Shown: in pieces, positions 1 through 51,585 of the stretch
How positions within the stretch are numbered: position 1 is the first letter of the stretch
Layout of the letters: every line of letters starts with the position of its first letter
IMG/VR virus record: IMGVR_UViG_3300002461_000403
Location: 1 to 51,585 of that record
DNA: 51,585 bases
Strand: one strand, 5' to 3'
From: a virus
Lineage: Duplodnaviria; Caudoviricetes
Translations under genes and position numbers: made by a program
The notes under the pieces: model-generated
Databases searched by the model: none
What the model was told of the DNA's origin: nothing
The model's input: only the letters and a program-made list of their open reading frames with translations

Positions 1-1037
1 GGCTGGATAGCGTCTGAAACCTTGCCGTCATACTCTGCGTCGATCCAAGAGATCGCACCGGCCCGGATGTCGGCAGAACGAACCACTTCCGCGATCGCGG
101 CCAGCGGCGGATCGATGGACTTCTCACCGGCTTCAAGGATGATCCCGGCCATGGCCTGCGCCAATCGAGCGTCGGGAAGGGAGACCATTGCAGCGGGTGA
201 GAAGGCGTAAGGCGATCCCGTGATAGTGTGCCACCGGGGCACGACATACGGGAAAATGGGGAGCGACGTTTCCTTGAGGATGTGCTGGTTGTCGCTGTCG
301 AGGTAGAGGCAGACGAAAGGATGCTTGCTCTTGCCGATCTTCTTGCCCTTACCGTCCCGAGAGATCAGGTCATACTCTTCGGCCGGCATGACGATGGTGC
401 GGACGTTGAACTCCTTGCCGGGCTCTTTCTCGGCGGCCTTCTTCACCGTGGCGTGGACGTTCTTCGATCCGAACCGAGCCACCATGGACCGGGCCGACAT
501 CTTGCCCCGTTCGTGAAGGTGGTCGATCTCCTGCACATCGTTTTCGAGGATCGCGATGTTCTTGGGGTGGTGATCCTTGAAAATGATATGCTCGCGGCTG
601 GGCGCTTCCTGCACGGATAGGATGGCATAGCCGAACGCCGCATAGTCGTGGTCGGCTCGCTTTGTCGCCCGGACGAACTTGCACCGGGCGTCGTAGAGCC
701 GGGTGCGGTGGGTCTTCGTCAGGTATTCGAGATAGGCGGCGTTCTCCGGCCTCTGGTCCCGATCTTCGCTCAGTGTCGAATAGGCGAACCACGGCTTGTC
801 CTTTGGGCGGAGCATGGCCGATAGGTTGTTGCCCAACTCCCGGCGCATCATCACCGGGTAGCTGTCCATGAGATGCTCGGCGTACTCCTGGCCAAGCGAT
901 AGGTCGCGCGTAAAATCCGCCCGTTCCGGGTAGAAGTTCTCTGCGATCTCTTGGTTCAGAGAATCCAGCGGGGCTTTTTTTGAGAACAGAGCGTCCCCAA
1001 TCCCGCAGAGTTCTTTCGCGCGCGCATCGCCTGCCAT
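1..1037 (-). CDS. Portal (head-tail connector) protein, podovirus BPP-1/T7-like; 3' end outside the window
   Basis: Manual translation from ATG 1037: MAGDARAKELCGIGDALFSKKAPLDSLNQEIAENFYPERADF...LSAMLRPKDKPWF. This resembles Head-tail_con portals and the gene follows TerL. It is absent from the ORF track, consistent with running off the window edge. Confidence 0.8.
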   Translation of the reverse strand, partial: MAGDARAKELCGIGDALFSKKAPLDSLNQEIAENFYPERADFTRDLSLGQEYAEHLMDSYPVMMRRELGNNLSAMLRPKDKPWFAYSTLSEDRDQRPENAAYLEYLTKTHRTRLYDARCKFVRATKRADHDYAAFGYAILSVQEAPSREHIIFKDHHPKNIAILENDVQEIDHLHERGKMSARSMVARFGSKNVHATVKKAAEKEPGKEFNVRTIVMPAEEYDLISRDGKGKKIGKSKHPFVCLYLDSDNQHILKETSLPIFPYVVPRWHTITGSPYAFSPAAMVSLPDARLAQAMAGIILEAGEKSIDPPLAAIAEVVRSADIRAGAISWIDAEYDGKVSDAIQ

Positions 1038-1043
1038 GGACTT

Positions 1044-1232
1044 TTACTTTCCGAGAACGGTGCCAGCGTAGGCGGGAGCGCCGGCCGAGAGGTTCGTGGA
1101 CTCGCGGCCCTTCGTTGCCATCTCGGTTGCCACGCGCTTCTTGCGGGCTTCGACGGCTTCTTTACCTTCGGGGTCCGGCATCCGCTGTGTCGGCTGGACT
1201 GCGGGCATTTTCGGCTTGAACATACTTGCCAT
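1044..1232 (-). CDS. Small putative virion protein between TerL and portal
   Basis: 62 aa, AGGAGA RBS, P/K-rich N-terminus; position typical of podoviruses. Confidence 0.7.
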   Translation of the reverse strand: MASMFKPKMPAVQPTQRMPDPEGKEAVEARKKRVATEMATKGRESTNLSAGAPAYAGTVLGK

Positions 1233-1235
1233 CTG

Positions 1236-2792
1236 CTATCTCCTTCTGGACTTGTAGGGGCTGGTCTTAGTGGTGGCGAACACCTGTCGGCCTTGGCTTG
1301 CTGACGATGACATCTGTCGTTTCACGGCGATGTTTCCTTCGCTGTACGCCATGACAACCGCATCGCCTTTGCCAGGGGATCGGCCAAGGCGAATGCGCAA
1401 ATCTTCTTTGCTTTCAAGGATGATCCCGCGAGGCCCAACCTCGTAAGTTGGCGCGGCGAGATCGGCGCGTAGCTCAGGATCCGGGGGCAAGGCGATGGGT
1501 GAACCACCCTCTTGATCAGGGTCTAATGCTTCGCGAAATTTCCAGTATGTCTCTGCCCGCTTGTTGACGAAACCAAGCTGGCGGTCTTTGGTCTTGCTTC
1601 CCGTCGCGCTCGCCCCGTTGAACGCGAGGAACGGAATCGTGTTGTCTTTCAGACGAAGCGTTACCGCTCCGCCGTATCCACCACCGACATCGACCACGAC
1701 GGCTGCGTTGTCGCGCCGATTTTTGATGATCGTCGCCGCCGAGGCCGAACCGTCCGCCGTTTCTGCTCCGGTCACAGAGACCAGTTCAGCGTACCAATGC
1801 CCATGACGACGGGCCAATTCGGCGGCGTCTTTCCCACCACCAGCCGGATCGTATCCGATCGCGGTCATGGCGAAATCTTTCCACCCGTCTGGCTTCCAAC
1901 GGTTTTGCGCTTCGATGATCCATTGCGTCGGAATCACCTGCCACGCTTGGTCTCTTAGGCCAGCGTCGAAGCGCCCTTCCTTGTACGCTGCCCGAAGCTC
2001 GGGCGGCAGTGCCGCAAGGGTCGCCGCGTAGTTGGTGCGTGCCAAATCCGGGTTATCCGACAACTTGGCCGGGATGAACGTCCGAGACTTGGCGCGGATC
2101 ATTTCCCCGTCCACAAGATGCGGGCCGGGTCCGTCAACCTCAGTGTCCTGCCCCCCGATTGTAGTGAACCAACGCAACTCACCGGGCTTGGCCGGTCGCG
2201 GGTGTGTCGGATCAAGCCACGGAGCCCAGTATTTGATAACCCACAACCCGGCTGCCGTTGTCGGCGGGTTTCCCGCGCACACAATGCGGCAGCGCTGGTG
2301 CTGGTCTGCTGATCGGTTCCACGTGTTAATGAAGCGGAACTGAGTTTCGCTAAAGTCTGAAATCTCGTCCCAGCAAATCAGATCGTGTGGTGTGCCCTTG
2401 TATTTCTGCTTGTCGTCCTCGTGCTGCACCCCGCCGATGTCGATCACCCGACCATCAGGAAAGCGCCATGTGTTGTCCTGTCCGTTCCACCCATCACGGT
2501 GCCCCAGGATCTCCACGAACCGCTCAATTAGCTTTGATGCTTCCTTGTTCGTCCGGCGCAGCAAAAGCGCTCGTCTGTGCTTAGTCAGCGACAATCCAAC
2601 GAGTACGTCCGTTTTTCCTCCGCCAGCGCTCCCGCCATAGAACAGTTCATCCGCCTCGCTCTCCACGGTTGAGAGTTGCGGGCCAATGTTTGGTACCCAC
2701 ACGGGGGCCGACTTCATTCTCGCAGCATCAAGCTCTTTGATCTTATCGGGTGGCAGAGCTTCAAGTTTTGCGAGAATTTCGTCTAGCAGCAT
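1236..2792 (-). CDS. terL: Terminase large subunit
   Basis: Walker A GGSAGGGKT, Walker B LICWDE, coupling motif AGNP, and nuclease acidic motifs IGYDPAGGGKD and SPGKGDA. Confidence 0.93.
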   Translation of the reverse strand: MLLDEILAKLEALPPDKIKELDAARMKSAPVWVPNIGPQLSTVESEADELFYGGSAGGGKTDVLVGLSLTKHRRALLLRRTNKEASKLIERFVEILGHRDGWNGQDNTWRFPDGRVIDIGGVQHEDDKQKYKGTPHDLICWDEISDFSETQFRFINTWNRSADQHQRCRIVCAGNPPTTAAGLWVIKYWAPWLDPTHPRPAKPGELRWFTTIGGQDTEVDGPGPHLVDGEMIRAKSRTFIPAKLSDNPDLARTNYAATLAALPPELRAAYKEGRFDAGLRDQAWQVIPTQWIIEAQNRWKPDGWKDFAMTAIGYDPAGGGKDAAELARRHGHWYAELVSVTGAETADGSASAATIIKNRRDNAAVVVDVGGGYGGAVTLRLKDNTIPFLAFNGASATGSKTKDRQLGFVNKRAETYWKFREALDPDQEGGSPIALPPDPELRADLAAPTYEVGPRGIILESKEDLRIRLGRSPGKGDAVVMAYSEGNIAVKRQMSSSASQGRQVFATTKTSPYKSRRR

Positions 2793-3465
2793 TGACCTTG
2801 TTCATATTGAGAGGCGTCGTAAGCGCCTCCTCAACTGTCCAACCGTGGAGCAGTCGGGATTTCACGGACTTGTACGGGATACCGGCCGCCTCTGCCGCCT
2901 CGATCAGTGGCATTGAGCGACCATCAAACTCAACAATACGATTGTTCCGTCTATTGCGGGCTTGCTCCGTCCATGTCGCCCACCGCACATTTCCCGGCTC
3001 GTAGTGACCATTGCGGTCTATGCGATCCAGAGAATGCTTCTTAGACGGACGCGGCCCGACGTGAGCAAAGAATGCTGCGTAATCGTTCTGCCACTCAGCG
3101 CACACTCGAATACCCCGACCTCCGTACCATTTGTACGCGGGGTTCTTCGGGTCACTACAGCGAGAACGAAACCCTTCCCAAACCTTCCACTCAGGCGCTT
3201 GGCTTCCGTCTCGGCACCTACCGCCGTGCTTGTATGTCAGGCGCGACATGCGGTCGGCACGAAAGCATCCGCACGAGAACGTCGTCTTTCCCAGGGTCGG
3301 TCCAGAGGTTTCAATCTCTGTCCCGCAATCGCATTTGCAAAGCCATCGAGATACGTGGCCAGGACGACCCAGATACCCCAGAACAGTCAACCGACCGTGT
3401 TTAGTGCCGGTCAGGTCTTTGAAGCGCTTGCTTTTTGGGATAGGCAATAGTTCGGGCATGGGCAC
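2761..3465 (-). CDS. HNH homing endonuclease
   Basis: WLCKCDCG, SCGC, YGGRGIRVCAEW, SLDRIDRNGHYEPGNVRWAT. Confidence 0.85.
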   Translation of the reverse strand: MPMPELLPIPKSKRFKDLTGTKHGRLTVLGYLGRPGHVSRWLCKCDCGTEIETSGPTLGKTTFSCGCFRADRMSRLTYKHGGRCRDGSQAPEWKVWEGFRSRCSDPKNPAYKWYGGRGIRVCAEWQNDYAAFFAHVGPRPSKKHSLDRIDRNGHYEPGNVRWATWTEQARNRRNNRIVEFDGRSMPLIEAAEAAGIPYKSVKSRLLHGWTVEEALTTPLNMNKVNAARRNSRKT

Positions 3466-3528
3466 CTCCTTACAGGTGTTTGTGTCAAGAGCGCCGTCGC
3501 GAGGACCAGTCGCGGCGGCGTTCGCATT

Positions 3529-4140
3529 TTACTCGATCGTTCTGACTTCTGGAACCGTAATAAGCTGCAACGCGATCCACCGCGCCAGAGCCAACTTATC
3601 GACAGACGATACTTCAATCGGACCCCCACCCGGCCCACTGATTTCCTTAGACACCCGCTCTTTCCAGTTCACGGGGTCGCGGTTCGTGAGCCACATCTTC
3701 TGTGCGCCAACATCGGGCGGCACGTGTTCCTTGTATGGGACGATCAGCGGCGTACCGTCCGACTGCATGATCTTGACGGAATCGTAGGTGTATCCAACTG
3801 CCCGTTCGTAGAGGCTAAACCCCACCCGTTCATCGGCAATTTCACGGGCCACCTTAATTGCGGCACCAAATGCTTCGTGCAAAGCCATCCAGCGATAGAT
3901 CGTCCATCGAGCAACGCCGAGAATATCGGCCACTTCTGCGATAGTCGCTCCCCTTGCACATGCACTGGCGGCAATGTCACAATATGACGGGTCGTATTCT
4001 GTCGGCCGACCGGCAGTCACAGGTGGCTCAAGTGGCGATGCGTCCTTCGTGATCTTCTCGCCTTTGGACCGTTTCTCTGCCCGCTTTGCTGCGGCTTTGA
4101 TGTCGTCCTTTGACATCCGCTTTTTGGCTAACCTTGCCAT
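3529..4140 (-). CDS. terS: Terminase small subunit
   Basis: GRPTEYDP, an HTH (TIAEVADILGVARWTIYRW), LYERAVGY...VPPDVGAQKMWLTNR, ISGPGGGPIE; lies upstream of terL. Confidence 0.85.
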   Translation of the reverse strand: MARLAKKRMSKDDIKAAAKRAEKRSKGEKITKDASPLEPPVTAGRPTEYDPSYCDIAASACARGATIAEVADILGVARWTIYRWMALHEAFGAAIKVAREIADERVGFSLYERAVGYTYDSVKIMQSDGTPLIVPYKEHVPPDVGAQKMWLTNRDPVNWKERVSKEISGPGGGPIEVSSVDKLALARWIALQLITVPEVRTIE

Positions 4141-4168
4141 GGTTGGTAGTTCCCCTCGTGATGCACCG

Positions 4169-4200
4169 AAAACCGCCCCAGGATTTCTCCTGAGGCGGTT
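4169..4200 (-). terminator. Intrinsic terminator-like hairpin upstream of terS
   Basis: Minus strand AACCGCCTCAGGA-GAAA-TCCTGGGGCGGTT followed by TT. Confidence 0.55.
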
Positions 4201-4228
4201 CGGTTGTATGTCACGGGAGGGCCTTCAC

Positions 4229-4750
4229 CTACGCCGCGACGGACTGAATGAGACTTGGGGCGAACTCACCGAAGTATCGGTGCTCGGCATCAAGACGTGC
4301 CGAGATCGCTTGCTCCTTGTCCTTGAAGCGACCAAGCATCAGATACTTGTCGCCTACCCGGATGCGGGCAACCCAGCGAGTGCGGGCGGCGTCATAAGAC
4401 ACCCCCGTCACACCACTCTGGTTGTCCGCTCTGCGGCTTTTGTTACGGCAGTTGTCAATCCAAGTTGCCGCCCGAAGGTTGGCAAATCGGTTGTCGCTGC
4501 GCTGACGGTTCTTATGGTCAACAACGGCTATTGGCCACTCGCCGGTAATATACAGCCAAGCCAGCTTTTGAGCCGGGATAGCCTTGCCGTCGATGCCGAT
4601 AAAAACGTAACCGTCCGTTTCCCTTACGAAACCCGCAACATCACCAGGGTACACTCGTCCGCCGTGAGCGCGGCGCTTGACCTTCCACGTGAAGATGCCC
4701 GTCTCCGGGTCATAAGCCAGTAGTTCGGTCAAACGCTCGCGAGTTACCAT
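4229..4750 (-). CDS. HNH endonuclease with C-terminal AP2 domain
   Basis: LAYDPETGIFTW, VDHKNRQRSDNRFANLR, SGVTGV...WVARI...LGRF...YFGEFA. True start is probably ATG 4750 (TAATG overlap with the upstream stop). Confidence 0.85.
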   Translation of the reverse strand: MVTRERLTELLAYDPETGIFTWKVKRRAHGGRVYPGDVAGFVRETDGYVFIGIDGKAIPAQKLAWLYITGEWPIAVVDHKNRQRSDNRFANLRAATWIDNCRNKSRRADNQSGVTGVSYDAARTRWVARIRVGDKYLMLGRFKDKEQAISARLDAEHRYFGEFAPSLIQSVAA

Positions 4751-5202
4751 TAGGCGTTCGTCAGTGCTGTTGACGAGATGATGGTGCGGCCGTTCGGGAG
4801 GATAATACCGATGTAAGCCGCCTCGGTGCCTGTATCCGTCCAAGTGAGATCGCAATCCCCATCTGCTTCGGAGGTTGCGAGGAACAGTTTCTTTGCGACG
4901 ACCGCAAGAAGCGCGCCGTCAGTGCCGATTGCAATGCCGGTGGAACCGCCCGTAGCCGCGAAGGCTGTACCAGCAGCATCCAGAAACACGGCGACCCAGA
5001 AGGACGTAACTTCGTTCACGTCATTACCCAGCGCGTCCTTCAGCTGTATGGTGATGGCGCGGACGTCGGCGGCTTCTGCACCAACGGTGATGGACGCATC
5101 GGCGCAGCGAGCCGTGAGATCAAGAGCGCCACCCTTAGCCACAAGGTTGCCGCGAGTGCCGCTGATGCCCAGAAGGCGACCGGCGAGGGATTTAACAGAC
5201 AT
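4750..5202 (-). CDS. Putative virion/decoration protein (beta-rich)
   Basis: 150 aa rich in A/G/T, GGAGA RBS, located in the late operon. Confidence 0.6.
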   Translation of the reverse strand: MSVKSLAGRLLGISGTRGNLVAKGGALDLTARCADASITVGAEAADVRAITIQLKDALGNDVNEVTSFWVAVFLDAAGTAFAATGGSTGIAIGTDGALLAVVAKKLFLATSEADGDCDLTWTDTGTEAAYIGIILPNGRTIISSTALTNA

Positions 5203-5254
5203 GGTGCTATCTCCAGATTGCTAGAATTGTTTGTTGCTTGTGGAGGTACGCGGG

Positions 5255-5632
5255 TTACGAGATCGGCCGGACAATCAAGTTCAACGTGCGTGCTGCTGCC
5301 TGAGTGACCGGCACCCCAGCCGTCCCAGAGCGAATCTGGATGAATCGCAATGGGTGGGTCAAGGACACCGGGAGCACGATGAAACGAGAAGCGCCCACCT
5401 GAAGGGTGAACTCCGTATCGCTGTTCTCGTACACGGGATTGTACGTGCCGCCGTCCGTCGTTGCGGCGACGAGCGTAATGTCGGCGGCAGTCCATGCGGC
5501 CGGGGTGACGATGCCGACCAGGGTATAGCCGGTGAGATCGATAGTGCCGGAAAGGCTCTGGTTGATCGCGATCGTCACGTCGATGGTCTTGACGGCGGCC
5601 GAGACCGGGGCGTCGGGCTTATGAGCGGCCAT
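5255..5632 (-). CDS. Putative virion protein
   Basis: 125 aa beta-rich, GAGG RBS, late operon. Confidence 0.6.
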   Translation of the reverse strand: MAAHKPDAPVSAAVKTIDVTIAINQSLSGTIDLTGYTLVGIVTPAAWTAADITLVAATTDGGTYNPVYENSDTEFTLQVGASRFIVLPVSLTHPLRFIQIRSGTAGVPVTQAAARTLNLIVRPIS

Positions 5633-5792
5633 TGGAGCCTCGCTTGATGTTGCGGTAATGGTTGCGCCGGGCGGCGCGGGAAGTAGCCTTGGTGCAGATC
5701 CCGGAGAAGCAACCCTTGGCGTATTCCCGAGAGGGCAGGAACCACATCTGAGGGGTGATTTCCTTCAGTTCGAGGGTAAATCCGTGAGCCAA
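5619..5792 (-). CDS. Small hypothetical protein, 57 aa (below the ORF track cutoff)
   Basis: AGGAGA RBS plus TTG start; MAHGFTLELKEITPQMWFLPSREY... Confidence 0.5.
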   Translation of the reverse strand: MAHGFTLELKEITPQMWFLPSREYAKGCFSGICTKATSRAARRNHYRNIKRGSNGRS

Positions 5793-5905
5793 GGTGTTCT
5801 CCTGAGTTTAGGTGGCGGCGACTTACCGGGGCGAGGGGGTCGGCAAGCCGCCGCCCATGCCGCTGCGGTGAATGAGGACCGGCCGCGCGTGCATGTTCTG
5901 GTGTT

Positions 5906-6256
5906 TCAGTGGTTGGTGGGCTCGATCCAGCGGCCAGTCTGCTTAAGCTCTGCGATGGCGTTGCGGTCGAGAACGAAGGTGTAGGCGTAGAACTTCTCAT
6001 CCCCGGCGATCTTGCGCTGGAAGATGAAGGCCAGCTTTCCCGTCCCAGGCTTCCCCACCCGATGGTAGGCTTGGATCAGGATGTCACCCTGATCAAAGCT
6101 GATGGGCCGGAGCGCCCCGGATTTGATGAAGGCGTCGGCGGCCTTGGTCGACGCGATCTCCATGAACGGGGTGTCGAGCCACCGCTCGAACGGCTCGACT
6201 GAGAACGGGTCATCCAGTCCGTCGAGCTTTTCACCGAGGATGCGGTTCAGAGACAT
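5906..6256 (-). CDS. Hypothetical protein
   Basis: 116 aa, GGAG RBS, normal composition. Confidence 0.65.
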   Translation of the reverse strand: MSLNRILGEKLDGLDDPFSVEPFERWLDTPFMEIASTKAADAFIKSGALRPISFDQGDILIQAYHRVGKPGTGKLAFIFQRKIAGDEKFYAYTFVLDRNAIAELKQTGRWIEPTNH

Positions 6257-6339
6257 GGGGCTCCAATGGAATAGGACCAGGGGAAGGTTGCCCCTCCCCT
6301 GGGTTAGCGCGGTTGCAGGTTGTGACGGCTCGCTGGTGG

Positions 6340-6423
6340 TTACGGCGGCGCTTGGAGGTGCTGTATGTGGCGCAGCACACGGTCAAACGGGGGGCCATAG
6401 GTCAGCGACAGGTGTCCATCCAT
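6340..6423 (-). CDS. 27-aa micro-ORF
   Basis: Strong AGGAGGT RBS; MDGHLSLTYGPPFDRVLRHIQHLQAPP; followed by a GCAA-loop hairpin at 6279-6303. Confidence 0.4.
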   Translation of the reverse strand: MDGHLSLTYGPPFDRVLRHIQHLQAPP

Positions 6424-6478
6424 GCAAAACCTCCTGTGAAGGTACGCGCACAGGTGTCGCCGGGGATGGTTGGTCCGG

Positions 6479-6571
6479 CTATGGGGGTGTCAGGAATGCG
6501 ACAACGATACATCCGAACAGAGCTGCAAAAGCCAAAACCACCACGATCAACTCGTAGGCTTCTGGGGTCAT
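6479..6571 (-). CDS. 30-aa single-TM peptide
   Basis: MTPEAYELIVVVLAFAALFGCIVVAFLTPP. Confidence 0.45.
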   Translation of the reverse strand: MTPEAYELIVVVLAFAALFGCIVVAFLTPP

Positions 6572-6692
6572 CGGCGGGCGCTCATATGTCCGGGGATGAA
6601 GAGATAAATCGGCCCGTTTCCTCACCTCGCAAAGTCCCGGTACGCAATGGGGTGGCGTGGGTGTCGGACTGCGGTGGGGTCGTGGCCGATGC

Positions 6693-6725
6693 AAAAAGCG
6701 CCCGAGTCGGATGGACCCAGGCGCT
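6693..6725 (-). terminator. Intrinsic terminator just downstream of putative late promoter 1
   Basis: Minus strand AGCGCCTGGGTC-catcc-GACTCGGGCGCT followed by TTTT. Confidence 0.7.
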
Positions 6726-6740
6726 AATTCGGATGTTCGT

Positions 6741-6769
6741 CTTTTAGGGTGATTTGCCTCGAAAGTCTA
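6741..6769 (-). promoter_or_regulatory. Putative late promoter 1 (packaging/head operon)
   Basis: TAGACT-N17-TAAAAG. Contains TTTCGAGGCAAATCA, a 15-bp exact match to 41356-41370. Confidence 0.6.
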
Positions 6770-6782
6770 GTGGGTTAAAAAG

Positions 6783-7034
6783 TCAAGCCTCTTTTTTCAA
6801 AGCCCGGATTTCCCTAGCGATCCAGGCTCCGTCATTTCGCCCACCGGGATCATCGCACTTGTCCGCCACCTGTGCCGCCCTCTCATAAGCTGCTGCCTCT
6901 ACTTCACGGAGCGCGGCGGCAATGACTTCGGCAGCTTCCAACTTAAACAAAAACGGATCGCCGTCATCGTCAATGCCTAGTAGGTCATTGTTGAGTTGCC
7001 GCACGATCTCCCTAGCCTTGTCCGAGCGAGTCAT
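6783..7034 (-). CDS. Hypothetical phage protein
   Basis: 83 aa; AAYERAAQVA...IAREIRALK motif common in phage accessory genes; ATGA coupling. Confidence 0.65.
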   Translation of the reverse strand: MTRSDKAREIVRQLNNDLLGIDDDGDPFLFKLEAAEVIAAALREVEAAAYERAAQVADKCDDPGGRNDGAWIAREIRALKKEA

Positions 7035-7222
7035 TTGCTCACGCCTCCCCGAAAGCTGACCGGCATCTCTGAGCTAAACGTAACCCCCGACGTATCGAGC
7101 GCATACTTCTCAGTAAGATCCTTGTGCCATCCACCAAGCACCAACCTGTGAGCGCGGGCGAAATCCAAAAGCATCTGCATCCCCTCTGCGCTGTCTAATC
7201 GCGTTGTGCTTGGATCGATCAT
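7031..7222 (-). CDS. Hypothetical protein
   Basis: Start MIDPSTT with GGAG RBS and ATGA overlaps at both ends. Confidence 0.55.
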   Translation of the reverse strand: MIDPSTTRLDSAEGMQMLLDFARAHRLVLGGWHKDLTEKYALDTSGVTFSSEMPVSFRGGVSK

Positions 7223-7440
7223 GGCTCCACCTCTGGGGGAGAAGGTAGGGGCATCCAGTGGGTGGCGTGAACCTGCACAGAGTAGGCGTCCGTCACTGTT
7301 GCACTCCAAGCGCCACCGCCAAAACTGCCAACGACGATCGCGGGAAAGCCCCACTTTCCGTTGATTTCACCTTCAGGCTCCCCGAACAAAAGAACCTCAG
7401 TTCCGTCTTTTGGTGCTGTGTCGATTGCCTACCACGTCAT
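7219..7440 (-). pseudogene. DUF551-like protein with an in-frame TAG at codon 4
   Basis: MTW*AIDTAPKDGTEVLLFG...ATHWMPLPSPPEVEP matches the family motifs WQPIETAPKDG and THWMPLP; TAG at 7429-7431. Confidence 0.7.
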
Positions 7441-7610
7441 CGCTCGTCTCCCACCGTGACCGTGTATTTGGCTGGCATCATAATAACCCATGCCGAGACA
7501 TGCTTCTCTGCCTCTAGCGCCTCTTGCACGGTCTCGAAGTCTTTTGGGTGCCACCCCTCGTATCCGTAGTCTAGCCACAGAGTAACCGGGCCTTTCGGCT
7601 TCTCCGACAT
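7437..7610 (-). CDS. Hypothetical protein
   Basis: MSEKPKGPVTLWLDYGYEGWHP, GGAGG RBS. Confidence 0.6.
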   Translation of the reverse strand: MSEKPKGPVTLWLDYGYEGWHPKDFETVQEALEAEKHVSAWVIMMPAKYTVTVGDER

Positions 7611-7620
7611 GCTGCCCCTC

Positions 7621-7806
7621 CTATTCGTATCCGTGCCACCCGACATTCTTGCGGGCCATGTCTCGGAGCCGCCCTAGCTCTAGCTGCTCATCGGACGTTA
7701 GACCCTCCGGCCCGTCCTCGGGCTGCCCCTTGTCTCCCAGATAGTCCGTGCCTTCATTGACAATGAAATGCTCGATCAAAGCCACGATCATGCCGGGGTA
7801 GTTCAT
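7621..7806 (-). CDS. Hypothetical protein
   Basis: MNYPGMIVALIEHF..., ATGA overlap with the HTH gene. Confidence 0.55.
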   Translation of the reverse strand: MNYPGMIVALIEHFIVNEGTDYLGDKGQPEDGPEGLTSDEQLELGRLRDMARKNVGWHGYE

Positions 7807-8024
7807 CGCCGCTTGCCCTTCTGCACTTCCATGGGCCACGGCTCTAGCTCGATCCCCAGCGCCAAAGCCCGCATGACTTTGCGCACCGGCACGGGCGGGT
7901 CATAGGCCCCAGCCTCGTATGCCTGATAGTTCCGGCCGGTCACGCCGATCCGGTGTGCGGCTTGCTCTTGGGTCAAGCCTAGCGTCTCGCGCCACTGTCG
8001 AACTGGATTGGTCATGGATTGCAT
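7803..8024 (-). CDS. XRE-family HTH transcriptional regulator
   Basis: VRQWRETLGLTQEQAAHRIGVTGRNYQAYEAG; GAGGGG RBS before ATG 8024. Confidence 0.85.
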   Translation of the reverse strand: MQSMTNPVRQWRETLGLTQEQAAHRIGVTGRNYQAYEAGAYDPPVPVRKVMRALALGIELEPWPMEVQKGKRR

Positions 8025-8039
8025 ATAAACACCCCTCGG

Positions 8040-8129
8040 CACGAAGTCACTTCACGAAAATGTGATAATTGTTACAGCTAAAACGCCGTTCAGCCTATTG
8101 CAACACGAAGAATCTTCGCGTAGTATAAT
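8040..8129. promoter_or_regulatory. Divergent control region: two operators and a + strand promoter
   Basis: CACGAAG-tca-CTTCACG (8040-8056) and CACGAAG-aat-CTTCGCG (8104-8120). The second fills the spacer of TTGCAA-N17-TAGTAT (8098-8126). Confidence 0.65.
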
Positions 8130-8142
8130 AAGTGAAGGCAGC

Positions 8143-8332
8143 AGGGATCGACGCGAGATCTGGCCTACCCCGCCGGCAAGTTGCGAAATTGGTCCCAACC
8201 GGAACTGACGCGGAAACGCGGTGAGCCTTCAACCCCTCGGGAAACCGACCGGGAGCCGATAGCAAGGCTGCTCGGTGAAGTCTCGATGGAAAACTATCGG
8301 AACGCCTCAGTGGACGGCAACCAACCACTGGG
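8143..8332 (+). ncRNA. Candidate structured leader/ncRNA
   Basis: Several helices with G-U pairs, two GAAA tetraloops (CGCG-GAAA-CGCG, TCGG-GAAA-CCGA), and a multiloop closed by GAGCCTTCA/TGAAGTCTC. Confidence 0.45.
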
Positions 8333-8341
8333 AGAATGAAA

Positions 8342-8500
8342 ATGGCATTCAAGGTTACGCTCAACAATTCGGAAGGCAAGATCGGAGAGAAGATCGTGGC
8401 TACCGAAGAGGAAACAGTCGGCGCGGTGCAGGATCTTCTGCGCATGGCTCACGTCCTTGTCTCTGGCGACAGCATCACTGTCACAGAGATTGACGAGTAA
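8342..8500 (+). CDS. Small acidic protein, 52 aa (missed by the ORF track)
   Basis: GGAGA RBS; MAFKVTLNNSEGKIGEKIVATEEETVGAVQDLLRMAHVLVSGDSITVTEIDE. Confidence 0.65.
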   Translation: MAFKVTLNNSEGKIGEKIVATEEETVGAVQDLLRMAHVLVSGDSITVTEIDE

Positions 8501-8585
8501 CCCCCGGCCGCCGTAGCGGCCGTCTTCTGAGACGTTCCGAATAAGATACCGCTTCATCGTGCAGCCCACGATGGAGAAACGAAAC

Positions 8586-8849
8586 ATGCAGAAGGTGATC
8601 GAAGGCAAGTTCGCGGTGAAGGCCATGAAGCCTGCCAAGAAGACCTACCGACTAGGTTCTAGCCCGATGATCTTTGCCCCTGGCGTGGTTGCCTGGGCAA
8701 AGAATGGGTACGGCTTCAAGCGTGATCGCAAGAACATGCTGGAAGTTGTGACCACTGGCTGGAGCATCCCAGAGGACGCCGCCAAGGCGCTTCTTTCGGG
8801 AGCCGCGCCCTTCAAGATCGAGGGTGAGGTTGTCGTGTTCGAGGCATGA
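8586..8849 (+). CDS. Hypothetical protein
   Basis: MQKVIEGKFAVK..., GGAGA RBS. Confidence 0.7.
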   Translation: MQKVIEGKFAVKAMKPAKKTYRLGSSPMIFAPGVVAWAKNGYGFKRDRKNMLEVVTTGWSIPEDAAKALLSGAAPFKIEGEVVVFEA

Positions 8850-8916
8850 GACGGGACAGCCGGGCAACCGGCTGCACCATGAAGCGGTATCTCTCGCTGA
8901 TATGACGCAGCGGTGT

Positions 8917-8977
8917 GGGTTTATCGAGTTTATCGAGTTTATCGAGTTTATCGAGTTTATAAAGTTTCGATAAACCC
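8917..8977. repeat. 9-bp tandem repeat (GTTTATCGA)x4 plus a degenerate copy and an inverted copy
   Basis: Units at 8919, 8928, 8937 and 8946. TCGATAAACCC (8967-8977) is the reverse complement of GGGTTTATCGA (8917-8927). Confidence 0.9.
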
Positions 8978-9089
8978 CATCCCCTGCGCCAAATACGCAG
9001 GCATAAAAAGTAGAGGCCGAACACGGGAGCAACCGTGCCGGCCTCGGTTTGTGAGTCCATCCCATCGTCTAAATGAAAGGAACCACGAA

Positions 9090-10166
9090 ATGTCTACTAA
9101 CATGCAATGGCGTGTCCCGCCAGTAGCGTGGGGGGTGATCTCCCTGGCAATCATTGCCGAGGCAGTATCAAACTCCCTACGAGCCTACGGGCTGGGGACG
9201 CATCTTGAAAAGTTCACGGTTCACTATCAGGGCTATGACGTGTCCATCGCGGGCGCGGTTCTGGTCCTGGCAGCTTGCGCCGTGACCTTGACCCAGGCCC
9301 GCGCGGCTTGGGTAGCCCTGACCCCTATGGCCCCCATGCGCCAGCGCATCGTCGCTGGTGTGGCGGCGGTCCTACTTCTCTCAATCTCGATCCTGGCCAT
9401 GTCCTCCCACTTGCTGGAAGCGCAGCGTGCCAAGGTTGCAGATGAGGGCGGGCAACGGACGGGCTACGACGTGACCCTGGCCGCCTACGAGAAGGCCAAG
9501 GTTGAACTCGACACCCTCGCCGGGGTCCGCACCATCGAGGCCGTCAAGGCCGCGCTGGACGCCGCCCCGGTCACGCGCACGGTGTTTCGCCGGACGGCGG
9601 AATGCACGGACGTAACCCGCGATGACAGCTTCAAGGATTGCCGCCCGGTCCTCGATCTTCGCCAGGAGATGGCGAAGGCGATCCGCAAGCGAGAGTTGGA
9701 GCCGGAAGTCGCCCGCCTTGGAACGGAACTGGCCGGGATGACCCGACCGGAGAAGGTGGCCGAGACGGAGGAAGCGGTGGCAGGGCTCTGGGCCTGGATC
9801 ATGGGCCTCGGTACGGTCTTCATTGCCACCTTTGGCTCTGCCCTTTTTGCGAGGGTTGAGACGGTGACACCTGTTCCAGCGAAGGCTGACACCCCTCAAC
9901 AGGTGTCGGACGACACTGGTCAGTCAGACTTTTCGGCGGTTAAGGAAGCGGTCCTTGGGCCGCAACCGGTGCCGCCTGGGTCTGGAAAGAAGCGCCGCAA
10001 GCGTAAGGACAAGAACGAGCGCGCCACGGAAGCCATCCGAGCCTACACGCTCAAGAATGGACATCCCCCGGCGTTCTCAGTTGTGATGGGCAAGTATCGC
10101 CTGCCACGCGCGACGGCCAGCCGACTGCGCAAGGAAGTCATGGCTGAACTTGGCGTTGCCGCCTAA
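9090..10166 (+). CDS. Multi-pass membrane protein with coiled-coil and basic C-terminal HTH-like tail
   Basis: AAGGA RBS before ATG 9090; three N-terminal hydrophobic segments, a soluble domain with two Cys, a fourth TM, and a KKRRKRK-rich tail. Confidence 0.75.
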   Translation: MSTNMQWRVPPVAWGVISLAIIAEAVSNSLRAYGLGTHLEKFTVHYQGYDVSIAGAVLVLAACAVTLTQARAAWVALTPMAPMRQRIVAGVAAVLLLSISILAMSSHLLEAQRAKVADEGGQRTGYDVTLAAYEKAKVELDTLAGVRTIEAVKAALDAAPVTRTVFRRTAECTDVTRDDSFKDCRPVLDLRQEMAKAIRKRELEPEVARLGTELAGMTRPEKVAETEEAVAGLWAWIMGLGTVFIATFGSALFARVETVTPVPAKADTPQQVSDDTGQSDFSAVKEAVLGPQPVPPGSGKKRRKRKDKNERATEAIRAYTLKNGHPPAFSVVMGKYRLPRATASRLRKEVMAELGVAA

Positions 10167-10170
10167 GACC

Positions 10171-10821
10171 TCACACCCCCGTCTGGGAGACCGGCCGGGG
10201 GTGTTTTTGTATCTGGAGCGGCGTCGTTAGTGCCTTTTCCACCGACCAACCGCGCTTCAGCCGGGACATAATTGACCGGCGCTCAATCCCTATTTCAATA
10301 GCCCAAGCCGCCAAGCATTGCCGTTTGCCCCCGCATTCAAGGATGCGGTTGTTGGTGCGGTTGCGAGCTTGTTGACTGATATTAGCCCACCGGCAATTTT
10401 CCGGCGAATAATCACCACCGTTGTTGATCCTATCCAAACTAAGTCCTGGCGGGCAGTCTCCCATGTCCGCCCTAAACTGTTCGTAAGAACTTCTCCACCG
10501 CTCACACACTCGTATCCCGCGCCCTCCGTAGTTTACGTAACTCTTGTTGCTAGGATTTTCGCACCGCTGGATCATCATACTCCACACAGCGTAGGGATTT
10601 GTCCGCGACATGCCGTGACTGATCGGTTGATTGATGATCTCGCGGTGCAAACAGCCACATGACTGCGAATTACCCTTACTCAGATTGGTGGCCAGAACAT
10701 TTTTTGATGTGCCGCAATCGCAGTAGCAGAGGTATTTAATTCCATGGCCCGGCGCAAACACCTTTCGAACAGCCACCAGCCGTCCGAAACGCTGCCCCAT
10801 TAGAGATTTGTGTTTAGTCAT
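10171..10821 (-). CDS. HNH homing endonuclease (same family as 2761-3465)
   Basis: YLCYCDCG, SCGC, YGGRGIRVCERW, SLDRINNGGDYSPENCRWA. Confidence 0.85.
   Translation of the reverse strand: MTKHKSLMGQRFGRLVAVRKVFAPGHGIKYLCYCDCGTSKNVLATNLSKGNSQSCGCLHREIINQPISHGMSRTNPYAVWSMMIQRCENPSNKSYVNYGGRGIRVCERWRSSYEQFRADMGDCPPGLSLDRINNGGDYSPENCRWANISQQARNRTNNRILECGGKRQCLAAWAIEIGIERRSIMSRLKRGWSVEKALTTPLQIQKHPRPVSQTGV
10173..10209 (+). terminator. Intrinsic terminator of the + strand cassette
   Basis: ACACCCCCG...CGGGGGTGT followed by TTTT. Confidence 0.6.
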
Positions 10822-10869
10822 TGTTCAGTCAACAACCTGTTTCACGTGAACCAATGCCCTTAAATGACG

Positions 10870-10974
10870 ACGCCCTCCGGCAATAAAACCGGAGGGCGTA
10901 TGCGCTCACGTTCGGTGCGGATCGGACGGTGCTGCAAGGTTGAAAGGCTAAGTGATTTGCGCGACGCGGGTCAA
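10870..10974 (-). promoter_or_regulatory. Putative late-type promoter 3 and downstream 11-bp hairpin
   Basis: TTGACC-N18-TAGCCT with GCAAATCA in the spacer (10945-10974); perfect stem 10870-10880/10889-10899. Confidence 0.5.
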
Positions 10975-12038
10975 GCGAACCGATTGGCGATCCCCAGCGC
11001 CTCAGTCTCGAACAGTTCGAGCGCCGTCTTCTGCGCCAACATGCAATCGCCAGAGACAAGTGCGCCCTGCGGGAGAAAGCACCAGCCGCACGCCCGGTTG
11101 CCGCTGGCGTCCAACTCCGTAATGTTCATCTGCCGACCGTGCCGGATGCGGTACGTCTTGCCAGTCTCTCCACCCTTCACGTCAAAGTGCTTGTTCTTTT
11201 CGTAGCTGGTCAACTGTTCCGGGGTGAGGTTTTCTTTCAGGAGTTCAATGCCACGGGCTTGGGCTTCTTTCGTGCCGACCTCGGGGTTGAGGTTCGCGAT
11301 TTCGTCAAGGATCATCCGGGCCGGAGACCGCCCGTACGCGAAGGCGTCACGCCACGCATCTTGCCACGGATTGCGCGCCCGGAAATCCCCCAGCCTTTGC
11401 AGGGCTTCCAGGGCGATCTCGTAGCCTGTTCGCTCACCGGATGGGGCCGGTTCGACATTAGACGACATCGTGCCAAACATGGCCTGCATCAAGTGTTCGT
11501 CTACCCGGCGAGACATGCTGCGCACGTGCCGGTCAACGATCTCTTGACGGTGCCGGACTTGAGTGGCGGTCTCCGGTCCTAAATCCTCGTCCCGCATGAT
11601 GAACGGGGATGGAACGGCGTGAGCGTTTAGGGCGTGGTCTCTGACCTCTAGCCAAGCCCGCTGCCTAATCTGGTAGGTTTCAAAGTCGGGGGCTGTGTTT
11701 ATCGCGCTCCGCGCCGCCCGCTCCATCCGTTGCATGTAGTGGTCTTCGTAAACCCGCGACCACAAATCGCTGATCGCGAATCTTTGTCGACCGCTGGGCG
11801 GCCCCACGCCATAGGTCCGAAACAGGCTTTCGCGGTGAATGCTAGTGCCGTAGTCCCTGACGCCTCCGTCCGGCATTCGGAACGGGACAACCATCCGATA
11901 CTCATCGCGCATCAAATCGTATTCTGCGATCGCTTCCCCGGTCGGATGGGGCGGGTCATTGTCGCCCGCCTCATCCAGTACCCGGTGAAACATATCCCGC
12001 AGATAATGCGCGATCAGGTTGTCGGGGGCGTGCAGCAA
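10971..12038 (-). CDS. Hypothetical protein with a compact C-terminal Cys-containing domain
   Basis: 355 aa; C-terminus LTPEQ...FDVKGGETGKTYRI...GWCFLPQG...GDCMLAQKTALE...AN; start abuts the stop of the GG-ending gene. Confidence 0.65.
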   Translation of the reverse strand: MLHAPDNLIAHYLRDMFHRVLDEAGDNDPPHPTGEAIAEYDLMRDEYRMVVPFRMPDGGVRDYGTSIHRESLFRTYGVGPPSGRQRFAISDLWSRVYEDHYMQRMERAARSAINTAPDFETYQIRQRAWLEVRDHALNAHAVPSPFIMRDEDLGPETATQVRHRQEIVDRHVRSMSRRVDEHLMQAMFGTMSSNVEPAPSGERTGYEIALEALQRLGDFRARNPWQDAWRDAFAYGRSPARMILDEIANLNPEVGTKEAQARGIELLKENLTPEQLTSYEKNKHFDVKGGETGKTYRIRHGRQMNITELDASGNRACGWCFLPQGALVSGDCMLAQKTALELFETEALGIANRFA

Positions 12039-12260
12039 TCACCCACCCATAAGAGCCGGGATAAACAGCACCGTTTCGACGTTCGGATCGAAACCCTTCA
12101 TCAGAGCCCCAGGATTGCCGCCCTGGCCGGGTTTGGCTGCCCGGTATCCTTTGGCCGTCAGTTCTTCGAACCGCTTCATGGCGTCGTCCATGGACACCAC
12201 GTCGGCCTTGTCGAACACCTGTTCTGAGTGTCCGGTCTGATCCATGATCTGAAACTTCAT
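12039..12260 (-). CDS. Small protein ending in Gly-Gly (ubiquitin/ThiS-like candidate)
   Basis: 73 aa, AGGAGG RBS, ends VETVLFIPALMGG. Confidence 0.7.
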   Translation of the reverse strand: MKFQIMDQTGHSEQVFDKADVVSMDDAMKRFEELTAKGYRAAKPGQGGNPGALMKGFDPNVETVLFIPALMGG

Positions 12261-12273
12261 TGCTCGCCTCCTG

Positions 12274-12486
12274 TCAGAACAAATCGCCTTGGTTCTTTTT
12301 ATCAGCTTCGGCCCGTAGCTTCTCGTACTTTTTGCGCTCGGATGCCGCCCTCGCCTCTTTGTCCATATCGGATTTCAGCCGGGGCTCGTCGCGCACATAG
12401 TCCCACACCCACTCTACCGTCTTTCCATCGGCACCCTTAAACTTCATGCCGCCGTAGAGCTTACAAATCCGCCGCAGCCCGGCCAT
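12274..12486 (-). CDS. Hypothetical protein
   Basis: MAGLRRICKLYGGM..., GGAGGG RBS. Confidence 0.65.
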   Translation of the reverse strand: MAGLRRICKLYGGMKFKGADGKTVEWVWDYVRDEPRLKSDMDKEARAASERKKYEKLRAEADKKNQGDLF

Positions 12487-12946
12487 GGTGCCCCTCCAAT
12501 GCCGCCATAAGAATGCTGATCGAGCGCCGGTAGCGGTCCACAATGCCCCTCTCCCCCTCCGGTAGCTTTGCGATCCTATCCGGGTGGGAGTTGTGGATGT
12601 TGTCTGCCAGCTTGATCCGTATGAGATCGTGATCCCCAGAGGCCGCGATCGAGCGTATCCAGTCCATGTAGGTAGGGCGCGGGCCGGTCGGCCGGGACAG
12701 CCCGACAACCAAATCGACCGTCCTTTCGCTGTACCCCGCGACGATCAAATCTACTGCCGTGACATCTGTATCCTCGATCACGTCATGCAAGAGGGCGGCG
12801 TGTAGCTCGTCCTCTGTGGCGTCCGGGTGCATCCCTTGAAGGATCTCCATGACCGCTACAGGGTGATGCCAGTATGGGGCACCGCTCTTGTCCGTCTGTC
12901 CGGCGTGAGCTTTTTGGATGAATGCCTTGGTGTCGTCGATCGTCAA
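12461..12946 (-). CDS. HD-domain small alarmone hydrolase (SAH/Mesh1-like)
   Basis: AHAGQTDKSGAPYWHHP, AALLHDVIEDT, IKLADNIHN are the RelA/SpoT hydrolase motifs. Confidence 0.85.
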   Translation of the reverse strand: MTIDDTKAFIQKAHAGQTDKSGAPYWHHPVAVMEILQGMHPDATEDELHAALLHDVIEDTDVTAVDLIVAGYSERTVDLVVGLSRPTGPRPTYMDWIRSIAASGDHDLIRIKLADNIHNSHPDRIAKLPEGERGIVDRYRRSISILMAALEGHHGRAAADL

Positions 12947-13146
12947 TCGATGTTTCCTTTTGCCTTTTCATTATTGGTCTCAAGCCATGCGTTGCACAAG
13001 TCGAGAAACGTAAATGGCGACAGCTTGTCCCGTAGAAGGTGCCACCTGTCTGCCGCTTGCTTGTAGCCATCATCCACCACCCGCACCTGAGAGATATAAT
13101 CCTCGGCTGCGGCCTTGAGGGTGAGGACGTATTCGCGCTCTGTCAT
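12943..13146 (-). CDS. Hypothetical protein
   Basis: [11 protein letters not shown]..., ATGA overlap. Confidence 0.55.
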   Translation of the reverse strand: MTEREYVLTLKAAAEDYISQVRVVDDGYKQAADRWHLLRDKLSPFTFLDLCNAWLETNNEKAKGNID

Positions 13147-13376
13147 TCTGCGGCTTCTTTCTTGGCGTATCGCGCCGCTAACACCTTCATGCACTCAGCA
13201 AGAACGATGAAGCAGGACGCCGCGCCAAGCCCTATGATCGTGTGGATAAGCTGCTCAGAGAAGCGATACCCGAGCGGAACCCCGAGCGCGGCTACGGCCA
13301 TGTGCAACCACCCCACTATCAAGCAAAGCCATGCACCGAGCCCGAGCAACTTACCAAGAAATCGATCCGAGATCAT
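13143..13376 (-). CDS. Small two-TM membrane protein
   Basis: Two hydrophobic segments; coupled start and stop. Confidence 0.6.
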
Positions 13377-13672
13377 TCCGCTGCCTCCCTCACTGCCGAT
13401 CTAATAGCCGCCTCTCCAAGCGGGGTGTCGGCTAACATGCCGAGCGCGTGCATGTAGACATCCAAGATCGATTGTTCCTCTTCCCGCTCTGCCGATGACT
13501 TCCGACGCATCATCACGATCTTGCGGATCGCCTTCACGTCGAATCCTATGCCCTTGGCTTCTAGGTACTTGTCGCGGATGTCAGCGGCGAGCGCCTTCTT
13601 TTCCTCTTCGAGCCGTTCGATCTGCTCGATAAACTGCCGGAGTTGGGCTTGGGTTGATGCTTGTAGGGTCAT
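13373..13672 (-). CDS. gapR: GapR-like nucleoid protein (DUF2312)
   Basis: [44 protein letters not shown]...YMHALGM. Confidence 0.9.
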
Positions 13673-13682
13673 GGTTGCGGTC

Positions 13683-13895
13683 CTATGTGATGAGGTTCAA
13701 TCTCAGGCTCCAATATGCAGGCCACCATCGGCCCCGCCACACACTGAACCCGATATTGTCGGCGTAGATCAGTTCCGCCTCTCCGGGCGGATCATTCAAG
13801 TTCTCGCGCTTGTTCCAGTGAAGGGCCAATGTGTATCCATCGCGGAGCATGTCATAGCCGCACCAGATTAGCCCGTTGCGCCACTCCCACCTCAC
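13683..13895 (-). CDS. Hypothetical Trp-rich protein
   Basis: 70 aa, GTGA overlap. Confidence 0.45.
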
Positions 13896-14032
13896 GGTCT
13901 CTGCGCCTTTATCGATGCTGCCTTAGCCCTAGATGCGTACCTTTTCTTGCCCTTTGACTTCGCTATAGCGACGTTCTTAGGGAGACGGACTTTCTTTCTG
14001 GACCACTGCTTTTCGCTGATGTGGATTTTCAT
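13892..14032 (-). CDS. 46-aa basic protein (missed by the ORF track)
   Basis: MKIHISEKQWSRKKVRLPKNVAIAKSKGKKR...; fills the gap with 4-bp overlaps. Confidence 0.5.
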   Translation of the reverse strand: MKIHISEKQWSRKKVRLPKNVAIAKSKGKKRYASRAKAASIKAQRP

Positions 14033-14652
14033 TCTGCCGCCTCGCGTGGCTCATCCGAGAACGGCTGCATCGGCGCATTCGGCTTAGGCCGCCGCATCAC
14101 ATTAAGACCGCCGCTTGTGTAATCCCAATCGTAGGTCCATTCGCCGTGCGCCTTGAGCGTGTCGCCCTCATTCATCATCCGGTGGTCCGTGTATCCAGCA
14201 AACCCGCCATGGCGTTGCCATGTGTTCCGAAGGATGTCAGCCAGCGGGCCGGTGATGCCAAACCGCTCGAAATTAATCTCCAGGCTTTTGCCCATGTCGC
14301 CGCCCTTGTTGCGAAGACACGCAGCCGCCCAGTCGCAATACATCTCGACCAGATCAAGCAAGTCCATGCCGGACACGCCGTTCGGATAGTGCTCGGGGTG
14401 ATGGGTGTTTTCGCGATAGTGGTGCTGTAGCGCCGGGCCTAGTGCCGCAAGAGAGGCTTTGTATTCCTCTGACCCATACACCAGCGTCTTGAGCTTCGGC
14501 GTCATCTCGTCAAAGATTGGCTTTTCATCGACACCTAGCTTGCTCATGTCGTGACGGATTCCCCGCTCGCGCAACTCGATACAGACAGTCCGCAGCCGCC
14601 TAGCGACTTGCGTAATGTGCTCTCGGGTCTCGGGTTCGCTATCGTAGCCCAT
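14029..14652 (-). CDS. DUF5662-like HD-fold protein
   Basis: HDMSKL, HHYRENTHHPEH, MDLLDLVEMYCDW. Confidence 0.75.
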   Translation of the reverse strand: MGYDSEPETREHITQVARRLRTVCIELRERGIRHDMSKLGVDEKPIFDEMTPKLKTLVYGSEEYKASLAALGPALQHHYRENTHHPEHYPNGVSGMDLLDLVEMYCDWAAACLRNKGGDMGKSLEINFERFGITGPLADILRNTWQRHGGFAGYTDHRMMNEGDTLKAHGEWTYDWDYTSGGLNVMRRPKPNAPMQPFSDEPREAAE

Positions 14653-14861
14653 CAGATCAACCCCTTCTCATGTGCCAGCCATTCCGGCATGGTGATTGTG
14701 CCATCGTCGTTGATTTCAATCTGCGACTTGGGAAGCCAGAACAGCTTTTGCTTTCCGTCCAAGTCCATATCTTCGGTGTCGTCTGCTATCCCCACAGCCT
14801 TGTCCGTCTGGCGGACAATCTCGCAAGCGATGTCGACAAGATCAGATTTGTAGGTGGTCAC
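14652..14861 (-). CDS. Conserved phage hypothetical protein
   Basis: TDKAV...WLPKSQIE...ITMPEWLAHEKGLI. Confidence 0.7.
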   Translation of the reverse strand: MTTYKSDLVDIACEIVRQTDKAVGIADDTEDMDLDGKQKLFWLPKSQIEINDDGTITMPEWLAHEKGLI

Positions 14862-15316
14862 TCTGCCGCCTCCCTCAGTTCAACTTCATCAAGGGATAGG
14901 ACGGTGATTTCCCCACCCGTGTTGCGGTCGAGCTTGGCAGAGATCCGAACCGCTTCCTCTGGCGAAGCTCCCGCGTGCATGGCACCGAGGGCATATCCAG
15001 CACCCGACCCGACCGCGAACGGCAGACCGCACGGCGAGAAGTAGGGGGCTTTAGCGTAGCAGCCCCTTACTCCGTCTGGCGAGATCACCACCATTGACCA
15101 GTCGACCTCTGGGTAATCCTTGAGCGGGGGTGGCAAACCGGCCCCCTCCCGCACCCAATCGATCAGCGTGTCGATCAGACCTCCCGACCCGGCCACACCG
15201 TAGATCGTATCCCCGACCTTCTTGATCTTGAGATACGGAACCATGCCCCTCTCGTCTCCGTAGAGAACCAGGGTATCTGCCGCTACTGTTTTTCCATCTG
15301 TTGCGATAGTGGTCAC
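14858..15316 (-). CDS. HslV/proteasome-beta-like Ntn peptidase
   Basis: GTG start gives (M)TTIATDGKTVAAD with an N-terminal Thr; also AVGSGAGYALGAM and AKLDRNTGG. Confidence 0.8.
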   Translation of the reverse strand: MTTIATDGKTVAADTLVLYGDERGMVPYLKIKKVGDTIYGVAGSGGLIDTLIDWVREGAGLPPPLKDYPEVDWSMVVISPDGVRGCYAKAPYFSPCGLPFAVGSGAGYALGAMHAGASPEEAVRISAKLDRNTGGEITVLSLDEVELREAAE

Positions 15317-15759
15317 GTCAATGCCTCCGTAAGATACGCGAGCACGGGGTTGTCCTTTTTGATTTCTGCGATCCTGCGATCCATCCACCGCAGTTCACTC
15401 TCCATGGCCCGCCGACGCTCGGCCTCGGCTGCCATGCGCGCCTTGCTGACAGGGGATACAGAGCGAAGCCCGTCGATCCGTTGCGCCTCGACATAGCGGA
15501 TGGAATCGCCAAGTTCCCCAAAGCCTGCCTTGACCTCTGCGCGGTTCTTGATGAGACGCTTGATCTCTTCTTCGGCCCAATTTCCACTGCCTTCGGGGGT
15601 AGGGTACCCTGCTGTCTGGTTCACCATGGTCCCCTCATACGCATACTTGCTAGACAGCGTGGAGCCGCCGATCTCCTGTGCAATCTTGGCCGCAACCGCT
15701 GGGGCCGCGACTACTGCCGCCGGTGCCGCTTGGATAAATCCTCGCCTCGATAGTTTCAT
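15313..15759 (-). CDS. Protein with a twin-arginine (Tat)-like signal
   Basis: MKLSRRGFIQAAPAAVVAAPAVA; AAGGAGG RBS. Confidence 0.65.
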   Translation of the reverse strand: MKLSRRGFIQAAPAAVVAAPAVAAKIAQEIGGSTLSSKYAYEGTMVNQTAGYPTPEGSGNWAEEEIKRLIKNRAEVKAGFGELGDSIRYVEAQRIDGLRSVSPVSKARMAAEAERRRAMESELRWMDRRIAEIKKDNPVLAYLTEALT

Positions 15760-15968
15760 GCCGCCCTCCTTACGATCTGCCAAACCTCTGCCCCAGTTTC
15801 ATAAGTAGCCACGCTCCACATGACCCCGTTCCGTTTTTCGATCCTAAGTTCTGGAACAGGTGTCTGAACAGGTAGAGGTGGTTCCATCTTTGATGCACGA
15901 CAGGTGTCACGATATACGATGACAATGAGACACCCGCCAAGGATGATGAGGATCATTAAGCCGGTCAT
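15756..15968 (-). CDS. Small membrane protein
   Basis: N-terminal TM segment; coupled. Confidence 0.55.
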   Translation of the reverse strand: MTGLMILIILGGCLIVIVYRDTCRASKMEPPLPVQTPVPELRIEKRNGVMWSVATYETGAEVWQIVRRAA

Positions 15969-16177
15969 GGCGCAGCAGCCCTCCGCGCTTTTGCCCGTTC
16001 ACGACGGGCTGCTAACTTCTCGTCGTACTGGTCCGCAGCACACGGGAGACAGAGCCGCTTCTTCTTGTCGACGCCACACCCGCACCGCTCGCATGTCCCG
16101 CGCACACGGTTACGTGGCTTCGTTGTGATGTCAGCGATTGAGCCGCTAGGCCGATGTGATCCGCGATCTCGCATCAC
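15965..16177 (-). CDS. Small Zn-ribbon protein
   Basis: CERCGC...CLPC. Confidence 0.55.
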   Translation of the reverse strand: MMRDRGSHRPSGSIADITTKPRNRVRGTCERCGCGVDKKKRLCLPCAADQYDEKLAARRERAKARRAAAP

Positions 16178-17124
16178 TCCCCCCTGATAATGCGGTACGG
16201 CGGCGGCTTCATCTCTCCGGCTTCTGCGTTCGATAGGATTGCGTACTTCCGGTAAAGAGACGCCATAAGCTCGCCGGTCATAAGCAAAGCGCCAATACTA
16301 ATCCCTTTGCTCGTGGCCTTATCGCGGATCGAGGGGAACAACATCCGGCCCGCGTCTCCCCACGACACGGTGCGGCCAGAAATCTCAGAGCGCACTTCGA
16401 TGAGGAGCCAATCAGCCACCCGCTGAAACTTCGCGGGCATCCGCTCGCGAACCCAAAGGTACCTTTCCAGTTGGTCGCGCTGATAGTCAGCAGCGGACCC
16501 GAGACCGCCGACGCGCCGACCGGGAACACCGCCCCCCGTTGAATCGTAGTCGATGGTCATCCGCACCCCATCGAGAACGGCTGCGTCCTTGATGAACATG
16601 GCAAACGCGATCTCGACATGATCGCCCCATTGCCCGGTGTATTGCTCTACTGGGGGCTTGGTCCGGTAGGCTCTGAGCGGTGCCGCGCCTTTCCCTTGCG
16701 GGACGGCTGCCGACGCCATGCCGTGCGCTTCTTTGGCCATGCGCTGCGGTGTGGGGCCGCCTTCGTCGTCGGGGAATGATGGTTTACTCCCGCGCGGGTT
16801 GCCAGCAGCGGCCAATCGAGCGCGGGACGCGGCGACACGTGTCGCAGAGTTGGCTACTTCCTCGAACCCCTTGGCGAGCCCATCGATCACCACCTCAGAC
16901 ACATGGCCATTTTCATCCACCCAATACTCGGCTGGATCAGGGAGCTTGGAGTCGTCGTCTTTCTGTGCGGCGGCTTGCTCAAGCCTCCATGCCCGGAAAT
17001 CTTTTGCGCTCTGCTTGATTTGTTCGGCAGATCGCGGCGGCGGCCGGACGTTGGTTAGATGCTCGCCTGCATTCTTCTTTGCCTGCAAGTGTCGACCGGC
17101 AGACGGTGGGGCTTTCAAGGTCAT
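16174..17124 (-). CDS. DUF6456-like putative late activator/antiterminator
   Basis: C-terminal TIDYD-STGGG...RDQLERYLWVRERM...VADWLLIE...SWGDAGR pattern; Q-like position after the replication genes. Family call made by eye. Confidence 0.5.
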   Translation of the reverse strand: MTLKAPPSAGRHLQAKKNAGEHLTNVRPPPRSAEQIKQSAKDFRAWRLEQAAAQKDDDSKLPDPAEYWVDENGHVSEVVIDGLAKGFEEVANSATRVAASRARLAAAGNPRGSKPSFPDDEGGPTPQRMAKEAHGMASAAVPQGKGAAPLRAYRTKPPVEQYTGQWGDHVEIAFAMFIKDAAVLDGVRMTIDYDSTGGGVPGRRVGGLGSAADYQRDQLERYLWVRERMPAKFQRVADWLLIEVRSEISGRTVSWGDAGRMLFPSIRDKATSKGISIGALLMTGELMASLYRKYAILSNAEAGEMKPPPYRIIRGE

Positions 17125-17762
17125 GCTGCTACCTGCTTCTGTTGTGCGAGGTACGCATCGACGTTTTGATGATGGACGGCGAAGGTGACGGCCACTACCC
17201 ACGGGTTGGCGTTCCAAGCGTCCTCCCCGTTGATGTCATTCCACAAACTTCCGAATGCGAGGCGGGGCGAGTTAAGGCAAACGTATCCCCAGCCCTCTTC
17301 AGGCTCCACATCCGGCCAATTCATCGACCAGCCGATTGCGCCCCTGCGCCAAATGTCCGGGCATGGCTTGCCTGTAGCGCCCTCTGCTTTGGCGTCGTCA
17401 TCGGTGATGTCCTGCAAACGCTCCACCTTGACGCCGGTTACTTCCAAGGTCAGGCGGGACGCGGCGCGCGGGAGATGGATGCCCGGCTTTTTCTTTCTCA
17501 GTTCGTGAATGTCATCCGTTGCCGCGTAGCGGTAGTTCCCCAAATGGTCCGTCGCGAACGTCTCGCGCACGTAGAGGAAATTACCCGGCGCATAGGGCAG
17601 CTCAAAACCCTTCTGCCCGTTGATGCCGACTGGCACGAACGGCTGGCAGTTGCAGAAGAAAATATCCTGCCGCTTTGCGATCCGCCGCGTCTGCGTCTTG
17701 CGACCTTCGATCAGGGCTCGCACCATCGGGCCTGAAAACAGGATCGGTTTCACCTTGCTCAC
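17121..17762 (-). CDS. ASCH/PUA-like phage protein
   Basis: KPILFSGPMVRALIEGRKTQTRR, LYVRET, PGIHLPRAASRLTLEVTGVKVERLQDI, WNANPWV. Confidence 0.8.
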   Translation of the reverse strand: MSKVKPILFSGPMVRALIEGRKTQTRRIAKRQDIFFCNCQPFVPVGINGQKGFELPYAPGNFLYVRETFATDHLGNYRYAATDDIHELRKKKPGIHLPRAASRLTLEVTGVKVERLQDITDDDAKAEGATGKPCPDIWRRGAIGWSMNWPDVEPEEGWGYVCLNSPRLAFGSLWNDINGEDAWNANPWVVAVTFAVHHQNVDAYLAQQKQVAA

Positions 17763-17929
17763 AGCCCCACCCCCACCGACACCAAGAACATGACAACGAG
17801 ACCCGCGACGATCCCGGCGAAAGCGTACCGACCGTTTACCCATGGGTCTTTTCTGAAACGATCTCCGTGCAAGGCTTCAACCTTGCGCTTCCATGCTTCG
17901 TACCGTTCGTGAACCAGATCACGGGTCAT
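17759..17929 (-). CDS. 56-aa protein with C-terminal TM
   Basis: GGAG RBS; MTRDLVHERYEAW...GIVAGLVVMFLVSVGVGL. Confidence 0.5.
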   Translation of the reverse strand: MTRDLVHERYEAWKRKVEALHGDRFRKDPWVNGRYAFAGIVAGLVVMFLVSVGVGL

Positions 17930-17934
17930 GGCGA

Positions 17935-18300
17935 TTACTCCGCCGCTCTGCGCTGCGTTGCCCAGCTACCGATGTCGTAGGGATCGGAAGGATGCGGCTC
18001 GCCGTTTGCGTACGGCGAACATCTGGCGGCGATCCTTCCCACGAAATCATCCACATCATCGACACGTGGCAGAGGGGGTGGCGTCTGCGGCGGCCCCATC
18101 AGTTGCAGGACTTCCCGCATGGCAGACTGTCTGGCCGCTGCCAGATCGCGCGCTTGGTTCACGATGTTGTCGATTAGGTAACGCTCCACCGTCATGTCTG
18201 CCGAGATCGATCCCATGCGGGCGACGGCTTCAAAGTTCTGCCGGGTAAGCTCGTCCAACTGCCGTGAGAAGTGGCGTTTTGTATCTTCGTCCATTGTCAT
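17935..18300 (-). CDS. Hypothetical protein
   Basis: MTMDEDTKRHF..., ATGA overlap. Confidence 0.6.
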   Translation of the reverse strand: MTMDEDTKRHFSRQLDELTRQNFEAVARMGSISADMTVERYLIDNIVNQARDLAAARQSAMREVLQLMGPPQTPPPLPRVDDVDDFVGRIAARCSPYANGEPHPSDPYDIGSWATQRRAAE

Positions 18301-18803
18301 TCCCCTGCCTCGGTTAGTACGCCAGCACGCGCCTTCTGCATTCCCTTCACAAATTCTGCGTGGTTCGCCGCATACCAATTCGGGCTGCAAACCTCGTAGT
18401 GCTTCCAGTGCTTCAACGGTTCAGGCTTTGACACTGGCGGCGGTGGCGGGTTGGCTCGGATCGGTGCAGGCTCGATGTCCTTAACCTTCCGCCGAACACC
18501 TTCCCCACGGGCGAGCTTTCTTGCTGCGTCCCACACATCCTCAACGATTCCGATCGTCTCGACTGAGTGTGTTGAAATTCTCTTTTGAACGCACCGAACG
18601 CCGTAGATGACCGTCGTATGGTCCCGGTCAAACACGCGCCCCACGGTTGAAACAGACTGTCCGCACCTACGTACTGCCAGCCACATCAAGCACTGCCGAT
18701 AGGTGGTCGCGTACTTGTGCGATCCCTTCCCCCGCAATTCTTTCTCCTCGATGTCGAGGACGAGAACGGCGGCTTCAATCAGTTGGGCGAGGGTCGGGGT
18801 CAT
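18297..18803 (-). CDS. DnaA C-terminal HTH domain protein
   Basis: RQCLMWLA...SVSTVGRVFDRDHTTVIYGVR. Confidence 0.8.
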   Translation of the reverse strand: MTPTLAQLIEAAVLVLDIEEKELRGKGSHKYATTYRQCLMWLAVRRCGQSVSTVGRVFDRDHTTVIYGVRCVQKRISTHSVETIGIVEDVWDAARKLARGEGVRRKVKDIEPAPIRANPPPPPVSKPEPLKHWKHYEVCSPNWYAANHAEFVKGMQKARAGVLTEAGE

Positions 18804-18816
18804 AGCGCGGTTCCCA

Positions 18817-19404
18817 TCACAGTCTTGTCGCATACCAGTCCTCCGCATCTGTCCCGAGGACGCGCTGTGCTAGGTCGTATTCCTTTCGGGCCATCGTGCG
18901 CCCTAGCGTGGCGAACGACCGGCTAAAGGCTCCACCGTTGCCGTCGATGCAGTCGATGAGGTTCTGCTGAAACTGGTTGCGGATGTTGATGAGTTTCTTG
19001 ATCTCGGCATCGCCTTGCGGCAGCCGCCCGTTGCGGACCACAAAGTCGCGCAAGGTTAGAACCCAACCTTCACGGGCGGCACGTCGACCTAGCTCGCACT
19101 GGATCAATTCACTGGCGAGCTTGTAGGGGTTAGACTTATCGGGCTCGACGCCTAAGCGTGGCTTGGACGCGCGATCGTCAGCAACCACCTGACGACAGAC
19201 TTCAGCCACCTCACCGGGAAAAGGAAACCCCGGCTTCGTGCGCGACTGAACCATCCGCGTTGCGGCGGCATCGATAACCCACGCATCGAAAGGCTTCAGC
19301 GTGCCTTCCCAATCCGCCAGCCACTCACCCAACGTCTCATCTGCCACCTTCTTGGGCCAAATGTTGCCCAACCGTGCCAGTAATCGCTCGACTTTCTCTG
19401 ACAT
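18817..19404 (-). CDS. Putative replication accessory protein (helicase loader/inhibitor-like)
   Basis: Directly follows the initiator; W...LKPFDAWVIDAA...FPFPGEV pattern. Confidence 0.55.
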   Translation of the reverse strand: MSEKVERLLARLGNIWPKKVADETLGEWLADWEGTLKPFDAWVIDAAATRMVQSRTKPGFPFPGEVAEVCRQVVADDRASKPRLGVEPDKSNPYKLASELIQCELGRRAAREGWVLTLRDFVVRNGRLPQGDAEIKKLINIRNQFQQNLIDCIDGNGGAFSRSFATLGRTMARKEYDLAQRVLGTDAEDWYATRL

Positions 19405-19406
19405 GT

Positions 19407-20387
19407 TCAGGCTCCCTTTTTCGACTGCTCACGCTCTTTGTGCGCGCGAATTTGTGCGGCCAAGCTGGTTGGCGCTGACGCTTTTTGCTTTTCGGATTTG
19501 GCTTTGTCGAAAGCCTTCCAGCCTAGCTGTTTTGCTAGCTGGCTTTCCACTTGCGCTCGCAACGGAATAGCTGCGTTGGGCTTCACGTAGGGCGCGGCTT
19601 GTTTCAGTGCTAACTCAAGGGCGTCGTCTCCCCCGAACTTTTCGACCCACGAGGCTTTCACGCCGTTTTTAAGCTCGATCAGTCCAGTGACGGGATCGCG
19701 CTCCACGCCATCGTCTGGGTTGTAGCCCCCCGGCACGGCCATGGCGCTCGACCAGAACTCCCTGCCCTTGTCCTGACTGGTTCGCGCAGCGGCCCGCGTC
19801 CCCATGGGGGGATCTTGTTCTTTGGTTCCTTTGTTCCCTTGTTCTTCCTTATATATGTTGCCCTCTGCTTGCCCCTTGCTCGCCCCTTGCGTGCCCTCTG
19901 CTTGCCCTTTGCTTGCCCTTTGCTCGCCCGTTGCGTGTCCTTTTGCTTGCCCTTCATGGGGGCGCATAGACTGATAAAGCTCATAATTACAAACGGTTAT
20001 GACCGTCGATTGCTTGCCCTTTTGCGTGCCGTTCTGAACACCCGGCGATTTAAGCTCAATCATCCCGTCCGCTTCGAGTTGATCGAGAAATCTACGGACT
20101 GTTTTTGGGGTCCAGTTCCAGCGGGCTCCAAGCCAGGAAACAGCGCCAATTAGCTCGCCCCGGCGAAGCTCCATCTTGCGCCCGCCGTTCATCACAGTGC
20201 CGTCTGAGTAGCGGCACTCCATGCACAAATCCTCCCACGCCTCGCCCTGAGTGGAGGTGCGCTTGCGAGTAGGGTCGGCTGGCTTGACGTGCAGTCCATG
20301 CCCCACAAGCCAGTGGTCGCGCACGGCACGGTGGCGCGCGATCCATCCCTCAGACAGTGGGGCTCCGTTATGGCCTATGCCGGTCAT
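19407..20387 (-). CDS. Replication initiator (lambda O-like)
   Basis: GWIARHR, LRRGELIGAVSWLGARWNWTPKTVRRFLDQLEADGMI wHTH, ITVCNYELYQ; internal iterons. Confidence 0.8.
   Translation of the reverse strand: MTGIGHNGAPLSEGWIARHRAVRDHWLVGHGLHVKPADPTRKRTSTQGEAWEDLCMECRYSDGTVMNGGRKMELRRGELIGAVSWLGARWNWTPKTVRRFLDQLEADGMIELKSPGVQNGTQKGKQSTVITVCNYELYQSMRPHEGQAKGHATGEQRASKGQAEGTQGASKGQAEGNIYKEEQGNKGTKEQDPPMGTRAAARTSQDKGREFWSSAMAVPGGYNPDDGVERDPVTGLIELKNGVKASWVEKFGGDDALELALKQAAPYVKPNAAIPLRAQVESQLAKQLGWKAFDKAKSEKQKASAPTSLAAQIRAHKEREQSKKGA
19850..19955. repeat. Iteron-like 11-bp repeats; probable replication origin
   Basis: About nine imperfect AGGGCAAGCAA-like units on the minus strand, next to an ATATATAA tract, inside the initiator gene. 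Confidence 0.7.
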
Positions 20388-20441
20388 GGCGATGACCTCG
20401 GCATCTGTGCGCGACCTGTGGAGAGCTTGTTAGCATCCCCC

Positions 20442-20610
20442 TTGTCGACCCCTTTATTTAGGGGTAAATGTCTATCCCGTAGATGGTTCACGGCCCATCT
20501 TCTCCTCAGTGTTGGAAGTCTCGACCGGCCAGTCTCGACTTCGATCCTCAAACCTCAAACCCAACCAACCCCCATTTCGAGCCCTCCGTCCTGCAAGACG
20601 GGGGGCTCTG
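20442..20610 (+). ncRNA. Candidate antisense sRNA with promoter
   Basis: TTGTCG-N17-TAAATG (20442-20470), two hairpins, a C/A-rich linker, and a strong final hairpin at 20579-20608. Confidence 0.45.
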
Positions 20611-20615
20611 CGCTT

Positions 20616-21029
20616 TCAGGCGGCTCTACGCAGCCGTTCGCGCCCTAGCGGCCGGGCGTTGATGACTGCTTCTAGTTTCGCCTTGTGCGCCACCTGTGCG
20701 GCGAGCACGGGTGGGATCACGTAGCAAGTGATGCGCTGCTTCATGTGGAACGGCCGGCGCTTGGCGACGACCTTCCCTAGAGCCTCAAATAAATGGTTTT
20801 CACTGAGCGGCATCCATCCGTGCATCCAGCAATACTCCGGGTATCGACGCAGGATCTCGGTGCGCTCGACCATCCCGATCAGCCCCTCGGCTTGCAGATC
20901 GGAAACAATCTGAGACACCTGTTCTCCTGGCGTTATGTCATCGCGGACAGGTGGCTCATAAAATGAGACACCCCCGCTTAGGCTTGTCGGGGCAGGATCG
21001 CCCCATGGCATCCACATATTGGTCTCCAT
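20616..21029 (-). CDS. Hypothetical protein
   Basis: 137 aa within the operon, GAGGGGG RBS. Confidence 0.6.
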   Translation of the reverse strand: METNMWMPWGDPAPTSLSGGVSFYEPPVRDDITPGEQVSQIVSDLQAEGLIGMVERTEILRRYPEYCWMHGWMPLSENHLFEALGKVVAKRRPFHMKQRITCYVIPPVLAAQVAHKAKLEAVINARPLGRERLRRAA

Positions 21030-21031
21030 GA

Positions 21032-21577
21032 TTAGGAAACCCCCTCGCGCGAACGCATACTCTCCGCTGCAACGGAAACGGACTGATCAGGCTGAATTGC
21101 TTTGCGCCTCATGGCTAGTGCTACCGGCACAAACGCCCGCTTGCTGTGAGCCTCGCAGTACGGCTTGCCAGGGACGATCTTGCAGCCGCAAAAACCAAAG
21201 CCCGCGACCTTGGGATCACCGATAGGCCAGCGGCACTCGTTGCGCCCGAGCGTGACCAGGGTGCGCGTTGCTGTGTCGTTGGTCGGGGCTTCAACGTAGG
21301 GCGTTGGAGGTGGCGGTTGCTCCGCGACCTTGGATGCTGGTTTCGGCGCACCGCGCTTGCTCTGCCGGCCGTTCCATAGCGCCGCGTTCGCCGGAGGCTT
21401 GCCGCGCCGCATACGTGGCCGGTTTATTTTGCGATCGGGGATGCCGAGCCGCACGCGCTTGCCGATGACAGCGTTGCGCGTGATGCCGCCGCCAAGTCGT
21501 GCGGCGATTTGCGAGCATGACAGACCATCGGCCCATAGTTTTTTGAGAAGCTCGACCCGCTCATCGGTCCACGACAT
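21032..21577 (-). CDS. gcrA: GcrA-family cell-cycle regulator
   Basis: MSWTDERVELLKKLWADGLSCSQIAARLGGGITRNAVIGK and CRWPIGDP...FGFCG...PYCEAH. Confidence 0.9.
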   Translation of the reverse strand: MSWTDERVELLKKLWADGLSCSQIAARLGGGITRNAVIGKRVRLGIPDRKINRPRMRRGKPPANAALWNGRQSKRGAPKPASKVAEQPPPPTPYVEAPTNDTATRTLVTLGRNECRWPIGDPKVAGFGFCGCKIVPGKPYCEAHSKRAFVPVALAMRRKAIQPDQSVSVAAESMRSREGVS

Positions 21578-21693
21578 GGCGCGCTCCCGGTGTTGGAACT
21601 TCAAGATCACGGATAGAACCAACTGGAACAGGTGTGTTGCCGTCGCGACGTGCGCGCCAACGGGACAGAAGGAATTGCTTGGCATTGAAGAGG

Positions 21694-22053
21694 TCACGCA
21701 TGGGCGGCCTCCTTGGATTGTTCGCGGTAGGCATCGAGCCCCGCACGCAGTTGCGCGCGCTCTTTTTTCCAGCGCCTCTTGAGCCGCGCGGAGTAGTGCG
21801 CCTTACGCTCAGGGTCGCCCCACATACGATCATTGGATGCGCGAATAGCCTCGCGCGAGGCAGGACGAAACCCGACCTTGACACCGGCCTTGCGGCACGC
21901 GCTGGCCACGGCACTGCGGGTCAACCCCGTGGCAACGGCGGCTTGCGCATAGGTCTCGCCACCCACGACGCGGGCGACGGCCTCTCTCTGTTTTTGTCCG
22001 GCTTTGAGCATGGTGATTTGGATGGGGCCGGGCATTTGCGCCCGACCCCGCAC
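21694..22053 (-). CDS. Putative HTH protein
   Basis: ETYAQAAVATGLTRSAVASAC. Confidence 0.55.
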   Translation of the reverse strand: MRGRAQMPGPIQITMLKAGQKQREAVARVVGGETYAQAAVATGLTRSAVASACRKAGVKVGFRPASREAIRASNDRMWGDPERKAHYSARLKRRWKKERAQLRAGLDAYREQSKEAAHA

Positions 22054-22064
22054 TCCCCCGAGTG

Positions 22065-23258
22065 TTAGAATTTGATCCGAGCGCCACCATGGATGAGGTC
22101 GACTTTCTCACCCACAAGCTCATCGAGATCGTACTGGCGGTAGCCGACGAACATATCCATGGCCGCCGCATCCAAAGACTGGATGAGACCAACGCCGTAG
22201 ACCGGCACGTTGGCCGACCCGCCGAGGTCAATGTCGGTTTCCGAATACTCAGCGAAGGCCGTCGTCGCGCCAACCTGCGTCAGCCACTTGGACGAGATGC
22301 CGCCCTGAACCGTCCATGTTTTGAGATTGAGACCAAGTTCCCAATCCTGATCGGCGTAGTAAGCCGACACGAACAGACCCGTGGGAACGTGCTTGACGGA
22401 TGCAGAGCCGAGGATCGTTTCAACGTCGCCCGTTCCGATCGTGATAGAGGTCACGTCAAGAAGGGTGATGGTGAAATCTTCGTCGTGACGCCAGCCCAGA
22501 CCGGCCGCGATCTGGAAGCCGGAGAACTCGCCGTCATACCGAAGTGCAATATCGTAGGTGTTGCCGTTGCCGTCCGGGTCCGTTGCCGAAATGGCATCGC
22601 CCCACGTTGCCGACAGCGTGAAGCCCGCAAGTGTTGGCGAGTCGTAGCGGATCAAATCCCGATATGTCCCGTCATAGGGAACATCGAGGCCGGTCAGATA
22701 GGCATCGCTGATGGGCTGCAACGAGTTGGGACGCGAGACGAGATAGGTGGGAGCGGTCCCGATCTCATCGAACTTGTTTGTTGCAACGCCCGCGCGACCA
22801 AGACTGAGCGTGCCGGCCGTTTCAGAGCGAACCCAAACGAACGACTGCCGGATGCCAGGATCGGGGTTGCCGCCGATGCCGACGCCCAAGAGATCATCAG
22901 GAAGCCCGCGCTGACGCATGTCGATTTCGAGAACGAAACCCGCCGACATTTCCGAACTGATCTTTGCGTTGCCGGAGAAGCCAACGAACGTGCCCTGCGA
23001 GTCGGAGCCGGACTGCGAAACCTTCGTGTCATCGAAATCCGCAACCGACACGTGGAGAAGTTCCGCCGACACCTGTCCGTAGACTTGAAGCGAAACCTTG
23101 CGGTTTCCCTTCTTTGCCGTGGTTGCTTCAAGCTCTGCGATCCGTTCTTCAAGATCGGCACAGCAGTTACCGCCAAGATCAGCGGCGAATGCGGGACTCG
23201 ATAGAGCGCAGAGAGCTGCGCCCAAAAGGAGCCCATATTTATTGCTAGGTTTGGTCAT
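22065..23258 (-). CDS. Outer-membrane porin (Hyphomicrobiales type)
   Basis: Signal peptide, ADLGGNCCADLEERIAELEATTAKKGNRKVSL, IRYDSPTLAGF, C-terminal ARIKF. Confidence 0.85.
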   Translation of the reverse strand: MTKPSNKYGLLLGAALCALSSPAFAADLGGNCCADLEERIAELEATTAKKGNRKVSLQVYGQVSAELLHVSVADFDDTKVSQSGSDSQGTFVGFSGNAKISSEMSAGFVLEIDMRQRGLPDDLLGVGIGGNPDPGIRQSFVWVRSETAGTLSLGRAGVATNKFDEIGTAPTYLVSRPNSLQPISDAYLTGLDVPYDGTYRDLIRYDSPTLAGFTLSATWGDAISATDPDGNGNTYDIALRYDGEFSGFQIAAGLGWRHDEDFTITLLDVTSITIGTGDVETILGSASVKHVPTGLFVSAYYADQDWELGLNLKTWTVQGGISSKWLTQVGATTAFAEYSETDIDLGGSANVPVYGVGLIQSLDAAAMDMFVGYRQYDLDELVGEKVDLIHGGARIKF

Positions 23259-23362
23259 CCTGACCGTCCTTTTTGTTGATACGCGCGCACAAAAAAGACT
23301 CTCCGGCCGTCAGGGGGTCAGGGGGACACGGCCAGCACGCAACAGGTACAAATCAGTCGGGG

Positions 23363-23430
23363 GAAGAAGAGACCGCCACTCAAACAAAGACGGTCCAAGT
23401 CTAGGGAGGAAACGCCCGAGAGGGCTGCAA
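23363..23430 (-). ncRNA. suhB/MmgR (alpha-r8)-like sRNA
   Basis: Minus strand GCCCTCTCGGGCG-TTTCCTCCCT-AGACTTG-GACCGTC...GGCGGTC-TCTTCTT: hairpin, UUUCCUCCCU decamer (23403-23412), terminator-like stem. Confidence 0.6.
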
Positions 23431-23623
23431 GAGGACGAGCAAGCTCGCCGTTGCAAGTGACCGAAGTCACCCGAGAAGGGGCTGCCTCGCCGGCAATTAC
23501 CCCGGCTGATCGCACTGGAAGAACGTCACCGCCTATGGTCCCTGCGACGGGACGCAACGGGTATAGTTCTCCACTTGACCGCCCCTTCGCGGCTAACTTC
23601 GCCTTTTACGTTTCACGCGCCTT

Positions 23624-23878
23624 TCACGCCGCTTGGCCGGACCCGTTGCCGGACAGAAAGAAATCCTCCGGTCGGAGTGGCAATCCTTTCTCCCGCGCCC
23701 ACGCCAACATCAGTTGTTGCCGCTTCGCAGGAATCAGTCCGCCCGTTCCGCCCTTGCTCACGGGTGAGCGCCAACGAGTCGGTTGAGACTTGTGGACGCG
23801 AGCGGCTTCAGCGGCCTCATCGAGACCGCCGAGCTTCTCAATCACCGATGCTGCTGGTTCGAGGTATTCGTCGTGCAT
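23624..23878 (-). CDS. cro: Cro-like repressor
   Basis: VIEKLGG...RW...KGGTGGLIPAK...EDFF, typical of alphaproteobacterial phage Cro; divergent from cI. Confidence 0.8.
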   Translation of the reverse strand: MHDEYLEPAASVIEKLGGLDEAAEAARVHKSQPTRWRSPVSKGGTGGLIPAKRQQLMLAWAREKGLPLRPEDFFLSGNGSGQAA

Positions 23879-23885
23879 GTCCGGG

Positions 23886-23914
23886 AGGATTGCGAATATC
23901 GCATCTCCTGTCAA
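23886..23914 (-). promoter_or_regulatory. PR-like promoter with operator TGCGA-N3-TCGCA
   Basis: TTGACA at 23909-23914 (minus); palindrome at 23891-23903. Confidence 0.7.
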
Positions 23915-24004
23915 CACCAGACTTGCGGCACTGCATTGATTGTATAGTGAACAGTTGCGATATTGCTAATCGACACGGGAGGCGACGTGCTCCAGAGAGC
24001 ACGC

Positions 24005-24594
24005 ATGTTCATCGAATGGCTCAGAAACGGCCTTGCGCAACCACACAAGACCCAAAGGGGACTTGCTGAAGCGCTTGGCGTTGCGCCGTCCGCTGTGTCA
24101 CGGTTATTGAGTGGCGAGCGGGAACTTTTAGCGAACGAAATTGCTAAAGCTGCGATATACTTGAATGTGCCTCCCCCGCTCGTCGGACGACAGCCGATTG
24201 AACGAGTTCAGACAATTCCGGTTCGCTACGTCGTAGCGCGGGGTCTTTGGCGGGAGCGTGGGGTGGTGCCTTTTACTAATCTGTCGAACATACCAATCGT
24301 CTGCGACAGCCGTTATGCAGGCATGGAGCAGTGGGCCGCAAGGATGGACGCCAGCCAAGCCTACGTCGTGTGCGTGGCCTATGAGCAAGCCCGCGCCATG
24401 CCGCGCCCTGGGACGTGGTGCTGGTAGAACGCACACGGGATGACCTCTGTGAGTTTTTCCTGTGTACGGTTCTCTTGACGGCGGACGGTGAGTGGCACCT
24501 CACAACGAGCGATGCGCCATACGTAGATTATCTTATGAATGCCAATGATGTAAGAATTATAGGGCTGTGCATCGGGCGCTATCAGTCGTTCTAA
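24005..24594 (+). pseudogene. cI: CI-like repressor (HTH + degenerate S24 domain) frameshifted at 24410-24412
   Basis: HTH TQRGLAEALGVAPSAVSRLLSGER. Adding one G gives PRPGDVVLVER...VRIIGLCIGRYQSF ending at TAA 24594. The start could be further upstream (23963/23987). Confidence 0.75.
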
Positions 24595-24711
24595 TAATTC
24601 ACAAAAATTTGATAGTCAGCCGACGTAGATCAGAGTGCGTCTGGAGCCTCCTGATTAACTCTTTCGGTTCGTTGCATTTTAGACATAAGCCACAACTCAT
24701 GCTCGCAACGA

Positions 24712-24762
24712 TGCGAAATTCGCATTTTTATAGTTGACAGAAGGTTGCGAATTTCGCATCGT
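24712..24762 (+). promoter_or_regulatory. PL-like promoter with two TGCGA-N3-TCGCA operators
   Basis: Operators at 24712-24724 and 24746-24758; TTGACA at 24734-24739. Confidence 0.75.
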
Positions 24763-24873
24763 TGCGGCGTCGGGGTTGCGACCTCCCTGGCGACCGGGGG
24801 TCCAAAAATGGTCCTCCCAGACCCGCGATGGCGGCCTCCGGTCCTTTGAATTTCAGAGATCGGGAGAGTGCAG

Positions 24874-25203
24874 ATGTCGGTGTCTGTAGAGGGCCAGACG
24901 AGTTGTGCGGGCGAGGGGCAATGCAGCCCGGCACCACGGCAAGCACTCTCCCGTGTCCGCCTTGATGAGCGCCGAGCGCATGATCTGAAAAAGATCAGCG
25001 TCCCCCGATATGGCACCGACCTCGCCTCCCGGTTTGAGGCCGAAAACCACCTGATCCGGCTTTGCCGACATATGCGCAAGCTCGGGCTTGCCAGAGACCA
25101 CAGCTACGACATCGGGCTCCATACGTCGGTTCTCTACTGCCTCGATTTGGAGCGGCGCGAGATCGCGATCCTTAAAGCACAAACCGAGGAGATTGCAGCA
25201 TGA
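24874..25203 (+). CDS. Hypothetical protein, first gene of the PL operon
   Basis: GGGAGAG RBS; coupled to the next gene. Confidence 0.55.
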   Translation: MSVSVEGQTSCAGEGQCSPAPRQALSRVRLDERRAHDLKKISVPRYGTDLASRFEAENHLIRLCRHMRKLGLARDHSYDIGLHTSVLYCLDLERREIAILKAQTEEIAA

Positions 25204-25418
25204 CGGTGGAAACCGCCCGCGAGTGTTTTCTTGATCTCATGAGCCGCGCCGAATGGACCGAAAACGTCGGCGGCCAAATCTCCCACACACTGACCGTTTC
25301 CGATCGTGACCTTGCCATCCTAGCCGATGCACTCGGGCTCGATCATCGGATTTACGAAACCACCCAAGCCTCAATCCGCCGGCATATCGCGGCGGCCATG
25401 GCCGAAGCTGCGGAGTGA
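25200..25418 (+). CDS. Hypothetical protein
   Basis: GAGGAG RBS, 4-bp overlaps. Confidence 0.6.
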   Translation: MTVETARECFLDLMSRAEWTENVGGQISHTLTVSDRDLAILADALGLDHRIYETTQASIRRHIAAAMAEAAE

Positions 25419-25675
25419 ACACCATGCCTGCTGCCTTGCATTTCCTACCCGGCAACATCGCCATCAAGAAGGCCGCCGCCAACCAGACCTACCTGCTCGA
25501 CGTGATTGTCGACAGCCACGAACTGATGACGCGGGCCTCAAAGCTGGTTGCGGATGACATCGTTCGCACCACGCCAGAACTGCGCACGATCCTAGCCAAC
25601 GCCGCCGACTGGATGAGGCTGTTCCAACAGACGCTCGACCAGTTGGAGCAAGAGATCAAGGACGCAGCGGCATGA
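25415..25675 (+). CDS. Hypothetical protein
   Basis: Coupled ORF. Confidence 0.6.
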   Translation: MNTMPAALHFLPGNIAIKKAAANQTYLLDVIVDSHELMTRASKLVADDIVRTTPELRTILANAADWMRLFQQTLDQLEQEIKDAAA

Positions 25676-26025
25676 AGTTCGACATGACGAGCCCATGCAA
25701 GGATTGTCCGTTTCGGTCGGACATCCCCGGCTATCTCACGAAAGCGCGGGTGCGCGAGATCGTCGATGGGATCACGCGCGGGCAGGCTACGTTCACCTGC
25801 CACAAGACAAATGAGTTTGACGACAGCGGCACCGTCGAAACCAAGGATAGCCAGCACTGCGCGGGGGCTCTGATCTTTTTGGAGCGCCTCGATCGGCCCA
25901 ACCAGATGATGCGGTGGATGGAGCGGATCGGCGTCTATGACCGATCAAAGCTCGACATGGACTCACCTGTCCACACCGCGAAATCAATGGTCGCTGCGCA
26001 ACGCTCAAAGGCGGGTGCAGCCTGA
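25672..26025 (+). CDS. Cys/His-rich putative metal-binding protein
   Basis: PCKDCPFR, FTCHKT, HCAGALI. Confidence 0.7.
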   Translation: MKFDMTSPCKDCPFRSDIPGYLTKARVREIVDGITRGQATFTCHKTNEFDDSGTVETKDSQHCAGALIFLERLDRPNQMMRWMERIGVYDRSKLDMDSPVHTAKSMVAAQRSKAGAA

Positions 26026-26163
26026 TGGAACTCGCTACGCGCAGGATTGAAAAACTTGAAACCGCCTGCGCGGCTTTGTTGGAACTCGTGCGGACAGTTC
26101 CGACAAGCAATTTGCCCCTCCGGGCCTACGTTGGAACCGCCGCACGATGGGAGGACGCACACC

Positions 26164-26976
26164 ATGGACGCCGCAGTTGAACCGATGGATACGCCAAAGA
26201 AACCCAAGGCCGGGACTGCCGTAGCGAAAGCGGCACCAGTGCGCGCGCCGGTCGCGGCCCCTGTGTCTGAGGCTGGCGCGGTCATGGCGATGATCGAGCG
26301 CATGAGTACGGACCCGACAATCTCTATTGAGCGGGTCGAACAGGCGTTTGCCTTCTACGAAAAAGTGCAGGCCAGCCAAGCGCGCAAGGCGTTCGATGCT
26401 GCCATGGCGGCCGCCAAAGCCGAGATCCCCGTCATTATCAAAAAGCGCACTGTCAAGTATGGGGCACCGGGCAAAGAGACGACGTATCAGCACGAAGACT
26501 TGGGCGGGATTGCCGAGATCGTTGATCCGATCCTTGCCAAGTTTGGTCTTTCCTACCGATACCGCACATCATCGAAACTGAATGAGCCGGTCAGCGTCAC
26601 GTGCATCATTGCGCACGAGCAAGGCTATTTCGAGGAAACCACCCTCACTGCCGGCCGCGATGACAGCGGCGGAAAGAACGCGATCCAGGCAATCGGTAGT
26701 TCCGTGACCTACCTGCAACGGTACACGCTCAAGGCCGCGCTTGGATTGGCAGCGGCGAAAGACGACGACGCCAAAACGGCAGAGGCAACGCCGGACGAAC
26801 TGGCGACCCTGAACGACAAGCAGCAAGCCGAGCTTCGCGACCTCATCTCTAAGACTGGGGCCAACATCGCCGCCTTCCTCAAGATCGCCCAGGCCGAAAG
26901 CGTGTCCGACATTCTGGCGAAGGATTTTGAAGGACTGCGGAAAGTCCTGCTGGCGAAGAAAGGCAACGCACAATGA
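26164..26976 (+). CDS. erf: ERF-family ssDNA-annealing recombinase
   Basis: YQHEDLGGI...PILAKFGL...AIQAIGSSVTYLQRYTLKAALGLA. Confidence 0.88.
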   Translation: MDAAVEPMDTPKKPKAGTAVAKAAPVRAPVAAPVSEAGAVMAMIERMSTDPTISIERVEQAFAFYEKVQASQARKAFDAAMAAAKAEIPVIIKKRTVKYGAPGKETTYQHEDLGGIAEIVDPILAKFGLSYRYRTSSKLNEPVSVTCIIAHEQGYFEETTLTAGRDDSGGKNAIQAIGSSVTYLQRYTLKAALGLAAAKDDDAKTAEATPDELATLNDKQQAELRDLISKTGANIAAFLKIAQAESVSDILAKDFEGLRKVLLAKKGNAQ

Positions 26977-27929
26977 ACGAGATACTTGAACGCGATCTGA
27001 TCGCACTACCGCTGCCACAAGATGCCTTGACGGTGTTCACCACGGACGGGGCGATCGAGCCATATCTGGCGCGCATCCGTGAGGCTATCGACGCTTTCGA
27101 GGCAGACGCTTCGACGGAGGAGGGCCGCAAGGCGATCAAGTCCATGGCGTTCAAAGTCGCCAAGGCCAAAACCGCACTTGAAGCCGAAGGCAAGCGGCTG
27201 GCAGACGAGCAAAAGGAAATCCCCAAGCGTATCGACGCCACGCGCAAGCGGATCAAAGATACGCTGGACGCATGGCGAGATGAAGTCCGCAAGCCGGTGG
27301 ACGAATACGAGGCGGCCGAAGAAGCCCGTGTCGAGGCGATCAAATCCAACCTTGCCGAACTTCAAGGCACGGTTGACGACGCCGCACCGCGCACGGCGGA
27401 AGTCCTGCGGGATCGGCTGGGGGAAATCGAGCGCGATGAATACAGCGAGGCCCGGTTTGGGGAATACGTCGGCGCAGCCATAGAGCTTAAAGCCACGGCG
27501 ATTGAGCGACTAACGGCCCGTATTGCCGATGCCGAAAAGCGCGAAGCCGAGCAGGCCGAGCTTGAAGCCCTACGGGCAGAGAAGGCCGAACGCGACAAGC
27601 GCGACCGTGAAGCGGCCATCAAAGCGGAAGGTGAACGGGAAGCAGCCGCCAAGGCCGACGCCGCCGCCAAAGCAGCGCAGGCCGCCGCCGAGGATGCCGA
27701 GCGCCGCGCCAAAGAGGCTCACGACAAAGCGATACGAGACCTTGAAAACAAGGCCGCCGCTGAGAAAGCAGAGGCCGAGAAGCGCGAAGCCAACAAGAAG
27801 CACTGCGCCAAGATCAACAACGAAGCTCTGGCAGCACTGGTCGCGGCCGGCATCACAGAAGATGTGGCCAAGTCGGTTGTGATGCTGATCGCATCCAAAG
27901 CCGTGCCGCACGTTTCGATCTCGTACTGA
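26973..27929 (+). CDS. Coiled-coil phage protein
   Basis: GRKAIKSMAFKVAKAKTALE...RDEVRKP...VPHVSISY; commonly linked to recombination genes. Confidence 0.75.
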   Translation: MNEILERDLIALPLPQDALTVFTTDGAIEPYLARIREAIDAFEADASTEEGRKAIKSMAFKVAKAKTALEAEGKRLADEQKEIPKRIDATRKRIKDTLDAWRDEVRKPVDEYEAAEEARVEAIKSNLAELQGTVDDAAPRTAEVLRDRLGEIERDEYSEARFGEYVGAAIELKATAIERLTARIADAEKREAEQAELEALRAEKAERDKRDREAAIKAEGEREAAAKADAAAKAAQAAAEDAERRAKEAHDKAIRDLENKAAAEKAEAEKREANKKHCAKINNEALAALVAAGITEDVAKSVVMLIASKAVPHVSISY

Positions 27930-27939
27930 GGGGGCGACG

Positions 27940-28581
27940 ATGAAGATTATCGACTGCGAGCAGAACACCACAGAATGGCACGCCGCCCGCTGCGGCCGAG
28001 TTACGGCGTCCCGTGTGGCCGACATCGTTCGCAAGACCAAGACAGGTGTCAGCGCATCCCGCGCGACCTACAAGGGCGAGCTTGTCGCTGAACGTCTAAG
28101 CGGACAGGTGTCGTCCGGCTTCACGTCGAAGGCGATGGACTGGGGACACGAGCAAGAGGACAAGGCCCGCGACTACTACGCCTTCATGCGGGATGTAGAG
28201 CCGGTCAAGGTGGGGTTTGTCGTCCACCCGACAATCGAGATGGCGGGAGCTTCCCCGGATCGGTTGATCGGTGAGGACGGGCAGCTTGAAATCAAGTGCC
28301 CCAATAGTTCGACCCACATTGCCACCCTGCTAGGGGCACCGATCGAGCCTGACTACTTGAAACAGATTCAGTGGCAGATGGCTTGCACGGGCCGGAAATG
28401 GACGGACTTCGTTTCGTTCGATCCCCGGATGCCGCCCGACATGCAAATCCACATTCAGCGTGTGCCGCGCGATCCGATCCAGATTGCGGAGTTTGAACAC
28501 GCCGTCCGGCTGTTTCTGGCTGAGGTCGAATCCGACATGGCCGCGCTGGTCGCGAAGTTCAGAAAGCAAGAGGCTGCGTGA
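27940..28581 (+). CDS. Lambda-type (YqaJ) exonuclease
   Basis: EQNTTEWHAARCGRVTAS, GASPDRL, LEIKCP, QIQWQM, DFVSFDPR. Confidence 0.92.
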   Translation: MKIIDCEQNTTEWHAARCGRVTASRVADIVRKTKTGVSASRATYKGELVAERLSGQVSSGFTSKAMDWGHEQEDKARDYYAFMRDVEPVKVGFVVHPTIEMAGASPDRLIGEDGQLEIKCPNSSTHIATLLGAPIEPDYLKQIQWQMACTGRKWTDFVSFDPRMPPDMQIHIQRVPRDPIQIAEFEHAVRLFLAEVESDMAALVAKFRKQEAA

Positions 28582-28856
28582 TGCTCATAGAGCAGACCTT
28601 CATATCTCAGCAGCCACATCTTGTGCGAGCCGAGCACAGTGCTGTGACGCAAGTCCGCGCGTCCGCGAGTGTGGAGGCAAGCCGATTGGTCTTCCTGATC
28701 ACAACCGGCTGTTACGTCGAGTTTCACGACGGCAATCCGGTGCTGGTAATCCCAGAGGGCAATCGATTTTTGCTTGCGCGCGAACTGGAACGGATCGCGG
28801 ACAATGGCTTGCTCAACGACCGAGAAATCACGCCAGCCACTGAGGACGCAGAATGA
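28578..28856 (+). CDS. Hypothetical protein
   Basis: Coupled ORF. Confidence 0.5.
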   Translation: MMLIEQTFISQQPHLVRAEHSAVTQVRASASVEASRLVFLITTGCYVEFHDGNPVLVIPEGNRFLLARELERIADNGLLNDREITPATEDAE

Positions 28857-29131
28857 CCCGAGGCCAGCGCAGCACCGCCGTCCGCTTGCACAACAACGGC
28901 CGGGATATTCCCGCCATCGCGGACCATATCGGCTTCACCGCCGATGAGGTCATCACCTACCTGAAAACCCGGAAAGGCTACCCAGGCAAGATCGAGTGCG
29001 ACCGGCTGCGCTACCCGGTCCATGCACGGGCACGAACGTTAGATGCAACGCAATCGTCAGCCTTTCGGGAACGAACAGAGCGGCCAAAGCCGAGCCTTCC
29101 CCGCCTCAAGTGTTTGGAGGAAACGGAATGA
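28853..29131 (+). CDS. Putative HTH protein
   Basis: GRDIPAIADHIGFTADEV; coupled. Confidence 0.55.
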   Translation: MTRGQRSTAVRLHNNGRDIPAIADHIGFTADEVITYLKTRKGYPGKIECDRLRYPVHARARTLDATQSSAFRERTERPKPSLPRLKCLEETE

Positions 29132-29403
29132 GCACGCCCCAGCAAATCCTCGACGGTGAGACCAAGGCTGAAGCAATCCGCCGCCTTTGGAACGAATCGC
29201 CATTGCAACGCGACGAGATCGCGGCGCTTCTTGACTGCTCGATCAATTACGTTCGCGTTCAAATCTGCGTGGCCGCTCGCCCGGGCTATAAGACCGAATG
29301 GATGAGGAGGAAGCGGCAGACTGACAAAGCCTATCGCGAACGCGAACAGGCACAACAACGCGCTCGCTACCGTGCCCGTCACAACACGGAGCCCCGCGCA
29401 TGA
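29128..29403 (+). CDS. Putative HTH protein
   Basis: GGAGG RBS; RDEIAALLDCSINYVRV. Confidence 0.55.
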   Translation: MSTPQQILDGETKAEAIRRLWNESPLQRDEIAALLDCSINYVRVQICVAARPGYKTEWMRRKRQTDKAYREREQAQQRARYRARHNTEPRA

Positions 29404-29783
29404 CAACCACCTCCCAGCGCGCGATAGCGGCCTCACAGGATCGCGAACCGGACCACATGAACCGGGACGACCTCCGCGAACTTTGGCGGCTGGCGGCCCT
29501 CTCTGCGGCCCGCAAGAGGGACGTTGCTGAACGGCTTGATGAAGGCCGGAAAATTCTGCTGTCCGTCCTGACAAAGCAGTTGGTCGCCGGAGGCATGGCC
29601 GTGACGAAAGCAGAGATGGAAGCGCGAGCGTCGAAGACATTTGGCGATCATGTCGAGGCGATGCACACGGCCAAGCTGGAAGCCGAAGAAGCATGGATCG
29701 AAGCCCAGAACCAAGATCGCATTTACTGGGCTCACGTCTCCCACGAAGCGACGGAGAGGGCGGAACGGAGGATGGTGCGGTGA
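29400..29783 (+). CDS. Helical phage protein (recombination-mediator-like)
   Basis: KAEMEARAS...AKLEAE pattern; coupled. Confidence 0.55.
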   Translation: MTTTSQRAIAASQDREPDHMNRDDLRELWRLAALSAARKRDVAERLDEGRKILLSVLTKQLVAGGMAVTKAEMEARASKTFGDHVEAMHTAKLEAEEAWIEAQNQDRIYWAHVSHEATERAERRMVR

Positions 29784-30064
29784 CAAAGACAAAACACACG
29801 CCGGGGCCTTGGGTTACAGGTTCATGGTCTGTTGGCGTTGAAGGCGATTTTGCGGACCATCACAATTATTGTGAGATTGCCGAGATACGCCAGCACAGCC
29901 TGATAGGTTCCGATGAAGCCACCGCCAACGCCCATCTGATCGCCGCCGCCCCTGATCTGTATGAGGCGCTGGAAAGGCTGTGCAATGCCTGTGCGGGATG
30001 GGACGTTGACGATCTCATAAAGGACGGCCGCGCCGCTCTTGCGAAAGCACGAGGCGAGACATGA
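29780..30064 (+). CDS. Conserved phage hypothetical protein
   Basis: KHTPGPW...ANAHLIAAAPDLYEAL...ALAKARGE. Confidence 0.75.
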   Translation: MTKTKHTPGPWVTGSWSVGVEGDFADHHNYCEIAEIRQHSLIGSDEATANAHLIAAAPDLYEALERLCNACAGWDVDDLIKDGRAALAKARGET

Positions 30065-31460
30065 GCAACCGCCCGTCCATTGCCATGCAGTTAGGAGCCC
30101 TCCGTCATTGCGTAGCCTATGCCGGTTCGCATGGGATTGGTGAGGACGTTGTTCGCAACGCTGAATTTGGCATCGCCAGTATGACATTCCTACGGGACCA
30201 CCGGGACGCCTTCATTGCGTTGATGTCAGTACTGCAAGCATTTCCAGATGCAGAGTTAGAGGGGGCAGAGAATGTTGGTGAAGCAGACGAGCTTGAACAC
30301 GTTCGAGGTTTCTACGTGCCGGGCGGAATGGTGGACGGCGGAGAGACTTGAGAGCGGACTTTGGCACATCGTCAGCTACCGAGGCCGAACGATGTCACCG
30401 AACGGAACCAGGGCGAAGCAAATCAGACGGGCGCTAGACAGTTATTTTGGAGGGGGCAACGATGCAGGAATTGAAAGCGGAACGGGTGAGGGTGGCCGTG
30501 GGGTGGCCGAACCCTGAGGACCCGCGCATGGTGCCGGTCACAATCCACGACATGGAGAGTCGTCGCTGCAAATTTCAGCGCGTCCCACGGGATCAGTTGG
30601 CCGTAATGAACGGCGACAGGATAGGGGAATGGATGGCCATATGGCTGCCAACCGCCGAGCAATGGACCCTCATAGACTTTGTTTCGGACATGCGGAAAGC
30701 GTTGAAGGTGGTGGCATGAACGATCACAGACCGCCGGTCGCGACTTTATTGGCTATCCCATTTCGTGTTGAGCCGGGTGAAGACGGTTCTTATGTCATTT
30801 ACGTTGGCGGCCTTGGTGACGAACGCGGCCGGACACCGCGTTCGTGGGGCTTCACCAACGTTGACGACATGCTCCGGTTCTTAACCGACCAAGCCACCAA
30901 ACATAAAGCGCCGGGGGCGTAACCATGTACCGTGTACCAGATCCCAAGAACGACTGCATCATCATCACGTCCCGCAACCAAACCGTCGACATCCGTAAGG
31001 TTGACGCTTTGCGATTGGGAACGGTGCAGGAGTGCGATGAGGTTTTGTTTGCCCTGAGACTGCGGATTGAGCGGATCGCCCGGCGCATGAACGAACAAGG
31101 GCTAGAGCGCGACCAGATGATCCGGTGCCGGGACGCGATGCAGTACGCCCAGACCAATCAGGAGCGGGTAAAGACGCGGCTCAAAACCTTACTAGAGGCC
31201 ATACCCAAGCGGGACGTTGGCGCGGTGGCTTTCTTCGAGACCGCCAAGAAGCGGCTCGGCAAGGACGTGTTTCAGGCGATCATGCGGGAGGCAACAGGCC
31301 GATGAACGATGTTGCATTTATCTTCGTGTCGGGTGTGTTCTTCGGAGCGTGCCTGTTCGTCGCCATGGTGGGGGCGATCCTGTTCGAGCGGTGGCTGAAA
31401 GGCCCGCGCGTTCAGCCCAGGATCGTTGACCGGCCGCAGCGATTTGGACAGAGGGATTGA
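30061..31460 (+). other. Run of small coupled hypothetical CDSs (30061-30351, 30272-30517, 30462-30719, 30716-30922, 30925-31305, 31302-31460)
   Basis: Tightly packed same-strand ORFs; no recognisable motifs. Confidence 0.55.
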
Positions 31461-31599
31461 TCGCCATGCGATTCATAGACGCCATCCTTTGCAGGCTCCA
31501 CTTGTGCCGGAAGGCCCACATCAAAAAGGTTCCGACGCAATACTACTACGTGATGCGTTGCGAGCGGTGCGGCCACATCCACGATGAGGATGTCTAGAG

Positions 31600-32031
31600 A
31601 TGGCCTACCTGCGAGATAAACTGTTGGCAAATTTTAAGCCATCGGCCACGGAAAAGCAGAAGGCGAAGGCGGCCAAGCCACGCCTAAAGCGGGAGGGCCG
31701 GGAGGGCAATTCAGAGGAGCATCTGGCCTACATCCGAAAGCTGCCATGCTGCATCACTCTCCGCACACCATGCGGAGAGGCTCACCACCTTCAAGCCGGA
31801 ACCGGCGAAAGAGGAATGCAGCAGCGTTCCACCGACCGTTGGGCGGTTCCACTAACGCACGCGCTCCACATGGAACTGCATCGATTAGGTTCCAAGAGAG
31901 AGGGGGGCTGGTTCAAAGACCGGGGCATCCCGGCCCCGCTCGACCTCGCCGCCGCACTCTACTCAGCAAGCCCCGATGTCGCGAGGGGAACGAAGATCGT
32001 GCTTGAGTTTCACAAACGGGGGAAGCCATGA
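31600..32031 (+). CDS. DUF968-like HNH-fold protein
   Basis: HLAYIRKLPCC...EAHHL...DRWAVPL...HMELH. Confidence 0.75.
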   Translation: MAYLRDKLLANFKPSATEKQKAKAAKPRLKREGREGNSEEHLAYIRKLPCCITLRTPCGEAHHLQAGTGERGMQQRSTDRWAVPLTHALHMELHRLGSKREGGWFKDRGIPAPLDLAAALYSASPDVARGTKIVLEFHKRGKP

Positions 32032-32327
32032 GCCAGTACCTCACACCCGAGCAAGCGGCGCAACGCTTGGGCTGTCGCCGCCCGAAAGTTTACGCCATGA
32101 TCCGCGACGGCCTGCTTGTCGGCTATCGCTTTGGCCCCCGCATGGTCCGCGTCAAACAGGAAGACATTGAGAGGCTTGCCGCCACATGCACGATGAAACC
32201 GGCCCATGGCGTCTCGGTAAACATCGAGGACACTACGCCGCCGTCACCGGAAGCGGACCCAGCCGCCGCCGCATTAAACTCGATGAAGCAGACCCGGCGA
32301 GCGCTCAAAGCGCTGTCCGCCGTCTAA
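32028..32327 (+). CDS. xis: Excisionase (HTH_17)
   Basis: YLTPEQAAQRLGCRRPKVYAMIRDGLLVGYRFGPRMVRV; overlaps int. Confidence 0.8.
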   Translation: MSQYLTPEQAAQRLGCRRPKVYAMIRDGLLVGYRFGPRMVRVKQEDIERLAATCTMKPAHGVSVNIEDTTPPSPEADPAAAALNSMKQTRRALKALSAV

Positions 32328-33256
32328 ACATTGAGACCAATAAGCAGGCCGCACTCCGCAACAATACCGTCCTGTCCATCTACGATCTCTACATCAAGGA
32401 TCGCACCCAAGAGGGGATTGCCAACCTCACCCGTGTCAAGGAAGTGCGCAAGGTGATCGAGCGGGTCTGGCCTACGCTGTCGCCGGCCGATCTAAGCAAA
32501 GAAGAGATCGCCCGATTCACAAGCCTGCGGCGCAAGGACGGTTGCGGCAACGCCACCATCCGCCAGGAGCTTGCCTATCTCACGGCGGCGCTGAACGTCG
32601 CCAAGCGCGAGCGGATCATTCAGTTTGTGCCCGACATCCGTAAGCCGCCCCCGCCGCGCCCGCGCGAGCGCTACCTTGAGCGGCACGAGGTCGACGCCCT
32701 GCTGGCCAACTGCCCCATGCTCTATGCCAAGCTGTTTATCGTCCTGGCCATTTCGACGGCGGCTCGCCCGAAACACATCCTCGAACTGACCTGGGATCGG
32801 GTAGACTTCAAGCACCGGCTCATCAACTTCGATGACCCCAAGCGCCACGTGTCGCGCAAGGGCCGGGCGCGTGTGCCGATGAACGACACCGCCATCACAC
32901 ACCTGTCGCTGGCGAAGGATCTGGCGATTGGGGAGACGGTGATCGAGGTGGACGGCCGGTCCATCAAAAGCATCCGCAGGGCCATCAAGGAAAGCGCTAG
33001 GCGGGCGGGAATGCCGGACGTGTCCCAATACGTCCTCCGACACACGGCGGGCGTCTGGATGGCGCGCGCTGGCGTCGACCTCGCGCGCATCGCGGAATAT
33101 ATGGGGCACGCTTCGGTTGAGACCACGCGAAAGCACTACGCCAAGTTTCACCCGGAGTATCTTCGGGATGCTTCGCAGGCGCTTGACCTAATAAGGTTGC
33201 CGGTGGGTACGGCAGTACCAACCACCGAAAACGAAGCAGCATCAAAAGATGAATAA
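32186..33256 (+). CDS. int: Tyrosine integrase
   Basis: TAARPKHILELTWDRVD, RKGRARVP, YVLRHT, YMGH, HYAK. Confidence 0.92.
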   Translation: MHDETGPWRLGKHRGHYAAVTGSGPSRRRIKLDEADPASAQSAVRRLNIETNKQAALRNNTVLSIYDLYIKDRTQEGIANLTRVKEVRKVIERVWPTLSPADLSKEEIARFTSLRRKDGCGNATIRQELAYLTAALNVAKRERIIQFVPDIRKPPPPRPRERYLERHEVDALLANCPMLYAKLFIVLAISTAARPKHILELTWDRVDFKHRLINFDDPKRHVSRKGRARVPMNDTAITHLSLAKDLAIGETVIEVDGRSIKSIRRAIKESARRAGMPDVSQYVLRHTAGVWMARAGVDLARIAEYMGHASVETTRKHYAKFHPEYLRDASQALDLIRLPVGTAVPTTENEAASKDE

Positions 33257-33314
33257 ATACAGCACGAAACCCTTTGGCTGGTCACTAAAAGCACTATAAA
33301 ATCAAAGGGAGATG

Positions 33315-33363
33315 CTGATTTGTAATCAGGGGGTCCTCGGTTCGAGCCCGAGAGTCGGCACCA
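33315..33363 (+). other. attP core: 3' half of tRNA-Thr(UGU)
   Basis: CTGA-TTTGTAA-TCAG anticodon arm, CTCGG-TTCGAGC-CCGAG T arm, AGTCGGC-A-CCA; no D arm or 5' acceptor strand upstream; lies just downstream of int. Confidence 0.88.
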
Positions 33364-33612
33364 ACCTTTTCAATAACTTACCAAAGAAGTGTAAGGCATC
33401 CGGCAGGTACGCCAGTACCTCGCCGGATCGGCTTGCAGCGGATAACCCCATTTGGAACCCCAGCAGAGGTGCAGATGAAAGCATTGAGCGACACACCGAC
33501 CCAATCGACACGTCCTCACGGATATGTCGATGAAACACAAAAACAACGCCACATCCGCTAGGACATGGCGCACGCCGGCAGATACGGGGAGAGGCTGCTT
33601 TCCCTTCCAAGG

Positions 33613-34816
33613 TCAGAATTGAGACGTGGGCACAACCACATCATCCGGCGTCTGGGGTGCGTTGCGGTCAACTCGATCCGCTGTGATCGCATCCCATATC
33701 GCTTCATCGATCATTTGCGTTAGGTCATCGGCTTCCTCATCGCTTATCCGCTGCCCCATCCGCCACGCACTCACAACTCGTTCCGCTCTCTCAATCGGCA
33801 ACATGTTTTCCTCCTATGGTTTACAGTAGACTTCCTCAAGCGCATCAAGCGCCGACATATCCATGAGCGGCGGCATCGCGCGCCACAGCGACGGGGCGTC
33901 TGCATACTCCCAGCTATCCCCCAGCCAATCGGCTGACGGCTTGTTCGTCATGTGGTGCGGCTCATCCCAATGGCTTGAGCCTCGCGATCTGGACCCTACG
34001 TAAACGACAAACCCGACAACTCGGTCCGTGCGGTCGCCGTCGTCATTGACCGCAAGCATCGCGTGCCACAACAGCAAATCGCAATCTCGTGGCGTCTGGT
34101 CCGTCACAAACTGCCACCCGTTCGACTCCATCGACTGCGGCAGCTTCGGCATCTGCATGTCGCTCATCTTGCCCCTGCTTTCTCTTCCAGCTAGTTGTTC
34201 AGTTTCAGGCCGAGCACGTCGCGCATTTCTGGCGATAACTCTTTCGCGATGCTCTGCCCGCTGGCGGACTTCGCCCACTCGTCGCTCTCTTCCTTCGTCG
34301 CGTCGAAATCTCCGTTCGCGACACGTTCAGCAATGGCGTGCAAGCCGTACTGGCGGCACAGCCGGTGAAGCTCCGTGATCGGGCAGGCGTGCGTGTCGGC
34401 GTAGTCGGTGAACTCACCCGTCGCCGCGCGATCTGCCAGCTTGTGATGTCGCGCCTCTGTTGCCACCGCGCGAATGGCTGCGGCTTGCCTCTCGGCGGCG
34501 GCCTTCGTGGCCGGTCCCCATTGAATGCTCATGACGTTTCTCCAGGCGGAATGATCTGCCAGTCGAAGCGGTTCTTCGTCCCCTCGACCTGGACGGTAGT
34601 GTGTTGCGTCAGACGCATGTGTAGACGACCAGAGAACAGCAGGCGCAAGCGATCCGCCCATCCGAAATGCAGTCGGCTTTCTGTGACCGTCCAGCCGTTC
34701 ATGCCCTCGACGCCATCCGGATCACGTCCCAAATGATAACGGTATCCAAGCCGCCTCCACATGCGCTCTCGCAACGTTGGGACGTGGTGAAATGCGCCGT
34801 TCTGAACTGCTTCCAT
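33613..34816 (-). other. Four small accessory CDSs (33613-33804, 33814-34167 DUF551-like, 34191-34532, 34529-34816)
   Basis: Same-strand ORFs with RBSs, downstream of the serine recombinase. Confidence 0.6.
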
Positions 34817-34825
34817 GAAAGTCTC

Positions 34826-35428
34826 CTACCTCTGCCTGCGTCGGCCAGGGCCAACTGTGTAATCCTCAATCGTCGTGTGGCTCACGCCAAAGTGCTTGCC
34901 GATGGTGCGGAGACTGAGGCCGCGCTTGCGCATGGCCTGAGCTTCCTTGATTTGCTTCGGCGTGAGAAGCCGCTTTGGCCCGAAACGCACACCCCGTTCC
35001 ATCGCCGCCCGAACGCCCGCCCTTGTGCGCTCCCGGATTAGGTCACGCTCGAACTCGGCTATCGCGCCCATGACGTGAAAGATCAGCCGCCCGCCCGGCG
35101 TGGTTGTGTCGATTTGCTCGGTAAGGCTGCGGAAACTGGCGCCAGCCAGTCGTAGCTGTTCCATCCTGTTCAGCAAATCGGTCAAGCTGCGGGCCATCCT
35201 GTCGAGCTTCCAGACAACAAACGTATCGCCAGGGCGCAACTCATCCAAAGCCCACTCAAGCACAGGCCGGTTCGATGCCGCACCGCTCACCTTTTCCTCG
35301 TGGATCGCGTCGGGATGTACGCCCGCGCGCTTGAGTGCTTCGACCTGCATCTCTAAGTTCTGCTCTATGGTGCTGACGCGGGCGTAGCCGATCAATGTTC
35401 TATCCGTTTTGGTTGGTACGCGCGCCAT
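34826..35428 (-). CDS. Small serine recombinase (resolvase/invertase)
   Basis: IGYARVSTIEQ, VVWKLDRMARS, IDTTTPGGRLIFHVMGAIAEFER, C-terminal HTH. Confidence 0.93.
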   Translation of the reverse strand: MARVPTKTDRTLIGYARVSTIEQNLEMQVEALKRAGVHPDAIHEEKVSGAASNRPVLEWALDELRPGDTFVVWKLDRMARSLTDLLNRMEQLRLAGASFRSLTEQIDTTTPGGRLIFHVMGAIAEFERDLIRERTRAGVRAAMERGVRFGPKRLLTPKQIKEAQAMRKRGLSLRTIGKHFGVSHTTIEDYTVGPGRRRQR

Positions 35429-35478
35429 GCTGACCTATTTTGTAAACGCTGCTTGTGGACAAATTACTACAACCTTGG

Positions 35479-35507
35479 TTGACAGCGCAAGCGCGAAATG
35501 GCATATA
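35479..35507 (+). promoter_or_regulatory. Sigma70-type promoter divergent from the recombinase gene
   Basis: TTGACA-N17-CATATA. Confidence 0.55.
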
Positions 35508-35535
35508 GATGGGGACAACGCACGGAGGACAGCAC

Positions 35536-36420
35536 ATGGATATGTCAGCAGCAGCAACCGCCCCGCGCCAACCTCTGATCCCAGAGACGGCACGGGCTCA
35601 CCCGGACTTCGCCGCATACATGGAGCATCGCTCTAGCTGTAATCGCCTGATGATTCAGGCTTCGCGGTGGGAGGACTGGTTGTCTCAGCGCACCTTTCAA
35701 AAGGTGTCTGACGACTGGGCAGCACATCCCCGCTTCAAAGAGTTTCAGCAGTGGATGCGGGATAACAAGGCCGGGGACAGCAAGCGCAACCCCGCCGCCT
35801 TCCCTGAAAACTTCAAAATGTGGCTGGATGGGGCGCGCTGGTAGCGCCCCACTAACCTTAGTAGGAGACTCCCCGGATGAGCGTGTCACCGCTGCAAATC
35901 AATTTCATGCTAACGTGCTACTTCTCTCCCGATCCGGTCGCGCAACTAGGGGAACACCATTGGGACAGCCCGGCCGGACAAGAGGCGCGCGAATGGATGA
36001 TTGTGAACGGCCTAGTTGATGGCAAACACAAGGCCACCGACAAAGGGCGCGCATGGGTAAAAATGATCTGTGCAACGCCGCTCCCGGTGAAGGTCTGGCT
36101 ACACCCGTCCACGGCGCAAGAATTTGAAGCTGAATTGGCGTAAGGACTCCCCCGCAATGAGTGATTTCTGGAATGGACTTGCGAAAACGATAGGCGCTGC
36201 TGTTCTTTTCAGCGCCGCCCTGTTGATCATTGCGCCGTTGAACGCCTTGCTTGGCGCGTTCGCCGGGTGGACCGTCTCCCTATTTTGGGGCGACGAGATA
36301 TTGAATACTCTGCGCGCGTTTGGCGTGCCGCGCGACTTGACGATGTGGCAGCTAGGCGGTGCGTTGGGTTTTGTAAGCGCGTTTCTGCGGACCCGGACAA
36401 CTGTTAAAACTGAAACGTAA
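35536..36420 (+). other. Three small CDSs (35536-35844, 35877-36143, 36157-36420 membrane protein)
   Basis: GGAGG/AGGAG/AAGGA RBSs; the last is hydrophobic. Confidence 0.6.
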
Positions 36421-36645
36421 AGGGAATCCTCGATGGACATGGACAAGCTGGATCGCGTTTCAGAGTTGAGCGATGAGGCTAAAGAGGTTGTCCGCTGGGG
36501 CATCATTTTGGAGGGCGCGTTGCACTTCATAGCTTCGCACATGCAGAACGTGCCAGATCATGTGCGGGACTTCGCCCGCTCGAAAATTATCAACGACGAA
36601 TGATGGAAGGTATTCCCCGCCATGCCTAACGCACAAAGCCATTTA

Positions 36646-39054
36646 TCAGTTTCGGCGCTGAACAACGGCCCTCACGTTTCCAGCTACCAACGCAACAGTT
36701 GCGCCGGTTACGTTCGTAAAGGCACAAGTAACCACACCGTCCGATGATACGTATCCACTAAGCTGAAGCCCCTGAAGACTCTGCGAGTATGTGGCGCGCA
36801 CTAAGTCACCCAAGCGAGCAAGCGGAACCGAGAGCGCAAATGTCGTAGTCGTACCAGTCAAAAATCCCCCTGGCGACCATGCCGCTTGGGCCACCATGTT
36901 TTGCCCGGAATAGCTGAATTCGCTAATTGCTATAGCCGATGTTCCGATTGAATAAAGAGCAGTAGCAAATTCCTCGATTTCGTTCAATCCAACCCTTAGT
37001 TTTTGGGAATATGTGCCACCATTAAAAACATAACAGTGCGGAAACAAATACGTTCCATCAGTGGTGATTGAGTTTGCTGACACATCTACACGGCGACATT
37101 CATCCAATAATATTGCGCCGCCACCAGTATCATAATTAACACCGTTTTTAGTTGTCCGACCCGGCACCATATAGTTGCAATCAACCGAAACGCCGATCGC
37201 GTGCCTACCGCTGACAGCATGCCAGCCAGGATTAACAATCGTGTTATTGTAAACTGAAATGTCGCGGAATGTATGCGCGGGATGCGACGCTAACGCAGTC
37301 GTAAACAGAACACCGGCCCGCTGTGTCGTGTCGGCTACTGGGGCCTGCTGCACCAACGGTAACGCCGCATTTAGTGGGTCAAAATTTCTAGCTGCATCGA
37401 TTATAATATTGTTATTTATTTTAATGCGCTTGGAGTTATCGTACCACCCTGTGGGGCCATCGATTTCCACATTGACGGCTGCATACCATGTGTTTTTACA
37501 AAAATTACTATGGAAGTTGACATCAGCAATACCACCGAAACCGGCGCTCTTTGCGTATGTGTCAGCCAAATGATTGTGGTGAACTCTATAATCACCCACA
37601 TATCGGTTATCTAGCGCCCACGGTGAGTTATAATAGTGGCGCGCAAAAAAACAATCGTCGTGCGCTCGCGTCACTTTATTGTGACACACTTCAATGTTGC
37701 TTAAGCAGTCGTCAAGCAGAATACCCGTATCAGTAAGGTCTGACACCGTATTCCCGCGCAAGACAACATCGGAGGCAGCATATACTATTATAGGCACATT
37801 AAAGTTTTTAACAGTAGCACCTTCCACAAGAACACCGGCTTTTTCTAGCCCGAGCGCCGGAGTAATTCGCCGGTTGCCCTTACCGCCGATGACAATGCCG
37901 CTGTAATATGACGTTCGCTGCGGCGTTGGATCAGACGCATACGTGATGGTCTTAGAGCTGTTAAGGATCAACCCGCCAGTGATGGCGACGTTGTTGCCCT
38001 CAAGAACAATGGCCCCGTTGCCAAATGCTGGTGCGCTAGATGGGTCAAAGTAAACTGTTGTCCCTGGCTCAAACCAAAGCTCAACATTGTCGGCCAAGTC
38101 ACCAGCCGTTAGCTGGTTCGTGCCAATCCGGTCTCTGATCCTGTAGCTAACGGAAGGCTTGGGAAACGCCAGTTTCCCGCCTGTCGTCTTTACAAGGTCA
38201 AACGCGGCTTGAATCGCTGTTCGGTCGTCTGTCGATCCGTCACCAGTCGCGCCAAACCACCTCACATTGACGGGTTTGTCATTCGCTCGCACCCAAGAAC
38301 CAGATGACGACGCCACAGCGTTGGCTTTGATGTAAACGCCTTCCGATGTGTCAGCCGCTATCTGTGAGCTATAGTTTCCAGTCCTCCACATGAACATCCC
38401 TTCGCGGCCTACCTCAGTCAGATAGGCGGTCTGGAATGATGCTGTGTTGAGGGCTTTCAGTGCTGTCCTATCGACACGAGGCAAAGCTGTCGTGATGACG
38501 CCAGCAGCGTTAGCATATGACGCCGCAAGATCAGCGGATGCGTCGGCTTCTGCTGCTTGGGCTGTGGCGATCCCGGCTTGAGTTGTCGCAATTCCGGCTT
38601 GAGTTGTCGCTGTTGTTGCGCTGGTCGCCGCACTCGATGCACTAGAAGCAGCCGCAGAAGCCGATGCTGCGGCAGCGAGTGCGCTATTGGCCCCCGACTG
38701 CGCTACCGCAATGGTGATGTTGCTAACTCCAATCACTGGATCAGTCGCGGTAAATTCGTACTCTCCAGCACCTACAGAGCCGGAGTGAACATAAACCCGC
38801 GTCCCCTTCACGATGTCGTCGGAACCGCTGCAATCCTTCCGCCGCTGCCATAACCCAGTGCTGGCGATTCTAATGCCGTTCAGTTTTTGGTCTGATTGGT
38901 CCTTGACGAGTACCGGATCGCCCTCTGCCAGAGATACGCCGTCAATGGTCTGCAATCCAGACAGCGTAATGTTTGCCGTGGTCGCAACTCGGCATGGAGC
39001 CTTGTGCGCCAGCGAGCCCTTAGCCCCGCCAAGCCGATCAGTCTGCGTTGACAT
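36646..39054 (-). CDS. Tailspike/tail fibre with pectate-lyase-like beta-helix
   Basis: N-terminal ATTANITLSGLQTIDGV anchor, VNVRWFGATGDGSTDDRTAIQAA, Asn-rich PbH repeats. Confidence 0.85.
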   Translation of the reverse strand: MSTQTDRLGGAKGSLAHKAPCRVATTANITLSGLQTIDGVSLAEGDPVLVKDQSDQKLNGIRIASTGLWQRRKDCSGSDDIVKGTRVYVHSGSVGAGEYEFTATDPVIGVSNITIAVAQSGANSALAAAASASAAASSASSAATSATTATTQAGIATTQAGIATAQAAEADASADLAASYANAAGVITTALPRVDRTALKALNTASFQTAYLTEVGREGMFMWRTGNYSSQIAADTSEGVYIKANAVASSSGSWVRANDKPVNVRWFGATGDGSTDDRTAIQAAFDLVKTTGGKLAFPKPSVSYRIRDRIGTNQLTAGDLADNVELWFEPGTTVYFDPSSAPAFGNGAIVLEGNNVAITGGLILNSSKTITYASDPTPQRTSYYSGIVIGGKGNRRITPALGLEKAGVLVEGATVKNFNVPIIVYAASDVVLRGNTVSDLTDTGILLDDCLSNIEVCHNKVTRAHDDCFFARHYYNSPWALDNRYVGDYRVHHNHLADTYAKSAGFGGIADVNFHSNFCKNTWYAAVNVEIDGPTGWYDNSKRIKINNNIIIDAARNFDPLNAALPLVQQAPVADTTQRAGVLFTTALASHPAHTFRDISVYNNTIVNPGWHAVSGRHAIGVSVDCNYMVPGRTTKNGVNYDTGGGAILLDECRRVDVSANSITTDGTYLFPHCYVFNGGTYSQKLRVGLNEIEEFATALYSIGTSAIAISEFSYSGQNMVAQAAWSPGGFLTGTTTTFALSVPLARLGDLVRATYSQSLQGLQLSGYVSSDGVVTCAFTNVTGATVALVAGNVRAVVQRRN

Positions 39055-39057
39055 GGA

Positions 39058-39522
39058 TTAGTCCTTCTTGGTCACGGTTGCGCGCCAGGGCTCAAGAACT
39101 TCTAGGCGGCGGTTGATCTGTTCGATTTGCTGTGTTCGCGTATTGTTCAGCATTTCCTGCTTGGCCAGGGTGGTGGCGTTTTGGTTGCCAGCGACGTACA
39201 AAATCCCAGCCACCGTCATCGCAAAGAGAACGAATAGGTCTTTGACTACTGCCAGGGTTCGCCCCATGTCGAACTTCGGCGCGGCGTCCATCTTGTCGAA
39301 CTTGGAGCCGAGCCCGATCAGAGCGGTGTTGATTGCTGAAAAACCCTGATGCACCTCAGACTTTAACGTCCGAACTTCGCTGCCAAGATGCTCAATCGCC
39401 GTATCGTGCTTGGCGAGGGTCTGAATCCAATTTGAGCTATTTGGCATAGGACTTTCCCCGTCCCCAGGTGGTATCTTCTTCATGGCGTGTTTCGCGGCTC
39501 CTATCTGCTGCGTCTCGCGCAA
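39058..39522 (-). CDS. Coiled-coil single-TM protein in the lysis cassette (holin/antiholin candidate)
   Basis: One TM (LFVLFAMTVAGILYV); start uncertain (39447 or 39483 possible). Confidence 0.55.
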   Translation of the reverse strand: MRETQQIGAAKHAMKKIPPGDGESPMPNSSNWIQTLAKHDTAIEHLGSEVRTLKSEVHQGFSAINTALIGLGSKFDKMDAAPKFDMGRTLAVVKDLFVLFAMTVAGILYVAGNQNATTLAKQEMLNNTRTQQIEQINRRLEVLEPWRATVTKKD

Positions 39523-39558
39523 GTCCGGCCGGAGTGTTGAGGCATTCCGGCCGGGCGC

Positions 39559-39825
39559 TCATTTGTTTGCCGCCTTAACGACGGTACGGGCGTACTGCTG
39601 TAGACCCCGTGTCTGATCCCCACGGCGAGCGGCGCACTTGCGTAACGCTGCGTCGTAGTTGGCGCGCACAACCGGATCCCCGTCTTCTTTAGGATAGGCC
39701 GGAAGGCGGCAGGGGGCCGCCATGAGGCGCTTAGAGGGGGGCTTGAGGTTAGCAACGTCGACAGGTGGCCCACCGCATCCTGCGAGAAGCAGACAGGCGG
39801 CCATGGTTGCGAGAACACGTGTCAT
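39559..39825 (-). CDS. o-spanin (Rz1-like lipoprotein)
   Basis: Lipobox LLLAG-C, Pro-rich, ATGA overlap with the i-spanin. Confidence 0.75.
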   Translation of the reverse strand: MTRVLATMAACLLLAGCGGPPVDVANLKPPSKRLMAAPCRLPAYPKEDGDPVVRANYDAALRKCAARRGDQTRGLQQYARTVVKAANK

Positions 39826-40163
39826 TGAATGGCCTCCAAGGCTTCGCGTGTAGACTGGGGTAGCGAGCACTCTTTCGAGCACTTGGCGCGCACGGCCGGG
39901 GTGATGTCTTTAAGCGTCTTGGTCACATCAGCCGCCGCCTGCTCGCGACCGGCTTCCAACTTGGCGAGGGCTTCATCAAGGGCGGCATTCAAGCCCGTGA
40001 TCTGCTCGTTGATGCGTTCCCGCTCGTTGGCAATCTCTATGTCACGGCGCTTGTAACCGTAGCCGTCACCGACCCAGAGACCGAGCATGTAGCTGCCAAA
40101 TCCGACGCCTACACAGAGGAAGGCAGCCTTGATGTAGAGCCCGAAAGCGAACGGGTTTGGCAT
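39822..40163 (-). CDS. i-spanin (Rz-like)
   Basis: N-terminal TM, coiled coil, C-terminal Cys pair; follows the endolysin. Confidence 0.7.
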   Translation of the reverse strand: MPNPFAFGLYIKAAFLCVGVGFGSYMLGLWVGDGYGYKRRDIEIANERERINEQITGLNAALDEALAKLEAGREQAAADVTKTLKDITPAVRAKCSKECSLPQSTREALEAIQ

Positions 40164-40272
40164 GGCCACGAATCCTACGGGTTGAGCGTCAACGGCGACG
40201 ACTTTGCCGGGAGGTATCGGCAGGAGATCGGCCGGGACATCGGCGGCACTAACCAAAGGTTCTTTGGTTGGT

Positions 40273-41286
40273 TCACTCCGCTTGGCCCACCGGAGGAACC
40301 GACCCAGCCGGTTCCACAGACTGCCCAGAAGTTCCAGCAACCAGCTTTGCAGCCCCAGAAGGTACGTACCGACCCTCTCGCGCATCCTCGACAAGAAGGT
40401 CGATAATGTTTCGGATAATGACGACGCCCACGATGGCACCGAGAACAGTGATCGCAGCCGCATGATCAGCAATGAAAATCTTGATGTCATCGAGCATCCC
40501 CTTCGCCCAAGCGAGATTGCCGGTGAGGCTGTCCGCCCCCGTGAACCCGACAACCGAAAGCCATAAGCCGTGTAAGAAGTTCTTCGCCCGCGAAAGACGC
40601 CGGGCTTTACGAGACGCCTGCACTACAGTTGTGGCATCGGCCACCGGCACCGGGACGGGATCCGGAGGACGGATAACCGGGGTGTCGCTTGGCGTATCTA
40701 CCGGGGGGTCGTCCTGCCCTTCCGCGTAGGCGAGAACCTCATCCAACGGGAACAGTGGGTTGGTGTCGATCTTACGGCCCGGCGAGATCATCCAGTGGGT
40801 GACGATCTCATTGCAGTCCGGGTACTCCTCCATGAGCGCCCGGCAGAGCTTCTTGACCGCTGCGACCTGGGCCGGGGGGTACGCCATCCAAAACCCGTCG
40901 CCATGCTCTTTGGTCTTCCGCTTCGTCAGAGGCTCATCGGTTGCCTTACCGAACCATGCCCGCCCATCTGCCGACAGCTTGCCGGGGTTGACGATCTCAA
41001 TCCCGATGGCGAACGAGTTGCAGAACCGGCGACCCTTCCAGACAGATTGCCCAGCATGAAACGCGCGGCGATCCGTGCGGACCATCTGCGTTATGGTCCC
41101 GTCCAATTCGACCACGAAATGGGCCGATGTCTTGCAGCCCTTGCTGGCGAACCAGTTGACGGACGAGAACTTGTCGAGCCGCCCGGCCGTGTCATGCACG
41201 ACGATCAGGCTAGGGGTCAGAGCCGCCCCCGATGAGGTGGCAGGGACAAAACGAACGCCAGATAGGCGTCCATTAGTGATTTGCAT
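40273..41286 (-). CDS. Endolysin, N-acetylmuramoyl-L-alanine amidase with C-terminal TM segments
   Basis: IVVHDTA, SAHFVV, AFHAG.S, IGIEIVN, VTHWMISPGRKID. Confidence 0.9.
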   Translation of the reverse strand: MQITNGRLSGVRFVPATSSGAALTPSLIVVHDTAGRLDKFSSVNWFASKGCKTSAHFVVELDGTITQMVRTDRRAFHAGQSVWKGRRFCNSFAIGIEIVNPGKLSADGRAWFGKATDEPLTKRKTKEHGDGFWMAYPPAQVAAVKKLCRALMEEYPDCNEIVTHWMISPGRKIDTNPLFPLDEVLAYAEGQDDPPVDTPSDTPVIRPPDPVPVPVADATTVVQASRKARRLSRAKNFLHGLWLSVVGFTGADSLTGNLAWAKGMLDDIKIFIADHAAAITVLGAIVGVVIIRNIIDLLVEDAREGRYVPSGAAKLVAGTSGQSVEPAGSVPPVGQAE

Positions 41287-41303
41287 GGACGCCTCCAGAA
41301 CGC

Positions 41304-41334
41304 AAAACGGCCACCCTGTTTCCGGGGCAGCCGT
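41304..41334 (-). terminator. Intrinsic terminator between late promoter 2 and the endolysin gene
   Basis: ACGGCTGCCCCG-GAAA-CAGGGTGGCCGT followed by TTT. Confidence 0.65.
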
Positions 41335-41346
41335 CGCTATGTTACG

Positions 41347-41375
41347 GGTTTAGCCTGATTTGCCTCGAAACGCAA
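41347..41375 (-). promoter_or_regulatory. Putative late promoter 2 (lysis/tail operon)
   Basis: TTGCGT-N17-TAAACC with the same TTTCGAGGCAAATCA element as 6750-6764. Confidence 0.6.
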
Positions 41376-41397
41376 CTTTCCGCTTGACAAATCGGTT

Positions 41398-44300
41398 CTA
41401 CGGGCCGCTCGGCGTAAATGCCTCACGCTCTTGGCCTACCCCGTCCATCCATCCGCCCTCGGTGTCCTCATCCGGTTCTGGGAGAAATGGCCGTCCGGCT
41501 GCTGAAAACTCAAGATCAGCCGCCAGATCGTCGGATACTTCCATCGTCGGGTTTGTCTCTACTGGACCACCAAGGCGCATCATTCCGGCTGGACGGCTGA
41601 CCGGCGCATCATCGGGTTCCCAGCCCTTGGCGTCCGCGACAAACTCACTCAAATCTGCCTCGGCGCCCTTGGCCAGAAGTTCCTCCCGAGCCCCGGCCCA
41701 TGCCCGGCGAACGCCCTCGAACGGATAGACCTTGTTCCGGCCCTTGGTCAGCCGGAGCGCTAATTCCTCGGCAACCTCGGGGGCGGCGGCTTCAAGCTCC
41801 TTCATCAAGCCATCGGTCGGCATGATGTCCTTTTGTGCCCAGCCGGGGAGACCGACCGCCACCAGGGCGTTCCGGGCTTCCCGCATGGACAAGTCCTCAA
41901 GGATCTCATTGACGATCTTCTGCTTGGACGGTTGCAAGACGATCTCTTCGGCGTCGTCCCCGGCCTTGTAGATTTCTTTGGAGGTCATGTTGCCCTTGTA
42001 GAGCCGTCCCAGAACCATCTCTTTCCGGATTCCGGACATGGCCGACATGACCTGCTTGGCCCGGTTGAGGGGGTTGATGTCCTGTTCCTTTTCGGCAAAC
42101 TCGACCTCAAGGATGGCATAGGCCCTCTGATCGTCAGAGACGTTGGCCAGGAGATCGCGGGCTTCAGCCCCACGGCCTGAGTTGCGCAGAGACTTGTAGC
42201 CTTCGGCGGCAGAGGTGTATTCGCCGCCCTCGTTTTTCATCTGCTTCCAGAAGGTCTCAGAGGATAGAGACCCACGGCCGGCGCGGCGGGTGAACCGCGA
42301 CAGGATCACAGTGTCCTCGAAAGACTTATCTGCGCGCGGACGATCCGACACGCCGGGGAGCGGCCCACCCAAAGCCTCGTTGGCCATGGGCAGAACGGCA
42401 TCCGATACGGTCTGAATGTCCCGCCCGATCGTCCCGAGCAACCCACCCATGAGGTGGTCGACCTTCTGCGGCGACATACCGGTAATCGAGCCTATCATCC
42501 GACCCATCTCCGACGTGTAGGCGCCGAACTGTAGTTCCGGTGGGAGTTTGGAGAGATCCATCGGGACAATCTCACGGTTCCGGAACGTATCGATGCCCGT
42601 GACCATCTCATAGTAGAGGTTGGCCACATTGACCTCATGCGGCGGAACCATGGTGTGCTTGAGCGACTGCATGAACTTCTCGCCCGCACGTGGATCCTGC
42701 TTCACAACCCGATCAAACGCGCCCTCGAATATCTGCGAGAAGATGGCGAGATCGAACGGTTTCGGGAAACGATACCACGTATCCCCGATCTTAAAGAACC
42801 AATGGGTGGCCTTCATGTAGTCATTGAACTCTTCGTATTCTTCGTCGTCCTTGTAGAGCATGGACAATGTTAGTCCAATCATCCCAAGCACAACCATCTT
42901 GTTGAACGTGCGCGCGGCCATCGGGAGGCCCTTGCGCTCGGCCACTGACAATGGCGTGCCGTTCGTGGCTTTGATGTACGGGGTAATCAGAGCCCGGTAT
43001 CCGGTGAACGCATCCCGCTCCCCCGTGAAGGCGCGGCGGGTTGAGTCGAGACCTTGAAGTGCGGCATTGAGGAACGCCACAATCCGAGAGACTTCCATCG
43101 TCTTAGACCCGCGCCGTGAGAAGTCGATCACGTCATGGGCGGCATAAGCGGCCTCGAACGCGGCTTCCTCTTCCGACATCCCGTCCGCCTTGGCGCGGTT
43201 GAAGGCCGCTTCAAAGTGACCAAACCGCGTCCCGGCTTCCGTGATCTCCATAGCCTTAAGCGAACGCTGCCAGACTTGCCCGATGCCCGACTTGGCCGGG
43301 ACCGCAAAGAACCCCTTCGTCCGCAGCGTCAGAACGTCGTGCTTGTTGGCCGCCTGATCGATGAGGTTGGCGTCGACACCACCCATGAGCCCGGCGAATG
43401 CGGCGTACCGCTTGCCGACCGCATCACTGGTCAGTGCGCTCTTGAGCCCCTTCGCGCCCGTGACAAACGGAACGAAGTTGTCGGACAGAACCCACGTCGA
43501 CAACTGGTCTCTGAGGTAGTTCACCAGCACGTAAGACGGGGCCTTCGTAATGCCGGCCCGGAGCGCCTGAGTGCCAAGCGCTGCGGCATCGACAAGCGGG
43601 TTAGTATCGTTGGAGCCGAACGCCTGGAAGCCCTCAAAGATGTCCTTTGCAATCTCATTGTCGCCCATGCGGATGGGAATCCGCTGGCCACCTTCCCAGA
43701 GGTAAACAATCGGTTCACCGGCTTCAGAGATGTCCGTCGACTGGAAGATCGTTTTAGATGCTTCCCCGTCGAACAGGAGATCGATGGTATCAAGCAACAT
43801 TTGCTGATCGTCCATCGACAGGCCGGACTGCATGGCGGTGAGGCGCATGGTGTCCCGCATCTCGTTTTGTGCGTCTGCCAGGAGGCTATCCCGATCGGCC
43901 TTGTCGAGACCTGTCCGGGCCAATGCTCCACGCAGCGGCTTGGCGAGGCTCGCCACGTCCGCCACCCGGATGCGGGTTGCCTTCATTTGCTTGGCCGGGA
44001 TCCGCTCGGCAATCGCTCCACCGCCCGGTCCTGCTGCACGCGCCACCCGATCCATGGCCCCGATCACCCGATTCATTTCAACACGCTGCTGTGTCGCGAA
44101 CATATCTTGGGCGATGGTTTCGAGCGGGTTGATGAAGTCCCGTGTCGAGCCCTGGAAGCGATAGATCAGGCGGCGCTTGTTCGCGTTTGAACTTCCACCA
44201 AGCATCGACGGTGTTCCGGCGTCCATGATGCGGTTCAACGGGGTGTAGTCCACCCGGTTGCGGTATTCGTCAAACTGCTCTTGCGTCAGGAACCCGGCCT

Positions 44301-46917
44301 CGAACTTGTATCTCAGAAGCTCTTGGCCGAACCGATACATGGTCTGTGCCGCGCGCTTGAACTGCGGGTATTCCTTTTCGAGTTGTGCCGTCGACTTCTG
44401 CCAGACATCCCGCGAGATGATCGTGTCGGGGACGTTCTCCAATTCCCCACGATCATACCGGCTAAACTCTGCCAGCATCCGGCGACCGATCAAGTAAGAG
44501 CCGAACATCTCGGCCATGTCGTCGTTCCACTGGCCCCGGCGAGACCCGCCAAAGGCTTCCGTGAGCGCATCCCAGTAGGACGGGCCGGATGGATCGATCT
44601 GACCCTTGTGGACGATGCCGAACTGCAAGGCCGCCGTGGCGTGCGTCTTGGAGTGTTCTGCCAGACGCCAGAGCTTGTAGGGATCGTGCAGGGCCTTGAC
44701 CACGGCCCGCTCGCCCTTGCCGAGCTTCACGCCGGAGTTTTCGACGGCCTTATCGATCAGGAATTGAACCGCCTTTTTCATCGGGTGACGGGCATCGAAC
44801 GCGGCATGGTAGAACCCATAGAGCCGATCGCCCATGGGCCGCCAGATTTCGCCGGAGAAGCCCGAGATCATCGCGGCTACCTGATTGCCGTCGCCTGTCC
44901 GTCTCGCCGTCTCCGCTGCAATGCGGCCCGCCTCTGCGGCTTCTGAGAGACCGAGGCGGATGGCCTCGATAAATCCAGGCTGTACCGTCGATTGCACGCG
45001 GGCACGGACGGCCGAGACCGGGGCGGCCTTGGCGAGCGCGCCAACGCCTTCCTGCACCATTTGGAACCGGGTGAGCATTTCCGGCTCGGCTGCGTCCAGC
45101 ATGTCCTCGAAGGCATCGTAGAAGCCACGGGACAGAGCTTGCGCCTGTTTCGGGTTGGTCAGGTAGATGCGGAACCACTCGGCAAACCCTTCCGACAATT
45201 CGACATCTGTCGGCGGGATGACGACACGTGGCGTCGGCTGGCCTGATTTGGAGAAACGGGTTGCGGCATAGGCCGGGGCGGTTGCCCGGTCGACCGGCAT
45301 CAGGTCGAGCAACACAGCATCGGCGCGATCGGCTCCAAAGCGGCGGACCAGGGTTTCACGATTGCCCCCGGCGACGCTCTGGAACTGCTCGTACATCGGG
45401 GTGATCTGCTGGAACCGGGCTTCTTGCTGGCGGGACCGGGGGCGGGATTTCAGAACCGCAAGCTCTGCTGCCAAGGTTCGCATCTGCCGCTCGGCATCCA
45501 CCGATTCGATGGCAAGCCGGATAGAGTCCTGGTCCAGTTCGATGCCGGAGAACCCGGTTTGCGGGAACATCGGCACCGGAGCGTTAGCTGCCGGGGGTAC
45601 GGTCAAATCCTCGGCAAACTGCGTCTTGATCGCGGACAAGTCATCGCGGACAGAGGCGCGGATTTCGAGCGCATGGCCGCCCTCATGGGCAAGCGTGGCC
45701 ATATCGTTCTTGAGCGCAAGCCGGACCACGCCCGTTGCGCGGTTGGTCTGCCCCATCATTTCCCCGCCCATCTTGCGGGCGGCACGCTTCATGTCCGGAT
45801 CGAGACGGCCCTGGCGTGCCATACCTTCAAGATCGAGGGCTTTGACAGTATCGGCTACGACATCAGAAAGCCCCTTCTCAGGGGCTTCGGTTTCGCTGTT
45901 CGGATACTGCGGGTTGGTGCCAATACCTAGAGGCTGGTAGTTGCCCCACTTGGCGAGAGAGGCAAGGATGTTGTCGGGAAGTAAGCCCGTATCTCTCCCC
46001 CCTGCTAGAGAGAACATGAGGTTTGCACTATCCGACTGTGCAGGGTCAAAGGCAGCATCTACGCTGCGGATGTTTCGGGTGTCTAGGACGACAAATTCCT
46101 CATCCTCTCCACGGCGGTTCTTAACCGCTATGCTGTCATAGCCTGCATCCTTGAGCGCCTGCGTCCACTCTGCCGTCTGCCGGAGAGACAGCCCGTCTCC
46201 CGCCGTTATGGTCGTGTCCGCAGATGGGAAAATCGCCTCGATCTTGGCGATCATGTTAGGGTCGCGATCATCAAACACGAATGTCTTCTTGGCTCGAACG
46301 TAGAACATGCCCACAGGGCCGTAGCTTTCCGCCACCTCTGGCAATGCAGAAAGGTAGATCCCGTTTCCGTAGAGTCCTTTACGTGCCGACCCGACTTTTT
46401 CTAAATCAAACGCCTTAATGTCTCGAATGTTGTCATCGCCACGGAAAAACACGCGCGAAGTGTCAAATCCCATGCTCTGGGCGCGGTGACGTTTAGCCGC
46501 CTGCGACATATCTAGGTTGTTGGTTTTTGTCGTGGCTTTACCAGACTTGGCGTCGCGCGATGGTTGCGCCTCTCCAAACACGTCAGAGAAATCAACACCT
46601 AAGTCTGCGCCGGATTCAAGCAGGTCTCTAGCTTTTGCATAGCGGCGTGAAATTGGCGGCATAGAGGTTTTGTAACGCTCTACAAACTCTTGCAGAGACG
46701 CCATAGCCTTGTCTTTATTTCCTTTCTCTGCCAAATGACGCGCCGCTACATGCCTCGGGTTGACTGGATCGTATGCAATAGAAGGAGTCGGCGCTCTCCC
46801 CAGTTCTTCAATTCTTCTATTGAGTGAGTCTACATAGGATTGGGGGAGGGGACAGGACGATTTGATCGGACTCCGCAACATCATAGTCAAGCCACGGGGG
46901 GCGGGCGCTGCGCTCAT
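41398..46917 (-). CDS. Large polyvalent protein, C-terminal part: ART-like domain, zincin HExxH domain, LPD38-like domain
   Basis: FRG...GIYLS...GYDSI...EEFVV (ART), LAHEGGH...SEGFAE, WFFKIGDTWYRFPKPFD. No RBS at its start, so probably a continuation of the upstream ORF. Confidence 0.8.
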   Translation of the reverse strand: MSAAPAPRGLTMMLRSPIKSSCPLPQSYVDSLNRRIEELGRAPTPSIAYDPVNPRHVAARHLAEKGNKDKAMASLQEFVERYKTSMPPISRRYAKARDLLESGADLGVDFSDVFGEAQPSRDAKSGKATTKTNNLDMSQAAKRHRAQSMGFDTSRVFFRGDDNIRDIKAFDLEKVGSARKGLYGNGIYLSALPEVAESYGPVGMFYVRAKKTFVFDDRDPNMIAKIEAIFPSADTTITAGDGLSLRQTAEWTQALKDAGYDSIAVKNRRGEDEEFVVLDTRNIRSVDAAFDPAQSDSANLMFSLAGGRDTGLLPDNILASLAKWGNYQPLGIGTNPQYPNSETEAPEKGLSDVVADTVKALDLEGMARQGRLDPDMKRAARKMGGEMMGQTNRATGVVRLALKNDMATLAHEGGHALEIRASVRDDLSAIKTQFAEDLTVPPAANAPVPMFPQTGFSGIELDQDSIRLAIESVDAERQMRTLAAELAVLKSRPRSRQQEARFQQITPMYEQFQSVAGGNRETLVRRFGADRADAVLLDLMPVDRATAPAYAATRFSKSGQPTPRVVIPPTDVELSEGFAEWFRIYLTNPKQAQALSRGFYDAFEDMLDAAEPEMLTRFQMVQEGVGALAKAAPVSAVRARVQSTVQPGFIEAIRLGLSEAAEAGRIAAETARRTGDGNQVAAMISGFSGEIWRPMGDRLYGFYHAAFDARHPMKKAVQFLIDKAVENSGVKLGKGERAVVKALHDPYKLWRLAEHSKTHATAALQFGIVHKGQIDPSGPSYWDALTEAFGGSRRGQWNDDMAEMFGSYLIGRRMLAEFSRYDRGELENVPDTIISRDVWQKSTAQLEKEYPQFKRAAQTMYRFGQELLRYKFEAGFLTQEQFDEYRNRVDYTPLNRIMDAGTPSMLGGSSNANKRRLIYRFQGSTRDFINPLETIAQDMFATQQRVEMNRVIGAMDRVARAAGPGGGAIAERIPAKQMKATRIRVADVASLAKPLRGALARTGLDKADRDSLLADAQNEMRDTMRLTAMQSGLSMDDQQMLLDTIDLLFDGEASKTIFQSTDISEAGEPIVYLWEGGQRIPIRMGDNEIAKDIFEGFQAFGSNDTNPLVDAAALGTQALRAGITKAPSYVLVNYLRDQLSTWVLSDNFVPFVTGAKGLKSALTSDAVGKRYAAFAGLMGGVDANLIDQAANKHDVLTLRTKGFFAVPAKSGIGQVWQRSLKAMEITEAGTRFGHFEAAFNRAKADGMSEEEAAFEAAYAAHDVIDFSRRGSKTMEVSRIVAFLNAALQGLDSTRRAFTGERDAFTGYRALITPYIKATNGTPLSVAERKGLPMAARTFNKMVVLGMIGLTLSMLYKDDEEYEEFNDYMKATHWFFKIGDTWYRFPKPFDLAIFSQIFEGAFDRVVKQDPRAGEKFMQSLKHTMVPPHEVNVANLYYEMVTGIDTFRNREIVPMDLSKLPPELQFGAYTSEMGRMIGSITGMSPQKVDHLMGGLLGTIGRDIQTVSDAVLPMANEALGGPLPGVSDRPRADKSFEDTVILSRFTRRAGRGSLSSETFWKQMKNEGGEYTSAAEGYKSLRNSGRGAEARDLLANVSDDQRAYAILEVEFAEKEQDINPLNRAKQVMSAMSGIRKEMVLGRLYKGNMTSKEIYKAGDDAEEIVLQPSKQKIVNEILEDLSMREARNALVAVGLPGWAQKDIMPTDGLMKELEAAAPEVAEELALRLTKGRNKVYPFEGVRRAWAGAREELLAKGAEADLSEFVADAKGWEPDDAPVSRPAGMMRLGGPVETNPTMEVSDDLAADLEFSAAGRPFLPEPDEDTEGGWMDGVGQEREAFTPSGP

Positions 46918-49900
46918 CTGCGGTTAGGCCTGCCCGCGCCGCTGTTGCACGAGCTTCAACCTCGCCTGCCAGTCGATTGTAGATGTGATACCCACTACCG
47001 CCCATGGCCTGTTTGGAGCGCAGAGCCTCAAACGCTGCATCGTCTTTGGCCAGCGCGATGGACTTTTCGTCCATTGGGCGATCGTCAATGTCGGTAAAGG
47101 GACGCGGGTCTGACTGATCGGCTGCCCAGTCCCGCCGCCATGCCACGTATTCATCAACCCCCATCTTGAGGTGAGCGGCGGCGCTGCGTAGCTCGCTGGC
47201 CTGGACAAAGCGCCGAGCCTGTATGCCGGTCAGCCGTTTGGTCGGCCCCTTGGTTGACAGATTGCCACCAGCGGCAAAGTCTTCGCGATCCTGAATGCCA
47301 TGCTGGATTTCATGCAGAAGAATGCGCCGGATGGCTGCTGCGTCAGGCCCCTCGGCAAACAATGTTTCGCCCGGTGCGCTCGATTGATACCCGCTTGTGC
47401 GCTCCGAGAGGCGCGTTCTCGCGCCAGAGGCTTGCATATCGGGGTATGCCTCGAACACGCCAGAGGCATCGATCACGTCCACAAGATCGCCAGAACGACG
47501 ACCAGTCAGCGCGGCCGAACTGTCATCAATCTCAAACCGCCACTGGCCGTCAACGCCACGGAACCAGCCCGTCGACTTCCAGATCGCCTCGCGTGGTTGC
47601 CCGTTGACCTCCATCTTCTGAGCGTCTTCAAGTGCGGAAAGGTTTGCTGTTAAGGCCGAGGGGCCAGCGAACGACGCCATGACGTTCTCAAACATACCGC
47701 CCGGCTGCTGCTCTGCCTCTTGTGCAGCGGAAAGGATCTCTGCCTTTTCTTCTGCTTCTACAGGTTGGCCGTTGACTGAGACAATCTGGACAAGGTTCTC
47801 ATCGAACACGACTAGGTTTCGGTTGCCATCGCCACGGGCGCGCGAGTCTGCGTCAAGATAGCGAACTCCGACCACGCCAGCGGCTTTTAACTTCTCAGCC
47901 GCTTCGACAGGATTTTTTGCAAGCAAACCGTTCATAAAGGCTGGCCCAACGGGTTGCCCCTTGGTGACGACCCCCTTCCACTCGTGCGGGCCTTGATCCC
48001 ATCCATCTCCTAAAATGGACTGCATTCGTTTGTTTACAAAATCGCTTTGCTCGGCGAGCGGCTTATCCCAGTCCAAGAAGCGCTCTTCGTCAGCATCAAT
48101 GCTAACCTCGTACAAGTGGCCGGGGGGCTCCATCACGTACTGCTTCGACAGCTCGGCGTGCCGACGATCTTCTGGCGAATTTGCAAAGATGTCGTCAATT
48201 CTTTTTAGTGCAAGCTGCGTGTCACCGTTTGTAAAATCAAGCGCTTCCTTGGCCTGATCCATTGCAGCATGATTTCTCGGATTATTGCCAAGGCCGAGAT
48301 GTACTCGATACCACTTCGCTATGCTTTCAGATTCAGCAAAATAGAACCCGTATCCATAGGCTTGCGCTCCTTCTCCGGTTCCGATCCGATCCATGCGGAA
48401 CTTGCGGAACGAATGCGGTGAGCCATGGTAGGCCCGGATGGCAAACATCAGGCCCTTCGGAACGAACGTCCCTCCCATTCCCTCAAGTGCTGGATCGCGC
48501 TTTCCGATGGCCCCTTCATCTATAGCCTGAAACACATCCTCTACAGTCTGGAAGCCTAGACCTCTGAGGGCGTTAGAGAGGCGTTCAAGGAACTGCGCAA
48601 TCCGGTCAACGATGGCGTCGACCTTCGTTCCGTAGGACTGGCCACCCATCCGTTCGGATACCAGAACCGCGACGGCCTCTTCATCCAGCAAATCTTGAAG
48701 GATTGCTTCATCCCAAAGGTTGATGGATTGGAGCGAGGCCACCCGGTCTACCGGATCGAACCCAAACATCTCGACCAGCTTTGTCTCAACGTCCGCCCAT
48801 GGCAGTTTCACGAGATCCACAAACCCGCGACGGGTCAGCATCTCTTTGGCGACCTTGGCGGCGTAACTCTGGCGGTACTCGACCAGCTTGTCCTGGCCAA
48901 TGTCGGAACGGACACGGGCCTTGTTCGCCGCTTCCGTCAGGAGCTTCCATTCGGCGTCTGTGATGAGCCCCAGATCTCTCAGGGCGTGGATTTCCTCATG
49001 CCGGATCGTCGTCAGTGCGTTATCGAGACCGCTTTCTAGCGCAATTTTGATGAGCTTCCGGCCGCTGTCGTAGTAGCCGTTCAGTTCATACTTGCCGATC
49101 TGGATACGGTTCTGAACCTCAACCTGAACGCCCTTATCCTTGATGCGCTTTGCGATCCTGAGAAGCTCGGCCTCGAACTCGCCGCGCTTGGCGTCAAATG
49201 CCGGAGTTGTGACTACACCCGGAGCGTTGACGCCGATGCGGGCTGCAACGTCGTCACCGAAATAGACATCCCGCTCCATCCGCTCCCGGTTCGCCAGGGC
49301 TTCAGGATCACGGGCATTCCAGAATGCCTTGCCATCTTCTGAAAGGGTTTCGACAGGTGGCGGGAGGAAGCGGACACCCGTCGTCGCGATGTCGCGCTCG
49401 ATCATGTCGAATACCGTCGTGGCAATGCCCCGGCCCTGGTATTCAGGATCGACGCTCATGTTCTGCACTGAAACCGCAAAACCGTCCGGGGCCGCATCGG
49501 TGCGTAGATAGAACCGGCCAATCTGAGTTTCATCAGCGGCCGACATTGTTGGAACCACCTCGCGTGAGGTCCGGGCACGTCCGCGATGGACGGTATAGGT
49601 CAGCGTGCCATGGCCAGCACGGGTTTCCACCCGGTATTCTCCCAGGATGATACGGGGAGGGATGGCCACCATCTTGAGGTTTTGGGTGAACTCGAACCAG
49701 TCGTTGACTGCACGGGTAGTTGCGAGCGACATCATCGCATCTTCTAGCGCGACATCCTGTCCACTTGCCTTGCGATTTTCTCCCGTTTCGCCTATATTCT
49801 CAGTGGAAGGAGACCCCGCCATGAGATACTTCGATTGGGATGGTTCGCCCGCAGTGGTGGAGGCCGACAAGGCAGCGGTGGTCAAGTCTGGCGACTGGTT

Positions 49901-51585
49901 GCTTGCGAGCCCTGAGCCCATACTCCGTGCAGCCTGGAGAGAGGCCCCCGAGGTCTCGCGCGACGAACTCTCGGCACTGTACCCCGCCGCCGACCTCTCG
50001 GCCGCCGAAGCCTTGCTGACCGCCAACTCCTGAAAGTCCATCGGCATGTCGGCAACGACTGTCGCGTAAAGCTCCCTCTGTAGCGCCTGTAGACGCGCCT
50101 TGGTGTCGTCATCGACGCCCTCGGCGCGTTCTTGTTCATAGAGCTTATGGCCGCCCCGGTTTTCTTTGGCGTCATACATCCCCGGTGGCCACATCTGCAA
50201 CTCGGCCACAACGCCATTATCGAGGATCACCATCAGCTTGCGGTCAAAGTAGCCGGACGGCGTGACGGCCCACCCTTCATCCACGATCGCGAATCGCTGC
50301 GCCAAGGCATCCACCATGGCATCGGAAACCGCCCGCGACGGCACGGTGAAGCCCGCTCGCGCGAGGTCTGTCAGGTTCCAGGCTTCCCGGCCTTGCAGCT
50401 TTTCTTCGGCTCGTGCGCGGCCCTTCGGCCCTGGATCGGCAATCGGGACGCCGAACTGATCGGCAATCTCTTTGGCAAATGCGGTGAGTTGTGCATGAGC
50501 CTCAACAGCGCGGGGGTAGAGCGCTTCGAAGTCCGCGTCGCCCTGTGATTTCTTGATCGCCAGTTTCAGATCGCGCCAGTCCTTCGGATCGAGCCCTTCG
50601 GACAGGACCGGCTTGCCCGGCTTAGGCATCAGGTCCGCTGCGTTGACCGGCTTCCGGTTCAGTTCCGTGACAACCGTTTCCAGTCTCTTGCGCTTGTCTA
50701 CGAGCTTATCTGTCTGTGGGAACGGCTTAGGTGTTGCCGCTTCCTGCATCTTGGGAAGGGTGTCTTCGTCGCGTGCGATGTCGGCCGACACCTTTGCCGC
50801 GTAGGCCGGAACACCTGTCAAAACCCGAACCCAACGCTGGATCACCTGTCCGGGGTCCGCATCCTCTCCAAGCACAAATGCCTGATCGGCTTGGTAGGTG
50901 GCCGTTCCCTCGATGATCGGCATGACTTCAACGCCGCCGATCGTCTTTTTAACCTCGGCCCGCATCGCAAACGATGAGATTTCGCCAAGGTCAACCGTAG
51001 TCTTATACCACTGCTGGCCAGCCCCTAAGAGATAGCGCTTGACGAACTCGCCTGCTTTCTTGCGGTCATCGACAACCGTGGGCTTGCCCGTGGTTTCCAG
51101 TTTGACCTTGAAGGCATCGCCCCGCATGTCTTCAACGCGCGGAACGTCCTGCTCGTACTGGACGTTGAACGCCTTGAGTGAGGCGACCTTATCTTGCAGG
51201 GCCTTGGCGCTTTTCGCGGCGGCCTTCTGCGACGTGTAATGGGCGCGCTCCGCAACTTCTAGCTTCCTCACCTCCCGCTCAAGTTCGGCCCGTTCAATAA
51301 TAAGCGGGTTGCCCGTGGCGGCGGCTTTTAATTCTGCGGCTTCCGGCAGCGGCGGCGTGATGTCCTCCATGTGGCGAACACCGGCCGCACCGGCATATAA
51401 CTGGCCGATAAACTGCGACTTGCGATCAAGCAACTGCCAGCGGTAGGCGTCGAAGCTCTTGACCGTGATATAGCGGAATATCCGCACTTCCTTGTTCTTG
51501 TTCCCCTGCCGGAGAATACGCCCGTCCCGCTGTTCCAAGTCTGCCGGCCGCCACGGGGCGTCAAGGTGGTGCATGGCGTAAAGGA
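46817..51585 (-). CDS. Large polyvalent (DarB-like) virion protein, middle part: SNF2 helicase C-terminus, RelA/SpoT synthetase, GNAT, metallopeptidase, ART-like, LPD23; 5' end outside the window
   Basis: HHLDAPWRPADLEQRDGRILRQGN; KGRARAEEK/DLAR/SGYFD/AELQ/GHKLYE; VDPEYQGRGIAT; RHEEIH; YHGSPH...GEGAQAYGYGFY; TGWFRGVDGQWRFEIDD...HEIQH...GEVEAR. Confidence 0.85.
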   Translation of the reverse strand, partial: LYAMHHLDAPWRPADLEQRDGRILRQGNKNKEVRIFRYITVKSFDAYRWQLLDRKSQFIGQLYAGAAGVRHMEDITPPLPEAAELKAAATGNPLIIERAELEREVRKLEVAERAHYTSQKAAAKSAKALQDKVASLKAFNVQYEQDVPRVEDMRGDAFKVKLETTGKPTVVDDRKKAGEFVKRYLLGAGQQWYKTTVDLGEISSFAMRAEVKKTIGGVEVMPIIEGTATYQADQAFVLGEDADPGQVIQRWVRVLTGVPAYAAKVSADIARDEDTLPKMQEAATPKPFPQTDKLVDKRKRLETVVTELNRKPVNAADLMPKPGKPVLSEGLDPKDWRDLKLAIKKSQGDADFEALYPRAVEAHAQLTAFAKEIADQFGVPIADPGPKGRARAEEKLQGREAWNLTDLARAGFTVPSRAVSDAMVDALAQRFAIVDEGWAVTPSGYFDRKLMVILDNGVVAELQMWPPGMYDAKENRGGHKLYEQERAEGVDDDTKARLQALQRELYATVVADMPMDFQELAVSKASAAERSAAGYSAESSSRETSGASLQAARSMGSGLASNQSPDLTTAALSASTTAGEPSQSKYLMAGSPSTENIGETGENRKASGQDVALEDAMMSLATTRAVNDWFEFTQNLKMVAIPPRIILGEYRVETRAGHGTLTYTVHRGRARTSREVVPTMSAADETQIGRFYLRTDAAPDGFAVSVQNMSVDPEYQGRGIATTVFDMIERDIATTGVRFLPPPVETLSEDGKAFWNARDPEALANRERMERDVYFGDDVAARIGVNAPGVVTTPAFDAKRGEFEAELLRIAKRIKDKGVQVEVQNRIQIGKYELNGYYDSGRKLIKIALESGLDNALTTIRHEEIHALRDLGLITDAEWKLLTEAANKARVRSDIGQDKLVEYRQSYAAKVAKEMLTRRGFVDLVKLPWADVETKLVEMFGFDPVDRVASLQSINLWDEAILQDLLDEEAVAVLVSERMGGQSYGTKVDAIVDRIAQFLERLSNALRGLGFQTVEDVFQAIDEGAIGKRDPALEGMGGTFVPKGLMFAIRAYHGSPHSFRKFRMDRIGTGEGAQAYGYGFYFAESESIAKWYRVHLGLGNNPRNHAAMDQAKEALDFTNGDTQLALKRIDDIFANSPEDRRHAELSKQYVMEPPGHLYEVSIDADEERFLDWDKPLAEQSDFVNKRMQSILGDGWDQGPHEWKGVVTKGQPVGPAFMNGLLAKNPVEAAEKLKAAGVVGVRYLDADSRARGDGNRNLVVFDENLVQIVSVNGQPVEAEEKAEILSAAQEAEQQPGGMFENVMASFAGPSALTANLSALEDAQKMEVNGQPREAIWKSTGWFRGVDGQWRFEIDDSSAALTGRRSGDLVDVIDASGVFEAYPDMQASGARTRLSERTSGYQSSAPGETLFAEGPDAAAIRRILLHEIQHGIQDREDFAAGGNLSTKGPTKRLTGIQARRFVQASELRSAAAHLKMGVDEYVAWRRDWAADQSDPRPFTDIDDRPMDEKSIALAKDDAAFEALRSKQAMGGSGYHIYNRLAGEVEARATAARAGLTADERSARPPWLDYDVAESDQIVLSPPPILCRLTQ
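49770..49812 (+). promoter_or_regulatory. Internal antisense sigma70 promoter and SD
   Basis: cTTGCGA(49770-75)-N17-TATATT(49793-98), close to the alphaproteobacterial CTTGAC-N17-CTATAT consensus; AAGGAG at 49807-49812, 8 nt before the ATG. Confidence 0.7.
49821..50033 (+). CDS. Nested antisense 70-aa gene; candidate immunity protein for the RelA/SpoT domain
   Basis: MRYFDWDGSPAVVEADKAAVVKSGDWLLASPEPILRAAWREAPEVSRDELSALYPAADLSAAEALLTANS; has its own promoter and SD; the host ORF turns Ser/Ala-rich over the same interval. Confidence 0.75.
   Translation: MRYFDWDGSPAVVEADKAAVVKSGDWLLASPEPILRAAWREAPEVSRDELSALYPAADLSAAEALLTANS

What the first reader, a model, noticed from the sequence alone, without database searches (positions are those of the whole stretch)
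49770..50530. Antisense gene nested inside a giant virion protein, right behind its RelA/SpoT domain: candidate embedded toxin-immunity system
Seen in the sequence: the minus-strand polyvalent protein has a complete-looking alarmone-synthetase domain at about 50090-50530 (KGRARAEEK, DLAR, SGYFD, AELQ, GHKLYE). Immediately C-terminal, it turns into about 75 aa of low-complexity text (SKASAAERSAAGYSAESSSRETSGAS...), which is what the antisense shadow of a real gene looks like. On the + strand of exactly that interval is a globular-looking 70-aa ORF (49821-50033) with AAGGAG 8 nt upstream and a TTGCGA-N17-TATATT promoter. Upstream of its ATG the same + frame reads as shadow, so coding dominance switches strand while both frames stay open. 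Third codon positions of the two frames coincide. Established knowledge: phage toxSAS and MuF-fused (p)ppApp synthetases are normally followed by a small cognate immunity gene. Inference: because this domain lies in the middle of a very long protein, its immunity gene is kept as a convergent, independently promoted nested gene. It could be expressed in lysogens to neutralise the injected toxin (superinfection or kin protection) or protect during assembly. Readthrough of its transcript would also be antisense to the toxin domain.
Basis: partly seen in the sequence, partly recalled or inferred. Interest (0 to 1): 0.92.

Follow-up and report, generated by a model that had tools for sequence, protein, structure and literature searches.

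The report
Hidden antisense gene inside phage toxin protein
A small, well-folded protein is encoded backwards inside a giant phage protein, right behind its toxin-like (p)ppApp-synthetase domain, and the same arrangement recurs in dozens of distant phages, which makes it the likely antidote or regulator of that domain.

Summary
The + strand ORF 49821-50033 (70 aa) is a real gene nested antisense in a polyvalent protein of a temperate phage. It lies directly after a Tas1/Apk1-like RelA/SpoT synthetase domain (PDB profile hit, E 1.5e-17).

Evidence for the gene:
- In 57 of 57 related viral loci with an internal synthetase domain, the same antisense frame holds a homologous 66-84 aa ORF.
- Against synonymous shuffles of the sense frame, 26 of 31 non-redundant loci have a Shine-Dalgarno site (7.4 expected). 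16 of 31 have a sigma-70-like promoter (1.8 expected).
- Amino-acid conservation favours the antisense frame in this stretch and the sense frame in the adjoining domain.
- AlphaFold gives pLDDT 93 for the antisense protein and 53.5 for the sense frame of the same DNA.
- The family also occurs outside the nested form: convergent just downstream of terminal synthetase domains (8 loci), co-directional (1), fused in frame (1), as 2-4 tandem repeats, and as orphans in bacterial chromosomes (2).

This tight linkage fits a toxin-immunity pair. Binding, neutralisation and expression were not shown, and the protein resembles no known immunity family. My estimates: nested gene real about 0.95; immunity or inhibitor role about 0.6.

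The parts
46817..51585 (-). Polyvalent (multi-domain, probably virion-delivered) protein ORF, 5' end cut by the end of the record
   Evidence: ORF list and translation. Pfam LPD23 at E 1.6e-24 and weak ART-PolyVal. The neighbouring giant ORF has LPD38 and ART-PolyVal.
50024..50497 (-). Tas1/Apk1-like RelA/SpoT-superfamily nucleotide pyrophosphokinase domain
   Evidence: phmmer against PDB: Tas1 6ox6, E 4.6e-4. Profile A5: Tas1 E 1.5e-17 and SaSAS 8vx3 E 8e-4. HMM envelope residues 363-520 of the open frame. Invariant K, D..R.G, DE, E.Q.W columns in A5.
49823..50029 (-). Sense-frame Ser/Ala/Thr-rich linker of the polyvalent protein; the dual-coded stretch
   Evidence: Translation. AF2 with a 30-row alignment: pLDDT 53.5, pTM 0.13, no secondary structure. 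Lower BLOSUM conservation than the antisense frame.
49821..50033 (+). Nested antisense gene, 70 aa plus stop; new small-protein family (four strands and three helices)
   Evidence: Homologous ORFs in 57 of 57 internal-domain viral loci. AF2 pLDDT 93.0, pTM 0.80. 58 short and 13 long database homologues. Codon-usage switch.
49807..49812 (+). Shine-Dalgarno AAGGAG, 8 nt before the ATG
   Evidence: Sequence. SD-like site 5-15 nt upstream in 26 of 31 non-redundant loci, 7.4 expected.
49793..49798 (+). -10-like hexamer TATATT
   Evidence: Promoter-like pairs in 16 of 31 loci, 1.8 expected.
49770..49775 (+). -35-like hexamer TTGCGA, 17-nt spacer to the -10

Best explanation
Window 49821-50033 (+) is a genuine protein-coding gene nested antisense in a temperate phage's polyvalent protein gene. 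It has its own sigma-70-type promoter and ribosome-binding site. It lies immediately behind, and overlaps by about 10 nt, a Tas1/Apk1-like (p)ppApp-synthetase-type domain.

Its product is an acidic 70-aa alpha/beta protein of an undescribed family. I infer that it is the cognate partner of that domain, most likely an immunity protein or inhibitor that binds the synthetase and keeps it harmless. That could matter in the producing cell, in the lysogen, or after injection.

The polyvalent protein reads the other strand of the same DNA as a disordered Ser-rich linker.

The nested form probably arose from a convergent toxin/immunity gene pair whose 3' ends already overlapped. The synthetase ORF would then have been extended, in the phase where third codon positions coincide, through the small gene into downstream domains.

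Shown: the gene, its signals, its fold prediction, and its linkage to the domain. Inferred: binding, neutralisation, timing of expression, and direction of the evolutionary step.

My probabilities: nested gene real about 0.95; immunity or inhibitor role about 0.6.
For: Gene reality:
- 57 of 57 viral loci with an internal synthetase domain carry a homologous antisense ORF of 66-84 aa. Each has a start codon 2-15 codons before the conserved core and a stop near the domain end.
- In 31 non-redundant loci, measured against synonymous shuffles of the sense frame: an SD-like site in 26 (7.4 expected); mean probability 0.45 per locus that the frame stays open, product 10^-13.5; promoter-like pairs of at least 9 of 12 matches in 16 (1.8 expected).
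- Mean BLOSUM62 in the tail is 1.06 antisense against 0.63 sense when aligned by the antisense frame, and 0.89 against 0.71 when aligned by the sense frame. In the adjoining domain the order reverses: sense 1.91 against 1.13, and 1.72 against 1.07.
- The antisense frame of the domain has 1-8 stops per 150 codons in all 31 loci.
- AF2 gives pLDDT 93.0 and pTM 0.80 for the antisense protein. It gives 53.5 and 0.13 for the sense frame of the same DNA and the same loci.
- The window's codon usage switches strand exactly over the ORF.
- Copies outside any long opposite-strand ORF exist: L072 and L073. Annotated multi-repeat proteins also exist, such as the 706-aa Aminobacter protein P0211 with four repeats.

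Linkage to the toxin-like domain:
- Nested in 57 viral loci and in 4 of 6 bacterial-genome loci.
- Convergent directly downstream in 8 of 14 terminal-domain loci, with the same codon phase in 8 of 8.
- Co-directional downstream in 1 locus, E 9.4e-18.
- Fused in frame after the domain in P0053, E 1.6e-6.
- Extra tandem copies beside the polyvalent gene in L050 and L059-61.

Background from papers (passages read):
- toxSAS enzymes are encoded alongside immunity proteins (PMC12691689).
- Immunity genes are small, adjacent and single-domain, and form polyimmunity proteins and orphan copies (PMC3482391).
- Immunity genes of ionophoric colicins lie on the opposite strand with their own promoter (PMC9517006).
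Against: - There is no expression evidence of any kind for this or any homologous locus.
- The small protein has no similarity to Tis1 or any Pfam, PDB or BFVD entry. The immunity role therefore rests on gene linkage only.
- 5 of 14 terminal-domain loci (L055, L065-68) have no detectable copy.
- 15 of 31 loci lack a promoter-like pair by my rule, and 5 of 31 lack an SD-like site.
- An in-frame fusion (P0053) is unusual for a simple immunity protein.
- The loci are related, so counts are not fully independent.
- The observed 'open' and 'start' values are true by the way the ORFs were delimited.
- The HMM used was built from 29 of the 57 nested loci.
Confidence: 0.6

Rival explanations
1. The nested gene is real, but its product is not an inhibitor. 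It could be an activator or cofactor of the synthetase, a chaperone or packaging adaptor for the polyvalent protein, a regulator of lysogeny, or an anti-defence protein that merely travels with the domain.
For: All the evidence for the gene fits any partner role. There is no similarity to known immunity families. An in-frame fusion to the domain exists (P0053), which would suit a regulatory or accessory domain.
Against: Orphan copies in bacterial chromosomes have no synthetase nearby (L072, L073). Proteins made of 2-4 diverged tandem repeats exist. Both are hallmarks described for immunity proteins (PMC3482391 passages) and are hard to explain for a chaperone or cofactor. The convergent gene with its own promoter mirrors colicin immunity genes (PMC9517006 passage).
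Confidence: 0.3
2. The selected element is the sense-frame Ser-rich tail with its conserved AG.PSQ and M-G-D-T-S-T-x-N-I-G-like motifs, for example as a processing site or flexible linker. On this view the antisense ORF is only its shadow.
For: The sense tail is present and alignable in many homologues, and HMMER alignments run through it. An AG.PSQ-type motif occurs in 30 of 103 motif instances at a constant distance of 105-125 residues. The sense frame must stay open, because conserved domains follow it.
Against: - Synonymous shuffles that keep the sense protein fixed do not reproduce the antisense SD (26 observed, 7.4 expected), the promoter (16 observed, 1.8 expected) or the open frame.
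- Substitutions are more conservative in the antisense frame whichever frame is used to align.
- The sense tail is predicted disordered and the antisense protein well folded.
- The family exists where no long sense ORF runs through it: L072, L073, the convergent loci and P0211.
- The sense motifs map onto the antisense Trp codons, ATG, GGAGG and TATAT(T/C) (my reading).
Confidence: 0.04
3. This is a chance shadow ORF of a GC-rich gene, with no function on the plus strand.
For: Antisense frames of 150-357 codons are common in the same window. The single-sequence search found no homologue.
Against: Everything listed under gene reality.
Confidence: 0.02

Closest known systems
Tas1 (Apk1)-Tis1 and MuF-Apk2 (p)ppApp-synthetase toxin / immunity pairs
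   Same: The toxin-like domain is a clear sequence relative of Tas1. A small gene is genetically locked to it, as described for toxSAS and immunity pairs (PMC12691689 passages; listing and abstract of PMC12226406). The phage is temperate, with an integrase.
   Different: The partner gene is antisense and fully nested, not a co-operonic downstream gene. The small protein shows no detectable similarity to Tis1 or anything in PDB or Pfam. The domain is internal to a polyvalent protein rather than a C-terminal toxin tip. Activity and neutralisation are untested.
Immunity genes of pore-forming (ionophoric) colicins
   Same: The immunity gene lies on the opposite strand to the toxin gene and has its own promoter (PMC9517006 passage). 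Here a conserved promoter and SD drive a convergent small gene.
   Different: Colicin immunity genes lie between genes and encode membrane proteins (the membrane-protein nature is recalled, not from a call). Here the gene overlaps or is wholly inside the toxin-bearing ORF and encodes a soluble acidic protein.
Polyvalent proteins of phages and conjugative elements (Iyer et al. 2017, PMC5512222)
   Same: LPD23, LPD38 and ART-PolyVal domains are present. The paper lists RelA/SpoT domains as a phage-type polyvalent-protein module (passages read).
   Different: The paper's text contains no occurrence of 'antisense' and does not describe a gene nested behind the RelA/SpoT module. Its supplementary files could not be seen.
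Long antisense overlapping genes of bacteria and viruses (e.g. EHEC candidates, PMC9927249; HIV-1 asp, PMC8781085; listings and abstracts only)
   Same: Two proteins are read from opposite strands of the same DNA.
   Different: Those cases are mostly lineage-restricted and debated. This one is conserved with its start, SD and promoter across loci whose small proteins share only 14-35% identity with the window's. It also has free-standing homologues. The older gene here seems to be the small one, with the long ORF overprinted across it.
Fused toxin-antitoxin toxSAS such as CapRel (mentioned in PMC12691689 passages; the fused-antitoxin detail is recalled)
   Same: One relative (P0053) carries the small-protein domain in frame directly after the synthetase domain.
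   Different: No sequence relation was tested or seen. The window's version is a separate antisense gene.

Membership tests
RelA/SpoT (RSH) superfamily, Tas1/Apk1-like (p)ppApp synthetase clade | Significant sequence similarity to a solved member over the whole catalytic domain | tested here: met
   Profile A5 against PDB: Tas1 6ox6 at E 1.5e-17, profile positions 2-152 to Tas1 residues 261-435; SaSAS 8vx3 at E 8e-4. Single sequence: E 4.6e-4.
RelA/SpoT (RSH) superfamily, Tas1/Apk1-like (p)ppApp synthetase clade | Reaches the Pfam RelA_SpoT (PF04607) threshold | tested here: not met
   No Pfam hit for the window's domain. Only 2 of 30 relatives match, at E 0.011. The clade is too divergent for the Pfam model, so membership rests on the Tas1 match.
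RelA/SpoT (RSH) superfamily, Tas1/Apk1-like (p)ppApp synthetase clade | Conserved catalytic acidic and basic residues (D..R.G and E.Q motifs) | tested here: inconclusive
   Invariant K28, D47, R50, G52, D76, E77, D88, E102, Q104, W106 and K114 in 30 sequences. The E.Q motif aligns with the GEIQV stretch of Tas1. Assigning catalytic roles to these residues is recalled, not tested.
RelA/SpoT (RSH) superfamily, Tas1/Apk1-like (p)ppApp synthetase clade | Pyrophosphate transfer to ATP/ADP or GTP/GDP, and toxicity | not testable with these tools
   Needs an enzyme assay and an expression test.
Toxin-immunity pair (polymorphic-toxin / toxSAS type) | Small single-domain protein gene invariably adjacent to the toxin domain | tested here: met
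   A copy is present in 66 of 71 viral loci: 57 nested, 8 convergent and 1 co-directional. It is absent in 5.
Toxin-immunity pair (polymorphic-toxin / toxSAS type) | Orphan copies and polyimmunity (tandem-repeat) forms | tested here: met
   Orphans L072 and L073 have no synthetase in the locus. 9 of 13 longer homologues have 2-4 tandem domains. Tandem ORFs lie beside the polyvalent gene in L050 and L059-61.
Toxin-immunity pair (polymorphic-toxin / toxSAS type) | Immunity protein binds and neutralises the toxin | not testable with these tools
   Requires co-expression rescue, pull-down and an in-vitro inhibition assay.
Toxin-immunity pair (polymorphic-toxin / toxSAS type) | Homology to a described immunity family (Tis1, Imm families) | tested here: not met
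   No meaningful Pfam family among the 30 members; the only matches were weak and unrelated (PEP-CTERM in 2 members, Phage_portal in 1). No PDB sequence hit below E 0.06. No Foldseek hit at E <= 0.001 in PDB or BFVD.
Antisense (nested) overlapping protein-coding gene | ORF, start codon and ribosome-binding site conserved in diverged homologues beyond what the sense protein imposes | tested here: met
   (SD in 26 of 31 loci, 7.4 expected; probability of staying open, product 10^-13.5).
Antisense (nested) overlapping protein-coding gene | Purifying selection acting on the antisense frame | tested here: met
   BLOSUM dominance flips between tail and domain under both alignments. A classical dN/dS test was not run, because the third positions of the two frames coincide.
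Antisense (nested) overlapping protein-coding gene | Transcript, translation or peptide detected | not testable with these tools
Polyvalent protein (Iyer et al. 2017) | Very long multi-domain protein with LPD and effector domains in a phage | tested here: met
   LPD23, LPD38 and ART-PolyVal. Phage context: terminase, tail fibre, endolysin and integrase.

The most novel reading that the evidence does not exclude
The nested antisense layout may be an evolved control device, and not only a case of space-saving. On this reading a constitutive or early host-RNAP promoter inside a late structural gene makes an antidote independently of the toxin-bearing polyvalent protein.

Lysogens, and bacteria holding orphan or tandem copies, would then be immune to the synthetase injected by kin phages. 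That would amount to a phage-level kin-discrimination or superinfection system.

Convergent transcription could also damp production of the toxin-bearing protein.

The locus would further be a clear example of a long ORF overprinting an older gene: a disordered linker created from the antisense of an immunity gene, with about 200 nt of dual coding kept in more than 50 phage and prophage loci.
Probability: 0.3. Interest if true: 0.92.

Novelty: new variant of a known kind. Interest (0 to 1): 0.86.

Why it matters
- It offers one of the best comparative cases I know of for a long, fully nested antisense protein-coding gene in prokaryotic viruses. It has a conserved start codon, ribosome-binding site and promoter, a confident fold prediction and free-standing relatives. 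The existence of such genes in general is still disputed.
- It defines a new small-protein family (no Pfam, PDB or BFVD match) locked to Tas1-like synthetase domains. That gives a direct handle on how phages control an injected (p)ppApp-type toxin domain.
- Gene callers miss it when it is nested. Surveys of toxin-immunity pairs in polyvalent proteins would therefore wrongly score these toxins as lacking immunity.
- Conserved 'low-complexity linkers' with odd motifs in giant phage proteins can be the shadows of real genes and their regulatory signals.
- All of this can be tested with standard expression, rescue and RNA-seq/Ribo-seq experiments in cultured Alphaproteobacteria that carry the locus.

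Tried and rejected
- The single-sequence search with the 70-aa ORF found no homologue. Only the profile of antisense ORFs did.
- The window region had no match by blastn or tblastn in the phage and plasmid collections. The single-protein pattern scan of viral contigs also found nothing.
- BLASTP of the ORF against P0053 was not significant, E 0.27. The profile later matched at E 1.6e-6.
- The Pfam hit GhoT_OrtT on the extended 142-aa frame (E 0.095) was rejected as noise.
- Fold searches gave no hit at E <= 0.001: Foldseek against PDB and against BFVD.
- The ESM Atlas gave no usable hit.
- Complex prediction, synthetase domain A5 with small protein A2: no verdict, score 0.00, controls not run. 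This says nothing for or against binding.
- The look-up of sequencing runs, kind rna: no RNA holder listed. This says nothing about expression.
- Net charge and pI of the small protein and the domain gave nothing discriminating.
- Other long antisense ORFs in the neighbouring giant gene, for example 43135-44190, show no codon-usage switch (no 71-codon window below 0 in gene 41398-46917). I treated them as shadows.
- A classical dN/dS test in both frames was not attempted, because the third positions coincide. The BLOSUM comparison replaced it.
- Rows dropped: L043 was left out of alignments A2, A5 and A6 as a near-duplicate of L002. L011 had no start codon because the contig ends. The non-redundant set of 31 was chosen from 58 loci (57 viral plus the window) by a similarity ratio of at most 0.85.
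The supplementary domain tables of PMC5512222 and PMC3482391 might already list this tail or this small family.
- Literature searches for a prior description found none.
Full report
**What is in the window.**
- The record is a 51,585-nt virus record, estimated 93% complete.
- It has a large terminase subunit, a tail fibre/spike protein, an amidase/endolysin and an integrase, so it is a temperate tailed phage.
- Its right end carries two giant minus-strand ORFs, 41398-46917 and 46817 to the record end.
- Both carry Pfam 'large polyvalent protein' domains: LPD38, LPD23 and ART-PolyVal. They are polyvalent proteins in the sense of Iyer et al. 2017. That paper lists RelA/SpoT as a phage-type module of such proteins (PMC5512222, passages).

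**The synthetase domain.**
- Pfam does not recognise residues about 363-520 of the second ORF.
- phmmer against PDB finds Tas1, the T6SS (p)ppApp synthetase toxin (6ox6), at E 4.6e-4.
- A profile of 30 homologous domains finds Tas1 at E 1.5e-17 across its whole toxin domain, and SaSAS (8vx3) at E 8e-4.
- The invariant columns K, D..R.G, DE and E.Q.W fit an intact active site. The residue roles are recalled, not tested.
- The family is large: 657 representatives at E <= 0.001.

All stated coordinates and signals are correct.
- ATG 49821, stop 50031-50033.
- AAGGAG 8 nt upstream of the ATG.
- TTGCGA-N17-TATATT at 49770-49798. This is the only promoter-like site on either strand of 49300-50500.
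- Third codon positions of the two frames coincide.

An open antisense frame is not remarkable here, because frames of 150-357 codons occur elsewhere in the giant genes. The codon-usage contrast is remarkable.
- The interval scores -9.4, against a mean of 28.9 and SD of 9.8 for 6,996 windows in 13 genes.
- The most negative segment of the whole gene, 50026..49805, coincides with the ORF.

**Comparative test.** Many protein-level hits to the domain ran on into the 'linker'.
- Relatives that continue past the domain nearly all have a Ser/Thr-rich tail.
- An AG.PSQ-type motif sits at a fixed distance in 30 of 103 motif instances.

I fetched 71 viral loci. 57 have an internal domain and 14 a terminal one.
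- In every internal-domain locus the antisense frame with coincident third positions reads a homologous, protein-like ORF of 66-84 aa.
- Its consensus is F..WDGRPAV....A...L..GGDW..V...EV......LS...F...F.
- A start codon lies 2-15 codons before the core, and a stop lies near the domain end.

The conserved sense 'motifs' turn out to be images of antisense features (my reading).

| Sense-frame feature | Antisense feature |
|---|---|
| Gln | Trp codon |
| Met/Ile | ATG |
| D-T-S-T | GGAGG |
| N-I-G / D-I-G | TATAT(T/C) |
| V-K / V-N | TTGAC |

**Statistics.** I kept each sense protein fixed and redrew synonymous codons from that gene's own usage.

| Feature (31 non-redundant loci) | Observed | Expected |
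|---|---|---|
| SD-like site 5-15 nt upstream | 26 | 7.4 |
| Promoter-like pair, at least 9 of 12 matches | 16 | 1.8 |

- The antisense frame would stay open with mean probability 0.45 per locus, giving a product of 10^-13.5. The observed openness is true by the way the ORFs were delimited, so it carries less weight.
- Mean BLOSUM62 between homologues is higher in the antisense frame in the tail: 1.06 against 0.63, and 0.89 against 0.71 when aligned by the sense frame.
- In the domain it is higher in the sense frame: 1.91 against 1.13, and 1.72 against 1.07.
- The antisense frame of the domain has 1-8 stops per 150 codons in all 31 loci.

**Fold prediction.**
- AlphaFold2 on the 30-row antisense alignment gives pLDDT 93.0 and pTM 0.80, with four strands and three helices.
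- The sense frame of the same DNA from the same loci gives pLDDT 53.5 and pTM 0.13, with no secondary structure.

**The family outside the nested state.**
- A profile search finds 58 short 'hypothetical proteins', with E down to 2e-17. They include entries from Labrys monachus, Blastochloris tepida and a Xanthobacteraceae MAG.
- It also finds 13 longer proteins. Nine of them contain 2-4 tandem copies, for example a 706-aa Aminobacter protein with an N-terminal region that looks membrane-spanning to my eye (not tested) and four repeats.
- Of six bacterial-genome loci, four are nested in synthetase-bearing ORFs of 1100-1481 aa. Two are free-standing, with no synthetase in the locus.
- Among the 14 viral loci with a terminal synthetase domain:
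  - 8 have the small gene convergent just downstream. The 3' overlaps are 22-85 nt, and the third positions coincide in 8 of 8.
  - 1 has it co-directional, 128 nt downstream.
  - 5 have none.
- One database protein (P0053) carries the domain in frame after its synthetase domain, E 1.6e-6.
- Four loci carry extra tandem copies next to the polyvalent gene.

**Interpretation.**
- The nested gene is real; I put this at about 0.95.
- It stays attached to the Tas1-like domain through four different gene arrangements, and it has orphan and tandem-repeat forms. Both traits match published descriptions of immunity proteins (PMC3482391 and PMC12691689 passages).
- The opposite-strand gene with its own promoter resembles the immunity genes of ionophoric colicins (PMC9517006 passage).
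- I therefore favour an immunity or inhibitor role, at about 0.6.
- No binding, neutralisation or expression was shown. The protein has no detectable relative among known immunity proteins or solved folds.
- The shared codon phase of the convergent and nested forms suggests a mechanism. The long ORF was extended through the antisense of a pre-existing small gene, which produced a disordered linker.
- The reverse route, truncation of an internal form, is not excluded.

**Limits.**
- The loci are related, and part of the HMM evidence is self-matching.
- The promoter rule is E. coli-like. Many loci use TATATC-type boxes, whose fit to an alphaproteobacterial consensus I only recall.
- The VIA fold libraries were unavailable.
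- Paper supplements could not be read.

Noticed in passing
window 46817-46917: The two giant polyvalent ORFs overlap by 101 nt in different frames. The upstream ORF ends at 46817 and the downstream ATG is at 46917. This could be one protein split by a frameshift, a programmed shift, or simply a later true start.
   Followed up: no
window 43135-44190 (+), 44281-44946 (+), 45362-45940 (+): Very long antisense ORFs (351, 221 and 192 aa) lie inside the neighbouring giant gene. No 71-codon window of that gene shows a codon-usage switch, so they look like ordinary shadows. They were not tested comparatively.
   Followed up: partly
P0004 (2287 aa): This relative has two tandem copies of the synthetase domain, each followed by its own Ser-rich tail with AGRPSQ. 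It presumably holds two nested genes in one ORF. No DNA was available to check.
   Followed up: no
L050 4429-5454 (-), L059/L060 4350-5456 (-), L061 4475-5116 (-); P0211: Proteins made of 2-4 diverged repeats of the small-protein domain joined by Pro/Ala-rich linkers. In Aminobacter the repeats follow an N-terminal region of about 280 aa that looks membrane-spanning by eye (not tested). These ORFs are encoded just beyond the polyvalent gene on the opposite strand.
   Followed up: partly
L037 and L064, upstream of the nested start: These loci have no SD, but a TATATT/TATACT box ends only 7 nt before the ATG. The nested gene may be translated from a leaderless mRNA in these phages.
   Followed up: no
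L055, L065-L068: Terminal-domain synthetase genes of a divergent subgroup have no detectable copy of the small gene nearby. They may use a different partner or none.
   Followed up: no
window about 48930-48960 and about 47400-47420 (-), residues of P0001: Two HExxH motifs (H-E-E-I-H and H-E-I-Q-H) lie in the polyvalent protein downstream of the linker. They may be processing metallopeptidase modules. Pfam reports only LPD23 at 1301-1356, which lies about 50 residues upstream of the second motif and does not cover it.
   Followed up: no
window 36001-38000: GC content drops to 0.506, against about 0.58-0.61 elsewhere, over the tail fibre/spike gene 36646-39054. This is typical of a recently exchanged host-range module.
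   Followed up: no
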